Positions 1-64,000 of a DNA stretch of 64,000 nucleotides are shown one piece after another. Within the stretch, counting starts at the first letter, position 1, and each line of letters opens with the position of its first letter. The position numbers were made by a program, and so were the translations under genes. Where the stretch lies: positions 544,001 through 608,000 of the forward strand of contig CM000433.1 in assembly GCA_000165345.1 (NCBI GenBank). Direction: 5' to 3'. Below the pieces are notes generated by a model. That model did not search any database and had not been told where the DNA came from. It saw only the letters and a list, made by a program, of their open reading frames with translations.

Positions 1-3000
<3,000 letters not shown>

Positions 3001-3771
3001 AACTTCAATGTAGAAGCTCCCACACTTTGGAATTCTTCATATAATAACTTGAGTATAATTGGCCGAGCCACCACCCGGCCCAGGATGTTGGTTTCCTCAG
3101 TCTCCTATACAGCGTAAGTCTCCTATTCAGTGAAGACTAAGTGGCCAATTACTTGTGTTTTTCTAACTTTTTCATAAAAAAATCGCTTTCTTAGCTTTGT
3201 GAGATTATTTATTTTATTACCCTTTTAATTGTGTACATTTTTCATAAACTGCCTTTTGCCGCCTATTTTATTATTTTTAATTAAACTGGGTAATGACAGT
3301 AATCCAATACCGGCGTTACAAATTTTAATGATTTTTTTCATGCAATATAAATTTTAAATAGAATAAGAAAAGGCTGAAAATATTTTGGAAGAAAATTTTG
3401 ACTTTTAGTATATTTTGAAATTGAAAAAAGGTAGAATTAAGTCAAAAATGTACGATATTAAGTCAAAGTGTAAAACTAAAAAAAAAAGATTATAAATCTA
3501 ATATTACTTTTGAACTATTGTTTGTAAATAACAGGGCATAGCAAAAAATCTTAATTCATAATAGCGGTAGAAAGAAATAATTCAAACTTTTTGAACTCTA
3601 TTAATATCTCTGTCCAGCTTTAACAATATATAATAACCCCGCATAATAATGAAATACTTTATAATGAGAATAAACGAATAATATAGGGGTTTAATTAACT
3701 TGGTGAAAATTAATCCTTAGGATTCGATGAACTAATCCAAATCTTAATACGTTTAGGTAAAGTAAATTCAT

Positions 3772-4656
3772 TCAAATCATTATTTGAGGATCCAAATCTT
3801 TAAAGTATGGATGATTCATAGCATCTCTTGCGGAAATTCTCTTATTTGGATCAAAGCAAAGCATATTAGAGAGCAAATCAATTCCCTCTTGACAAAATCC
3901 AGGAATTATTGAACTCCAAGGCTTCTTTTCAAAGACCTGAAAAGTTCTCTGTTTCCATAAAGGCAATTCCTGAACTTGTGGCCATTCACGAGGATTCGGA
4001 GTTCCTAAAATTGAAAATATCTTCGGAAGCTGATCATCGTCTGTTACACCAGGGAAAAGAGGCTTTCCTGTAATCATCTCAGCAAAAATACAACCAATAC
4101 TCCAAATATCAACAGAAGTCGAGTACTTTTTGCTGCCCATCAATACATCGGGAGCTCTATACCAAAGAGTTACAACCTCATGAGTATAACTTCTAACAGG
4201 TATCCCAAATGCCCTTGCAAGTCCAAAATCAGCCAGCTTAAGTGCCCCATCACTATTAATCAAGAGGTTTTGTGGTTTCAAATCCCTATGTAATATCCGA
4301 TGTTGATGACAATGAGCAACTCCCCTCAAAAGCTGATATAAATATATTTTTATCTGACTATCCTGTAATCCTGTCTTGTTCTCATCCAGTACTTTTTTCA
4401 AGTCCTTTTCCATGAACTCAAAAACTAAAGTTAAACATCTCTCAGAGTGGATAACATCTATTAAGCTCACAATGTTGGGGTGGTGAAGCTCCTTTAATAG
4501 TGATATTTCACGAATTGCTGTGGAAGGAATTCCCTCATCTTCAGCGTCCAATCGAATTCTTTTCAACGCTACAATTCGGCCCTGACTATCCTTGGCTTTG
4601 TAAACCACCCCGTAAGTCCCCTCTCCAACCTTTTCCAGTTTCTGATACTTTTCCAT
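3772..4656 (-). CDS. Cyclin-dependent kinase, cdc2/CDK1/CDK2-like (PSTAIRE class).
   Basis: 294 aa. Contains the [11 protein letters not shown] glycine loop, the [17 protein letters not shown] (PSTAIRE) helix, [19 protein letters not shown] and WYRAPDVL. It is a complete single-exon kinase domain. Confidence 0.9.
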
Positions 4657-4829
4657 TAAATACAGAAATCCACAAATATACCTCCTTTTAGAACGTTTAT
4701 TGGGATTATCAGCCCCTTTATATTACCAAAATTCTCTTAATGTCAAATTACCTCATTTTATTACCGCCTTTTTCCGCTGCCTTTCTTCCCTGCCCCTAAC
4801 CCTCACCTGTGCAAAACTCTACCTCAAAG

Positions 4830-4841
4830 TTTGGCGCCAAT
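4830..4841. promoter_or_regulatory. E2F-like site TTTGGCGCCAAT in the divergent CDK/MED6 promoter region.
   Basis: Palindromic GGCGCC core flanked by T/A. It lies ~125 nt upstream of the MED6 ATG and ~175 nt upstream of the CDK ATG. It is one member of the motif family repeated through the window. Confidence 0.5.
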
Positions 4842-4964
4842 ATGCTAACATACCCTTTTGACATAAACTGTGTAGGTAGGAAAATTATATGGAATTAAGT
4901 GAGAGTTTAAGTAGCTTTAATTTACCTTTAAAGTTTAAATCTTCATATTTCCCAATCTAATATT

Positions 4965-5836
4965 ATGACTGATATCCTTGGAGTTCCCCTCTGTTCTTTT
5001 AGAGATGATCTCTGGCTCGGAAGATTTACTTTGACTCCAGAGAATGCTTTGGAATATTTTTATCTGTCCCCATTTCACGACCCAAATAGTCTAAATATTC
5101 AAAGAAAACTTGGGAAGCACACTGAGTAAGTTTCTTGTAAGAATAATACACCATTTTTCTGGCCTGTATTATTCATTACTACGATCTTTATGTATTCTTG
5201 CAAAAAAATTTGAATTCATCCTATTCCATATTTTTAGTGCTTCCGAAGGATTTGAATATAGAATAACTTATATTAACGAAGAAGGTCTTGGAAATGTTCC
5301 GCAACCTCCTGGATCTACTTGGAACACTCCTAACCAATTCGGAATTTTCATAATCCAAAAGTTTTTCATTGAGTTCCAACGTGAAATCCCTCTCAATATC
5401 TACTATATATTATCAGGTACAATTTATGAAGCTCCAACTCTTAGTAATGTCTTCCTTCACAGAACAGCAGAAGCCTTTCTTAGTATGGAAAAAATATTTG
5501 ATACATTGAGTGAAATGTCAAGATTCAGTCTTTATGAAGGATATACCTGGGACAATCTTGAAGTAACCTCAAAAATTAACTCTGATATAGAAAATGCTGA
5601 TTCAAAAAATACCAATAGTGGTGAGGAAGAAAGCTTGGGTACGTTTCTTCTTTTTCTATTTTGCGTTTTTGTTAAACTAAATTACTTTAATTAATTAACT
5701 CAATTAAATAAATTCTTAATCTTTAGTTGAAATAACATATTCATCCAGCAAAAACTCTAAGATAGATAATATTCTCATGTCCACCAAAAAGGAGCTCTTC
5801 GAAAAGATTACAAACTTCGAAAAGTCAAAGAGTTGA
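4965..5836 (+). CDS. MED6: Mediator complex subunit MED6, three exons: join(4965..5125,5238..5638,5727..5836). Intron 1 is 112 nt and intron 2 is 88 nt.
   Basis: Exon 1 starts MTDILGVPLCSFRDDLWLGRFTLTPENALEYFYLSPFHDPNSLNIQRKLGKHT and ends at a GTAAGT donor. The unspliced frame hits TAA immediately after it. Splicing to the TTTTTAG acceptor at 5237 joins it in frame to the track ORF 5110-5694 (...GFEYRITYINEEGLG...FIIQKF...EIPLNIYYILSGTIYEAPTLSNVFLHRTAEAFLSMEKIFD). The spliced protein aligns along its length with MED6 from human and yeast (VLDYFSERSNPFYD; FIIRKQ; IPLADYYIIAGVIYQAPDL; SAFDEA; GYWW). A second GTACGT...CTTTAG intron replaces a hydrophobic read-through tail (GTFLLFLFCVFVKLNYFN) with a K/E-rich tail (VEITYSSSKNSK...FEKSKS). 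That second intron is less certain. Confidence 0.6.
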
Positions 5837-6419
5837 ATCATCCTCCATTAAGCTTTCATCAAAAATATATATATACTCTAATTATTAATTCACTGTAAAT
5901 GCTTCTTTATTTGTTACCTTTCTGTGTTAATTCAGCTTTGACAATTAACTCCTATTAAAAAAACAAATACAAAAAAACATTCCATTCACTAGAAATTAAC
6001 CAATCGCACTGCTTCAATATAAATAACTTGATCTCAATTCTTGAGACTTATTTATTCGAATTCGTCTTTTAATATCTTCTTTTTTTAGTTTCTTTTTTTT
6101 AATTTGACAGATCCCATGCCTAATACTTTTATTCACTAATATGTTGGCGCCCAAATGTGAGGTCCGGATTCCTTATTTCATGAAAGAAAGTTTGAGAAAG
6201 TTGGCAAAAAATAACGAAATAGACTTAAAGCATATTCAGTCATAATCTGGGAATAATTATGTTATATGAAACTTTTAAAACACTGAATTGAATGTTTTTT
6301 TTCCTGAGAATCTTTAAACTGCCCTTACTTGGTAATTAAAGAGTAGTTACCCAAAATAAATACATTAAACTCTGAAAGTTTTACAATACATAAATATCGA
6401 AATTAAATAATTAAAGAAA

Positions 6420-9119
6420 ATGGGTCTCAAATTTTCCACAGTTTCGTTGGCATTTGCTGCATCACTGTTTACAGTGCAAGCTGTAATAATGTACCTTTGG
6501 ATGTATCAAGATACTTTCTTATTTTTAATGTTTTTAATAGGAGACATACCATTACTAATGAACTTTTTGCTCAGAAGACACGAGTCAAATAGTGCTATTT
6601 CTGGAGGTCTTCAATGGTTTTGGTATAGTTTGATATTAACCCTTAAAATGGTTTTTTTAGTTTGGCACAAATCATTTGATACCCATGCAAATACAACGCT
6701 TATAGATAGATTACCATATACACTGTTTCCCTCTTCAATCATCCCAACAATATTATTCATTACGCCAGCAATTTATATTCTCCTGTCTTTCAGAGCTGCT
6801 CCACAATTATATGGCTCACCTATTTATGTGCTTTCAACAGAAAGTTTATTACACTCAGATTTGGTTACGCATGTCCTCTTAGACTTAATTGATATACTTG
6901 TTCAAATGCAACATGAGCAGTACCCAGCAAGTCTATTAATACATTCAACTTGGATTTATATGTACTCAGGTATTGTTTTAACTTTGGTATTGTTTTTCCA
7001 TGGTCTATCATTTCCAACAAGTGGAGGAGAACCAACTATTTCTCAAAGGCAGGGCGGGGATGTTTATATAGTAAGAAAGCACGCAGCTTTGGTTGGTATA
7101 TTTCTTGTTGACATTCCTCTATTGATCCTTAGAACATATATTTGGCTTCATTTTCCAGTATTTCCAGGGTTTAATCCATGGATTATGAAGAACATATTGT
7201 TCATCCCATTACAAATTGTAAGGTTAAACCAATGCAGGCTTGCTGAGAAGGAAAGATCTCATAAATCCCAAAGAGAAAGCTTCTTCTCAAGCATTGTAAG
7301 TAAAGATGAAGCAAGAAGTGGCTCGATTATTAAAAGAACTATTCTTCCATATAATTGTCAACAGCCTCAGGTGACACATAGTAAGCGTTCTGAAACCAGA
7401 AATAATACAATGGAGCTTCCTTTGATTCAAAATAAAGATGATTTTAGCGATCATTTAAATTTGAGCTCAGATAACATTAGCTCGAGCTTAAATAATAATT
7501 CATCCCAATTTAAAAATAATTTCCCATCAAAAAATGAAGGTTCTAGTATGCAAAATATTGGTAGCAATAATTTTTCAACTGGAAATATACAGAAATCCTT
7601 TAATATGAGTATTAGACAAAGAATCCCAAATAACGACGAAATTGGCTACCAAGAAAATGCTTCAGGACAATTTTCTCAAAATTTTTCAAATAGGAATGAC
7701 CATTCGAGCAAAGAAGTTGATTCTACAATTAAAAGAAACTTTGACCACATAATTAAAGATATTAATTCAACTAGAAAAATTCCAGCTCGAAGTTTTTCTC
7801 TTGGGACGATTTTAAAGCAGATCATTTTCATGTTCCAAAGAAGTGGCCAATCTTCATATTTATCTTCAATTCTCGATAACACCTTGAATGTAACTCAATT
7901 CCAAAATATCAGGCTTTCTCTTGCACTTATAATCCCTCTAATTTCCCAAATTGCACTTTCTGTGGTATGTAGAACACCAGAACAAGGTGGAATGGAAGTT
8001 CAATGTAATTTGAACTGGTTTTTCCCAAATTTAACTGAAGAAGGTGGATTTTATAAAATGAAGTGCAATGCAACTTATATTTCATTTATGTGTATTAACT
8101 TTGTCTCATACAACCTATTGTGGTTTGGAATGACAAAATACTTTGAAGTCTTTTGTGGGGCAATTTACCAACTTGTAATCTTTAGCTCCTATTTCTTTGT
8201 AGTTCACAGCATAAGAAATGCAAAGTTTGTTGATCCTTTTCTTTCTGGGGTCAATATGGATATTGGGAATATTTTGGTTTTACTTTGCGTTTGCCCCGCA
8301 GTCCTTACCCTACTATTCAATTATTTCCCTCTATCTAGTGCCTTTCTCGGAAGAAAACATCTCAGACTTGCAACTCCATTTTCAAAAAAACAGTGGATTG
8401 TAAACAAAATTCCTGTTAACACTGAGCAAAAGAACCAAGAAATCGAAATTAACAAGATTCCAAACGAAAGTAAAAGTTCCAGAGATGATGAAGTCGGCTA
8501 TCTTAATATTGGATCTTGTTTGCTTCTTTTAAATTGCAGATTTGGAATTGCCCCAGTAAGCATGAACGAGCTTCTAATTGGTCCTGATACAATCAAAGGA
8601 ATCAGACTTATTGACCTTCTATTGTCTACTTTCTATAGAGACGTTTTATTCATTTTCGTTACCAGAGGCATTTTACTTACACTTTGTTTTACATGGGCAT
8701 CTCTTGGAGTATTTGTTTCGCACATAACTTTCATGATTTTCTATGGAATTACTTCCCATACTATCAGGCTTCTTGCACTCAGAAGATTTGAACTCAAAAT
8801 CTTATTTCAGAAGATTCTTAGAGATATTGTTAAAGAAGATACCATCATCCCAAATTTCTCCAACCAGTCTTCAATTATTCTTTCCAACTTCAACCAATTA
8901 TATAGAAATGAAGAATGGAAAAATTCTAGTCTTCAACAGTCATTCTTTAAAGACAAACAAGCTTCTATTCAACACAATGAACTCTTGCAAATTATTAACC
9001 AAATCTCCCTCCCCTACATTTCTCACAACAATATAGTCAAGAAATACTCTTCTTCAGGATTTTTCTCTTCTCCTGGGAATATTTTACTTCCATATACTAT
9101 TGGAACTATTCCTCTATAG
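6420..9119 (+). CDS. Polytopic membrane protein of unknown function. It has about 7 N-terminal and about 4 C-terminal predicted TM helices around an N/S-rich low-complexity loop.
   Basis: 899-aa uninterrupted ORF. It shows repeated ~20-residue hydrophobic stretches and a central run rich in N, S and Q. No catalytic motif is recognisable. Confidence 0.5.
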   Translation: MGLKFSTVSLAFAASLFTVQAVIMYLWMYQDTFLFLMFLIGDIPLLMNFLLRRHESNSAISGGLQWFWYSLILTLKMVFLVWHKSFDTHANTTLIDRLPYTLFPSSIIPTILFITPAIYILLSFRAAPQLYGSPIYVLSTESLLHSDLVTHVLLDLIDILVQMQHEQYPASLLIHSTWIYMYSGIVLTLVLFFHGLSFPTSGGEPTISQRQGGDVYIVRKHAALVGIFLVDIPLLILRTYIWLHFPVFPGFNPWIMKNILFIPLQIVRLNQCRLAEKERSHKSQRESFFSSIVSKDEARSGSIIKRTILPYNCQQPQVTHSKRSETRNNTMELPLIQNKDDFSDHLNLSSDNISSSLNNNSSQFKNNFPSKNEGSSMQNIGSNNFSTGNIQKSFNMSIRQRIPNNDEIGYQENASGQFSQNFSNRNDHSSKEVDSTIKRNFDHIIKDINSTRKIPARSFSLGTILKQIIFMFQRSGQSSYLSSILDNTLNVTQFQNIRLSLALIIPLISQIALSVVCRTPEQGGMEVQCNLNWFFPNLTEEGGFYKMKCNATYISFMCINFVSYNLLWFGMTKYFEVFCGAIYQLVIFSSYFFVVHSIRNAKFVDPFLSGVNMDIGNILVLLCVCPAVLTLLFNYFPLSSAFLGRKHLRLATPFSKKQWIVNKIPVNTEQKNQEIEINKIPNESKSSRDDEVGYLNIGSCLLLLNCRFGIAPVSMNELLIGPDTIKGIRLIDLLLSTFYRDVLFIFVTRGILLTLCFTWASLGVFVSHITFMIFYGITSHTIRLLALRRFELKILFQKILRDIVKEDTIIPNFSNQSSIILSNFNQLYRNEEWKNSSLQQSFFKDKQASIQHNELLQIINQISLPYISHNNIVKKYSSSGFFSSPGNILLPYTIGTIPL

Positions 9120-9925
9120 TATTCTCCCATATCTCTTATATGCTCATTATATTGCAGCATTAATTGATTTTATACTTATATATTTTTTTTAGTATTCAAA
9201 CATTTATTCACTCTCTTTTTTTAATATTTAATTCGTATTATTATCAATCAATAATATTTTTTATTCAAACTCTACTCTTAAAATTCTATCCTTTACTATT
9301 TATTCCGCTTCCACATGCAAAAATTCTCAATTCCTGTCATTGCATGCAAATTTTATGCAAACCATTTCTTAATACCGGTTTATTATTAACATTTAGGCGC
9401 CAAGACCCAGACACGTCATTATGAAGTTAAATAAAGTTTTTTTTAATATAAAAACTGAAAGGTTAAGTGTTGGGTTCTCCTTGCGGGAACCCGATTCTAA
9501 AATTGGCTTTAAAAACAGAGAAGATTAGCAAACCCCTGCGTAAGGCTGGTTTCATTCGCCGAAAGGTATAACCAATTTTTTTTTTCCTTTATTTTTTTTA
9601 TTACAAAAGATAAACTAGGCTCATATGTTAAGTGATATATTCTTCTATGTATACCGGAATCTATTTTCAGGTTCTGAATTCAATCAATGAACTATTATTT
9701 CTAATCCAAAAAACCATAAAAACTTAGATAAATGCTAGAATTTTATCCTTTCTAGATCATACATGAAATACTAAGCTATGATTCTATAGCAAAGCTCGTT
9801 ATATATCCTTTATAGCTATTAAATTTTAACCTTTTCCTAATTTATATTTGTCTCTGCTAGACGTGACATGAAATATGTCAATTTAACAATAATTAATTGA
9901 TCTGAAACTTCCAACATTTTATAAA

Positions 9926-12900
9926 ATGGAAAATGATACGAAAATATGTGGAGTTCAGCCATTAAGCTCACTAAAGCCTATTAACTCTGTTTTGGCAATT
10001 AAACTTCGAAATATTGATCTTATTTTAGCAGGATTTGGAAATGAGCTGAGAATATACTCCCAAAACTTTGAAACAATCTACGATCAATTAGTTTACCACG
10101 ATTCTCATAATATTTATGGGATAAAATATGGTGAGTTAGATGATTTAGTTGCTATATATGGTCTTAACAAAGTTGTTTGGTGTCGTATACATATTCAGGA
10201 ATCACAACAAGATATCTCCGACTCAAAATGTCAGAAAATTCATTCTATCAAAGTTGGAGAATTGAACGAGTATGATCTTTTCCTTGAATCTTGTAATTAT
10301 CTTAAAGGAAAATGGCTAATTGGAAGTTCTACTGGCAAAATAAGGCTTTGTCAATTTGAACAACAAACCCAAGATTATATCATTCCTAAGATTCAAAATC
10401 TTATCATCCCTCAATCTCCAACTCTATATTGCATGAAATTTCATATACTTACTGATTCTGAAGAAGTCATGATTGTATCAGGATCTGCTTTCTCTACTGT
10501 CAATGTTTCAATATTAACCATTAATAAAGAAAGTATTATTCAGGAACAAATCCTTAAAGCTCATAATGGAGTTGTATATGATCTCAAGATTATAGGAGAT
10601 GGATCTGGTATTCTATCTTCATCTGATGATAGAAAGATTATTCTTTGGATGAAAGAAGAAAATTGTCTAGAACTTTCTAAAAATACTCAAAAGTTCCGAT
10701 TCTATCCTAAATATATACTAATTGGGCATGAGGCTATTATATGGTCCATAGATACTTTATGGGAAAAAGAACTAATAGCATCTATTTCTGAAGATGGAGA
10801 TCTATTTATTTGGAATCTAAAAGAAGTTAAATCAAAATCTTATGTCAATATAAATGGTAATGATATACAATGTATTAATGGTCCTAATTCAAAAGTATCA
10901 AAAGCTCATCAAGGAAGAGGAGGAAGAGTTATTCATTCTATGTCTCAATTATTAGAAAATAATAAAAATTATTGGTCTTTTATTACTGGAGGAGAAGGAG
11001 GAGATTTAAAAGTCTGGAAATTTTTTATAGGATATGAACAAACTAATATTGAAGATGACAAATTTGAGTTAACTTGTGAAGATGATTATTTTGCATTTTC
11101 AGAATCGAAAATCTCTCCAGATATAAATAACCAGCCGGAAACTAATGATTCAAATTCTATTTGGTATCAAGGAGCTCATTTGATAGATCAATCTAAACTT
11201 ATTGGAGTTACCAGACAAGGAATTCTAAGCATTGGGATGAAATGTTCTCAAGGTTCATCACATGAGTGGGAAAGTATTAAAATTCATGATTTAGGAGATT
11301 TGGTGTATTCAATGTCTTCTTTAGATAACGGACATTTAGTTCTTGGATCTTCCAGAGGGAAAATTATACATGGACTAGTAAATTTAATTAAAAATGAAAT
11401 GGAAGTTAAAAATGAGCTTTTCTTGCCAAATTGGACAGAAAATATTACTTTTGTCCAGTATTTTACTATTATAGAGAATGAACTTTATCTTGCATTTTCT
11501 TCATGTTCTAAAGGATTTGTTGGAGCTTCAGTATTCCACAAAATTGATCACAATTCAGAAGATGAATCCACTAATCCATGGATTACGTCAATAGTACCAA
11601 TAAAAGGAACCCCAAAATATGGAGAATTAAAATGTTTGGATATTTTTAAATATAATAATAATACTCAAGGTAAAATAGTATGTGGAACAGTAAGTGGAAA
11701 CATATTTATATTGAATTTCAAAGTTTTAAAAAAAGAGGTTAGTCAAGATAGACTGGGGATTAGCTCGATTTCTGATGGATTAGATACTATTATAGAAATT
11801 TGGTTATCTAATGTATTAAGTGCTTCTCATAAGGGGAATGTCTCAAGTCTTAACTGGATTAATGATTCGAACAATAATTTGGTATTTCTATCAACAGGTC
11901 AAGATGGCAAGATTAATCAGTATTCAGTGAAAGATGAAGCTACATTAGAATGGTCACATAGATGGAATTCCCAGTGTGAATATATAGTTAGATGTTTTAA
12001 GTTGAATAACAGTAATTGGTTAATAATAGGAGCAGTAAAACATGAGTTATTCTTTTACTTAGCGAAGGAAAATGTTACATCTACTCCAATATTATTATTA
12101 ACACATAAATTTGGAGGAATTAAACGTTCATTCCAAATTAATATAAGAAATTATAATGATAAGGATCTTTTGGAAGTGATTTGGTGTCAGAAACCATCAA
12201 TTAGGATTGATCAATTGAATATTAGAAAGATTTTAGAAAGTCAAAACTTTTCAAATAATTTCCTTAATCCATTATTAATGACAAAGTGTTTAAACGTGAA
12301 TCCTCCTTCAAGGCTAATTCATTCTTCAGCTTGGATGAATAATAATATAGTAATTTTTGGAGGGGAGGACCATATTGTAAGATTTTATGATGTATCAAAC
12401 CCCTCAAAAATGTGTTTAATACATTCAATTAGGCTTTTAGATCCTATTAGAAGGCTTAAAGTGGTAAATATAAGAGAAAATGTTGAAATTTTAATGATAA
12501 CAGGTGGGAGACAAATGTTTCATATGTTTGAGATTAGAAAAGAAAGGAGTGAGAGTGATATTGTGATAAAGACAATTTTTTCGAATAATAATGACAAGAA
12601 ACAGAATAATTGTAGATTTATCTCACTAGATTATGTAATTGAACCAATTTCAATGGGTGAAAATTATAAGTTGATTGTAATTGTAGGTTCGAGTAAAGGA
12701 GAAATATTGATATTTTCTTTCCAATTATTAGATTTGGGAGAAAAGTTGGAATTTAATTTGAAGAAAATTGTTACTTTTGGTTTACCTTTTGTACCTTTTT
12801 CAATAAGAGCGGAAAATGATTCAGGAGAGATTTTGGTGCTTGTGGGGCTTTCAAATGGGAGCATTAAGGTACTCAAGAGTAGAAATTTAGGAATATCTAT

Positions 12901-13407
12901 AAATGATTTTAACATAGATTTAGAACTCAAGTTTGAGATAAAAACTCACAATTCTGGAGTAAATTCTGTAATACTATTGGATACGGACAAGAAAGATTTC
13001 AGATTAATTGCGTCTTCTGGACATGACCAAAAGATTTCAATTTCAAGAATAATTACAGACAAGAAAAAAGAAGATAGTATTATAGTGGAAACATTATTTT
13101 CAGTTTCGAATGCTCATTTTTCTTCTATCAGAGACCTTTGTTATGATCCAATAAAAAGAATTCTATATTCGATTTCATGGGACCAAATACTTAATTCTAA
13201 TAGATTCGATGAACTAATGCTAAATTTTGTGGAAACAAGAAAGTTTCCAATTTCTATTTGGGATCCAAGTAAGTTTTAACGAATAAATTATTCACAACGA
13301 TCACTAATTACATTTACATTTTAGGCTGTATTTCTATTTCTAATAGTAATGATAAAATATTAATTTCAGGAGGCTCAGGATCCTGCCAGCTATTTAATCT
13401 TGTTTAA
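9926..13407 (+). CDS. Large WD40-repeat protein (about 1140 aa, size and architecture reminiscent of WDR6-type proteins). A probable small 3' intron gives join(9926..13268,13325..13407).
   Basis: WD-like blades are visible throughout (GVVYDLKIIGDGSGILSSSDDRKIILW; GHEAIIWSIDT...DGDLFIWN; ...SSGHDQKISISRI). The track ORF ends ...ISIWDPSKF*. A perfect GTAAGT donor overlaps that terminal codon region, and a 56-nt AT-rich intron ends in CATTTTAG. Splicing appends SCISISNSNDKILISGGSGSCQLFNLV*, which completes a canonical WD blade. Confidence 0.55.
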
Positions 13408-14410
13408 GTAACTAATATTAGTATTAATAACAGAAAAAAATAGACTTTCCACATTAATCGAGCTTAGCATAAAAAAAATTTCAATAACATACTTCCTTAA
13501 GTAGTTTTAGCTTGTATATTAAATCCTTATTATTTTAGAACTTATATTCATGAAACCAAAAAAAAATTTCTTATTTAATTTATTATTGTGTACAAGTAAA
13601 AGAAGATTAATATATACTTTTTTTACTTTATTACACGTAATCCGACAGTAAAATAATATGGCTTCTATACCGGTAGTTACATGCAAAATGAGGAGTTTGC
13701 CGCCACAAAGAAGCCCGCCAACATTGCCCACAATGTCTGTGTCGAGAGGTTGTTTGAAATAAATACAACTTGAGTTTAGAGCAAGAAATTTGGCTTAAGT
13801 AAGGAAAGGAGAAAATTTTTCAAAAGGAGTATTGAATAGGGTAAGTTTAGGTGTATTTAGATGGGTGTTTGTTGATGAAGGCGGAGTTTTGCCAGATTGG
13901 GTGTAATAATGGAAGAAATGCAGTGTGGATTAAGCAGAGATCAGGCCAAGAGCCGCATATTTGTGCTTGGTTAGATGTTGGCTTGGATGAAAGATTCTAT
14001 GATGGAGGGACTACACACAGGCACACACAGGTTGTATTTATGTATTATTATTTCATTACGATGAGTGGGTTGTGGCGATAATTTGTAATATGAAATGCTT
14101 AATGAGATATGGGTGTGGTGTGGGGGTACGTATGAGCCGAGGAAATGTATTTTTTTTTCTTTTCTGAATGAAACAAATTGAAGTTTGTGACTTAATACTT
14201 CTGTTCAGGATTCTCAGATAACTTTGAAGAAAGAATTACAACAGTTAAACAAATTCAATCTTTTCTTTCTCCATCTAGTTTATTGGCTTTATACTACAAA
14301 AAGAAATTCGGCAATATTACGTATTCAGTGGATTATTCTATTTGTCTGGGCTAGACACTAAGCCTCATCAACATTCATCCTTGTATAAACTCGTTAACTG
14401 TAATTAATAG

Positions 14411-15136
<726 letters not shown>

Positions 15137-15837
15137 GAACAATGTCTATTAGGTTGTAGCAAAGAGAAGAGTTGTTTACTAATGAATCAAGCTATAGAGT
15201 TTTTAACAATACTGGGAAGTGAGGAATAAAGTAAAGGAAGATCAATTTAGGGAGGAGATTTGTTGATGAATATTTTTCAATTGAAAAGGGAGTTTTGGAG
15301 GAACATAGGATAGTAAAATACATAATTTACTATCTTTAAGTGATTCCCTTTTTTTCTTTTGAATATAAAGCACTATGTTACTTTTTTGGTTCTCTTTGGA
15401 ATGCCGACCTTTTCAAATCTTCGGAAATTGGTTGGGATGGCAAGAGTTACATTGATTGACTATCAGGAATTAGTGTATATCCTTCAACAAAAGATATCTC
15501 TATTAGTGATTATGCGCCATTTGCTGGTCTTGATGCCTTTTCATAGTTCTTAACCCTTCCAATGGTAATGACAGGATGCGGATATTTTATATTGGGCTAT
15601 CAACTCTCAGGGATGACGACCCTTGCTGACCTAATAATGAGTGTGTTGTTTTAACTTTATTGGGAGGAATAAAGTATTTTGTTAGATATTATAGGACTTT
15701 ATCATATCTAATAGATTGTATAACTGTAATTTTATTTTTTTTTCTTTTGAAATTTTGTCAGGTTATTCTAGAATTGCATGCATTTTACCGGCATGTAAGC
15801 ATTCAACAATTTCCTTGAAAGAAAAGCCATGAAGGAA

Positions 15838-15850
15838 TTGGCGGGAAAAT
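15838..15850. promoter_or_regulatory. E2F-like G-box TTGGCGGGAAAAT, 38 nt upstream of the MLH1 start codon.
   Basis: Exact GGCGGGAA core. Its position is typical of a proximal promoter. Mismatch-repair genes are classical E2F targets. Confidence 0.55.
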
Positions 15851-15887
15851 TCGAATGAAGTAAGTTTTTTAAGACTTGGGAATATAA

Positions 15888-18341
15888 ATGGGGAGGATAA
15901 GGAAATTATCTGATGAAGTTATATCCCGAATTGCAGCTGGTGAGGTAGTTGTGAGCCCATCTCATGCACTGAAGGAGCTATTGGAAAATAGCTTGGATGC
16001 AGGTTCAAGGAATATTATATTACAATTAAGAAAAGGAGGAATTCAAAGTTTGCAGATATCAGATGACGGCTCTGGGATAGATAAGAATGACTTTCCAATG
16101 TTGTGTGAGAGGTTTGCTACTAGTAAATTAACAACAATGAAGGATATTCAATCTTTGAAAACTTTTGGATTTAGAGGGGAAGCATTATCAAGTATAAGTT
16201 TTGTATCTCAATTAAGTATAACGTCTAAGACAGAAATGTCAGATTGTGCATACAGAGCATCATTTTCAGATGGGAAGATGATTTCAGAATTGGAAGAGGT
16301 AGCTTCGGCAAAAAGAGGAACAATTGTCCAGATTAATGATCTATTTTATAACATGCCATCAAGGCAAAGAGCAATGGGTTCAGCTTCAGACGAATATGCT
16401 AGATGTTTGGACTTAGTTCAGAAGTATTGTATAGAGTTTCCTGAAGTATCTTTTAATGTGAGAAAATTTGGTCAAAATACGAATGATTTGAGGACAAATG
16501 GTGGAGTAAAAACGAGAAAGAATGTAATAGGTTTGCTATATGGCTCAAATGTGGTTAAAGAATTAATACAGTTTACAGTTTCAAGGGATTCAGAGAGACC
16601 AAGAGATTTAAATAAAGAAAAAAGTAATGAATTAAGTTTAAAAATTCCTGATTTTTCAGCAGAGCTGTATATTTCGGGATTGGGATATAATCCAAAGCAA
16701 AACACCCTGATTATATTTATTAATGGAAGGTTAGTAAAGAATAATGCAATCAAACAGGCAATAGAGACAGCTTATCAGTATACAAAGTCAAATTATTGGG
16801 CATTTGTATCAGTAAGAATACCTTCCGAAACAATAGATCCTAATATTCATCCAACAAAGAATTTGGTTTATATTAGCCACGAAACTTTAATTTCAGATGC
16901 AATACAAAGGAAAGTAATGTGTTCTCTTCAGGCTTCTAATTATTCAAGAAACATGGTCTTGGAAAGGAAACCAAGACTTGAACTTAAGGATTATTCTAGT
17001 TCTGGTGAGACAAAATCAAACTATATGGACTCCACAAAAAATGTAACAAGAGTCAGAACTGATTCAAAACAGCTAGTTTTGCAAGAGTATTCATCTAATA
17101 GTATATCGAAACATTCAAATATTTCTCTAATTACTATAGAAAGTAAACAAGATAATTCCAATGGTATTGCTAAGAATGTTCAATGTTCTTCAATTAAACC
17201 CAATGGAGGCGAAGAAAACTCAAAAGAAGAGGTGAAATTAAGTGAGAAAGATCACCAAAAACTTCAAAATGGAGATAATGAAGTACTAGAACATAGTTTT
17301 AACTTAAATAAAAGCTCTGAAGACCAAACAAATGAGAATTTTCGAACCAAATTGTATCACCCGTCAACCTCAGAGAATTCACTAAAAAATAAACAAATCT
17401 TTAGATTATTTGATATATCCAACTACGCTATGGATGCTCATGTACTAAGTTGGTCTCTGACTAATGATTCAATCCCATTAATCAAGGAAATGAAGAACTT
17501 TCAAACGAAAGTGAAACAAAAGTTTCTAACAGAAATTGAGATTATGAATGATAATACTGAAGCCTCCAAAATGGAGTACTTAAAAAGTCTAACAAAGAAT
17601 ATTATTAATGGGATTTATATTGGACAAATAAAATCTTCTTGGTCTATTATACAAGCAAAAAACCAAATTTTACTGATTAATATTGAACAAATGTCCAAAA
17701 TAGCCTTAAAACAATCACTTATTTGTAGACTTGGATATATCCCACTATTGAAATTGAACCCTCCAGTAAGCCTAGGAGAACTCTCACTATTTGGAACTGA
17801 AAGTGTTAAAAATTACAAATTAAATGAGAACGACCAGATTCAGCTCAAAGATTTTATTAATAGTCAAGCTTATTTGTATTTTGATATTCTAAAAGTGCTT
17901 GGGATAGATTTCGATTCTTCAAACAACTCTTTCTCAACACTTCCCCTATTTTTTGGGAATTTTGTTCCAAATATAGATTTTTTACCGGAATTATTTGAAC
18001 ACGTCATCTTTGCATGCTGGAATTTCCACATTGCGCATGCATGCAAACAAAAATTATTAAATACCGGTAGTGCACAAATTTTAAATCCACATTTTAATGA
18101 GGAAAACAACTGTTTATCAGATAAAATAAGTGAAGATTATATTATAAAATTATATGAGCTATTTATTGAATTGATTGAAATATTGGTGGATTATTACCTA
18201 TTTGGTATTGAAGATAATGAACTACTTTTTCAAGCTATAAGAAATAATAACAACTTGATCCTTGTTGAGGATCAGATTTCTCAGAACATTATTGAGCTCT
18301 CAAGTCTAGAGAAGTTATACCGAGTCTTTGAGAGATGTTAG
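15888..18341 (+). CDS. MLH1: DNA mismatch repair protein MLH1 (MutL homolog).
   Basis: N-terminal GHKL ATPase motifs are present (IRKLSDEVISRIAAGEVVVSPSHALKELLENSLDAGS; QISDDGSGI; CERFATSKL; FGFRGEALSSIS; CAYRASFSDGKM). There is a long N/S/K-rich linker. The protein ends in the MLH1-specific ...YRVFERC. Confidence 0.9.
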   Translation: MGRIRKLSDEVISRIAAGEVVVSPSHALKELLENSLDAGSRNIILQLRKGGIQSLQISDDGSGIDKNDFPMLCERFATSKLTTMKDIQSLKTFGFRGEALSSISFVSQLSITSKTEMSDCAYRASFSDGKMISELEEVASAKRGTIVQINDLFYNMPSRQRAMGSASDEYARCLDLVQKYCIEFPEVSFNVRKFGQNTNDLRTNGGVKTRKNVIGLLYGSNVVKELIQFTVSRDSERPRDLNKEKSNELSLKIPDFSAELYISGLGYNPKQNTLIIFINGRLVKNNAIKQAIETAYQYTKSNYWAFVSVRIPSETIDPNIHPTKNLVYISHETLISDAIQRKVMCSLQASNYSRNMVLERKPRLELKDYSSSGETKSNYMDSTKNVTRVRTDSKQLVLQEYSSNSISKHSNISLITIESKQDNSNGIAKNVQCSSIKPNGGEENSKEEVKLSEKDHQKLQNGDNEVLEHSFNLNKSSEDQTNENFRTKLYHPSTSENSLKNKQIFRLFDISNYAMDAHVLSWSLTNDSIPLIKEMKNFQTKVKQKFLTEIEIMNDNTEASKMEYLKSLTKNIINGIYIGQIKSSWSIIQAKNQILLINIEQMSKIALKQSLICRLGYIPLLKLNPPVSLGELSLFGTESVKNYKLNENDQIQLKDFINSQAYLYFDILKVLGIDFDSSNNSFSTLPLFFGNFVPNIDFLPELFEHVIFACWNFHIAHACKQKLLNTGSAQILNPHFNEENNCLSDKISEDYIIKLYELFIELIEILVDYYLFGIEDNELLFQAIRNNNNLILVEDQISQNIIELSSLEKLYRVFERC

Positions 18342-18480
18342 AGATTCGACAAAATTTAAATTTGGAAGCTAGGTAGTTTATTGACCTATAACAAATAACA
18401 AAGCTAAAATATGCTATTTATATTAATCAAAGCTTAGATTTAGACTAAGGCAAATATTAAATTCTTATTCCATATTAACT

Positions 18481-19593
18481 TCACTTTGGAATCTGGATTG
18501 TACTAAGATTACTATTATTTTTACTTGACAAGTACGAAAATGATGGATCTAAAAGCATGATATTCTGGTTGATATTATTAATTAGTGCCGGATGATATTG
18601 GTTACTTGGTTGGTTGTTAAAGTATAATGGTACATTATAATATGGCATATTTGCTAAATTAAAGTATGAATCTGGGTTTAACATTATCTTTGGTATTTCT
18701 GGCAAGAGTACTTGGGATAATGTAGGGGATGATGATGATGCGGTAGAAGACCATGATTGATTAAGATTTGTGCTTTTACTCTGACTCTGATGATTAAATT
18801 GTATTATTTGATGTATTAATGAAGTATCAAAACCTACATTCTCTACTTTACTTTGAGATGTAGTAGCCTTTTTCAAGTCATCGTTGCTCTCCTGTAGAAA
18901 ATCATTACTATTATCAAGAGCCACGACATTCTTCTCAGCACTTACTACTTCTTGTTTCTCAAAGATTTCTGTTGCTGCTGTTGCAAGCAAATATAGGTAA
19001 GAAGAAGAGGGTAGATGGTAGTCCTTATGGCTACTTTTCATATCTAAGTCTGAAAAGTTATTTTCAAATTTGAATACAAAATTTGGTGAAACCTCTGGAG
19101 ATACTGGGGAAGATGATGAGTCAATATTATTATAATGGCCTTTCAATGAGGAGTATTTGACACTAGAAATGGATGGAGGCGAATGATTTGCAGCATTATT
19201 GTTACTTGCTGTAACATTTCTTTCTATCAAATTTTCACTATATAGTTCATTCTTAAGCGAAGCAAGTCTTTTATTACTTGTTACTGATGGCGAGTTTTGC
19301 TCATTAATCGAAGATCCATTATAGCTTAAGCTCTTTCTACCTCTCTTATTTATAAGTTTCATCTTCCATGGGTCGCTAAAGTCAAAAGGTAGTTTATTAT
19401 TATTATTAATAAATTTGAATGCATCTCTTGCCATATTCCATGCATTCTCTTCCCCGTATTTGTTAAAGGAGTAGGACTTTTGGTGCCTCCCATTTTCCCC
19501 TGAAACACTGGAATTCTTTATTCTGTAGACTAACCGTACCTCATTCTTATTTACCGGTTTATATATTTGAATTGCTCGAGCTTCCATAAACAC
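18481..19593 (-). CDS. Putative ApiAP2-type DNA-binding protein, with a single N-terminal AP2-like domain followed by an S/N-rich low-complexity region.
   Basis: Residues ~15-60 (NKNEVRLVYRIKNSSVSGENGRHQKSYSFNKYGEENAWNMARDAFKF) fit the AP2 strand-strand-strand-helix pattern (GKxxKSFS.KKYG.EEA..LA). The remainder is low complexity. Confidence 0.5.
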   Translation of the reverse strand: MFMEARAIQIYKPVNKNEVRLVYRIKNSSVSGENGRHQKSYSFNKYGEENAWNMARDAFKFINNNNKLPFDFSDPWKMKLINKRGRKSLSYNGSSINEQNSPSVTSNKRLASLKNELYSENLIERNVTASNNNAANHSPPSISSVKYSSLKGHYNNIDSSSSPVSPEVSPNFVFKFENNFSDLDMKSSHKDYHLPSSSYLYLLATAATEIFEKQEVVSAEKNVVALDNSNDFLQESNDDLKKATTSQSKVENVGFDTSLIHQIIQFNHQSQSKSTNLNQSWSSTASSSSPTLSQVLLPEIPKIMLNPDSYFNLANMPYYNVPLYFNNQPSNQYHPALINNINQNIMLLDPSFSYLSSKNNSNLSTIQIPK

Positions 19594-20325
19594 ACATTAC
19601 AAAACTAAATCTCTCCTTTTAATTCTAATTCTTTAAATATATTCATCAATATTTGCCTACTTTTTGTTTTCCTCTTGATGATTTTTTGCTAACTTAATTT
19701 TTTCTTTTTCAGAATGGTTAAAAGATCTTCTCACTTTGTTCTTTTTTACTTTTTAAATACTACCTGTCTAAGTATATTCAAAGTGGTAGAAGTTTTAAAT
19801 TCTTTATAGCCTCGTGGTGCAAAGAAAATAGAATGTGTGCATGCGTGCACAGTTCAGTCAGGCGGCTATTAAAGTCAGAATGGGACAGCAACAAATATTT
19901 GTTGAAAAATTTGTATACTAATTTTGCTGTCTATGGCAAGCTTTATAATTTTTTTAAAAGATCCCCTTTGACTCCGTTTAAAGCTTACAGGAAAATATTA
20001 TTTACTTATTTTTTTTATTGAAAAATATTTGATTTCCACTCCTTTCTCGTATTTTTTTCTCTTTCACCCATCTTACTCCCTAATTTTAGAAGTATTTTAG
20101 GAAATTAAATTACGCTTTCCTCACTGTCTCCAAAATTATACTAATTTTACATTAATATTAATTATGTGTGCATGCATTTGCACACATTTTAGGAATAATT
20201 ATAATATAAAGTAAAAACGTGGAAACTGAAATAAATCTAAATTGCAAATATTTACTCTTAAAATGTATTACTGGAAACTAATTAAACACCCAATAAACAT
20301 TTTTTGTTTTTTTAAAATATATATT

Positions 20326-21036
20326 TTATTTAATTTTATTAACATGCAAATTAATTTTATATGATATAAAAAACGTGGATAACATAATAACAATCAATAG
20401 AGCCTTTGAGAAATGGTGGAAGAGGAATTCAATAACATTTGCATTGCTCTGCTGAACCTTCTTCTCAATACACCTATTGACCTCTAGAATTCTTTCCTTA
20501 TTACATAATTTCTGATTCAGTTCTATTCCAATAAGTTTGGAATCTTTGTTGTCTTCTGAAAAACAACTCTTTATTGTTTTCCTGCAAAAATCCAAAAGGC
20601 TTTCATCCTGCGCGGCAGAACTGCATGCCTGCACTCTGGCGGGCTCCCCGCACTCCCCAAAAATTGTGCAGAGCTTCTCTGCACAATAGAATTCCCCGCT
20701 TTGGAGAGATGGGTGAGACTTTCCCATGTGTTGGTCATAGGTTTTTTCATCTTGAAATATTTCCCCACAAAATCCGCATTGTCTTTCTCCCGTTGGGTAA
20801 ACTATATTGATTTTTTCTTCATAGTTGAATATGTGGTGTTCTTGGTTGAAAGCACATTCAGGCAGTAAATGCTTTGAGATATCTTTTTTATCTTTTAGAA
20901 GTTTCCTTATTGCATGACTTACTCTTCTGGAGACTTGCCTTGAACAGTTGATATCACAGTATATTTGGGATATCTTTGTTAGAAAAAATAAAATAAGCGC
21001 CAAATGGAATGTTTTAGTATGAGCCATTCTTTCCAA
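20326..21036 (-). CDS. Small secreted or type-I membrane protein with a C2H2-like zinc-binding motif. Function unknown.
   Basis: Has an N-terminal signal peptide (MAHTKTFHLALILFFLTKISQIYC) and a CGFCGEIFQDEKTYDQHMGKSH motif (C-x2-C...H-x5-H). It has further Cys residues and a C-terminal hydrophobic anchor (LLIVIMLSTFFI). Confidence 0.4.
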   Translation of the reverse strand: MERMAHTKTFHLALILFFLTKISQIYCDINCSRQVSRRVSHAIRKLLKDKKDISKHLLPECAFNQEHHIFNYEEKINIVYPTGERQCGFCGEIFQDEKTYDQHMGKSHPSLQSGEFYCAEKLCTIFGECGEPARVQACSSAAQDESLLDFCRKTIKSCFSEDNKDSKLIGIELNQKLCNKERILEVNRCIEKKVQQSNANVIEFLFHHFSKALLIVIMLSTFFISYKINLHVNKIK

Positions 21037-21535
21037 TTTTTATTACTGCTATTGCCTGCTTTTTGAAGTATTTAAACGTAATTTGACTAGTTTGGACTGA
21101 CTAGCTATGCTTTGAATATTATTTATATATGCTCGTAATTAAATCGTTTTTTTTCTTCATATACACCACATTAATATTTTACACAATTAGAGTACGTACG
21201 CACACACTTTCATAGAATTAAATTCACAATAAATATTCAAATAAATTTAAATGCAATAAAGTATAATTATCTATTTCATCAGCATTCCTCTAAATACATA
21301 GAATTATCTGTTTAATTTGGTAAATAGCATTTACAATTCCTTTTAAAAAGAAAATAGTCTGAATTTAAGTCTCTTTTCGATCCTAGAATCTCAAAAAAAT
21401 ATTTCTGTATTGTATATTAAAATTTATTATAAATATTAAAGCCAATGGGATTCGAACCCAGCTGCGCTTTTGCCGTTTCTTTTTTCTGCTCCCTATTACA
21501 ATAAACATGTAATAATAGTTCAAATTACATGCAGC

Positions 21536-21560
21536 CGGCGGGCGCAAATTGGCGGGAACT
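21536..21560. promoter_or_regulatory. Tandem E2F-like sites CGGCGGGCGCAAATTGGCGGGAACTG in the divergent promoter between the 20326-21036(-) gene and ALG5(+).
   Basis: Two GGCGGG cores 11 nt apart, sitting in an otherwise AT-rich spacer. Confidence 0.5.
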
Positions 21561-21971
21561 GTCTCAAATTTTTATATTATTCAGGTTCGAGCAAGGATTA
21601 GGGAAAGAAAGTGAAAGGAAAGAAGAAAAGGAGGAGATTACACTTTAGACAATTTGGATTAGTTTGAAGAGTAGTTTGCTTATGAGAGGAATTGAGAGAT
21701 TATAGACTGTGTGAGATTTTTCTTTTTTCAAAAACAATACAAATATTAAGTTTTAAGGTTTATTATTAAGTTTTAGTGGTGATTATAACTATTCAAAAGA
21801 AAACAGAATTGGCTAAATAAAGTTTTGACAGAAGATATTTAGGAAAAGTTGGTAGTAATTTGCAACTTTTGAGTACTGTAGTAGTAATTTTCCAAATAAA
21901 CAATTAAGCCAAGTCTTTATTCAATTAGTTAATAAGAACAGTTTACAATTATATTATTATGATGGCTGTAA

Positions 21972-23060
21972 ATGCATTTTAAAGGAGATATATGGAAAGT
22001 TATATTTAAGCACAGAATGCTATTTGTTTCTTTCCTAGTTCTGGGGTTGGCTTTAGTTACATATATATTGATAGGAAGTTATAAGATAAAGTCTGAACCA
22101 GATGATGACAAAGTTATTAGGCAGGTATTTTATAGTCAAAATTATGAAATTAGCAAAGAGGCAGATAAGGAAAGTTGGAATACTATTAGTGGAAATATAT
22201 TGAAGGATTCAGAATTGTATTTATCGATAGTAATTCCAGCTTTTAATGAAGAGGATCGAATTTTAAAGAATTTAAGCTCAATGGTCTATTATATGGAGAG
22301 TAGGAATAGAGAGGATCCAAAGTTTATATATGAAATAATCTTGGTGAATGATGGTGGAAGTGATGATACCTTGAAAATTTGTGAGGATTTTTGGAGACAA
22401 AAAATCCAAAATAAAGAAATAATTGGAGGCAGAATGCGTTTATTATCTAGTCTTGTAAACAAAGGAAAAGGATTTGCTGTCAAAATTGGGGTTATGGCAA
22501 GCCTCGGGAAATATATATTAATGGCAGATGCAGATGGAGCAACTAAAATTGATTGCTTCTCTAAAATGGAGGACATCATTTTAAGTAAAGACGAACAACA
22601 ACAGATTATTTTTGGGTCTAGAAATATAAATGCTTTATCGGAAGACAACGTTTCTAATATTGAGAGAGCTTGGTATCGTCAGATTTTGAATACAGCTTTC
22701 CATAAGATTATGAAAGTTATTATCAATACAAATTTAAATGATACTCAATGTGGGTTTAAGCTCTTCTCAAGGAGATTAGCCAGAGTAATCTTCCCTTCCT
22801 TGCATATTAAAAGATGGGCTTTTGATATTGAAATTGTAATCATTGCCCAAATTCTTAATCTTGAGATTCAACCAGTCAGTGTTGATTGGAAAGAAGTCCA
22901 AGGTTCGAAGTTGTCCGTATTTTCGGACTCCATTAAAATGCTCTTGGATATCCTAATCCTTAAATCATTTTATATTCTTCACATATGGAAAGTCAAAGAT
23001 CATAGTCTATTGGGTAGGCCCTGCGAAAAACCAGTACCTACTTATAGGAAAACCAGCTAA
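21972..23060 (+). CDS. ALG5: Dolichyl-phosphate beta-glucosyltransferase (ALG5, GT2 family).
   Basis: Has an N-terminal TM anchor, then LSIVIPAFNEEDRI, ILVNDGGSDDT, GKGFAVKIGVMASLGKYILMADADGATKI and DTQCGFKLFSRRLA. These are the GT2 DxD and Q/RxxRW-like motifs, arranged as in ALG5/DPM1-type enzymes. Confidence 0.85.
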   Translation: MHFKGDIWKVIFKHRMLFVSFLVLGLALVTYILIGSYKIKSEPDDDKVIRQVFYSQNYEISKEADKESWNTISGNILKDSELYLSIVIPAFNEEDRILKNLSSMVYYMESRNREDPKFIYEIILVNDGGSDDTLKICEDFWRQKIQNKEIIGGRMRLLSSLVNKGKGFAVKIGVMASLGKYILMADADGATKIDCFSKMEDIILSKDEQQQIIFGSRNINALSEDNVSNIERAWYRQILNTAFHKIMKVIINTNLNDTQCGFKLFSRRLARVIFPSLHIKRWAFDIEIVIIAQILNLEIQPVSVDWKEVQGSKLSVFSDSIKMLLDILILKSFYILHIWKVKDHSLLGRPCEKPVPTYRKTS

Positions 23061-23273
23061 AACCCATCATTTTCAAGGAAGAAAACTAAATTAGAGACTC
23101 GTCAGCTCCATTACGCAATTTTGGGCCAAGAGAGACGTAGTAGAGAACAAAAATATATAACATCTAAAAATAAGTCCCTAAAGGGATATCAATTGAGAAA
23201 AGTTATGAAATAAAAGTATCAAAGTAATGAGTAGATTTGCGAAAATGGTGATCTGCTCCCACTAAAGATTCTA

Positions 23274-23440
23274 TTAAAATATACTCCTCAGGCCGTGGTT
23301 GTAACAAGGTATAAGATTTACGGCTTTGCCATTCTCTTCAATAAAAGCAAAAATTGCCTCTCTGACTTTGGCACTCATCATCGAAGATTTAGAACCGGGA
23401 GGATCAATCCAAGTGACTCCCTTGTTCTTGATAAAATTCT
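23274..23440 (-). CDS. Unlisted small ORF, possibly a terminal exon: ...ENFIKNKGVTWIDPPGSKSSMMSAKVREAIFAFIEENGKAVNLIPCYNHGLRSIF*. Identity unknown, and the 5' structure is unresolved.
   Basis: The frame is open on the minus strand from a TTTTAG acceptor-like site (complement of ~23441) to TAA (complement of 23274-23276). An in-frame ATG ATG lies at 23381. The peptide is non-repetitive and compositionally protein-like. A cluster of E2F-like sites lies 5' of it at 23598-23689, in what would otherwise be a 3'/3' convergent spacer. Confidence 0.3.
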
Positions 23441-23597
23441 CTAAAATAGCTTACGAGACAAACCATTCCTACCCAGTATATTGTCTCTTTATTATTTTGG
23501 TAATAATAATGAAAAACTCCAACATTTAATATTTGATTCTACTTGAATACTAGTATAGTCAATACAAGACAGCTATTAATAGTGGCAATTCAAACAA

Positions 23598-23689
23598 TTA
23601 GGCGCCCAAAATCGGGCGCCATTATACACAAGCCAAAGCAATATTAGTGGAGCACAAAGCGGTCTGTTCTAACAATTTTTGGCGGGAAC
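23598..23689. promoter_or_regulatory. Cluster of E2F-like sites: TTAGGCGCCCAAAATCGGGCGCC (23598-23620) and TTTTTGGCGGGAAC (23676-23689).
   Basis: Three GGCGCC/GGCGGG cores within 90 nt. They are positioned as a promoter for a minus-strand transcript covering 23274-23590. Confidence 0.45.
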
Positions 23690-24081
23690 TACATGCGAAA
23701 TGAGAATTTCATTTCTGCATGCAATTTTATGCTTTTTGAAAAAGGATTACAGTTTTAGCTAGCAATGACATATTGTCAATTTAAGTATCGTCCTAAATGG
23801 CTGTTATCTATGTTTTTTTAAATATTTTTTCAACTTTTCAATTCTAGGTGTAATTAGTTTTAAAATAGGAGTTGACCTTTGTAAAAAAAGTGAATATTCA
23901 AGCTTAGATTTGACAGAGAGAATTCCTTAAGACTTATGAAAAATCCCGATTTTTTCTTCTAATAATCTACCTTTCTATGTTTCTATCCCTCTACTTCAAT
24001 ATTGCGTGACCGAGACTATTCTTTGTTATTAAAAGAAAAGATGAGGCTATTGGCTGAAAAGAGAGCTGTTTGGCAAATTGG

Positions 24082-25719
24082 TCAACATTTTGAGGAAAGC
24101 TCTTTAATAATAGTAACTAAAGTCTTGACGCCAAAGCCATTACCAAAGGTTCCCATTCCAGAACAACCAGCAATATCAATGTGGGCATATTTCACATTCT
24201 TGTCTACAAACTCGCACAAAAAGGCAGCTGAGGTAGAAATTGGGGCCTTTCCTTCAGAAGTATTATTTAGGTCAGCAATTTCAGATTTGACCATTTCTTG
24301 AAATTCTGGGTCTAAAGGTAATTGCCAGAATTTCTCATAAACAGTTTTGCCGCATGTTTGAATCATCTGGAATAATTCGTCATTATTTCCAAGAACAGAA
24401 GCATATCTGCCCTCAAAAAGCCTATAGTTAGCCCCTGTCAATGTAGCTAAATCTATGACAGTCTCGACTTTGAGGTTGCAAGCATAGACAAGGGCATCAG
24501 CTAGAGTGAGTCTTCCCTCTGCGTCAGTATTACCAACTTCAATGGTTTTTCCATTAGAGGCAGTGATAATACACCCTGGTAAATAAGCATCCCTGGAGAC
24601 CAAATTATCACATATTGCTGAAATAAAATGAACTTCAATATTCTCTGGCTTAATTAGCCCAACTGAGAGAGCTGTGCCAAAAACAGCAGCAGCACCTCCC
24701 ATATCTCCCTTCATAAAATGAATCATTTGATGCTTAATATTGTATCCACCAGTATCCATAGTAATTCCCTTACCTACTAAGGCAATTCTCTTTTTAATCT
24801 CTCCCTTTGGTTTATAAGTAAGGTGGACAAATTGAGCTGGGGACTTGCTACCCTGTGCAACAGCTAGAAAAGCTCCCATCTTAAGTTCTTCACATTCTTT
24901 TGGTTGAAGAATCTTTCCTTCAAGCCCAACAGATTTTGCCATACTAATAACTTCTTTTGCCATATTGACTGGGTCACAATAATTTGGAGGAGCAGATGTA
25001 AGATCTCTTGCGAATAATAAACCCCTAGAAACAGATTGAGCATCCAGAACTCTACTATTACAGTCCTTTATAGTATCTTCTGACCTAAGAACAAAGTGAA
25101 TTCTTTCAATCTTCTTTGTTGGTTTCTTTGGCTCAGAGCCTACAATGTTTCCTTTAAATCTCTTTTCAATTGTGTTATCGATTGGAAACTGAGTACAGAA
25201 ATACATAATATCTGAAGATACCACATTATCAAAACCAAGAACAACTGTAAAACTTTGAATATTCTTATTTTTTTTCTGGAATTCATTCATTTGAGTTATC
25301 ATTTTATTGAAAAATACTGGACTTGTTTTCTTATTCTCACCAAATGATATTAACATCAAATACTTAAACGGGTATTTTGGAGGCAAATTCACATGAATTG
25401 TATTATTTTCATCTTTAAGAGATGATTCTTGATTTGCGGTTTCTATAATATCTTTAAGTATTCCATTTAAAATAGTGTCTAAAGATTCATAAAATGAAGG
25501 TATACTTTGCATAATATCTTTATTTGGAACGCATAATACGAGACAGTCCCCTTTTAAGCTTTCGTCATATTTATCTTTTAGGACTGAAAATTCAAATTTT
25601 AATGATTCATTAAATTCCGACATTGGAATGCATTCTGGATGTATTGGATTTACCATTTTCTCAATTTCTTCAATTCTTCTTGGCTCAAAAATAATCAATT
25701 TTGATGTAACTAAGTCCAA
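24082..25719 (-). CDS. Leucyl aminopeptidase, peptidase family M17.
   Basis: 545 aa. The C-terminal catalytic domain has the M17 signature NTDAEGRL plus VGKGITMDTGGYNIK and metal-ligand context. The N-terminal domain is less conserved. Confidence 0.9.
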   Translation of the reverse strand: MDLVTSKLIIFEPRRIEEIEKMVNPIHPECIPMSEFNESLKFEFSVLKDKYDESLKGDCLVLCVPNKDIMQSIPSFYESLDTILNGILKDIIETANQESSLKDENNTIHVNLPPKYPFKYLMLISFGENKKTSPVFFNKMITQMNEFQKKNKNIQSFTVVLGFDNVVSSDIMYFCTQFPIDNTIEKRFKGNIVGSEPKKPTKKIERIHFVLRSEDTIKDCNSRVLDAQSVSRGLLFARDLTSAPPNYCDPVNMAKEVISMAKSVGLEGKILQPKECEELKMGAFLAVAQGSKSPAQFVHLTYKPKGEIKKRIALVGKGITMDTGGYNIKHQMIHFMKGDMGGAAAVFGTALSVGLIKPENIEVHFISAICDNLVSRDAYLPGCIITASNGKTIEVGNTDAEGRLTLADALVYACNLKVETVIDLATLTGANYRLFEGRYASVLGNNDELFQMIQTCGKTVYEKFWQLPLDPEFQEMVKSEIADLNNTSEGKAPISTSAAFLCEFVDKNVKYAHIDIAGCSGMGTFGNGFGVKTLVTIIKELSSKC

Positions 25720-26358
25720 CCTTAACTCAGGAAACTATACAAAATTTTTATTGTCTATTAAATACAAAAATTTTAATCACACAAAAATTATTTTTTTTTT
25801 CAAACTTTTCCCACTACTGGCAATGTACCGGCATTTGCATACATTTTACCGGTATACAAAAAAATAAGAAAAATAATAATATATAACTAGCAGTTCTCGC
25901 CTAAAGTGAATAAAATAATTAATATAAAAATAAAGTAAAATCTAATACAAATAATATTTTGGCATAATTAGATTTACCGTTTGAATCTAATTTTTTTTTT
26001 TTGGTAAATTTAAGTCAAAGTTAGTATCTTCTAACTAATACTAGTTTTATTTGGTTCTTCTAATTATTCATATTTTCCTCTTTTTTTTATAATCATCGGT
26101 CTGTGACTTAGATATAAACTCAACTACAATTGAAATAAAAAACCAATAAGAAGAGTACTGATTAAAGTATATACAATATTTTATTATATCCAAGGGTTTT
26201 GAGTTGATCACTAGAAATTGGATTTAAAAGTATGTGGCCTTGGTGGCTTTTTTCTTCTTTTAAAGCAAATAATAATACTTAGTAAAAATTCGCAAGTCTA
26301 AACATAGCAAATCAATAATAATAAAAATACTTGATTTCTCAATGTAAATATTGAAAGG

Positions 26359-27456
26359 ATGATGTACAAGAATATGCCAGTAGATCTTGTACTTGTGAGA
26401 CATGGACAAAGTGAAGGTAACTTAGCTCAAAGGTTAGCAAGGCAAGGGGAATTACATACATGGACTGGAGAGTTTCGACGTAGACACAACAGTCAATATA
26501 GACTAACTGATAGAGGAAGAGCACAAGCGAGAATAGCTGGAGAATATATTAAGAACAATATTGGGTTTACTTTTGATAAATGTTTTACTTCAGAATATGT
26601 TAGAGCAATGGAAACTGCAGCAATGTTAGGTCTACCAAATGCATTATGGAATACAGATATATACTTAAGAGAGAGAGATAGAGGAGTATTGGCAAATAAA
26701 ACTCATCAAGAAAGAGTGTTATTGCATCCAGATGAAATGGTCAGGAAGCAGAGAAACGCATTTTATTGGCAACCCTCAGGAGGAGAATCTTTGGCGAATT
26801 TGTGCCTTAGAATTGAAAGAGTACTAGATAATTTGAGTCAAAATTGTGGAGGATTAAGAGTTATAATAGTTTGCCATGGAGGAGTAATTAAAAGTTTTAG
26901 AGCATTGCTTGAGAGTGAGAGAGGGGATGTAAATACTAAGATAAACAAAATTAATAATTGTCAGATTGTTTGGTATACTAGAAGAGATCCAGAAAAAGGT
27001 TCAATAGCGAATTCTTATAATTGGGTAAAGTCTGTATGTCCATGGGATCTTTCCTTATCATCAAACACTTGGAAACATATTCATAGACCAACTTTTACCA
27101 ATGAGGACTTATTACAAATCATTCAAAAAGTTCCCCAATTGGTAAATGCTCCTGTATTAGATATTATGGAGGATTCTGATAACTCAAGTCCGATCGAATT
27201 TTCTCCAAATCATGAAGGAAATAATAGTTCAGTTAAGAAAAATACAACAGCAGAAACAAGCGAAGAACTTTGTGAACATAATTTTAATGCTTCTACTAAT
27301 GGCTCCAAACAAAATATTTCTAATAGTGATTATACAGATGAAGAAATACTGGATGACTCAGATATACAAGAAGACGACGATCTCATTGATTTTAATCCTC
27401 AAATTTTTGTTAGTAAATATTTTAAAGATTACAATACTCAAGATAATATAGACTAA
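26359..27456 (+). CDS. Histidine phosphatase superfamily (phosphoglycerate mutase family) protein with an acidic C-terminal tail.
   Basis: Has the LVLVRHGQSEGN (RHG) motif near the N-terminus and a second conserved His region (IIVCHGGVI). The C-terminus is D/E/N-rich. Confidence 0.75.
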   Translation: MMYKNMPVDLVLVRHGQSEGNLAQRLARQGELHTWTGEFRRRHNSQYRLTDRGRAQARIAGEYIKNNIGFTFDKCFTSEYVRAMETAAMLGLPNALWNTDIYLRERDRGVLANKTHQERVLLHPDEMVRKQRNAFYWQPSGGESLANLCLRIERVLDNLSQNCGGLRVIIVCHGGVIKSFRALLESERGDVNTKINKINNCQIVWYTRRDPEKGSIANSYNWVKSVCPWDLSLSSNTWKHIHRPTFTNEDLLQIIQKVPQLVNAPVLDIMEDSDNSSPIEFSPNHEGNNSSVKKNTTAETSEELCEHNFNASTNGSKQNISNSDYTDEEILDDSDIQEDDDLIDFNPQIFVSKYFKDYNTQDNID

Positions 27457-27676
27457 GAAAAAACCTACTTAATTCTTCTTTCACTACTTTTTATTATTTG
27501 TTCTTCCCCCCAAGTCTGCGCATGCAGTTTGCACATGCATGCATTCTGCCACGTAAGATTGCGCGCGCATCCTAAATGAAATTGCATACAAGAATGAAGA
27601 AAAGATAAGTAAATAAATCTGTGAGTATAAATAGAAGCTGTGTGGTAGGGGAACAAAGGAATTAAATTTAATTATG

Positions 27677-29656
27677 TTATAGGTGAATTTTTTTCTTGTG
27701 TTTAGGGCAATTTGAAAATTCTAAAGAATCTGAAATTTGAGTTGTTTTTTGTCTTTTATTTGGTTTCTTGTTATTATTTGCATTTTCTATAAACGAATTA
27801 TTTTGTACATTAACATTAATATTTGTGTATTTGGCAACTAATTCAACTCCTGTTGTGCTATTGTTTGATTCTTTGAGATTAGAAATACAATCTTGAATTA
27901 CATCCTTAATTAGTTCTTTAACTCTTACTCTCCACATTGTACATGACTTGAAATCCTTTTGTTGGAAATTTTGTCCAATCATCTCAACTAAAATAAAAAC
28001 AGCTCTGGAAGATAGCATTTCCAAAAGTGACTTTTCAAATATAACTATAATAGTATTTCTAAAAGGGTCAAATTCAGATGAAATATTTGGTGGTAGCTCA
28101 TTAATTAATTTTAGAATAGAAACAAAAGCTCTGTGACCAGTATTATCTTTTAGAAGGTGGTAATTGTTAGTAATCAGTTTAGAAAGTAAATCATTTATAA
28201 GTTCAAGTACTTTATTATGATATTTCTGTCCAGATATTTCATTATTTTCTAAATAATATTGTATCAGGGCTAAAATAAGCTCTTTACCACTAACATTTAG
28301 AATAAGATTCTCCAGGATAGATTCTTGATCTTTTGAATTAAATAAAAGATTTTCTAAAGCAGGCAAACATATTTTATTCATTTCTTGAATTCTCACTTGC
28401 GTTGATTTTAAAGATGTAAAGGATTCCAAGCTTAAAGCCCAGTATTCATATTGAGTAAAGTTTCTAAGGCTTACTTGAGGAACTAATAAGTATGTGATTA
28501 ACTTAACAGAGAAAGAATTCATTAAAATCTGTCTGTTTAATTCTCCTTCAGAAATAAATGAATTCCAAATAATTTCATTTAGTATTTTTGTATCATCAGT
28601 TGTAGAAATTAATCTAAGTAATAATATATAATCAACAGGATTCATAGCTAAATCCATTATATCTTTCTTAATATTTTTAAGCAATTTCTTTCTTTGTTGA
28701 GCTTTTGCAAATCCAAGTAATACTACTAAAGAATCAACACCTTCTTTAGTACTTAGAAGACTATAGGATCCTTCAATAATCTGATCTAATAAAGAAGTCA
28801 AACAATTTTTCCCTTCTTGGGATATCTTTTCTAAAGATAAATGTTGGTTACTAATAGGAATCTTTTTTATAGTAACTTCATCATTTTTTTGTTCTTGATC
28901 ATCTAATTGGTAAAATGATATACAACATTTAATATAGTTCCAGATTAAAAGATGTACAAATGGTCTATCCAATAATTCTCCATCAACAAATTTTTGAATA
29001 TTTACAACAGAATTCTCCAAAACACTCATTTTTGCATTTTGATGTTCTAAATTTGAAAAGAAAGTTACAAAAGAACGATTCTTTGATTTAGAATCTCCTC
29101 CATTTGTGGTATAAAACTGAGCCAATTTTGTACTTAAGATTCGGAATAATATTTCATTCTTAATACTTTCCCAGGATTCACTTGGATTTCTTTTTTCACT
29201 GAATACATGCCCAAAGACTTTTGATCCATATTTTGAATAACCAAGTTGGTCAAATTTAGCAAGTAGTTCATCTCTTATGGTTTTTCTGATTTCTGGAGAA
29301 CCATAATTATACATTTTTTCAACCATCTTACTGGAATGGCTATCAATTGAAAGCTCCACTAAATAGTTCTTCATCTTTTCAAAGATGGCTTTTCTATATG
29401 TATTTGAACCCCATTTGAGGATAGATTGAATTCCTCTTGAATACACAGGTTTGCGACAAATCTGCAAAAATTTAGCTTTAATTAAGTTCCATAATTTTTC
29501 AATAACTTCTTGAGTTTCTTTCTCTTTTACTGATTTTTCTGTGTCTTTTCCAACTGTTTGAAGTAGGTTACTATATAATGTTTTAAATTCCTTATCCAAA
29601 GGGTCAGATCCCTTTTTCAAGGTTTTCTTGGTTGTTTTTTCATTCTTGTTTTCCAT
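27677..29656 (-). CDS. Probable nucleolar Puf-A/PUM3 (Puf6)-like RNA-binding protein, with a K-rich N-terminus followed by degenerate Pumilio/armadillo-like repeats.
   Basis: 659 aa. Has repeated helical units with ...YSRGIQSILKWG..., ...KMVEKMYNYGS... and ...HRAFVSILKLI..., resembling PUM3/CPL-domain repeats. The assignment is by pattern only. Confidence 0.4.
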   Translation of the reverse strand: MENKNEKTTKKTLKKGSDPLDKEFKTLYSNLLQTVGKDTEKSVKEKETQEVIEKLWNLIKAKFLQICRKPVYSRGIQSILKWGSNTYRKAIFEKMKNYLVELSIDSHSSKMVEKMYNYGSPEIRKTIRDELLAKFDQLGYSKYGSKVFGHVFSEKRNPSESWESIKNEILFRILSTKLAQFYTTNGGDSKSKNRSFVTFFSNLEHQNAKMSVLENSVVNIQKFVDGELLDRPFVHLLIWNYIKCCISFYQLDDQEQKNDEVTIKKIPISNQHLSLEKISQEGKNCLTSLLDQIIEGSYSLLSTKEGVDSLVVLLGFAKAQQRKKLLKNIKKDIMDLAMNPVDYILLLRLISTTDDTKILNEIIWNSFISEGELNRQILMNSFSVKLITYLLVPQVSLRNFTQYEYWALSLESFTSLKSTQVRIQEMNKICLPALENLLFNSKDQESILENLILNVSGKELILALIQYYLENNEISGQKYHNKVLELINDLLSKLITNNYHLLKDNTGHRAFVSILKLINELPPNISSEFDPFRNTIIVIFEKSLLEMLSSRAVFILVEMIGQNFQQKDFKSCTMWRVRVKELIKDVIQDCISNLKESNNSTTGVELVAKYTNINVNVQNNSFIENANNNKKPNKRQKTTQISDSLEFSNCPKHKKKIHL

Positions 29657-29986
29657 TTATGTATATTATTTCACTTATTCTTTACTTTTTTTTTAAATAA
29701 TTTATTAATTATTCTTTTTTCTGCTATTACAAGCTGGCTTTGTCAAGCTTTGACTAGTTCCTTATTAGAACAACTTTGCCAGTTGTTAATCGTATAAATT
29801 AAAAAGAATGAAGAGTATTGATTATATTGTCACTTTTGTAACCTTCAACCCTAACTTGAAATCAAAATTACTTTGAAGATAAATTTTCCAACTTTCCGAA
29901 AGTTTTTTTTTTTTTGTATTTAAAATTTTACTACATATTTACGCCGGTATAGAAAAATGAATAATCACAAATTTAAAGTGGGTAGT

Positions 29987-30006
29987 TGGCGCCGAATTTG
30001 GCGCTC
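29987..30006. promoter_or_regulatory. E2F-like sites TTGGCGCCGAATTTGGCGCTC in the divergent promoter between the PUM3-like(-) and uL30-family(+) genes.
   Basis: GGCGCC and GGCGCT cores 10 nt apart. A CGCCGGTATAG TACCGG-type motif lies at 29942. Confidence 0.5.
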
Positions 30007-30263
30007 AATCTGTAAGTAAAAAAATGACATTTTGATTAAATAAGCAAGAAAATTGGTTAAAGAACTAAATATTTAGAGAAATTAATTGTTTGGTTTCTGT
30101 TGAAAAGCTTAATTTTATAAATTTACGAACAATTTGAGAAGACTAAGAGGAGAGATTGTTTTATTAAGGAATTGAAATTAAATTCTCTAAAATTAAGCTT
30201 AAAAACTTAGGATTAAAATAAGGTAAATATAATAAAAATAAGTAAATTTAAGTTATAAAAAGG

Positions 30264-31070
30264 ATGGAAGAGAAACATATTTTGAAACCAAGAAATGATG
30301 GTGAGAGTTTGAAAATAGCAGAAGGAATATTACGCCGTAGAAAGATTGTTGACACTGATAGAAGACTTAAATATAGAGAAGAAAGGAGAAAGATTAAAAA
30401 AGAGTTACATAAGCCAGAAATTCAAACATTACAGAGAATTCTTAAAAAATCTAGGAATAATATTCTTGATAAGAGAAGACTTAAGAATAAGGATAAGAAG
30501 CCATATCTAACTCCAAAGAAGACTAATGGTAGGCTTATAGTATTGGTGGTGAGAAATAGTCGATTTTGTGGATCACTAGAATCAAACAGAAAACTTCGTG
30601 ATTTAGGACTGGTGAACAAATTTTCTGCAGTAATTTTGAGTCATACTGATGAGACAATTCGTGTTTTGAGGGAAGTAAAGCCCTATGTTTTTTATGGATT
30701 TCCTAATTTAAATTTATTAAAGACTCTAGTTTTTAAAAAAGGAGCATTTACTCATCAAAATGTCCAATCAAAAGGTCAAAGTAGAGCAAAATTATCCGAA
30801 AAAAAACAAGGAAAAGTTCTTCTTACTGATAATAACATTGTAGAAGATAGACTTGGTGAAATTGGTGTTTTATGTACTGAAGATATTGTTACTGGGCTAT
30901 GGAATGGTTGTGAGACTCAACAGGATAAGGAAATATTTGAAGCTATTACAAGCAATCTTGCTCCTTTTCAGCTTTGTAATTTAAAGAGAGCGGAAGGATT
31001 CGATGCTAAGAAATTTGAGAGTGGATTTCTTGGAAAAAGTATTAATGAAAAAATCAGCAAAATTATTTAG
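30264..31070 (+). CDS. Ribosomal protein L7/uL30-family protein. It is divergent, and more likely the nucleolar biogenesis paralog (Rlp7-like) than cytosolic RPL7.
   Basis: Has a K/R-rich N-terminal extension. The uL30 core region reads ...LIVLVVRNSRF...RVLREVKPYVFYGFPNLNLLKTLVFKKGAF...GVLCTEDIVTGLWNG...APFQLCNLKRAEGF. It aligns with L7 (EPYIAWGYPNLKSV...ICMEDLIHEI...WPFKLSSP), but with many substitutions. Confidence 0.55.
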   Translation: MEEKHILKPRNDGESLKIAEGILRRRKIVDTDRRLKYREERRKIKKELHKPEIQTLQRILKKSRNNILDKRRLKNKDKKPYLTPKKTNGRLIVLVVRNSRFCGSLESNRKLRDLGLVNKFSAVILSHTDETIRVLREVKPYVFYGFPNLNLLKTLVFKKGAFTHQNVQSKGQSRAKLSEKKQGKVLLTDNNIVEDRLGEIGVLCTEDIVTGLWNGCETQQDKEIFEAITSNLAPFQLCNLKRAEGFDAKKFESGFLGKSINEKISKII

Positions 31071-32212
31071 TTACTTAAGTTCATTATACACTTCTATTCA
31101 ACATTGTTGGGGCTAGTTGCTCGATACTGATACTTCGACGGTAAATCTACTAATATCATAACTACTACTATAACTGTAGGTACTTCAAGAAATCAACTTT
31201 TTCTCAAAATATTTGCCTCTCACTATTAAAGAGCTTATATATATACATATATGCATGCATGCATGCATATATCCTACAACTGTGACAATCTTGACCAGAA
31301 CCTATTCTAATACCGAAGATTTTCTAACCTTTCTATATTGGCCACTCTCCCCCCCTCGTGTTGTTACTATCCTACTCTCAGTAGTTTATTTTATAATTTT
31401 CACTTTTAACCCACTCCCCCCTCCCCTTTCCTTTTCTTTCTCTCTTTAGACTCGTCCTCTCTCTTCCTTTTATTACCAGTGCTTCAACTCATGCGCCATA
31501 TGTGCCCCCGCCTATTTGAACGCGGGCAAGTGCCGCATGTGCCCGCCCATTTCTTTAATTGAAATAATAAGTATAAATAGGCAAAAAAGAAAACATGACA
31601 AGGCTCCCGTCTCGAGACGTGAAGTGCAGGTCATGAGGAGGGGTATATACGCAACAAAATACATTATAAGGTACATACTGGAGTGTAGCAGATCACAAAT
31701 GGCTGGGGGGACAGCCCGAAGGATTGGCCAGGGAGATCAATAATTAAAGTTTACAACTAATGTTGAATTTTGGACAAAACGAGTGAAGATCATCGTTTAA
31801 ATGCTGTGAAGCACAGTATGTGCTAACGTCTCTTGAGTCATAGAGAGAATGTAAAGAAGATTAAGGTTACTGATTCGATACTTGATAACGAAGAAGCTAA
31901 CATTGGAATATCTAGATTGAAGCAGGAAAGTAATATTGTGCGTGTAAGGTGAATAGGATCTAGGTAATTAAGAATTTGGACTTTTAATAAGGATAACATA
32001 AACGCATTATACTGCGTAAAGTGCCTTCAATTAGAATAAAGAGGACGATATATTTTTATACCTATACCGTTTATTGTCAATATTAAAGAGAAAAAAAAGC
32101 AGGAAGTGTCATTTCAAGTTTGGCCTCGCTTTTTTTTTTTCTCAACCCATTCAAATATTCAATTTGCTATTTTAACCTAAATAGTCTGAACAGAGATCGT
32201 CGTTAATTTCAC

Positions 32213-34426
32213 ATGAATTCAAGAATGTTTGCCACTCCTAGACCACGTCCACAGTTTGCAAATTCATCAACACTTGGTGGTCTAGAATTTGACCAGAAGC
32301 AAATTTCATCAACATCTACTACTACTACTACACCTTCAACATCGTCCTCAAATTCCATATCAACGCCTTGCATAGCGTCCATAATTGATGGAACCTCTAC
32401 GTTTGGCACAGATCAAAACTACTTTGATGAAATTTCCAGTATGATCGATAATTCTCACCTAGAAACTCCCCAAACTTGTAGACTTGGAAATGCTTCCCAT
32501 ATTCTTAGAATCCCCAAACAAGGTGTCGGAAACATGGGATGTGGCACCATACACGACATTTTAGGCCAAACAAACTGTCCTATGGATATCAGCAATAAGG
32601 TACTCTTAGCCAAAGAGCAACACTCTAGTGTGAAAGAGCATCAACCAAATGGGAATCACTCAACTGGAGCTTTGGGTGGAGCAGCAATGATGAGTATATT
32701 TTCTTCTCCGAAGTCATTCGTCTGTACTCTTTCTTCTACTAGATCAACTTCGGCCCCATACACTCCTACAGTTGTAGATGAGTGTTCACCTCCATGTAGC
32801 CTCCCAGCACCACCAGGATCTGACCCTTTTACTATTTCAGGGTTTGGGCCTGAATCTACATCTACTGATCCAATATCAGGTGACTTTTCAGCCCCACTTC
32901 TTAATTACCTCAATGATGGACTCAGCTCCGATTCCTGGGGGAGCTTCCTCCCCTACTCAAAGATCACCGATTACTGCTTTGAAAACTCCCCGGATAATGT
33001 TATCCTAAACGGTAACGGCAATTGCAGGGGTAGTAGCAGTAGTAGTAGCAGCAGCAGCACCAGTGGTGGTAATGTCAACAGCAATAACAATAGTAATAAT
33101 AACAACGCTAGTAACAGCAACAATAATAGCAATAACAATATCAACATCAACAATGGCCATGGAGGCTCTGTAACTTCCACACTTCCTTCAGGCATTTGCA
33201 GTGGCATCAACCCTAGTAAATGGGGGGGAAGCGTTTTACCTAAATCAAATGGCGTCACCACGCCTGGAGCTGGAGGCAAACACACTACAAGCACAACTGC
33301 CACTACCGTCGCCGCCTCTGCCACCACCACCACCACCCCATCTTCCCCCTCTTCTGTTATCTTATCATCTAAAGCAAATGAACTCCTGGATTATATACTC
33401 ATGAGTATCGTCAAAGATAATGGACACACCGGAAATGTTTTCGAGCAAGCGTCCCAAATACTAAGCTCCACTGCTGCTCTACTAGCAACCAGATTCAACA
33501 AGGAGGTCCCGAACTTCCAATCCAATAATAATAATCACCACCACTCTACGATACCATCTAATTCATCGAATTCCAACTCTGGAAATGGAAACTGGAGCCC
33601 CACCACACTTGGTGTAGGAGGACCCAACTTTGCCGCCCCGACTATGCTTGCACACCCTGACGAGTTCAAAAATCCTTCATCTTTTCTCAAAATCTATGGT
33701 GATCCACTCTGTGGAAAACAACCCTCTAATGGGAGCCAGAACCCGCCTCTAATGGGAGCTTTGAGCGGGGCACCGCATGAATTTCAGGCGGGAGTGAATG
33801 GGGCGGGTTTTGCGAATGCCAACCCCATGAAAGGGCAGAATGGGAATTGGGCATGTTGCAAATGCAGTAATGTCAACTTTCCACGACGCTTTAGATGCTT
33901 CAAATGCGGAGAGTACCGAGATGAAATTGGGGATAAGATCGTCGCAGAGTATGCCAAGCACGTGTATTTACATCATCTCAAGGCCTATAGGTCTTTTAAT
34001 AATGGGAATACAGGTGGCAACTCAGGTAGCAGCAGTACTGGTAATAATAATAATAGTAACAGTACTTGTACTAATACTAATTCCCAGTCGACCTTGGGCT
34101 CAGGTTCGGGTAGAAATGGAATGGTTTCAAATATCCAATCCAGCTTTAATGAAGGCTTACAACCTGTATTTGTCCAGCGAAGTAATAGCAATAGTGGCTT
34201 CATTGCCACAAACCTACCTTCGAATCTAAACTACAACGACTCCAATGGAGGACATCTTAATAACTCTAAGCAATTGAATAACCAAATTTGTTCCGATGGA
34301 ATTAATAACAGTACTTGCTCTACCAGCTCCTCTACAAGCGTGTCTCCAGTGGGTTCGGCCTCAACATCATGCCAGTCAACAAATAAGAAGCAATCCTCCT
34401 CGAAGGTTATGTCAGTTAATTTATAG
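32213..34426 (+). CDS. S/T/N-rich low-complexity protein with a C-terminal RanBP2-type zinc finger.
   Basis: 737 aa with long poly-S, poly-N and poly-T runs. WACCKCSNVNFPRRFRCFKCG matches the W-x-C-x2-C-x3-N-x6-C-x2-C RanBP2 ZnF pattern. The 5' flank is unusually GC-rich. Confidence 0.6.
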   Translation: MNSRMFATPRPRPQFANSSTLGGLEFDQKQISSTSTTTTTPSTSSSNSISTPCIASIIDGTSTFGTDQNYFDEISSMIDNSHLETPQTCRLGNASHILRIPKQGVGNMGCGTIHDILGQTNCPMDISNKVLLAKEQHSSVKEHQPNGNHSTGALGGAAMMSIFSSPKSFVCTLSSTRSTSAPYTPTVVDECSPPCSLPAPPGSDPFTISGFGPESTSTDPISGDFSAPLLNYLNDGLSSDSWGSFLPYSKITDYCFENSPDNVILNGNGNCRGSSSSSSSSSTSGGNVNSNNNSNNNNASNSNNNSNNNININNGHGGSVTSTLPSGICSGINPSKWGGSVLPKSNGVTTPGAGGKHTTSTTATTVAASATTTTTPSSPSSVILSSKANELLDYILMSIVKDNGHTGNVFEQASQILSSTAALLATRFNKEVPNFQSNNNNHHHSTIPSNSSNSNSGNGNWSPTTLGVGGPNFAAPTMLAHPDEFKNPSSFLKIYGDPLCGKQPSNGSQNPPLMGALSGAPHEFQAGVNGAGFANANPMKGQNGNWACCKCSNVNFPRRFRCFKCGEYRDEIGDKIVAEYAKHVYLHHLKAYRSFNNGNTGGNSGSSSTGNNNNSNSTCTNTNSQSTLGSGSGRNGMVSNIQSSFNEGLQPVFVQRSNSNSGFIATNLPSNLNYNDSNGGHLNNSKQLNNQICSDGINNSTCSTSSSTSVSPVGSASTSCQSTNKKQSSSKVMSVNL

Positions 34427-35375
34427 AGTAGGAACTTTCAAATCCCCAATCTGATTGTCGCCTCTCTGCATTTACTCATCCTTATTTTACACCATGCACT
34501 CGCCTTTTATGCTATAGACCACTTCCGATTATCTCTCTTCCCACACAACCCCCAAGATCTGAAGATTATGAATGAGAATGTATGAATGAATGAATGAACG
34601 AACAAACAAACAAACAAACAAACAGACGAGAGTAGAAGAGAGTCATAGTTAAGTCATTACATGTGCTGATACATAAATATATTTCACATACAAAAAGAAA
34701 TTACACCACGGAAGGCTTGCTCAATTGTGGCCAGCATGGTATATTTTAACATTCACTTGTTTATTTGACCTATGGGGGGAAGAATAATTTTGGCTATTTA
34801 TGTATGCATACACGTAATGCTCGCATGCATGCAATTATGTGGACATAATTACGTGTATAATGTATGTGCTAAAGTATACCGGCAATTATTGATACACGGT
34901 TCATTTCATGGTAATTTTAGCTGGTTTGAATCTAGCAAAGTTTCTGGATTATCTTTCCAATTGTTAGTTTCTATTCTGAGAAAATTTGTATATCATTACT
35001 CAGCTATAAACACGAGGTCATTCTTCCCATGATATAATTTGTGGGGCTGTCATATCATTCATTCAAAGGCTCACTCAGGTCACAAATATTTCATTCCCCG
35101 CCAAAGTGTTTCCAATTGCCTTATTCCTTTGAGTCTTTTCTGGGATAAGGAACCCTCCCCCAATTTCTAGTAGGTATTTAGCGTTCTTTTTCCTTATGGC
35201 TTGTTTAATTTTTTTTACTTTTTTCTTTTTTATTTAGTCTTTGTTGACAGGACTTTCCCCCCTATACTCACTTTTGAAGGGGGGAGTAGTTCTCTTGAAT
35301 TTTTATTACCCGCCTTTATATACGATTTTTGTCTGAAAACGACCAGAAAGAAAAGTTAGGTAAAGTTAAGCTAAT

Positions 35376-35798
35376 ATGAAGTTAAGACTGAAAAAGTTGC
35401 TTTTACTCCTCTCTAATGCCCTAATTCCAGGATCAGGACCTCTCTTTTATGGAATATCAAATATCTCAATCTTTGGAATTATCTCTGGTATTGCGATCCT
35501 TTTTGCCTTTGCTTTTGTGATACTTATTGCTCTTAATGGGGAGTTCTTCTCGTATGAAACTTATAATAATATTTTTTTAGCCTTATTTCACAGATATAAT
35601 GGGCATAAGCTAGAGAAAGCTCTTTGGACTATATTGTTTATTATATTGGTCTCCACACTTACACTATATGGTTACCTTGTTTACTTATCCTACAAAATTA
35701 CCCTAAGCCTTAATAAAAATATTCAAATTGATATCAAACAAAATTCTAAAGATGGTAGAGAACCTAAATGCACAAAATCCTGTCAAACTAATGCTTAA
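35376..35798 (+). CDS. Small (140 aa) membrane protein with two or three predicted TM helices. Function unknown.
   Basis: Hydrophobic segments are IFGIISGIAILFAFAFVILIAL and ALWTILFIILVSTLTLYGYLVYL. There is no recognisable motif. Confidence 0.35.
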   Translation: MKLRLKKLLLLLSNALIPGSGPLFYGISNISIFGIISGIAILFAFAFVILIALNGEFFSYETYNNIFLALFHRYNGHKLEKALWTILFIILVSTLTLYGYLVYLSYKITLSLNKNIQIDIKQNSKDGREPKCTKSCQTNA

Positions 35799-35944
35799 GA
35801 AATGATCAAAAAGATATTCAATAACTGTTACAATCATAACACTAAAATCTTGCTACCAAACTGACTTCCACCGCCACTACTACTATCAACACCACTCCCA
35901 CCACCATAACCCTCGTATTCTTTTTAATGTTTTTCTATAACAAA

Positions 35945-35969
35945 CATTTCCCGCCATTCGCGCGCCATT
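35945..35969. promoter_or_regulatory. Tandem E2F-like sites TTTCCCGCCATTCGCGCGCCATTTT. A further AAGGCGGGCAATTTGGCGAAG site lies at 36053-36073, upstream of the 36346 gene.
   Basis: These are reverse-complement GGCGGGAAA and GGCGCGCGA cores. Confidence 0.5.
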
Positions 35970-36345
35970 TTAAATTTATTAACTATGTATGTGTGTGTAA
36001 TGCCTTTTAGGAAGTGCAAGTTTAGTTTGGGTTACTTTTAGTTCGAGGTTTAAGGCGGGCAATTTGGCGAAGTTAATAGTGCCGGTACTGGGAAGAATAC
36101 CGTCCGGTTGCAAATGTGCATCGCGTGGGGAAAATATTGAAAATAGATTTTAAGTTTTTAGTTGTAGAATATAGAGTAAATTTTGCGAGTAATATTATTT
36201 TAAAAGTTTTCTCCCCTTACTCTTTTTCGTACTTTTTTTGAAACAAAATAAATATTCGTTGGCTCAAAAAGGTGCAAAACTAGGAAAAGTGATTACTAAT
36301 TAATGAAAAATATATAGAATAGCACTATAACAAAGAGAGCATAAG

Positions 36346-39300
36346 ATGCCAATTGAAAAAAAAGAAGTTTTCAAAGCCATATTCAAATCCAAAGAAAGAA
36401 AGCCAATAAAGGAAAAGAAAAAAAAACAAATAAATAGAGATAAATTTGTCAAGAATAATGTAAGGTATATTGCTCCAAATAATGAAAAGGTCAAATTAAA
36501 GATTGAAAAAATGGAGAAGGATTTAAAGAGGGCAAAAAACAAAACAAAACTGATGAGATTTTTTGATAATAAAGCAATTTCAAGATCAAGTCCATTAGAT
36601 AGCCGGCTTGGAACTTACTATGAATTTGAAAATGAAGTAAAAATGAGTATTCTTACGACAGAAGGAACTGAAGTTAGTAGCATTACTTTAAATTTAGAAA
36701 TCACAGCTGAAAATATTAAGCATGAAAAGATACCAGGACTTTACCACTTTATGATTCAAATACTTTTTTCTGAGAAATTTCTTGAAATTGAGTATAATTG
36801 GAATCCACTTGAACCATCATCTTTTAGAGAATATGTTAAAGATATAGGAGGAAAAATTAATATCCAATATTTACCTTCTTGTATTATGATAAGTGTTGGA
36901 TGTCCTTCAAAACACTATATTAAGATGTTGGAACATTTCTTTAATACAATTTATTTGAAAAATAAAGGAAAACCAAGAAAATTAATTTTAAGGAAAAGTT
37001 CGATTGAGCAGGCAATACAAAATATGAATTTGAATTATGTTGAATATATCCAAGATGAATCTTATTTACGTTTTGAAATTCTGAGAGAATTTATTAAGAA
37101 TAATGCCAAATCCTTTCAAAGAACAACAAACCATAAAACTATTGATATACTTAAATTGTGGTCAATTGGTTCAGAATCCACAGTATTATCTTTAATTAAA
37201 GAAGGGAATTTGGAGGTAGAAATAATGCAAGCTTATAATCGAATTATCAGCAATAAACCAGTAATTGTTGCTTTCCATTCAAACATTTCCAATGAAAAAC
37301 TTTTTAAAATATTGAATGATTTTAATATTCCAATTTTGCAAGAAAATGAGAAAATTAAAGATAACACCAATAAAACCATAGGAGATAATAAATCCCTCTT
37401 TAAGCAATCAAAATCTAAGAATAATAAGAACCAAAATAATAATTATTCTGAGCTACCTCCTGTTGCAGTAGCAGATTTGAAACCTTCAATAATAGTAAAT
37501 TCTCCAATTCATGACTCCATAAATAGTAATGGAGAGATTGAAATTCAATGGATTATTCCTGCTTTCTATTCATCTCTTTCGTCATCAAATTCAAAACCAC
37601 TAAAAGTTATTTCTTATTTATTAGAATCTGGAAGTCTTGTGAATTTTTTGAATAAAAGAAAACTTATTAAATCAGTTAGTAGTGGAGAAGTATACTTTGC
37701 AGCTCACTCATCACAAAAGCTTGGATTTACTATATATTCTGTTATTATTAAACTTTCAGAAAAGTTTGAATCTGAAATTGACCCCAAATCACCATTAATT
37801 CAATTTATTGTTCAATCCATATTTGCTTACTTTAATTCATTAATAAAACAAATTGAAGATAGCTTAAATAACTTAGATATTAAATCCACAAAAAAAGATA
37901 TTTTAGAGAATAAAGAAACCAATCGACCATTTCTTGCCATATGTGATATACTCCAAATTGAAAACTACATTTCAAACTCAAATTACCAAATGAATAGTGA
38001 AAGAGAAAACTATATTGATTACTTTGATCGTAATTTTGAAACCACAGAAATTGCCATACAAAACTTAAAATCGCATAATCCAAGCGAAATTCTGGTTGGT
38101 AATAACCGTTTTTATTCAAAAATTAAAGTAATTTTGAAATATGTAAAATTCACTCTTGAAAATGCACTCAAACCTTCAAATTTTATTATTTTTATTACTT
38201 CAAAAGCCTTTTTCAATAATAATAATGAGTATAATTTCAAAAAGCTCAAGCTTCTATTGCCAGACCCACCTACAATTAATTATTTTGAGCTCAAATTTGA
38301 GCCGAACTTCCTCAATTTACTGAAAGATCCTGAAAACTTGAAGAAATATGTCATCAAAATGGATCCATTAAGACAAGTAATACTTAAGAACGAAATAAAA
38401 GATGAATATGACTTCCTGATTTCTCCGCATCATCTTTTGAAGAATTCAGAATTAACTTTTTTAGATGGAGAATTTGAATGGAGCTCTTTTTCAAACCAAA
38501 TTGAAGATGATAATCCAATACAAGGCACAACTCCTTATATTTCAGAACCGAAAATCATATCACAAGATGAGAATAATAAATTCTTAATTTACTACTCTCA
38601 GATCAATTATCCAGATAAATCCAGTGAAATTCTTCAAAGCTCTTTATCTTCTGCTATTATTAGATGGTATGATAGTATTGATTACTCCAAGCTATTATTA
38701 AATAAAGGAAAACAAGGAAATCTAACAAAAAATTCGATACTTGCTTCCTTTATTTCAAGAATTATCTTTGCTATATGGATAACAACGACCTTATCTCTGA
38801 ACTTTAATTCATATAGAAAAATTGGTGCAACCATTAACTTCCAGCCTTGCCATCATTTTGGCACAGCTTTATCGACAAATTGTGTACAATTACAAGTAAC
38901 ATCTCCATCGCCCATGTTTCCAGAATACTTGAAAGAGGTTCTTAAATCTATTCGAACTGTCTCTATGCTGAATATATCGAAAGAACTCTCTGAAAGGGTT
39001 AAAGTGGATGCAATTAAGGAAATTAATCAATCAATATTAGCGAATAGTGCAACCAATTATTGTACTGATAAGATCAAGCAATTGTTTCTTCCTGAGATAT
39101 TTACGCATGAAGAAGTGCTTTCTGAGATAAAAGAGTTAGAAAGTGATGAAATAACTATTCTTTTGGACAAAAAACTTGATATTAAAAATCCATATATCAA
39201 TGTAATTGGATTAATTACTCATATTGATGAACCAAATGTTAGTTTTGATATTGTAAAAGAGTCCCTTATTTCAAATACATGCTTTAATGACTTTAAATAC

Positions 39301-40167
39301 TTTCCTGATTCACTTTACACGAAGAATACTTCCGGAGAAATTAAATTTCCCCATCCTTTATTAGAAGAAATTGATTCATCAAGAACAAGATTATTATTTT
39401 ATGCCAATAAGGAGAACAAAAATAACCAATCAAATAAAAATGAAAATTTTGAAATGTTAATTTCCACTCTTTGGATTTCAGCCTCTAAAAATGATATCCA
39501 ACAAAAGTCAATGTTAATACTTCTTGTTAGTCTCATTCAATTTACTTTTAAGAATATGTATCTCCCAACTTCACTTTTGGTTGATAAATCTCAAAGAAAG
39601 AATATTAACTTACTCGTGATACCTTCTCCTTTCCTTAAAAAACTTGGGCTACAGTTGATTCTTGAAGTTTCTGATAATAAAGTCTTCTCTAGTAAAGACA
39701 TAACGACTTCAATTTTACTATTAGACTTCCTTTCATTTATTGAAAATTCCGAATTCACTGAATTCAACTACAATCAAGATAATAAACCCTATGACAAGTC
39801 AAACCACTTGATTGATCAGTCTTTGAGTCTCAATTTTAAACAAATCAAAACTGAAGTCATCCTCCAATTATTACTCTCTCAAACTCAAATTGTAGCCCAA
39901 TCTTCCTATCTTTTTAGCAGAATTGTCGAATATTTTGAGTCAGAAAGCTTTTCTCCTTCGAATCAAAACACGAGTAGAATTTCTAACGAAAAAGAACAGA
40001 TAAACAGAATTATCAAAAGTACCAGTTTAAATTCTGCCATATCATTTATTAAATCCATTATTTCCAATAACTCAATGATTTTAGTTGAATTAAACGCTCA
40101 AAATGGCAATTCAAATAATCCAGAAAATGAAATCATGCTTAAATACGATTTCAAACTTGCTAATTAA
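36346..40167 (+). CDS. Large (1273 aa) protein, possibly a non-catalytic insulinase-like (peptidase M16 fold) protein.
   Basis: The uninterrupted ORF has a K-rich N-terminus. GLYHFMIQILFSEKF occupies the position of, and resembles, the M16 zinc-binding motif G.AHF.EHM.F.G..K, but lacks HxxEH. The overall size matches the expanded apicomplexan insulinase-like family. Confidence 0.4.
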   Translation: MPIEKKEVFKAIFKSKERKPIKEKKKKQINRDKFVKNNVRYIAPNNEKVKLKIEKMEKDLKRAKNKTKLMRFFDNKAISRSSPLDSRLGTYYEFENEVKMSILTTEGTEVSSITLNLEITAENIKHEKIPGLYHFMIQILFSEKFLEIEYNWNPLEPSSFREYVKDIGGKINIQYLPSCIMISVGCPSKHYIKMLEHFFNTIYLKNKGKPRKLILRKSSIEQAIQNMNLNYVEYIQDESYLRFEILREFIKNNAKSFQRTTNHKTIDILKLWSIGSESTVLSLIKEGNLEVEIMQAYNRIISNKPVIVAFHSNISNEKLFKILNDFNIPILQENEKIKDNTNKTIGDNKSLFKQSKSKNNKNQNNNYSELPPVAVADLKPSIIVNSPIHDSINSNGEIEIQWIIPAFYSSLSSSNSKPLKVISYLLESGSLVNFLNKRKLIKSVSSGEVYFAAHSSQKLGFTIYSVIIKLSEKFESEIDPKSPLIQFIVQSIFAYFNSLIKQIEDSLNNLDIKSTKKDILENKETNRPFLAICDILQIENYISNSNYQMNSERENYIDYFDRNFETTEIAIQNLKSHNPSEILVGNNRFYSKIKVILKYVKFTLENALKPSNFIIFITSKAFFNNNNEYNFKKLKLLLPDPPTINYFELKFEPNFLNLLKDPENLKKYVIKMDPLRQVILKNEIKDEYDFLISPHHLLKNSELTFLDGEFEWSSFSNQIEDDNPIQGTTPYISEPKIISQDENNKFLIYYSQINYPDKSSEILQSSLSSAIIRWYDSIDYSKLLLNKGKQGNLTKNSILASFISRIIFAIWITTTLSLNFNSYRKIGATINFQPCHHFGTALSTNCVQLQVTSPSPMFPEYLKEVLKSIRTVSMLNISKELSERVKVDAIKEINQSILANSATNYCTDKIKQLFLPEIFTHEEVLSEIKELESDEITILLDKKLDIKNPYINVIGLITHIDEPNVSFDIVKESLISNTCFNDFKYFPDSLYTKNTSGEIKFPHPLLEEIDSSRTRLLFYANKENKNNQSNKNENFEMLISTLWISASKNDIQQKSMLILLVSLIQFTFKNMYLPTSLLVDKSQRKNINLLVIPSPFLKKLGLQLILEVSDNKVFSSKDITTSILLLDFLSFIENSEFTEFNYNQDNKPYDKSNHLIDQSLSLNFKQIKTEVILQLLLSQTQIVAQSSYLFSRIVEYFESESFSPSNQNTSRISNEKEQINRIIKSTSLNSAISFIKSIISNNSMILVELNAQNGNSNNPENEIMLKYDFKLAN

Positions 40168-40558
40168 AGATTAAATAGTCTTCCTTAGCTTATTTCATTC
40201 AATTTCCTCACTTTTTTCAATAATAAAAATTTTATTTAAAAAAAAACATCTTAATTCTTCAGTTTTGTCTGGTTTAGAATTTTAATTAAATTCATGTGGA
40301 CAAAATTATTTGGCAATTAAGAGTTTGTATACCGGTATTGTGTGCAACATGCAAATTTATTTCTCAAAGTTAAATGCAATTTGTGGGGAGTTGTATGGCG
40401 GTAATGCAAAATTTTTGCTGTTTCTTCAGCCGCCTGCAAATAATATTTTGATTTGAATTTACAATGGCATTGAGACAGACTCTCAGGTTCGCCAATAAAC
40501 AAACTCAATTAAACTATTTATTTGACTGAATATTATTTTTGTTGAGCAGAAATTTAAA

Positions 40559-41623
40559 ATGGCAGTTTATGAGTCAAAAGCATATGCAGCTTTGGGCCCT
40601 TCTCAAGATTTAGTACCACATAAATATGAGATAAAGTCATACGAACCAAATGAAGCTAAAATCAAAGTTTTATATTGTGGAATTTGCCACAGTGATGTTC
40701 ATCAAGTAAAAAATGAATGGTTTCCAGGAATTTTCCCAATGGTCCCGGGCCACGAAATTATCGGTATTGTTGAGGAAATTGGAGAAAATGTTACAAAAGT
40801 GAAAGTGGGTGATTGCGTAGGAATAGGATGTATTGTTGATTCATGCATGAGCTGTAATGCCTGTAAGGATGGGTATGAACAATTTTGTGGAAGCCTTTCA
40901 CTCACTTATAATGGTCGCTATAAAAATGGAATGAATACTTATGGAGGATATGGTACATATGTTACTTGTAACGAGCACTTCTTACTTAAGATCCCAGAAA
41001 ACTTGGATAAAGCAGCTGCAGCTCCATTGCTCTGTGCTGGAGTCACCGTTTATTCTCCAATGATTAGGAACAAGATGAACAGACCCGGATTCAAGTTGGC
41101 TGTAGTTGGATTGGGAGGTTTGGGTCACATGGCTGTCAAGTTTGGTGTCAGCTTCGGATGTGAAGTTGCTGTAATCACTCGTTCAGAAAGTAAAAAAGAA
41201 TATGCCCTTGCTATGGGAGCCAAACATTTTATTAAATTTGACGATCCAGAAGCACTTGAAAAGTTCAGCGGATACTTTGATGGTATTATTGATACTGTTT
41301 CTGGAAAAAGGTCAGTGGAAAACCTATTGAAATTGCTCTCTTACCACGGAGTCATGGCATGTGTTGGAGCTCCTCCTGCTGGTGAAACTTCCGAATTCAA
41401 TTCATTTTCAGTAATATTTGGTGAAAAAACCATCACAGGTGGTAATATTGGTAATATTGAAATCACTCAACAAATGCTTAACTACTGTGGTGAGCACAAT
41501 ATTACATCTACTATTGAACTAATTAAGCTAAACCAAGTCAACGAGGCCTACGAAAAAATGCTCAAGAGCGATGTTAAATTTAGGTTTGTAATTGATGTCG
41601 CTAACTCTCAAGATCAAGTTTGA
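40559..41623 (+). CDS. Zinc-dependent medium-chain alcohol dehydrogenase, NADP-type (cinnamyl-alcohol dehydrogenase / yeast ADH6-7-like).
   Basis: Has the GHEIIGIVEEIGENVTKVKVGD catalytic-zinc motif, C..C..C..C structural-zinc cysteines (CMSCNACKDGYEQFC), and the GLGGLGHMAVKFG Rossmann motif. Confidence 0.9.
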   Translation: MAVYESKAYAALGPSQDLVPHKYEIKSYEPNEAKIKVLYCGICHSDVHQVKNEWFPGIFPMVPGHEIIGIVEEIGENVTKVKVGDCVGIGCIVDSCMSCNACKDGYEQFCGSLSLTYNGRYKNGMNTYGGYGTYVTCNEHFLLKIPENLDKAAAAPLLCAGVTVYSPMIRNKMNRPGFKLAVVGLGGLGHMAVKFGVSFGCEVAVITRSESKKEYALAMGAKHFIKFDDPEALEKFSGYFDGIIDTVSGKRSVENLLKLLSYHGVMACVGAPPAGETSEFNSFSVIFGEKTITGGNIGNIEITQQMLNYCGEHNITSTIELIKLNQVNEAYEKMLKSDVKFRFVIDVANSQDQV

Positions 41624-42256
41624 AATAAAGAATTTAAAAAACTGTATTTTGGTTGTTTTTTATGTGTGCTTTTTTTTTTTTTTTTTGTGATAATAAGTGC
41701 TAAATATTATTCGTCTGCTTTTTCATCGCCCCACTTGCATTTAACCAACTATCGATTTTGCCGCCACACGTGTTTTTTGACTATCCCTACGGTATATATT
41801 TGCATGCATGTGATTATGTGCACAAAATGCCAATCTTTTGCAATAATTTCATGTGGACAACCTTTCAAAATACAGAAATGATGTAAAGATTCACTGTGTA
41901 TACATAATCGCTAAGAAAATAATTATTCTAAATGAAAATTAACAGTAATATTTTATTTTTTTCTGAATTTAAACAGATGTTTTTAAATAAACTAATCATT
42001 AATTTAAATAAAATGAAGAAGGAAAAGTTTTTAAATTATAATTATGGAAATTATGAATTATTTGAGTCTAGTCCCAGACCTTTAATGAAATGTTTTCCAA
42101 CAAATATAAATAACAAAATTAAAAAATAAAAAAAGGTGGAATAATAATACCTGTAATCAGTGTGAAAAAAAAACGAGAAATTAAACACACTGTAATAATA
42201 CAATAGTTTTCTTTAAACTTGAAAGACTTAATACAAAATCTTAGAGTTCAGAAGAA

Positions 42257-45200
42257 ATGAAAGCGGCTCTGATTTTGGTTATTAGCATTGTAATTTGCTT
42301 TAAAAATGTATTTTCGCAAGGTGAAGAACTAATCAATAATATTAATGAGATTCAAAATTTGAATATAAATAAAACAATTAATGAAACTGTAAGATTAAAT
42401 GATAAAAAAGCTGATAATTCCACAAAGGAAGAAGATAAAGGATTTAGAATAAATCCAATTTCTTGGGACAATGTATTGAACGGATTAAGTGATATTTTTA
42501 ATGAAATTAATTGCTTATTTAATAAATTATGGGAATCTATAAGAATTTATATTAAAGGCAAAGAGGGTGTTTCAGAGGAAAATGAAATAAATACATTTAA
42601 TCAATCATTAATAAATTCTTCATCCACACTTGTAAAAAATCTTGAAGACAGACTCTTATGGTCATTCACAATTCCAGAATTTAAAATTAAGCTACCAAGT
42701 TTAAATACAACGGGGATTTTATTTGGAAATAAAAGTGCTAAAGATAAACAGAAGTTGGAACTAATGAAAATCAATCGCTCAACTTCAGAGGAGGAAATAT
42801 TGTCAGGGATTTTACTTTCATGTGCATTTTTTGCTTTGTATTTGATTTGCTGGATTTTTGCATATGTGAAAGATTTGTCTGATTGGGTTAGTATATTAAA
42901 AAGACCGAATTTGATATTTTTACAACAAATTCCAAGCAACAATCAATTGAAAAGTAAAAATGAAGAGAGAATTAACATGTTTAATGGGATAAAGTTCCCA
43001 TATACCAATTTATATTTTATTCCACCGATCAAAATGAAAGTGGGGTATGTAAGAATATTAACTATTACCATGCAAACAGTATTTTTTCCGCTAACTCTCA
43101 TTCATTTTATAACTTCAAAATTTAAAGTTTCTCATTTTCACTTTGAATATTTCAATAGCAAATTAAAGAGTTATTATGAGACAATGAAAAATGATGGATT
43201 TGTTTTGAATTACTTTTATATGACAAACCAGGAATATAGGTCTAAAGATGGAATCAAAATATCAGAGAAAAAATTTTCAAAAAGTATTTACGATGAAAAT
43301 ATTGTATTATTGAATATTATTAGATTTATTTCTTCTAAAGAGAATTCTAATAAACTTCCATCTATGGAAGATTTGAAGAATTGGTGTCATGGATTTTGGT
43401 TCAAGGCAAATAAGATAGATATATCGCAATATAAGGAGTTACTTCCAAGAATTGCTTGTCTTATCATTTTAAGAAAGCTTGTCCGAAGTGAGCAAATTTC
43501 TTATGACTATCTAAGAAGGTTAAGGATGCAAATAATTGGAGCTAACAATCAAGCAGATCTTGTGAGAGATTGGATCAAGTCTACATTAGTAAGAAATAAT
43601 CCAAAACTCAATTTTCCAAATCAATGGACTCAAAGAAGTCCTACAGGATCAATAAAGATTAATATTCATGATAATGGAATTTATACTCTTATTAATGATT
43701 ATTTGAATAGAGTTGGGATTCATTCTGAATGCCAAATAAAATTACTAATGGAATTAACTTCAGGACAAGTTCAAAATTTGGAATGTTATTTGTGGCTAAT
43801 TGATGAGCTTCAAACAATATGTATTCACCCAAGGATACTATGTGATTGTATTAAAGGATTTGATTCTTTGGAATGGATTGGTCCAATGGGATTTTTACCA
43901 TTTGACAATATTAAATCGATATTGATAAATGATACCGTTGCAGGAACTGTTACATTAACATTGGAAGAAAATAAGTCGAAATCTAAAGTTCTTAAAAGAG
44001 AAGTTACTTCTAGGGCAAACAAATCTAATGGAAAAATATCCACATTTGAAGGAAATTTACGCATTTCAGAAATTGAAAAAACGTATAAAAATAATCCCAT
44101 CATAAAGTTTACGGTATTAGAAGAAAAAGATGATATTTCAAGCTTAAACCACTTAATAAAAAGTCTCATACCACAATCAAGGTCAAAACAAAGTTATGAC
44201 AATGAGCTTTCTGACTTTTCTACAGAAGCTTCAATGACTATGGACCTCAATTCAACATTGAACAGTACTTTACCAAGAAGTGTATTAAATGAAGGAACAA
44301 ATGATGTATTTTGGGGTGAAAAGTTGAATATCAGATCAAAAAATGTCAAGGGAGATTATGAAATAGATTATAATTCAACATGTTTTTGGGATTTTGATAT
44401 GCCAATACCATTTACAGCCACATCTGTATTAATTAACAATGTTTTAACTTATGTTTGGATTAATTATGATTCAAAATTACTCTGTATTCAAAGAAAGGAT
44501 TCTCCTATCGAAAAAACAGGAGATTTCAAGTCTAATGATAATTTAAAGAATCAATTAAGCCAAATTAATCAATTGAAAGAATCTATGGCTCTAAATAAAA
44601 TTAGAAGTTTTGATGATGATATAGTAATTGAGAGTGTGAATAACACTCCAAATTCTGATTCATGTATTGAAATTTTGAATCTAGGTAATATTCTTGGTGA
44701 GAAAAATAAAGAAATCAAGTATTCTAGTGATAATCACATTAATAACAAAGCAAATACTGTTACAAGAGGATTTATGGATAAAGGAAGATTATCCACAAAT
44801 TTTGACCAAGACAAACAAGAGGAAATTGAGGCAGAAGCACATAATATTGTCAATAAATGGTTGCCGTTTGACAAGAGCTTATATTCAGCTTTTGGTGTTT
44901 TGACATATGATGATATCCAAAATCTTCATCCTGTATATGCAGTACCTGGTATTTTAAACGGAGCTTTTTGTACTAGAGGGTTTTTTATTGGATCAATTAT
45001 TAATGTGCATGTTATTGGAGACTTTGTTGATGATATTATTGATGAATATGCAATTGGAATAGAATCTCAGTTACTAATTACCTTTGAGGGCGGATTAAGT
45101 TTAAGAATTAATACTTTTTCCCAAGGAGCAGCGAACTCTCTTAAGGAGAATTTGGAATCAATTATCGATAATTTAGAAGAAAATATTTTATTACCCATGA

Positions 45201-46036
45201 GACAAAGTATAAGTAATATAAGTAAAGAAAGTAAAAAAGAACTAAATAGTGAAAGCAATCTAGTAACTAATTTGGAAGATACTTTATTTTCAGTTGGGGT
45301 AAGCCCTCCTGATTTGATTTCTCGTTGTGAACAGTTGACTGAATATGAGAAAACCTCTTTCAAAGATAGCTTTATAAAAAGTTTTACAAAATTCAACCCT
45401 CTAATTGGAAGACTTCAATGGAACTCATCCTCTCCAAGGACATATAGGTGGCTTTCATATACTGCAAGTACTTCTTTATCACACTTTTTAATATTCTATC
45501 TTTTGAGTTCTATACCAAGAATTAACAAGGTTGAAAATGGAATTTTGGTTGGTTGGATTGCATATTGTATATTAAATATATCAAAGATAACTTTAGACAC
45601 AGCTATGGGATTTTCCTCAGTATTAAATATCATGTCAATAAGACAACAAGCTGCTTATTCATATTTTAGATTATGGTCTATTTGGCTTACTTCAAGCTTT
45701 TGTATTCTAATTACAATAGTTTTATCAGTTTTAACTATTTTACAGTCAGCAAAGCCTATAAACAATATTGAAGCATCAAGTGGATTCATTCTCAATGATA
45801 TTAATTATTCCATTTCAACATGGATCGCTGGATTTATTGTCACTTTTCTATCATTATTCCTCCAGCCTTTGGTTCTAGCTTTGAGTTATAGCATTATATT
45901 ATTACTTTCTAAGAAAACAAGTTCATTTGATGGACTTGTGGCATTCTTCAAGACATTCAGCGATATTCACGTCAACAAAAATGGACGAATGCCAGTGAGA
46001 CCTGAATGTGTTATTAAGATGCAATGTAAACATTAA
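42257..46036 (+). CDS. Large (1259 aa) signal-peptide-bearing membrane protein. It has an N-terminal luminal or extracellular region and about 6 C-terminal TM helices. No recognisable domain.
   Basis: Signal peptide MKAALILVISIVICFKNVFSQ. Hydrophobic helices are concentrated in the last ~250 residues. Confidence 0.5.
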   Translation: MKAALILVISIVICFKNVFSQGEELINNINEIQNLNINKTINETVRLNDKKADNSTKEEDKGFRINPISWDNVLNGLSDIFNEINCLFNKLWESIRIYIKGKEGVSEENEINTFNQSLINSSSTLVKNLEDRLLWSFTIPEFKIKLPSLNTTGILFGNKSAKDKQKLELMKINRSTSEEEILSGILLSCAFFALYLICWIFAYVKDLSDWVSILKRPNLIFLQQIPSNNQLKSKNEERINMFNGIKFPYTNLYFIPPIKMKVGYVRILTITMQTVFFPLTLIHFITSKFKVSHFHFEYFNSKLKSYYETMKNDGFVLNYFYMTNQEYRSKDGIKISEKKFSKSIYDENIVLLNIIRFISSKENSNKLPSMEDLKNWCHGFWFKANKIDISQYKELLPRIACLIILRKLVRSEQISYDYLRRLRMQIIGANNQADLVRDWIKSTLVRNNPKLNFPNQWTQRSPTGSIKINIHDNGIYTLINDYLNRVGIHSECQIKLLMELTSGQVQNLECYLWLIDELQTICIHPRILCDCIKGFDSLEWIGPMGFLPFDNIKSILINDTVAGTVTLTLEENKSKSKVLKREVTSRANKSNGKISTFEGNLRISEIEKTYKNNPIIKFTVLEEKDDISSLNHLIKSLIPQSRSKQSYDNELSDFSTEASMTMDLNSTLNSTLPRSVLNEGTNDVFWGEKLNIRSKNVKGDYEIDYNSTCFWDFDMPIPFTATSVLINNVLTYVWINYDSKLLCIQRKDSPIEKTGDFKSNDNLKNQLSQINQLKESMALNKIRSFDDDIVIESVNNTPNSDSCIEILNLGNILGEKNKEIKYSSDNHINNKANTVTRGFMDKGRLSTNFDQDKQEEIEAEAHNIVNKWLPFDKSLYSAFGVLTYDDIQNLHPVYAVPGILNGAFCTRGFFIGSIINVHVIGDFVDDIIDEYAIGIESQLLITFEGGLSLRINTFSQGAANSLKENLESIIDNLEENILLPMRQSISNISKESKKELNSESNLVTNLEDTLFSVGVSPPDLISRCEQLTEYEKTSFKDSFIKSFTKFNPLIGRLQWNSSSPRTYRWLSYTASTSLSHFLIFYLLSSIPRINKVENGILVGWIAYCILNISKITLDTAMGFSSVLNIMSIRQQAAYSYFRLWSIWLTSSFCILITIVLSVLTILQSAKPINNIEASSGFILNDINYSISTWIAGFIVTFLSLFLQPLVLALSYSIILLLSKKTSSFDGLVAFFKTFSDIHVNKNGRMPVRPECVIKMQCKH

Positions 46037-46248
46037 TCAAACCTAACAAGTTGTGTGGAAGCTAAAGAAATGGGGAGTGAATATATTGAAATTATTTGTC
46101 TATGAAGGTTATATTTTCATAAAGAAAAAATCATTTTTTTTGTAAAATATAAATAAAAAAAAGAATAAAAAGAAATTTCTTTAATAAACAAAATCCAATC
46201 ATTATTTCGAGTTATAATATTCAACTATTTCATTAATTAAATATTTGA

Positions 46249-46261
46249 TTTTGGCGGGAAC
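46249..46261. promoter_or_regulatory. E2F-like G-box TTTTGGCGGGAAC upstream of the 46606 gene.
   Basis: Exact GGCGGGAA core, ~345 nt upstream of the ATG. Confidence 0.5.
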
Positions 46262-46605
46262 GCTCCGAGTAAATATTTACATGTAAAAAAGAGTTATATA
46301 ATTAAAAGAGAGATAATGGGAATTAAAAAAGAGCGATTAATAAAGTGGTGGAGAGGAGTCTTTTGAAAAGATACGTTATTTTTTAGATACTATAAGAGGA
46401 GTTTGGTAATTATTTATTTAGTGAATAAATAGTGGACATTTGTATAAAGGTGGTGAATGATTAGGAGATAAAAAATTGATTGGAATTACATCAGGAGAAA
46501 AAGCTAAGCTAAATTAAATTGATTAAAGAGAAAAGTATTAGAAAAAGAATAACTGAGTAATTAGGAGGATATAAATATTGATTAGAAGAGTAAATAAAGT
46601 TAAGA

Positions 46606-48546
46606 ATGAATTTGGTAACCAATTTGTTAAATAAGACAAGAATGCAAGTAAAGAAGGTAAAGCTGTTATTGATTCTATTATCAGCTTTGGCGATTTTTGA
46701 ATTTTGTTTAGGAACAGATTTGACAGCAGATTTGGACTCTTATTCAGCAGTTACAGCTGATCCAACAAGTAGCACAAAATTATTAAATTTAGTAGCACAA
46801 GAAGCAGTTCCTACACATGGAGGGAATAGATTTATGGATATTGGGGATGGATTGGCCACACAACACGTTATTGAAAAAATCAATTCATATACACCTCAAA
46901 ACTTGGAGGTAGCAGAAAGGTATGCAGCTAATATGGTAGCAATAAGTAAGCTCAGAGAAGAAATTTACACTGATGCTAAGGAATATCACGAGTCCATTAA
47001 ATTACAATTAGAAGCAGTTCCAGAGAGTAAGAAGCTTAATGAGATACTGAAGAATTCTGAGTTAAAGATGAAAAAAACAGAGCAAAATTATTTGGAATCA
47101 AAAAAAGCTGCAGAAAGATCTCTTGAGATTTATATGAAATTTATAAGACCAACAACTGAGAATGTTTTGATCAAAGCAGAAGCAACTGAAGGAAAAGGCT
47201 TGAAGATAGCTCATGACGAATTAGCAAATATGGAATCAATTTCATTACCAGATATGGATACTAGTGGATATGAGCCTTTGGATGCAGATGCATCATTACT
47301 AAGTATTGCAGAAAGTGTATTACCTCCAGAAGAAACAAAAGAAAGTTTGATTAATAAGGCTTTAGAAAAGATTTCAGCAACAATTGAGGATGACTTCATG
47401 AATAACAATGATTCAGATGGAAAAGGAAATAAATCTGATAAAAAGTTAGTAGTTGAAGATTTAGGTAATGGTGATGATGATGATGAAGATGATGATATTG
47501 AGGAAGATGAAGACAATGATCAAGATTTCGATGTTAGGGATAAGAGTGTTTCAAATAAAGAAACAAAAGATGTTTCTATTAATAAATCAGAGACAATTTC
47601 ACAAGTTGGTAAAAGTGAAGAAATATTTGGAAGTACAATAACTAGTTCTAATGATGAAAACAAAAATGATAAGATTTTGACATCTTTTCCATCATCGATT
47701 TCTGCTTCATTCCCATCAGCTGCTGATCCAACAAATAAGAATAAGAAAATTATTATGATTCCAGGAGGGACTAGTTTAAGTGGTAAAGTTCCTGAGCATT
47801 TTCAATATATTTTCAGGAGAAGTTATTTATTAGTTTATATTGCTTCAATATTTGTTGAATCATATGTATTACCACAATTCTTTACAGAAAACCCTGCAAT
47901 CAAATTATATTCATTTTTTAGAATAAAAAGGACATTTATATCTCACATATTATTTGGTTTGGCAAGCAAATATAGAATCATTTTCAAAGAGTTACAGAGA
48001 CTACCTTTTATTTACAAGGATTCAGAACTTAAAGAAAAAATTGAAAAAGTTGCATTTGATTTATCAGCCACAAATCTTCTTCTTCAAAATGCTTTATCCG
48101 ATTCTGAAGAAGGTTACAAAAACGTTGCAAGTTTATTAGTAGAGTTTCCATTCAAAGTAAAAGAAGTTTTTTCAAAGTTTTCTGCTCCTATTCGAGTTAA
48201 TTATCCAAATATTGATTATTCTTTTGTAATGAGTGAATCAATCTATTCTGCTCCAAAACCATTCTTTCCAGAGCTTTCCCCATTAGAAATTGAGAACTTG
48301 AAACTTTTTGATAAAGAACTTTCATCAAAGCTTGAAGAATTTGATATTAAGGAATCTTTAAGTGATCTAAGAGAATCTCAGCTATGGATTAAGGATTATG
48401 TTTTAAGAAATGCAGCCTATAGGCATTATCAATTTGAAAAGAGTCATAATATTCGTCCATACTTTGATTTTTCTCAATTCAATATCTGTTTAGTACCTCA
48501 AGTTGAAGAATTTTTAAAGTCGTCATCGATTAAAAAGAGTGATTAA
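46606..48546 (+). CDS. Secreted or membrane-anchored protein (646 aa) with a central poly-acidic tract. Function unknown.
   Basis: N-terminal hydrophobic signal/anchor (LLLILLSALAIFEFCLG). Central DDDDEDDDIEEDEDNDQD run. Confidence 0.5.
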   Translation: MNLVTNLLNKTRMQVKKVKLLLILLSALAIFEFCLGTDLTADLDSYSAVTADPTSSTKLLNLVAQEAVPTHGGNRFMDIGDGLATQHVIEKINSYTPQNLEVAERYAANMVAISKLREEIYTDAKEYHESIKLQLEAVPESKKLNEILKNSELKMKKTEQNYLESKKAAERSLEIYMKFIRPTTENVLIKAEATEGKGLKIAHDELANMESISLPDMDTSGYEPLDADASLLSIAESVLPPEETKESLINKALEKISATIEDDFMNNNDSDGKGNKSDKKLVVEDLGNGDDDDEDDDIEEDEDNDQDFDVRDKSVSNKETKDVSINKSETISQVGKSEEIFGSTITSSNDENKNDKILTSFPSSISASFPSAADPTNKNKKIIMIPGGTSLSGKVPEHFQYIFRRSYLLVYIASIFVESYVLPQFFTENPAIKLYSFFRIKRTFISHILFGLASKYRIIFKELQRLPFIYKDSELKEKIEKVAFDLSATNLLLQNALSDSEEGYKNVASLLVEFPFKVKEVFSKFSAPIRVNYPNIDYSFVMSESIYSAPKPFFPELSPLEIENLKLFDKELSSKLEEFDIKESLSDLRESQLWIKDYVLRNAAYRHYQFEKSHNIRPYFDFSQFNICLVPQVEEFLKSSSIKKSD

Positions 48547-49271
48547 GTTAAGTTGATTTTTGATACAACTACTAATACTGTTAAGGTAAATCTTGTATAT
48601 TTGGATTATCTCAGTATCAAATAGAATGAAAATAAAGCAATCTCTTTAATAATATATATGTATATATATATATATATATATGTATCTATATTTATATCTA
48701 TTAGATGGAAGAATGAACACATTCCACGTAATATATATTATTAAAATATGCTTAAGTTTATTTTAATGGTTAAGTTTAAGCAAAAAGAAAAGAGAATTTA
48801 TTTAGTTACCTTCAGTATTACTCTAGACACTATTACTAATTTGGGGCTAATTTCTTTTCATTACTTATTCTTCTCTTTCAAACATAATTACGTTTTTTAA
48901 TTTTTTTTGAAAAAATTCTAACTCAAAAATTTCTACCCTTTAATATTTAATACAATAAATGTATGAGATTTTGAAACTCACTTATAGATATATCTACACT
49001 ATTTGTTTTTGTTCATTATTAAGTTGAATATAATCTTTATCATTCTTATTTAGAACGATTCAAAACCTAAAAAAACTTTTTATCATAGTTTGATCATCTA
49101 ATACCGGCATGTAGTAAATTATTTCAGGTACCCGGCTTCCCGCTTAAATTTAACAAGAAATTATGAAAAAAAGTCGAAATAATGGACATAAAATAATATT
49201 TTGATAATAAAAGTTTGGAGGGTATAAAAAAGTAAAATTCTAATTTAATTTATAGTATTTGTGAATAGAAA

Positions 49272-50279
49272 TTGAAAGAAATGAATTTGATAATAGGAAA
49301 GGGAAGAAAGCTTTCTTTGCATATTATGGTTTTGGCTTTAATCTTGGTAATTCAGTTAACTCAGTGTGTAAAATGCCTAGACATAACTAGATTAAACGCT
49401 CTTTTGCCAGGAGAGCGATATAATTTGTATACTTCGTTATCGAAAAAAAGAGCTTCATTCTTGGAATTATATTTAATTGAAGAGGAGAAGAATGATGAGG
49501 AAGGAGAACCAAAGGTTAAAGTAGAAACTGATTGTATGTTGAGCGTTTTACAATACAAATTGGTAGATTTATTGATAGGAGATCGTGAACTTAATCAGAA
49601 TTTTGATACAATTACAGCAAAAAAGTGTTTGAGAAAAAGTTTAAGTCAGTTGCAGAGCTTTTATGTACGATTTTTTGATTTAAAACTAATTTACAAACCA
49701 AACTGTTTTGAGAGAGCTTGTTTTAAGAAACCAGAGAAGGTTTTCTTTAAAAATTTGGAGAATCTTGCTCTATCTATGTATTTTTTTTTCACTGTAAATA
49801 ATTTAATAAAAGAAAAAGGTGGTTTTTCAAGAGAATTGGCTCTTCCACAGGAATTGGAACATAAAAATGAAGCAATTTCTGTTTTGAATAATGTCAATCA
49901 ACTTCATTCATATAAAGAAGGCTTAAAAGTTTGCATGAAATTTAATATGTTGGACATTATGTTATATCCAAGACTAAACAATAAGACTCTATTATCAGAA
50001 TTTAAGATTTTCTCTTCAATAGTACGTATTTTGACAGCTAATGTTGAAAAACATGTTCGTTTGTACAAATATAACAAAAATAATTTTGAAATAAATGGGA
50101 AAAAAAATTATAGCAAGAAGTTGATTTCAGATATTAAGAACATTAGGTCTTCAATGAAACTGCTTTCCTATGTAATTCTCACTAAATACTTTATCATTGC
50201 AGACATTTTTAATTTGGAAATATATGAACAGATTTACAATTCTATCATCAATACTAATACCACTTATAATGCATATTAA
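49272..50279 (+). CDS. Predicted secreted protein (335 aa). Function unknown.
   Basis: Signal peptide LHIMVLALILVIQLTQCVKC. No recognisable motif. Confidence 0.45.
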   Translation: MKEMNLIIGKGRKLSLHIMVLALILVIQLTQCVKCLDITRLNALLPGERYNLYTSLSKKRASFLELYLIEEEKNDEEGEPKVKVETDCMLSVLQYKLVDLLIGDRELNQNFDTITAKKCLRKSLSQLQSFYVRFFDLKLIYKPNCFERACFKKPEKVFFKNLENLALSMYFFFTVNNLIKEKGGFSRELALPQELEHKNEAISVLNNVNQLHSYKEGLKVCMKFNMLDIMLYPRLNNKTLLSEFKIFSSIVRILTANVEKHVRLYKYNKNNFEINGKKNYSKKLISDIKNIRSSMKLLSYVILTKYFIIADIFNLEIYEQIYNSIINTNTTYNAY

Positions 50280-50600
50280 AATCTTTTTATTACGTTTACA
50301 TATTCATGTGTTTAAATTTAATACTTTCAGAATTCCGGTAGTGAAATTCAGGAAATGGCGGGAAAAACATGCACAGTTATTTAACATAAATATATACTAT
50401 GCATGCATATGCGCAGTTTATACTGGCTAAATGAATGATTCAAGGTTAATAATTAGTGAAGGTATGAAATATTTTCTTAGGAAAGTTTTGAAAGGCTTTC
50501 ATTACAAATAAAATATTGCTAAGGTTGGGGTGCCTCTAGCTTTCTTTTTGTTTAACTATAATTTCTAGTTTCTTCATTTTTCTTTTACTTCTTCTTTTTT

Positions 50601-51323
50601 TTATTCTTGTCTCTTTATTACCTTTTTAGTTAAGTAACAAAGAAGCAGAAGGTGCTTGACACTTTCGTGCATTGTAAGGAGGAGTAATTTTCCTGTATTA
50701 ATACATTCTAGAGCTTCAGAATGAGAGCAATGCGATGTATTTGCGATTATTCCATCTCTAATATTTACAATTTCTCTTCTTAAATCTTGGTCTTCAATAG
50801 ACCAATCCCAAGATCTTGCTAAAAGCATTTGAACTGTAATATCTTGAATATTAGCTAAATCAATTAATGAATAGTAATAGTATGCTCCTTGGTTTGCTAA
50901 AAGAAACTTATTTAATTGTTCATTCTCCAAATTTTTAACATAAACCTTTGGATAATTCAAAGCCACGATTTTTCTCTTAAATTCAGTTAAAAAAAGAAGT
51001 ATTGCAACTTTTAAAGTTTCTGTTGCCTCAAATATACTTAAATCTTTTCCTGATTCATTGTAGAAATCTTTCTGTTTCTCATCTGAAAGATCATCTTTAA
51101 GTTGTCTCAAGGTTTCTTCACTATAACATCTTTCTAGAACTTGACTATTCATTGATTCCAATATTATTTCTTCTTCATCTTTTATGTTATTGTTAATAGA
51201 TAGAGAATGAGCTTCTTCAAGGTGGAATTTTGCGTCTTTTTTTTTCACTACAACCACATCAAATTCACATAGACGACATGCTAGATAGTTTTGGATATTT
51301 TCAGTTAACTCTTTCTTCACCAT
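50601..51323 (-). CDS. Hypothetical soluble protein (240 aa). Function unknown.
   Basis: Clean ORF with protein-like composition and no TM segment or signal peptide. Confidence 0.4.
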   Translation of the reverse strand: MVKKELTENIQNYLACRLCEFDVVVVKKKDAKFHLEEAHSLSINNNIKDEEEIILESMNSQVLERCYSEETLRQLKDDLSDEKQKDFYNESGKDLSIFEATETLKVAILLFLTEFKRKIVALNYPKVYVKNLENEQLNKFLLANQGAYYYYSLIDLANIQDITVQMLLARSWDWSIEDQDLRREIVNIRDGIIANTSHCSHSEALECINTGKLLLLTMHESVKHLLLLCYLTKKVIKRQE

Positions 51324-51600
51324 TTCTTTCTTTCTTCCCTTTTTCTATCTTTCTGTTTCTGTTTCTGCTTCTGTTTCTCTTTCTGTTTCTCTTTCTCTTT
51401 TATTCTTTCTTTTTCTCTTTTCTTTCTCTATTCTGTTTCTCTTTCTGTTTCTCTTTCTCTTTCTATTTCTGTTTCTCTTTCTCTTTTATTCTTTCTTTTT
51501 CTCTTTTCTTTCTCTTTTCTGTTTCTCTTCTTCTTTCTCTTTCCCTTTCTCTTTCCCTTCCTCTTTATCTTCCTCTTTGTCTTCCTCTTCTTATTCTTAT
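51322..51600. repeat. CT-rich microsatellite, with (TTTCTC/TGTTTC/TCTTTC)n degenerate hexamer units, in the divergent spacer between the 50601-51323(-) and 52312(+) genes.
   Basis: About 280 nt of tttctctttctgtttctc... repeats. The overlapping + ORFs at 51230-51616 and 51577-51858 are translation artefacts of this repeat. Confidence 0.85.
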
Positions 51601-52105
51601 ATACTCCACCTTATAACCTTTACAATTGTATTATATTGGCAAACACTGACTTTACCAATCACACAATTCTGTCCTTTCTATAAAGCCAACCAGATATTAA
51701 CACAACCAAAGTCTTTCTCAAACCAAAATACCTGTGTGCCAAATCCTCTAATCCTTAAAATCTCCAATAATTTATTTCAATTTTATCTTACAATTTTACA
51801 TCATCATCCCTACCTTATTTTATATTTGCCATTTTTGGCGGGAAATGCAAATTTTTGAATTTTATTTATTACATGTACTAAAGGCGGAAAAAATTAAAAT
51901 AAAAAATAAATAATTCCTACTTGCTTTAATTCTTTCATATTCACACGTGCCACCAAATAAAACTTCTGAAATTAAAACTTAACTCAATCTACTTCATATC
52001 CACATCTCCACACCCCAAATATTCCCTGATCACTTCTTCTCTCATTCCTTCACTAATTTTCATCTCACTTTTTTAAGCCCAATGTCAATTTTACAAAATT
52101 AGTCT

Positions 52106-52150
52106 CGGCGCCAAAATTTTACCAGTATCTAAATCATGTATTGGCGCCAC
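52106..52150. promoter_or_regulatory. Pair of E2F-like sites, TCGGCGCCAAAAT and ATTGGCGCCAC, ~160-205 nt upstream of the 52312 gene. A further TTTTTGGCGGGAAAT site lies at 51832-51846.
   Basis: GGCGCC palindromic cores in AT-rich context. Confidence 0.5.
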
Positions 52151-52311
52151 TATCAATAAAAAGAATGTATGAATAAATATTAACTTACAAGGTTAATAAA
52201 CGTTATGCCAAAATAAAGAACAAGAGGAAAAAAGTTCATATCAAACCCAAATAGCAAGCTGTAAAAAATAAGTATTTACTTCATTCAGCTTGTGAAGCTT
52301 CCTGCTTTTAC

Positions 52312-55300
52312 TTGCCGCAAGAAGAATACTTTAAAATGAATCTATCTCAATCTCGCTGTCCTTTTTTCCTAAAGGCAATTATTGCCTTTGGGTTCATTCT
52401 ACAGCTCTCATTTTGCCAGCTCGCTTCTTTAAACTATAGACCTGAAAGGTTGGAGCAACCTATAATTATTAGAAAAGCGCTTAGTAAAGAAATATGTCAT
52501 TTAAAAGAACTTGACGAAATGTCATATTACTGTGAACCTTTGGAAAATACTACCAATGCAGCTTATTTACAAATTGATTGTGAACTTATCTCTAAAAAAG
52601 ATAGTCAGTTTCTCATTCTTGGAGATTGTGATCAGTCCACCAATCTAAATGGCGATCTAGCTTCTTTAAATAACTGCAATAAATATCTTTGTGATATGGA
52701 AAGCAATCCTTTAAACCTTCTAATTGTTAAAGTCTCTGGAAAAACTGAATATTTTCATGCTATTGAACATTTTAAAAGAAATTTCAGATTTAAAGAATCT
52801 ACTCGAAGTATGAAGTTATCTCCTATTCCAGTTCATGTTTTATATAAAAAGTTTCAACTCTTTCCTGATTTTACCAACAAATCTACTCCATGGATCTCAC
52901 CATTCTATGGTAAATATCTTGCCTACTATATTGGATCTGAAGAACATATTCCAACCTTAGATTGGGTTATACAGAAATTTGATAATACTGTTTTTAAAAA
53001 TTTCTTAGAATTGAAAGATAAATATGAAATTCAAGATAAAGAAAATGATATTATTTCTACTTCTGAAACTGTTTACAGTATATCTTGGCTTATATCAACT
53101 ATTATTGAAACTTATTGGACTAGAGGTATTGATCAACAAACTATACAACAAAATCAATCATTTCATACTGAAACATCATCTTTTGATACTGGATTAACAT
53201 ACAGAACTTATTGTTCTTTAGATTTCTCATCTTTTATCTTTAATATGAAACAATATATTGATTTTGCTGCTAGGACTAATAATAGTCCATCTTATTTAAC
53301 TCATGAAATTAAAGATATTAGTAATGAAAATATTAAAGATATATTCTTATACTCAAGAATTGATTTGGATTCATTCTATCTTAACTATTCTCCAAATGAA
53401 ATCAGTTCTGATCATTCCAACTTATCTAATGATGAGTTATTCAATAAACCTTTTCCTTGTAATTCCAAGTATAAAAGTATTCAAAAGCTTAAAAAAACTG
53501 CTTTTGATGATTATTCCAGTAATAATGTCAAAAAATCTTTAGATTCTGATCTTTATAAGCTCAGTAAAACTGTTAATGAAGATATTCTTGTACTTGTTAA
53601 TATTATTTATGAACTTATTTCAAATTATATTATTGGAATTTATAAAAAGAATCCAATTCTTGTTGAATCTAGCGAAAGATTACAAAGATATTATAAGATA
53701 TACCAAAAATTATTCTCTAGAATTACTGAAATCAAGTTAGAAGTTGATAAAGTTTGTGGTAGAAAAGCTTTTAAAATCTACTCAAAGAATAATGATGGGA
53801 AGAAAACTATTATTAGCAGTAGTAGTAATAATAGTAATAATAATAATAATAATAATAACTCAACTAATGACAAAAATTCTACAAAGTCAAATAAAAATAA
53901 GCATTCAGACTTGGATGAAGAAAATATTTGCTCTTTAAGATATAGTATGGATGTTATTAAAAGATTGGAATCCATCTTCTTTTCAATTCATGAAAATTAC
54001 AGATATGTTGAACAATTGAGAAAAAATCAATTAAACTCTCCTGAATATCTTTTAAGATCAACTTATTGTTTCTCAAAGGCTCTTTTTGAAAGTAACTATA
54101 AAGATATACCTAATGAAACAATTATTAAAACAGTTTTAATTAATTCAATAATTTACAAACTTAAAAAAAGTACAAGTAAATCTATAAAATCTGAATGTCT
54201 TAAAGATCTTAGTAGTGGTGATCTTTCTTGGTTAGTAGATATTGAATCAAATTCACAAATTTGTGAAAGTTATTCAAATTGTATCTTTAATAAGGAATCC
54301 ATTAATCAAAGTGTAGAAATTTTTACTAAACTTAAAGAAATTGATCAAGAAGGAGGATTCCATGAAAAATTTGCATTAATTAAAGAAATGTGTATATATT
54401 CTGACAAGATTCTAGGACTAAGCTTAGCTAGAAATAAAGACACAGAGTCCAATAATATTGATTCTGATTTGACAAATTGTCAAGGATTTCGTCTTTTACA
54501 GCTTACACTTAGAACTAGTCAACTTCAACAAGAAGTTGTTGGATTCAAATTCAGAATTACTCTTGTGGACAAAATTGGTAATTCTTACTTTATACCAGAC
54601 TCCTCAACTGTTAACTATTTATTAATTAATGACTTTTGTATGGATCCTGAAATTACTCCATTAATTCAATGTAATTTTGATTGGGTAGCTTTTCAAAGCT
54701 TAGAAGAATTGAAAAAGTCAAGTAAAAAAGAGAATTATAAAAGGATTACAAACTCTATTGTATTACCAGATGGATATACTATATATACTCCTTTATACTT
54801 TAAAGAAACTACAGATATTGACTTTATTTCACTTTCAAATGGAGTATTGTTTGGCCGTATTTTAAGTTCTGAGACTAATCTTAATCCTAAGCTTAGACTT
54901 ACTTACTTTAATGGACTTCCATATCCATATCATATGAATAATGAGGATCTTAAAAGGAAGATTTGTGAAAAATCTCCAAACAAATTTACTTATAATCCAG
55001 AATATTCAAATCCTCAGAAGATATTGGTTTTGAAGATTAGTTATGAATCTAGTCCAATTTCTATAATAGTTGATGATGAATACTTTGAAAATAAGACATT
55101 GATAAGGAATTCTTTGATTTTCAAGGATAAGTTTTCTGTGATTGAAACACCAGGACTTTCAATACCTTTAACTCCTTGTATAATTCAGATTGAAAGTACT
55201 TTGAGATCAAAATCTCCTTGTAACTCAATACTTTTCCCTTATTTAATGATTCAAGAGTTTGTTAATCCTTTAGGAATTGAGAATAATAATGGGATTATTA

Positions 55301-58155
55301 ATGGTAATATTGTTAATAGTGGTACTATTAGTAGTAATAATAACAATAACAGTGATAAGAAGAATAAAAGTTCTTCTACTCCTATTAATACAATGGATGA
55401 TATCATTTATCCAACAAATCTGGAAGGTGTATTAGAAAAGATACTTGAAATTGAGCCTTTAGCTTTAAACTTTATTGTTTCTGGTCGTGGTTATAAATTT
55501 CTAAAGATGATTTTAAAGTCGAATTATTATCTTGGATATCACTTTTTAACAACTTTAGTAACTTTTTGGACAGGTGGTTCCAAATTCCGTCAACATTGTG
55601 ATATGCATCCAGGAAACATTCTTACAAGATTTCCCTCTAGTTGGAAAAAGTATAAATGGGAGAAATATTTAAAAAGTGTTTTAGATCACATAGATCAGAG
55701 ATACTTTTCTATTATTGATGTTGATTTTTCTTATGAAAGTGAAATGAAGATTACAAATTTGGAAGAAGATATTGAGAGACTTCCTGATAAGGACCCATGT
55801 AATCATCCTTCAGTAATAGAAAATAATAGTCAAGTATCTAGGAATGATTATGAGAGAATTATGTGTTTCTTTTGTGATTCTCATATGTCTCTTGAAACAT
55901 TTACTGAAGTAATTTCAAATTCTTATCCTTCCAAGACAGTATATTATGATCTTTCAACACATTATGAAGATATTATGAGAATTCACAATTATACAATGAA
56001 TTATTGTGAAAAAGCAAAGAAAATGATAAATGAATTAAAAGAGAGAGGGGAGGATGATCTTGCAACAGGGTTTAAGATGATCCAAAGCTTAAGAAAAGTG
56101 ATATGGAATTCAATTCTTGGACTTGATGGATTTGATACAGTTTCGGTTTCAGGTAATGAACTTGAAAACAATGATTTATTTAGTAGGTTTTTATTTTCAG
56201 GTTCAGGACCAAGTTTAGAATCTTGGTTATCATTACAAAAATCATCAGAATTAAAGAATAAGAAGGAATTAATAACAACAAGGAATTTAAGAAGAGGAGA
56301 TTCAATGATGGATAATGAGAACTCGTCTTTATATAATAATGATGATTTAAAGGAATCAGTTTTAGTAGAAAAGGGTCTTTCTTTACCGGTATTCCCAGAG
56401 AGAATAATGCCAGGAATGACTTCATCAATTCCAGAGCAGAGTTTAAGTTTTTACTGTATTGCAATATCAACAAGAAAGCTCTTAAACTCTCCATCATTAA
56501 AATTTACAGATCTTGTAAACTTTTTATTACAAAGATCATCATCTGAGGGATATATAAGAAAGATTCATTTTGGATCAAGTTTTGAAGAATTTGAATCAAC
56601 AAGAAGTAAATTAGAATCTGTGGAGCATTCAAAATTAGCATGTATGGAGAATTATGAAAATAAAAGGATTGTAATGGAAATGATACCATTAATATATTCA
56701 AAAGCTGATATGGTTTGTCCGAAAGATATTTGTACAAGTGTTAAACATTATGATATTTTTGAATCAATAGTATTAGTTTATAGATACCGTTTGAGTCATT
56801 TAATTTCAACAGCTTATCATTTGGGAGATACTTATAGTAATTTTGAAGACCAAATGTTAAGTATTAAAGTTTGGATGGTAGAGAGAAAGAATAAAATAGG
56901 TAAGAATGGTTTAGATTCAAGCATAGCAGAGAAGAAGTTATTGAAATTAAGTGAAGAACAGATAAATTCTATATTAGAGCTATATCACTTTTGTATAAGA
57001 GATAGGTTTTACAGTTCTTTATCTTATGGTCAATTAAAATGTAAAACAATACCAGAATTTGAAAAGTATGGAGAAGATTCGAATGGATTATTAATTTTGG
57101 AATTATCATCAATTTCTGATAGATCTTCAAGTAATATATTATTTCCATGGATTTACAATAGTGATTTTTCAATATTTGAATCAGAATTTTCATTTAAAGA
57201 TGTGAATGGTATTTCTGTGATTGGTATTGTAAGACCTTTTGAACAAGGAGAGGGAATAGAGAATAATAATATAAAGGAAAGAAAAGTGTTTATACATAAA
57301 GGAGGTAAATGCATTTACAATTATAATTCAAGAATAGATGAATATAAGGCTCCTCCAAGTATTACAAACAAGATTTCAGAAGGACATGAACATTTATACA
57401 GAAATAGTTTTATTGGATATGATAAGATGGAAATAAATAGTTTGACAGTTTTTACATTAGATGAAGGTAAAAGAATAAGTTTTTATTCTTGGGTTAAAGG
57501 AATAATGAATGCAAGTACAGGTTTTTTTCAAGAGAAAGATTTAGGATTGTCAGGAATGGGTTTTTCTTCAATAAAGAAGAATTATCAGATTGAGTTAATA
57601 ATTCTAGTTGGTTTTGTTGTGAAGACATTTAAGTCAATTTGGATTCCAAATCCAGAATGTAAGCATTATAGTAAGTTTAAGACTGTTTGTTTCCCAATGT
57701 TTTGTGGTCTGTCAAGCAAGAATATTATTTTAAATGTTGGTGATAACAGAAGAATTAGAGGGGTGAAGTTTTTATTTGGGCAAGATATTAAAGTAATAAA
57801 TGCATATAATGATGTTACAAGTTTAAATTCCGAAGGCTCAGGATTTCAGTTGAATAAAGAGAAATCAAAATCTGAGCTTGAGGAGTTAGTTAGTCTAAGC
57901 CATATTTTGCCACATTATTGTTTTGGCAATAATGATCAAGTTAATGATATGATAGCAGTTGCATCAACTTTAGAGTATTTAACTACAGTAATTGCTACAG
58001 ACGGTGCTTTGGACCCTTTAAAGTTATTTTCTTCAAATGTTGGCGATGTCTATTATAGGTACTTTAATATGACATTGGAGGAAATTTTAGGTCAAGTAAA
58101 TAGATTTTGCGATATATTGCAAGCTTATTCAGGGTCAAAGAGCCGTGTATGTTAG
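52312..58155 (+). CDS. Giant (1947 aa) protein with an N-terminal signal anchor. It is Cys-containing, with poly-N/S low-complexity islands. No recognisable domain.
   Basis: 5.8-kb uninterrupted ORF. N-terminal hydrophobic segment FFLKAIIAFGFILQLSFCQ. Confidence 0.55.
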   Translation: MPQEEYFKMNLSQSRCPFFLKAIIAFGFILQLSFCQLASLNYRPERLEQPIIIRKALSKEICHLKELDEMSYYCEPLENTTNAAYLQIDCELISKKDSQFLILGDCDQSTNLNGDLASLNNCNKYLCDMESNPLNLLIVKVSGKTEYFHAIEHFKRNFRFKESTRSMKLSPIPVHVLYKKFQLFPDFTNKSTPWISPFYGKYLAYYIGSEEHIPTLDWVIQKFDNTVFKNFLELKDKYEIQDKENDIISTSETVYSISWLISTIIETYWTRGIDQQTIQQNQSFHTETSSFDTGLTYRTYCSLDFSSFIFNMKQYIDFAARTNNSPSYLTHEIKDISNENIKDIFLYSRIDLDSFYLNYSPNEISSDHSNLSNDELFNKPFPCNSKYKSIQKLKKTAFDDYSSNNVKKSLDSDLYKLSKTVNEDILVLVNIIYELISNYIIGIYKKNPILVESSERLQRYYKIYQKLFSRITEIKLEVDKVCGRKAFKIYSKNNDGKKTIISSSSNNSNNNNNNNNSTNDKNSTKSNKNKHSDLDEENICSLRYSMDVIKRLESIFFSIHENYRYVEQLRKNQLNSPEYLLRSTYCFSKALFESNYKDIPNETIIKTVLINSIIYKLKKSTSKSIKSECLKDLSSGDLSWLVDIESNSQICESYSNCIFNKESINQSVEIFTKLKEIDQEGGFHEKFALIKEMCIYSDKILGLSLARNKDTESNNIDSDLTNCQGFRLLQLTLRTSQLQQEVVGFKFRITLVDKIGNSYFIPDSSTVNYLLINDFCMDPEITPLIQCNFDWVAFQSLEELKKSSKKENYKRITNSIVLPDGYTIYTPLYFKETTDIDFISLSNGVLFGRILSSETNLNPKLRLTYFNGLPYPYHMNNEDLKRKICEKSPNKFTYNPEYSNPQKILVLKISYESSPISIIVDDEYFENKTLIRNSLIFKDKFSVIETPGLSIPLTPCIIQIESTLRSKSPCNSILFPYLMIQEFVNPLGIENNNGIINGNIVNSGTISSNNNNNSDKKNKSSSTPINTMDDIIYPTNLEGVLEKILEIEPLALNFIVSGRGYKFLKMILKSNYYLGYHFLTTLVTFWTGGSKFRQHCDMHPGNILTRFPSSWKKYKWEKYLKSVLDHIDQRYFSIIDVDFSYESEMKITNLEEDIERLPDKDPCNHPSVIENNSQVSRNDYERIMCFFCDSHMSLETFTEVISNSYPSKTVYYDLSTHYEDIMRIHNYTMNYCEKAKKMINELKERGEDDLATGFKMIQSLRKVIWNSILGLDGFDTVSVSGNELENNDLFSRFLFSGSGPSLESWLSLQKSSELKNKKELITTRNLRRGDSMMDNENSSLYNNDDLKESVLVEKGLSLPVFPERIMPGMTSSIPEQSLSFYCIAISTRKLLNSPSLKFTDLVNFLLQRSSSEGYIRKIHFGSSFEEFESTRSKLESVEHSKLACMENYENKRIVMEMIPLIYSKADMVCPKDICTSVKHYDIFESIVLVYRYRLSHLISTAYHLGDTYSNFEDQMLSIKVWMVERKNKIGKNGLDSSIAEKKLLKLSEEQINSILELYHFCIRDRFYSSLSYGQLKCKTIPEFEKYGEDSNGLLILELSSISDRSSSNILFPWIYNSDFSIFESEFSFKDVNGISVIGIVRPFEQGEGIENNNIKERKVFIHKGGKCIYNYNSRIDEYKAPPSITNKISEGHEHLYRNSFIGYDKMEINSLTVFTLDEGKRISFYSWVKGIMNASTGFFQEKDLGLSGMGFSSIKKNYQIELIILVGFVVKTFKSIWIPNPECKHYSKFKTVCFPMFCGLSSKNIILNVGDNRRIRGVKFLFGQDIKVINAYNDVTSLNSEGSGFQLNKEKSKSELEELVSLSHILPHYCFGNNDQVNDMIAVASTLEYLTTVIATDGALDPLKLFSSNVGDVYYRYFNMTLEEILGQVNRFCDILQAYSGSKSRVC

Positions 58156-58589
58156 TTTGTTGACGATTATGTTTTCTGAATAGAAATAGCCAATTATTTA
58201 ATTTTGCTTTGGTTTTAAATTGGGCGGGCATATTTTGGATTTGTTAATTTTCTTTAAATTTTTTAGAAATATATTGAATTTTGGAGGAGTTGGGAGGGAT
58301 AGATTTTGAATGTTTTGGTTGTTTGTAACGATATGGGATTAACTTTTATGTTTTTCTCTTTCTCTTAAGGTTTTAGGATTTTTAGAATACTAGAATTTAT
58401 GGAGTTTGAACTGTTGCAAATATTATTACCTGGCACTACAAGAAGAAAGTAGAGGGGGAAAACAAAAATGAATCTTCATGATATATGTCATTTTTCTAAT
58501 TTCTAGATTGAGAAAATTTACCGTTACTTTTTTAAATCCATTTTAAGTAATAATTTACATGGTATTTTCAATCTTGTAAAAATAGACAG

Positions 58590-58600
58590 TTTGGCGCCAC
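58590..58600. promoter_or_regulatory. E2F-like site TTTGGCGCCAC, ~145 nt upstream of the ATG at 58745. A further TTGGGCGGGCAT site lies at 58220-58231.
   Basis: Same motif family. It is followed by an (AT)n tract. Confidence 0.5.

Positions 58601-64000: not shown

Follow-up and report, generated by a model that had tools for sequence, protein, structure and literature searches.

The 64,000-nt stretch of DNA analysed here (the window, to which positions refer unless stated otherwise) has a GC content of 31% and carries, at positions 4965-5836 of the forward strand, a gene of three exons (4965-5125, 5238-5638 and 5727-5836) whose product is a member of the Med6 family. The gene, MED6, is flanked on one side by a complete CDK gene on the reverse strand (3772-4656), whose product matches PDB 2qkr, and on the other by a TMEM121-like ORF of 899 aa on the forward strand (6420-9119), an arrangement of eukaryotic type. 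A further ORF of 194 aa, with a TTG start, is found on the forward strand at 5110-5694 and reads through the gene, beginning in the last part of exon 1, read in another frame, and continuing across intron 1 and exon 2 into the first part of intron 2.

Several other features are recognizable along the window. A full-length gene for the U6 spliceosomal snRNA (9473-9580, forward strand; Rfam RF00026, model positions 1-105 of 105, 62.2 bits for a gathering score of 44) sits between the TMEM121-like ORF and an ORF at 9926-13279. The forward strand has a polyubiquitin gene of three repeats at 14447-15136 (PF00240, 329 bits), and the reverse strand encodes an M17 leucyl aminopeptidase at 24082-25719 (PF00883, 334 bits), whose mechanically called ORF starts with TTG. 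The GC content reaches 43.6% at 32001-34000 vs. the window mean given above, and this segment coincides with an ORF of 737 aa at 32213-34426. Five ORFs of 236-514 aa, at 18481-19593, 20326-21036 and 50601-51323 on the reverse strand and at 49272-50279 and 59128-60672 on the forward strand, match no Pfam family at E <= 0.001. The first start codon is other than ATG in four of the five, as in the read-through ORF 5110-5694, and because of this some of them may be downstream exons of spliced genes.

The in-frame ATG of MED6 is at 4965, and the frame that it opens spans 4965-5129. The TAA that closes it (5127-5129) corresponds to bases 2-4 of a GTAAGT donor at 5126-5131, and exon 1 is therefore taken to end at 5125, in phase 2; it is 161 nt long and encodes MTDILGVPLCSFRDD...RKLGKHT plus two bases of codon 54. 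Intron 1 (5126-5237) has a length of 112 nt and a GC content of 27%, starts with GTAAGT and finishes with TTTTTAG (3' end ATATTTTTAG). Exon 2 (5238-5638, 401 nt) encodes the core of the Med6 domain in the same frame as the listed ORF 5110-5694 and ends in phase 1. It is followed by intron 2 (5639-5726), an intron of 88 nt and phase 1 that runs from GTACGT to CTTTAG (3' end TAATCTTTAG), with a GC content of 19% and stops in all three frames, and by exon 3 (5727-5836), whose 110 nt include the TGA at 5834-5836 and encode a charged C-terminal tail, VEITYSSSKNSKIDNILMSTKKELFEKITNFEKSKS. The spliced coding sequence amounts to 672 nt, that is 223 aa and a stop, and the peptide across its junctions reads LGKHTDASEGFEYR and ...EEESLVEITYSSSK, with ...EEESL directly followed by VEITY... 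where exon 2 joins exon 3. A preliminary description of this DNA had proposed that the frame from the ATG terminates at a GTAAGT, that a 112-nt intron ending in TTTTTAG restores it into the ORF 5110-5694, and that a second intron, GTACGT...TTTAG, leads to a charged C-terminal tail; each of these proposals agrees with the anatomy given here.

Both introns have the features of the U2-type GT-AG class, namely an extended GTAnGT donor and a pyrimidine-rich tract before the AG. Counted on both strands of the 64-kb window, GTAAGT is present in 21 copies (0.16/kb), and GTACGT in seven (0.05/kb). The GC content of the exons (39%, 34% and 32% for exons 1-3) is higher than that of either intron. The frame-preserving, stop-free GT..AG pairs were enumerated, eight for intron 1 and 22 for intron 2, and in each intron the combination of a GTAnGT donor with a T-rich acceptor is found in the proposed pair only. 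In the re-annotation of the C. parvum genome the mean intron is 99 nt long with a GC content of 22%, and the share of intron-containing genes rose from 4.3% to 10.8% (Isaza et al., 2015; PMC4637869); by these published means of length and GC content, both MED6 introns are typical. The introns of the C. parvum IOWA-ATCC annotation are stated by its authors to be 100% RNA-seq-supported, a statement that is not gene-specific (Baptista et al., 2022; PMC8744675), and it is from published annotation statements that we infer splicing of MED6 in vivo. An exact search for both exon-exon junction strings in JGI metagenome contigs gave no match and is uninformative, as Cryptosporidium cDNA is unlikely to occur there.

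The spliced 223-aa product aligns with Pfam PF04934 (Med6) over profile positions 2-133 of 133 through its residues 11-151, with 77.7 bits (E = 9.2e-22) for a curated cut-off of 27 bits, a comparison that the preliminary description had suggested. The exon-1 ORF by itself, whose ATG had been read as a MED6 N-terminus, indeed matches the profile at positions 2-37 (32 bits), while the read-through ORF by itself covers positions 53-133 (46.9 bits), which are the share of exon 2, the match starting from its residue 42, shortly before the last of the residues that come from the intron. Splicing joins these two partial matches into one colinear, full-length match. When the PDB sequences were searched with phmmer, every match was a Med6 chain (S. 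pombe, human, mouse and S. cerevisiae, plus 6xp5_F), and a profile of the genus matched the Med6 chains of the PDB down to E = 1.6e-11. In a profile alignment by hhalign, the genus profile and human MED6 were aligned with 97.3% probability (E = 2.3e-11) over 137 columns, residues 3-160, an alignment that spans the exon 1/2 junction; over residues 23-160, the human MED6 sequence used here agrees with the alignment from the PDB search.

An exact-sequence look-up found the spliced product to be identical to QOY41685.1, WKS77907.1 and KAL5368683.1 (CPHLJ_5g2520), deposited as "Mediator complex subunit Med6 [Cryptosporidium parvum]", and UniRef100_A0A7S7LFT6 is the same C. parvum Med6. Near-identical Med6 entries are available for C. 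hominis, C. meleagridis, C. tyzzeri and the chipmunk genotype (the C. hominis protein retrieved from a large protein collection has 223 aa and is 99% identical), and full-length orthologues were found in C. ubiquitum, C. canis, C. xiaoi, C. ryanae, C. muris and C. serpentis. The neighbouring CDK matches PDB 2qkr ("Cdc2-like CDK2/CDC28 like protein kinase") with 676 bits over all 294 residues, and we take this crystallised CDK to be that of C. parvum cgd5_2510. From the deposited exact product and the match of the CDK neighbour to 2qkr, it follows that the gene is cgd5_2520 of C. parvum chromosome 5. QOY41685.1 presumably belongs to the annotation of Baptista et al., as the product naming that it has in common with C. 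tyzzeri suggests.

In a full-text search of the literature for "cgd5_2520" no paper was retrieved, and the identifier was met only in a supplementary dN/dS table, where the pair cgd5_2520/CHUDEA5_2520 is given with an identity of 0.991, a dS of 0.047 and a dN of 0.004 (Isaza et al., 2015; PMC4637869). An identity of 0.991 equals 221/223 and fits the two substitutions that separate the product of the window from the C. hominis protein CUV06240.1 (P0001). This protein is presumably the CHUDEA5_2520 product and, if so, the full-length model was already in the RNA-seq-guided re-annotation of Isaza et al. (2015). The spliced model is contained in the current annotations of C. parvum, C. hominis, C. 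meleagridis, C. tyzzeri, C. ubiquitum, C. canis, C. xiaoi, C. ryanae and C. muris. Thus, where the preliminary description spoke of a "hidden" intron-containing MED6, the gene model stands, being identical to the deposited Med6, but the word "hidden" does not, as the current annotations are already spliced: the MED6 gene, both its introns and its name are already known, and neither this housekeeping gene nor its introns are out of the ordinary.

For comparison, orthologous loci were fetched from C. meleagridis, C. ubiquitum, C. canis, C. xiaoi, C. ryanae, C. bovis and C. muris, and the order CDK (reverse), Med6 (forward) and TMEM121-like (forward) is kept in all seven of them; the introns were compared in seven species, namely C. 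parvum and six of the fetched loci, C. bovis being left out. A brute-force search for GT..AG splits reproducing the deposited protein had one solution in each of these seven species, from C. parvum to C. muris, and placed both introns at an identical codon and in an identical phase. Exon 1 always ends in phase 2 and has a length of 161 nt except in C. muris, where it has 164 nt. Intron 1, which invariably starts with GTAAGT, has lengths of 112, 115, 101, 117, 66, 71 and 67 nt, and intron 2, of phase 1 and with a GTA[ACTG]GT donor, has lengths of 88, 87, 86, 68, 76, 86 and 74 nt, so that the introns vary between species by non-multiples of three. In all seven species the exon-1 frame meets a TAA within the intron-1 donor, but the conservation of this stop is a trivial consequence of the phase-2 donor, G-TAAGT. 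Among the protein-search matches, there is one Med6 per species.

As the orthologous gene models could partly be propagated by homology, the behaviour of the DNA itself was examined, since indel phase, dN/dS and stops are DNA-level measures that do not depend on the annotators. The exons are consistently closer to those of C. parvum than the introns are. Intron 1 has an identity to its C. parvum counterpart of 0.28-0.64, vs. 0.56-0.91 for the flanking exons. Listed in the order exon 1, intron 1, exon 2, intron 2 and exon 3, the identities to C. parvum are 0.91, 0.64, 0.86, 0.72 and 0.84 for C. ubiquitum, and 0.65, 0.28, 0.56, 0.42 and 0.48 for C. muris. The gap columns in exons come in multiples of three (0, 3, 6, 9, 15 and 33), whereas those in introns mostly do not. 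By the Nei-Gojobori method, applied against C. meleagridis and C. ubiquitum, dN/dS is about 0 for exon 1 (pN 0.00 in both comparisons, with pS of 0.20 and 0.40, respectively), 0.08-0.12 for exon 2 and 0.05-0.20 for exon 3, and purifying selection thus acts on all three exons. In general, removal of the introns gives one continuous conserved frame, and the intervening DNA behaves as non-coding, with stops, out-of-phase indels, fast divergence and a lower GC content.

The ORF 5110-5694 is an annotation artefact and corresponds to no gene product. Its N-terminus is a junk string, ...SKFLVRIIHHFSGLYYSLLRSLCILAKKFEFILFHIFS, that results when intron 1 is translated in the frame of exon 2 (a sample peptide of this translation is FLVRIIHHFSGLYYSLLR), and the intron-1-encoded residues have no conservation and are broken by stops in other species. 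In this frame intron 1 is fully open, over 37 codons, in C. parvum only, while it contains at least one stop in each of the other six species, including the close relative C. meleagridis. These stops identify the long read-through ORF as an accident of C. parvum, and the open frame appears to be due to chance; since intron 1 is open in the frame of exon 2, ORF callers extend the false ORF upstream.

That a single-exon call at this locus would yield a truncated or chimeric protein had been foreseen, and such calls do occur in several collections. The record XP_626189.1/EAK88217.1 (P0022), a "hypothetical protein, partial" of 199 aa from the 2004 Iowa II annotation, is the read-through ORF taken from 5095 to 5694 of the forward strand; with respect to ORF 5110-5694, it has five extra upstream residues and an L for the TTG codon, and about 37 of its residues come from intron 1 and 18, forming a hydrophobic pseudo-tail, from intron 2. 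It represents the same locus and contains exon 2, but lacks exons 1 and 3 as protein, and it has been superseded by the three-exon model. Among the Logan ORF calls, P0006 (194 aa) is identical to ORF 5110-5694, and P0021 has 54 aa. The C. bovis protein FG379_001449 (P0012, 153 aa) is another single-exon miscall, with its start in intron 1 and its end in intron 2 (assembly GCA_009768925.2, VHIT02000045.1, positions 1300-2100 of the fetched locus L006). In the C. bovis DNA, exon 1 is intact (MTDIKGTPICSF...KYGKPI) and is followed by the donor GTAAGT at L006:1460, and exon 3, equally intact (VKIIYTPNKYSKIDNILTSVKKEISDQINELEKG and a stop), comes after the donor GTATGT at L006:1919.

The pieces returned by the ORF callers (54 aa for P0021, 194 aa for P0006 and 199 aa for XP_626189.1) are what would be expected of an unspliced locus, that is, of a disrupted MED6 pseudogene or of two independent ORFs of 54 and 194 aa. 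However, both pieces are colinear halves of one domain, the interruption falls at the same codon in seven species across the genus and is bounded by strong splice signals, and the translation of intron 1 is stop-broken in the six species other than C. parvum; moreover, a pseudogene would not show the strong purifying selection found on all exons, and no second MED6 copy is present among the Cryptosporidium matches. The probability left to an unspliced locus is close to nil, and the pseudogene and the two-ORF readings were both ruled out by selection and conservation. Regulated retention of intron 1 could be imagined to produce a regulatory isoform, either the N-terminal Med6 peptide of 54 aa or a protein with an altered N-terminus, but nothing here speaks in favor of it, the open intron-1 frame is not conserved even in C. 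meleagridis, and retention is considered highly unlikely.

Other questions concern the sites themselves, once splicing is accepted. The 8 and 22 enumerated pairs leave room, in principle, for frame-preserving splicing at other positions, e.g., at an acceptor at 5261 for intron 1 or at donors at 5618 or 5621 for intron 2. These pairs, however, have weak donors (GTCCCC, GTCTAA, GTGGTG, GTGAGG and GTTTTT) or purine-rich acceptors (GAATATAG and TAAGATAG), they would remove residues that are conserved in the genus, and the proposed sites alone are common to all seven orthologues; hardly any weight can be given to splicing at other sites, and the alternative pairs were ruled out by their weak signals and their lack of conservation. 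If, on the other hand, only intron 1 were real, exon 2 would continue into 5639-5694 up to the TAA at 5692-5694, giving a product of 205 aa with a hydrophobic tail (GTFLLFLFCVFVKLNYFN), and the exon-3 ORF would be fortuitous. The frame is open for 18 codons beyond 5638, the Pfam and PDB matches stop before the tail, family membership being independent of exon 3, and a profile of the tail alone retrieved no Med6 chain (see below). Against this, the read-through tails of intron 2 are 4-22 residues long and mutually unrelated across species, whereas the exon-3 peptide has six invariant residues, a dN/dS in the range given above and in-phase indels; all seven species have the GTA[ACTG]GT donor at one and the same codon, together with a pyrimidine-rich acceptor, and intron 2 has a GC content like that of C. 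parvum introns. Translation into intron 2 is thus judged very unlikely, and removal of both introns, with exon 3 as the end of the coding sequence, is the reading that we retain.

Within the exon-3 tail, residues V188 (whose codon is split by intron 2), K199, D201, N202, L204 and S206 are invariant in the 11 sequences of the genus. A helix is predicted at 198-222 by AlphaFold2 run on the alignment of these 11 sequences, but with a pLDDT of 39 and a pTM of 0.34 the model is too poor for a fold search. A profile of the tail, searched against all PDB sequences, retrieved no Med6 chain and gave only a spurious match, 13 residues long, to a peptide of hexokinase-2 (E = 0.59). The hhalign alignment with human MED6 ends at residue 160 and does not reach the tail, so that the tail is a putative counterpart of the canonical Med6 C-terminal helix. 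When 1.84 billion representative proteins were scanned in full, 505 relatives were returned at E <= 1e-3, and many of those that align into the tail by MAFFT have x-[IV]-D-x-x-[LV] where Cryptosporidium has K[IV]DN[IV]L; this motif lends soft support to the tail being the Med6 C-terminal helix. In the yeast and human structures, a C-terminal helix that follows a flexible linker anchors Med6 in the head module, and the exon-3 tail would be a likely candidate for the helix connecting Med6 to the other parts of this module.

Considered as a whole, the sequence evidence leads us to assign a probability of about 95% to the reading that 4965-5836 of the forward strand is the single-copy MED6 gene of C. 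parvum, from which two introns are spliced out and which encodes Med6 of the Mediator head module. Its primary transcript would contain two short U2-type GT-AG introns (5126-5237 and 5639-5726), both excised by the spliceosome to leave the coding sequence of 672 nt for 223 aa, and the conserved Med6 domain of the product would extend over residues ~11-151. The Mediator complex links transcription regulators to RNA polymerase II, and by homology the product would be the Med6 subunit of its head module, so that a function in Mediator can be presumed for Cryptosporidium Med6. In a comparative study in which apicomplexans were among the groups examined, Med6 was one of the 17 core Mediator subunits conserved across eukaryotes (Bourbon, 2008; PMC2475620).

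The value of the locus is that of a validation case, in which a reading of the raw sequence rebuilt the three-exon model exactly and foresaw the artefact of the ORF callers. At least two public entries still contain the artefact, namely XP_626189.1 of the 2004 Iowa II RefSeq and C. bovis FG379_001449, and Mediator inventories or orthology based on those proteomes would show a truncated, chimeric Med6.

With respect to known systems, the gene does not differ from the C. parvum Med6 cgd5_2520/CPHLJ_5g2520, with which it has a 100% identical product and the same CDK and TMEM121-like neighbours in common, the two being the same gene. The Med6 subunits of the solved Mediators (human 7emf_F, mouse 6w1s_C, S. 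cerevisiae 3rj1_G, S. pombe 5n9j_S and 4h61_A) have the same Med6 domain, colinear with that of Cryptosporidium over residues ~3-160, and the human protein is 34% identical to the Cryptosporidium one in the hhalign alignment. Inside this domain, about 20 residues of Cryptosporidium Med6 (~69-89, GLGNVPQPPGSTWNTPNQFG) form an insertion that human Med6 lacks. The insertion (window ~5283-5345) is highly conserved within Cryptosporidium, and only P0023 and P0030 of the 13 distant relatives aligned are filled across most of its columns. By comparison with the solved Med6 subunits, the acidic, Ser-rich linker and the C-terminal tail of the Cryptosporidium protein are short.

Follow-up and report, generated by a model that had tools for sequence, protein, structure and literature searches.

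The window analysed here, the whole stretch of 64,000 nucleotides, is Cryptosporidium parvum DNA and contains a convergent pair of genes, ALG5 and an M17 aminopeptidase (LAP), separated by a spacer of 1021 bp (Table 1). This spacer is identical to that of Cryptosporidium parvum IOWA-ATCC (CP044418.1), and the ALG5 protein is an exact match. A preliminary description of this DNA had read 23060-24082 as a 3'/3' spacer between ALG5 (+) and the aminopeptidase (-), which the PF00535 and PF00883 genes on its two sides confirm, and had placed a conserved minus-strand gene inside it. That gene is borne out, with conservation that acts at the nucleotide level and across frameshifts. GC content is 0.37-0.38 at 23225-23449, compared with 0.26-0.32 in the flanks. 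The window also includes U6, at 9473-9580.

The conserved unit is a minus-strand core of 138 nt, and conservation begins and ends sharply at its edges (23280 and 23417) in 8-10 species; the mature RNA probably runs from about 23416 to about 23283. Mean column identity across the core is 85%, and some 30 consecutive positions at its 5' end are invariant, in contrast to the neighbouring ALG5 protein, which is just 49-53% identical in C. bovis and C. ryanae. A covariance model (R1) matches the window once, at 173 bits, and gives one match in each of nine other Cryptosporidium species, C. serpentis among them with 93.6 bits and E 1e-20. The gene lies directly 3' of LAP and on the same strand in 10/10 species. 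ALG5 is missing from the C. serpentis locus, where the gene is still found downstream of LAP.

Table 1 Features of the ALG5-LAP region, in window coordinates
Feature	Position	Strand	Details
ALG5	21972-23060	+	PF00535
M17 aminopeptidase (LAP)	24082-25719	-	PF00883
Putative snoRNA gene, conserved 138-nt core	23280..23417	-	CP044418.1 589093-589230
5' antisense element UGAUCCUCCCGGUUC	23392..23406	-	RNA nt 12-26; upstream of box C
Terminal stem I, 5' strand CUUC	23383..23386	-	pairs with GGAG 23284-23287
Box C AUGAUGA	23375..23381	-	read directly; Met-Met-Ser codons of the preliminary description
Stem II	23327..23373	-	UGCCA 23373-23369 with UGGCA 23331-23327
Variable internal hairpin	23361-23343	-	enclosed by stem II
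C'-like UGAAGA	23340-23335	-	enclosed by stem II; conserved in 9 species
Stem III	23292..23324	-	GCCGU 23324-23320 with ACGGC 23296-23292; loop presents internal antisense element
Internal antisense element ACCUUGUUAC	23301..23310	-	RNA nt 108-117; one-mismatch extension to 23298
Box D CUGA	23288..23291	-	invariant in 10 species; followed by 3' strand of stem I
3' trailer AUAGAAUC...GGGAG..GAUCACC	23245..23274	-	complementary to 5' antisense element
TTGTCT	23461-23456	-	at -44; at -41 to -45 in 7/10 species
AGACA	23486-23482	-	at -69; at -69 to -72 in 9/10 species
CTGTCT	23572-23567	-	distal upstream motif
GGCGCC (two)	23601-23606, 23615-23620		distal upstream motifs; read in sequence
E2F-like core TTTTGGCGGGAAC	23677-23689		read on the minus strand as TTCCCGCCAAAA at 23688-23677
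GCATG; GCATGC	23696-23692; 23722-23717	-	distal upstream motifs

A stop-free minus-strand frame crosses the core, from after the TAA at 23453-23451 to the TAA at 23276-23274, and encodes AILENFIKNKGVTWIDPPGSKSSMMSAKVREAIFAFIEENGKAVNLIPCYNHGLRSIF. Both the acceptor-like TTTTAG (23446-23441) and the closing TAA of the open frame described previously are present. The ATG that had been suggested to begin a first exon exists as well (it reads MLEFFIIITKIIKRQYTG and then a stop), at 23525 instead of about 23515, and is in frame with the peptide, but two stops intervene. Candidate introns joining it to the open frame would be 32 or 34 nt long and are frame-inconsistent; as had been reported, there is no frame-consistent GT donor, and no GT/AG pair restores the frame. 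The open frame has no initiator codon. The homologue search proposed in the preliminary description, run here with the 58-aa peptide, gave no Pfam match and 0 homologues among 5.8 billion proteins. Matches to the peptide in tblastn change frame in C. ubiquitum, C. canis, and C. felis, and the DNA of the syntenic spacers is nearly invariant among the other Cryptosporidium species. Relative to the C. parvum frame, there are indels of -2, +1, -1, +5, and +5/+1 nt, and the longest open frames are shortened. Those that are not multiples of three break the frame in C. ubiquitum, C. canis, C. felis, and one further Cryptosporidium, although the nucleotides are almost identical. Variable columns fall 17/13/17 on the three codon positions, with neither codon periodicity nor third-position bias, and the "MMS" codons of the peptide are box C (AUGAUGAGU). 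A small protein gene with a 54-58 aa C-terminal exon, and an upstream exon yet to be located, would fit the 58-codon frame in C. parvum, the 69-codon frame in chipmunk genotype I, and the frame of C. bovis and C. ryanae, whose indels add up to +6 nt and so stay in phase. Set against the four broken frames, the codon positions, the missing start, splice sites, and Pfam or homologue matches, and the identity of the "MMS" codons, this reading is extremely improbable. That the protein-like composition reflects coding is not confirmed, and the proposal of an open reading frame with a missing first exon is contradicted. The comparative data refute the protein-coding call, and a real gene nonetheless appears to be present.

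In box C/D snoRNAs, a terminal stem (K-turn) unites RUGAUGA, located toward the 5' part, with CUGA, located close to the 3' end. The conserved unit contains AUGAUGA and CUGA joined by a CUUC/GGAG stem. Box C varies to AUGAGGA in C. bovis and C. ryanae and to a degenerate AGGAAGA in C. serpentis, with G3-A4 and G6 kept. It also anchors sub-threshold Rfam matches to several C/D families. Stem I is paired in 100% of cells across the ten species, and its U.G pair is replaced by C-G in C. felis and by U-A in C. serpentis. In C. serpentis, a double change turns a G-C pair of stem II into A-U; the internal hairpin has compensatory changes at 5/7 pairs and a loop with 2- and 5-nt indels. Stem III, also paired in 100% of cells, has a G-C pair that is replaced by A-U in C. 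bovis and, in C. ryanae and C. serpentis, by G-U. For stems I-III and the hairpin together, 95.9% of cells are paired, compared with 35-65% in slid controls; seven pairs have double changes, and the covariation score was reached by 0/500 shuffles. The RNA was assigned to the minus strand because of the G.U pairs. Its folding energy is no better than that of shuffles (z = +0.48). Since the conserved unit combines box C/D motifs, covarying stems, and rRNA antisense elements, we regard the locus as a snoRNA gene.

Several other structures and RNA classes were considered. An RNAalifold consensus in which the 5' CCUCCCGG pairs with the box D region was dropped for stem I because a G to A change at the partner column in C. 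serpentis breaks it and keeps stem I. A potential Sm site (AAUUUUUG, 23355-23348) was rejected, as it is the loop of the covarying hairpin. Searches of Rfam with a 181-nt query returned no family at threshold, and snoU13 had no match even at E<=10. The U3 snoRNA, a class with conserved 5' boxes A'/A and with boxes B, C, and C'/D, was suggested by GACTATACT at about 23560 and by the spacing UGAUGAGU...AGAGAGG. It was dropped because GACTATACT, the stretch reminiscent of the U3 5' end, shows no conservation in other species and Rfam scores U3 at a low 8.1 bits. The C. parvum U3 is annotated elsewhere, next to CPATCC_0004520 (PMC9465071). A plus-strand Rfam match to cow-rumen-3 (17.5 bits versus a gathering score of 86.7) and a match to mir-9412 are noise.

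The RNA contains two single-stranded elements complementary to the universally conserved 3' end of 18S rRNA, both invariant in ten species. The target used is the eukaryotic consensus 3' end, on which both the pairing and the CCG motif rest. Searching the literature for the Cryptosporidium 18S 3' end in print, and for NAT10 or ac4C in this genus, yielded nothing usable. The consensus was checked against the human h45 primer (PMC9670809) and two environmental eukaryote rDNA contigs from a metagenome scan with a partial Cryptosporidium-specific primer, whose matches were other eukaryotes. The 5' element pairs with consensus 18S GAACC(UGC)GGAAGGAUCA, the 3' strand of helix 45 and the 18S 3' end, through 14/15 Watson-Crick pairs and one 3-nt target-side bulge; in a constrained-pairing test against this eukaryotic consensus, 1/1000 shuffles reached this pairing. 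The internal element is a perfect 10-nt complement of consensus 18S GUAACAAGGU, immediately 5' of the helix-45 UUCCG, and runs of >=10 (at least 10) occurred in 11/5000 shuffles in an exact-run test against the same eukaryotic consensus. In the consensus sequence, the CCG motif lies between the two duplexes, and the stretch that they leave unpaired is UUCCGUAGGU, about 10 nt. By the loop-tolerant energies of RNAduplex, the 5' extension was equaled in 585/2000 shuffles (not significant) and the internal element in 53/2000 (moderate), but these energies separate the RNA from shuffles poorly, since the method permits large loops and the target is rich in G; the exact-run and constrained-pairing tests were used in their place. 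As a guide, the RNA predicts that the C. parvum 18S 3' end should read ...GUCGUAACAAGGUUUCCGUAGGUGAACCUGC(G/A)GAAGGAUCA with the CCG motif, and would ideally account for the one C:A mismatch.

Downstream of the core, the trailer forms a duplex with the 5' element of -20.1 kcal/mol, versus -9.4 +/- 2.7 for shuffled trailers (0/500). A comparable duplex is found in all ten species despite differing trailer sequences (0-22/500 shuffles), and minimum-energy folds close with this pairing. By analogy, the trailer, which we presume to be transcribed, is probably a precursor extension like stems IV/V of pre-SNORD13. The invariant 5' strand might also be merely the partner of the trailer within a longer mature RNA.

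Upstream of the gene, all three E2F-like cores that had been noted at 23598-23689 are real. Such cores are strongly over-represented in the window (TTSSCGS 36 versus 7.8 expected; GGCGCC 10 versus 0.6). TTCCCGC or TTGCCGC occurs upstream in six further species at variable distance, and C. serpentis has TTGGCGG at -57. The E2F promoter that the preliminary description had attributed to this gene stands as far as upstream motifs with partial conservation in other species are concerned, and its promoter function remains putative, as does that of the distal motifs. Closer to the gene, AGACA and TTGTCT, judged by their position and conservation, are candidates for a core promoter or a processing hairpin. 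It may be, speculatively, that the small-RNA genes of Cryptosporidium (this snoRNA and U6) share a snRNA-type promoter with GGCGCC/E2F-like and AGACA elements.

Together, these features make it likely that an independent gene, present in one copy, encodes here a non-canonical box C/D snoRNA of the SNORD13 (U13)/snR45/plant snoR105 type. Transcription would probably start from its own upstream promoter (AGACA/TTGTCT at -70/-45, with E2F-like and GCATGC motifs farther up) and probably yield a 3'-extended precursor that is later trimmed. The RNA would assemble with the core C/D proteins Snu13, Nop56, Nop58, and fibrillarin. In the nucleolus, the 5' element would pair with the 3' strand of helix 45 and the internal element with the sequence just 5' of this helix. 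Such pairing would open helix 45 and leave about 10 nt unpaired, and thereby present the second C of CCG to the NAT10/Kre33 acetyltransferase for conversion to N4-acetylcytidine. We infer this acetylation-guide role in Cryptosporidium by analogy with the known members of the group. The modification itself (ac4C at the helix-45 cytidine) has been detected in the apicomplexans Plasmodium falciparum and Toxoplasma gondii (PMC9226516).

The structural and antisense evidence would also fit a SNORD13-like snoRNA that acts without acetylation, as a chaperone of 18S 3'-end folding or processing that, for example, holds helix 45 open in late 18S maturation. Some organisms, such as Caenorhabditis elegans, have an essential NAT10 without rRNA acetylation, and SNORD13 or snR45 can be lost with no growth defect (PMC9226516), so pairing and acetylation are separable; further, thirty invariant 5' nucleotides exceed what a 15-nt pairing needs. 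However, all tested members of the group (human, zebrafish, yeast, and Drosophila) are needed for helix-45 ac4C, and the mark is present in two other apicomplexans (PMC9226516). We consider a pure chaperone unlikely. More improbable still is an ordinary guide for 2'-O-methylation of the 18S 3' region by fibrillarin, for which the box C/D motifs, the 10-nt rRNA complement upstream of box D, and the C'-like UGAAGA kept in nine species could be cited. The complement ends 9 nt before box D, and the D+5 rule (PMC5464676) cannot apply because the fifth nucleotide upstream of box D is inside stem III. There is also no conserved internal D' box, and the second antisense element is upstream of box C. 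We know of no methylation guide placed there.

That the RNA always follows LAP on its strand, at a distance of 665 nt in C. parvum and 190 nt in C. serpentis, could instead indicate a cis-element in the LAP 3' UTR or read-through, or a snoRNA processed from the LAP transcript that has no promoter of its own, and UTR-located snoRNAs have been reported in C. parvum (PMC9465071). Box C/D motifs and rRNA antisense elements, however, mark a trans-acting snoRNA. Between the LAP stop codon and the RNA there are conserved motifs at fixed positions in addition to the E2F-like/GCATGC motifs, and from LAP to those motifs conservation is at background level. Dependence on LAP is thus very improbable.

If the acetylation-guide reading is correct, this RNA would be the first SNORD13/snR45-type acetylation guide in an alveolate and guided helix-45 acetylation would date to early eukaryotes, a conclusion that we favour by a small degree. 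The guide would then be known beyond animals, budding yeasts, and land plants/charophytes, in a unicellular eukaryote, and both guided acetylation and the self-masking 3'-extended precursor would be ancient and not have arisen separately in a few lineages. A cross-eukaryote survey in 2022 found no SNORD13 counterparts in algae or unicellular eukaryotes and left two options, that NAT10 acts alone there or that guides diverge too quickly for recognition (PMC9226516). A SNORD13-like gene in Cryptosporidium would favour the second. The seed alignment and covariance model can now be used to search other alveolates, and the guide question becomes testable in a genetically tractable organism. For annotation, a tempting but false small-protein call is removed and a conserved intergenic element is given a putative function; the case illustrates why ncRNA annotation by Rfam only misses such guides.

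A previous study of C. parvum reported 79 novel small and intermediate RNAs (Cp_snc series), including three new C/D snoRNAs and 43 intergenic RNAs, in a text with no mention of U13, SNORD13, acetylation, or an 18S target (Li et al. 2022, PMC9465071). This locus may well be among these is-ncRNAs or the "unspecified RNA" entries of CryptoDB.

Like SNORD13 of vertebrates and other metazoans, the Cryptosporidium RNA is a box C/D RNA, about 105-135 nt in length, that can have a gene of its own (PMC9226516, PMC9670809). Both have 5'-terminal tract(s) upstream of box C directed at the 3' strand of helix 45 (18S-A/18S-B in SNORD13; PMC9670809) and an internal tract upstream of box D (18S-C) with the target GUCGUAACAAGGU, and the pairing allows mismatches or bulges (PMC9226516, PMC9670809). 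Three short internal stems are likewise common to both, their stem-by-stem match to human being by analogy only, and a 3'-extended precursor masks the 5' antisense tract of SNORD13 (PMC9670809) as the trailer may do here. The Cryptosporidium RNA differs in having no detectable similarity to SNORD13, by sequence or covariance model, beyond the antisense tracts, an invariant 5' leader that is longer, with about 11 nt preceding the antisense tract, a stem III that directly encloses the internal guide and leaves only 6 nt from guide to box D, and an alveolate host in which its function is predicted from sequence. Published homologues of the SNORD13 type from animals, yeast, and plants are themselves not alignable outside the guides (PMC9226516). 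The snR45 of Saccharomyces cerevisiae is also a box C/D RNA with bipartite complementarity around the helix-45 cytidine; Kre33 requires it to make ac4C1773, and the pairing leaves the target nucleotide in a loop, much as an H/ACA pocket does (PMC5464676). Its counterpart for helix 34 in yeast is snR4. The sequences of snR45 and the Cryptosporidium RNA differ, and crosslinking has placed Kre33 on the yeast RNA, whereas an acetyltransferase partner of the Cryptosporidium RNA is putative. The Arabidopsis U13 orthologues snoR105, snoR108, and snoR146 share the box C/D and the two-tract complementarity to the 18S 3' end, and are recognised only by their antisense tracts (PMC9226516). Their role in acetylation is putative, as for the Cryptosporidium RNA. 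Unlike plants, which have several paralogues, Cryptosporidium carries a single copy in each genome over the sequence searched.

The spacer between the convergent ALG5 and M17 leucine aminopeptidase genes of Cryptosporidium parvum contains an element that is almost certainly a gene for a structured, non-coding RNA of box C/D type rather than an ORF. As the preliminary description had it, ALG5 (+) and the aminopeptidase (-) converge on 23060-24082, a spacer of 1021 bp. The ALG5 protein is an exact match to one encoded on the C. parvum IOWA-ATCC chromosome record CP044418.1, in which the spacer is identical (CP044418.1 position = window coordinate + 565,813). The mechanical ORF of the aminopeptidase encodes 545 aa from a TTG start; the publicly annotated product has 524 aa, equivalent to a start at window 25656, and no record of the exact 545-aa product was found.

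A small protein-coding gene had been proposed in this spacer. Its minus-strand frame is present (58 stop-free codons, 23450-23277, TAA at 23276-23274) and encodes the same peptide, with no start codon found ahead of an internal Met-Met (23381). The ATG suggested as a first exon at ~23515 exists, at 23525, and shares the frame of the 58-codon ORF, with two stop codons between them. No frame-consistent GT donor had been found, and we agree: the sole GT...AG combinations remove only 32 or 34 nt and restore no frame, and a spliced gene from this ATG was rejected. The peptide matched no family in Pfam, and comparison with 5.8 billion predicted proteins, annotated Cryptosporidium genomes included, yielded not one shared word triplet. 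Syntenic spacers were reached via ALG5 orthologues in seven further species (chipmunk genotype I, C. ubiquitum, C. canis, C. felis, C. bovis, C. ryanae, and a species from run SRR31860986), and none of the seven has a called gene there. In tblastn, the peptide matched the region in every species but switched reading frame in C. ubiquitum, C. canis, and C. felis, because a nearly invariant block of ~138 nt carries indels (-2, +1, -1, +5, and +5/+1 nt). The open frame is cut short in four species, variable columns fall evenly over the codon positions (17/13/17), and no species in the alignment supplies an upstream start codon; selection therefore acts on the nucleotide sequence rather than on a protein. 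The claimed conservation thus holds for the nucleotide block and not for the reading frame and, with neither a Pfam match nor a protein homologue and a frame broken by indels, the protein-coding gene is rejected.

Conservation starts abruptly at (G/A)UCACUUGG (23417) and stops just past CUGAGGAGU (23283). The 'Met-Met-Ser' codons of the proposed peptide are AUGAUGAGU, a canonical box C, and box D (CUGA) lies at the end of the block, with stem I joining the segment before box C (one G between) to that after box D. A structure was proposed and its paired cells were counted across the alignment: with eight species, pairing holds in 95.5% of cells, versus 35-60% with slid partners, and five pairs show double changes. 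Searching with a covariance model derived from this alignment gave a single copy in the 64-kb window and one in each other locus. Those loci include two reached via aminopeptidase orthologues, from C. meleagridis and from C. serpentis, a gastric species (93.6 bits, E 1e-20). With all 10 species, 95.9% of cells are paired, compensatory changes occur at seven pairs, and the covariation score is reached by 0/500 shuffles, although fitting the 10-species alignment to the model somewhat favours the structure. C. serpentis has UACCA/UGGUA in place of UGCCA/UGGCA in stem II, U-A in place of the U.G pair of stem I, and a different hairpin substituted for the internal one. An alternative pairing from RNAalifold is contradicted by this stem I change. 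The strand is set by several G.U pairs, which would become A.C if the plus strand were read; the RNA is therefore minus-strand.

In the deeper-branching species box C diverges from RUGAUGA: C. bovis and C. ryanae have AUGAGGA and C. serpentis has AGGAAGA. All three retain CUGA as box D, with whose U the altered fifth base of box C could still pair. UGAAGA (23335-23340, -), kept in 9/10 species, falls between stem II and the internal hairpin and may represent a degenerate C' box, for which there is no conserved D' counterpart.

Features of the RNA locus and of the window (negative positions are relative to the 5' end of the RNA core, ~23417, minus strand)
Feature	Position	Strand	Remarks
ALG5 homologue	21972-23060	+	family-2 glycosyltransferase
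M17 leucine aminopeptidase	24082-25719	-	mechanical ORF; stop at 24082
5' antisense element UGAUCCUCCCGGUUC	23406-23392	-	upstream of box C
Internal antisense element ACCUUGUUAC	23310-23301	-	in loop closed by stem III
Terminal stem I		-	CUUC/GGAG
Stem II		-	UGCCA/UGGCA
Internal hairpin		-	inside RNA core
Stem III		-	GCCGU/ACGGC
RNA copies with divergent box C	L011 5264-5407; L012 5345-5488; L022 11791-11922		C. bovis, C. ryanae, and C. serpentis loci
E2F-like core TTTTGGCGGGAAC	23677-23689
GGCGCC cores	23601-23606, 23615-23620
TTGGCGGGAA copies	15838-15847, 21549-21558, 23679-23688, 46251-46260, 51835-51844, 61233-61242
Distal upstream motifs of the RNA	-155; -189, -203; -271		CTGTCT; GGCGCC; E2F-like TTCCCGCCAAAA
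U6 snRNA gene	9473-9580	+	Rfam RF00026, 62 bits

Two stretches are invariant in 10/10 species and unpaired in the structure model. The internal element is a perfect 10-nt complement of GUAACAAGGU in the 18S consensus (run of at least 10 nt in 11/5000 shuffles). The 5' element forms 14/15 Watson-Crick pairs with GAACC(UGC)GGAAGGAUCA when one 3-nt bulge is allowed on the target, equalled by 1/1000 shuffles. Both targets lie within the universally conserved 18S rRNA 3' end, AAGUCGUAACAAGGUUUCCGUAGGUGAACCUGCGGAAGGAUCAUU, here a eukaryote consensus checked on two environmental eukaryote rDNA contigs, from which Cryptosporidium's own may differ; a human helix-45 primer (PMC9670809) confirms the sequence used. 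In this consensus, the duplexes flank helix 45 and leave UUCCGUAGGU, which includes a CCG motif, unpaired between them. The second C of the helix-45 CCG motif is N4-acetylated by NAT10/Kre33. The D+5 positioning rule of methylation guides (PMC5464676) is inapplicable, since the internal guide stops 9 nt short of box D and the 5' guide precedes box C. A loop-tolerant duplex-energy test gave weak results, which limit the case: 585/2000 shuffles were as good for the 5' extension and 53/2000 for the internal region; the constrained pairing tests are more appropriate. The 11 nt before the 5' element (UCACUUGGAUU, 23407-23417, -) are almost invariant in the 10 species, beyond what pairing to the consensus 18S end accounts for; pairing with the ITS1 start or protein binding might be the reason.

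The three E2F-like cores reported in the spacer are all present. Across the window, TTSSCGS occurs 36 times versus 7.8 expected by chance and GGCGCC 10 times versus 0.6, and these motifs are evidently genuine promoter-type signals of the C. parvum genome; the composite E2F-like TTGGCGGGAA occurs at least six times. Upstream of the RNA, AGACA (-69 to -72, 9/10 species) and TTGTCT (-41 to -45, 7/10 species) are mutually complementary in C. parvum, with no compensatory change seen between them, and may act as core-promoter elements at the DNA level or form a processing hairpin. GCATG(C) motifs also occur in the distal region, six further species carry TTCCCGC or TTGCCGC upstream, and in C. serpentis TTGGCGG stands at -57. 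The U6 upstream region (9310-9470) carries GGCGCCAAGACCCAGACAC at -78 to -59, GCATGC at ~-130, and an A/T-rich TATA-like box at ~-25; GGCGCC/E2F-like motifs plus AGACA likewise occur upstream of the snoRNA. Judging from such motifs, a small-RNA promoter grammar shared by the two genes is possible, and an own E2F promoter, from which the RNA would be transcribed, is plausible. In every species examined, C. serpentis included, the RNA closely follows the aminopeptidase gene and shares its strand, and processing from aminopeptidase read-through transcripts is a minor alternative to transcription from its own promoter. ALG5 is missing from the C. serpentis neighbourhood (JBHPOL010000004.1, 10001-16571), where the order is aminopeptidase, snoRNA, a 173-aa gene, and MLH1, and the top matches of the ALG5 search also lacked orthologues from gastric species.

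The locus may already be catalogued as an expressed RNA. Li et al. 2022 (PMC9465071) describe 79 novel small or intermediate C. parvum RNAs, among them three C/D snoRNAs not known before and many conserved intergenic RNAs with no assigned function; the paper nowhere mentions U13, SNORD13, acetylation, or 18S; CryptoDB also holds 'unspecified RNA' entries. A 2022 survey of the acetylation machinery (PMC9226516) reports ac4C at the helix-45 position in P. falciparum and T. gondii and no identifiable SNORD13 counterparts in algae or unicellular eukaryotes, in which NAT10 might therefore act alone. The literature searched yielded no later work tying SNORD13/snR45 to apicomplexans, and the functional assignment therefore appears new.

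This arrangement is the one published for SNORD13 (U13), yeast snR45, and the plant U13 orthologues. These RNAs are atypical box C/D snoRNAs whose complementarity to the sequence around the helix-45 cytidine is bipartite, and they are needed for ac4C1842 in human and zebrafish and ac4C1773 in yeast (PMC5464676, PMC9226516). SNORD13 has 18S-A and 18S-B elements at its 5' end, an internal 18S-C element, and three conserved stems (PMC9670809). The Cryptosporidium RNA went undetected in Rfam at gathering thresholds, with only noise anchored on box C at E<=10 (181-nt query), in agreement with SNORD13 homologues having little in common outside the antisense tracts (PMC9226516). We consider it probably an RNA of the SNORD13/snR45 type that targets helix 45 of 18S, and more likely than not to guide acetylation. 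Within 60 nt past box D, 10/10 species have a stretch able to pair with the 5' antisense region despite differing trailer sequences. The C. parvum duplex reaches -20.1 kcal/mol versus -9.4 +/- 2.7 for shuffled trailers (0/500 as good; 0-22/500 in the other species), and the same pairing closes the minimum-energy folds predicted for the extended RNA. The predicted pairing resembles stems IV/V of the 3'-extended SNORD13 precursor, in which the trailer pairs with the 5' antisense elements (PMC9670809).
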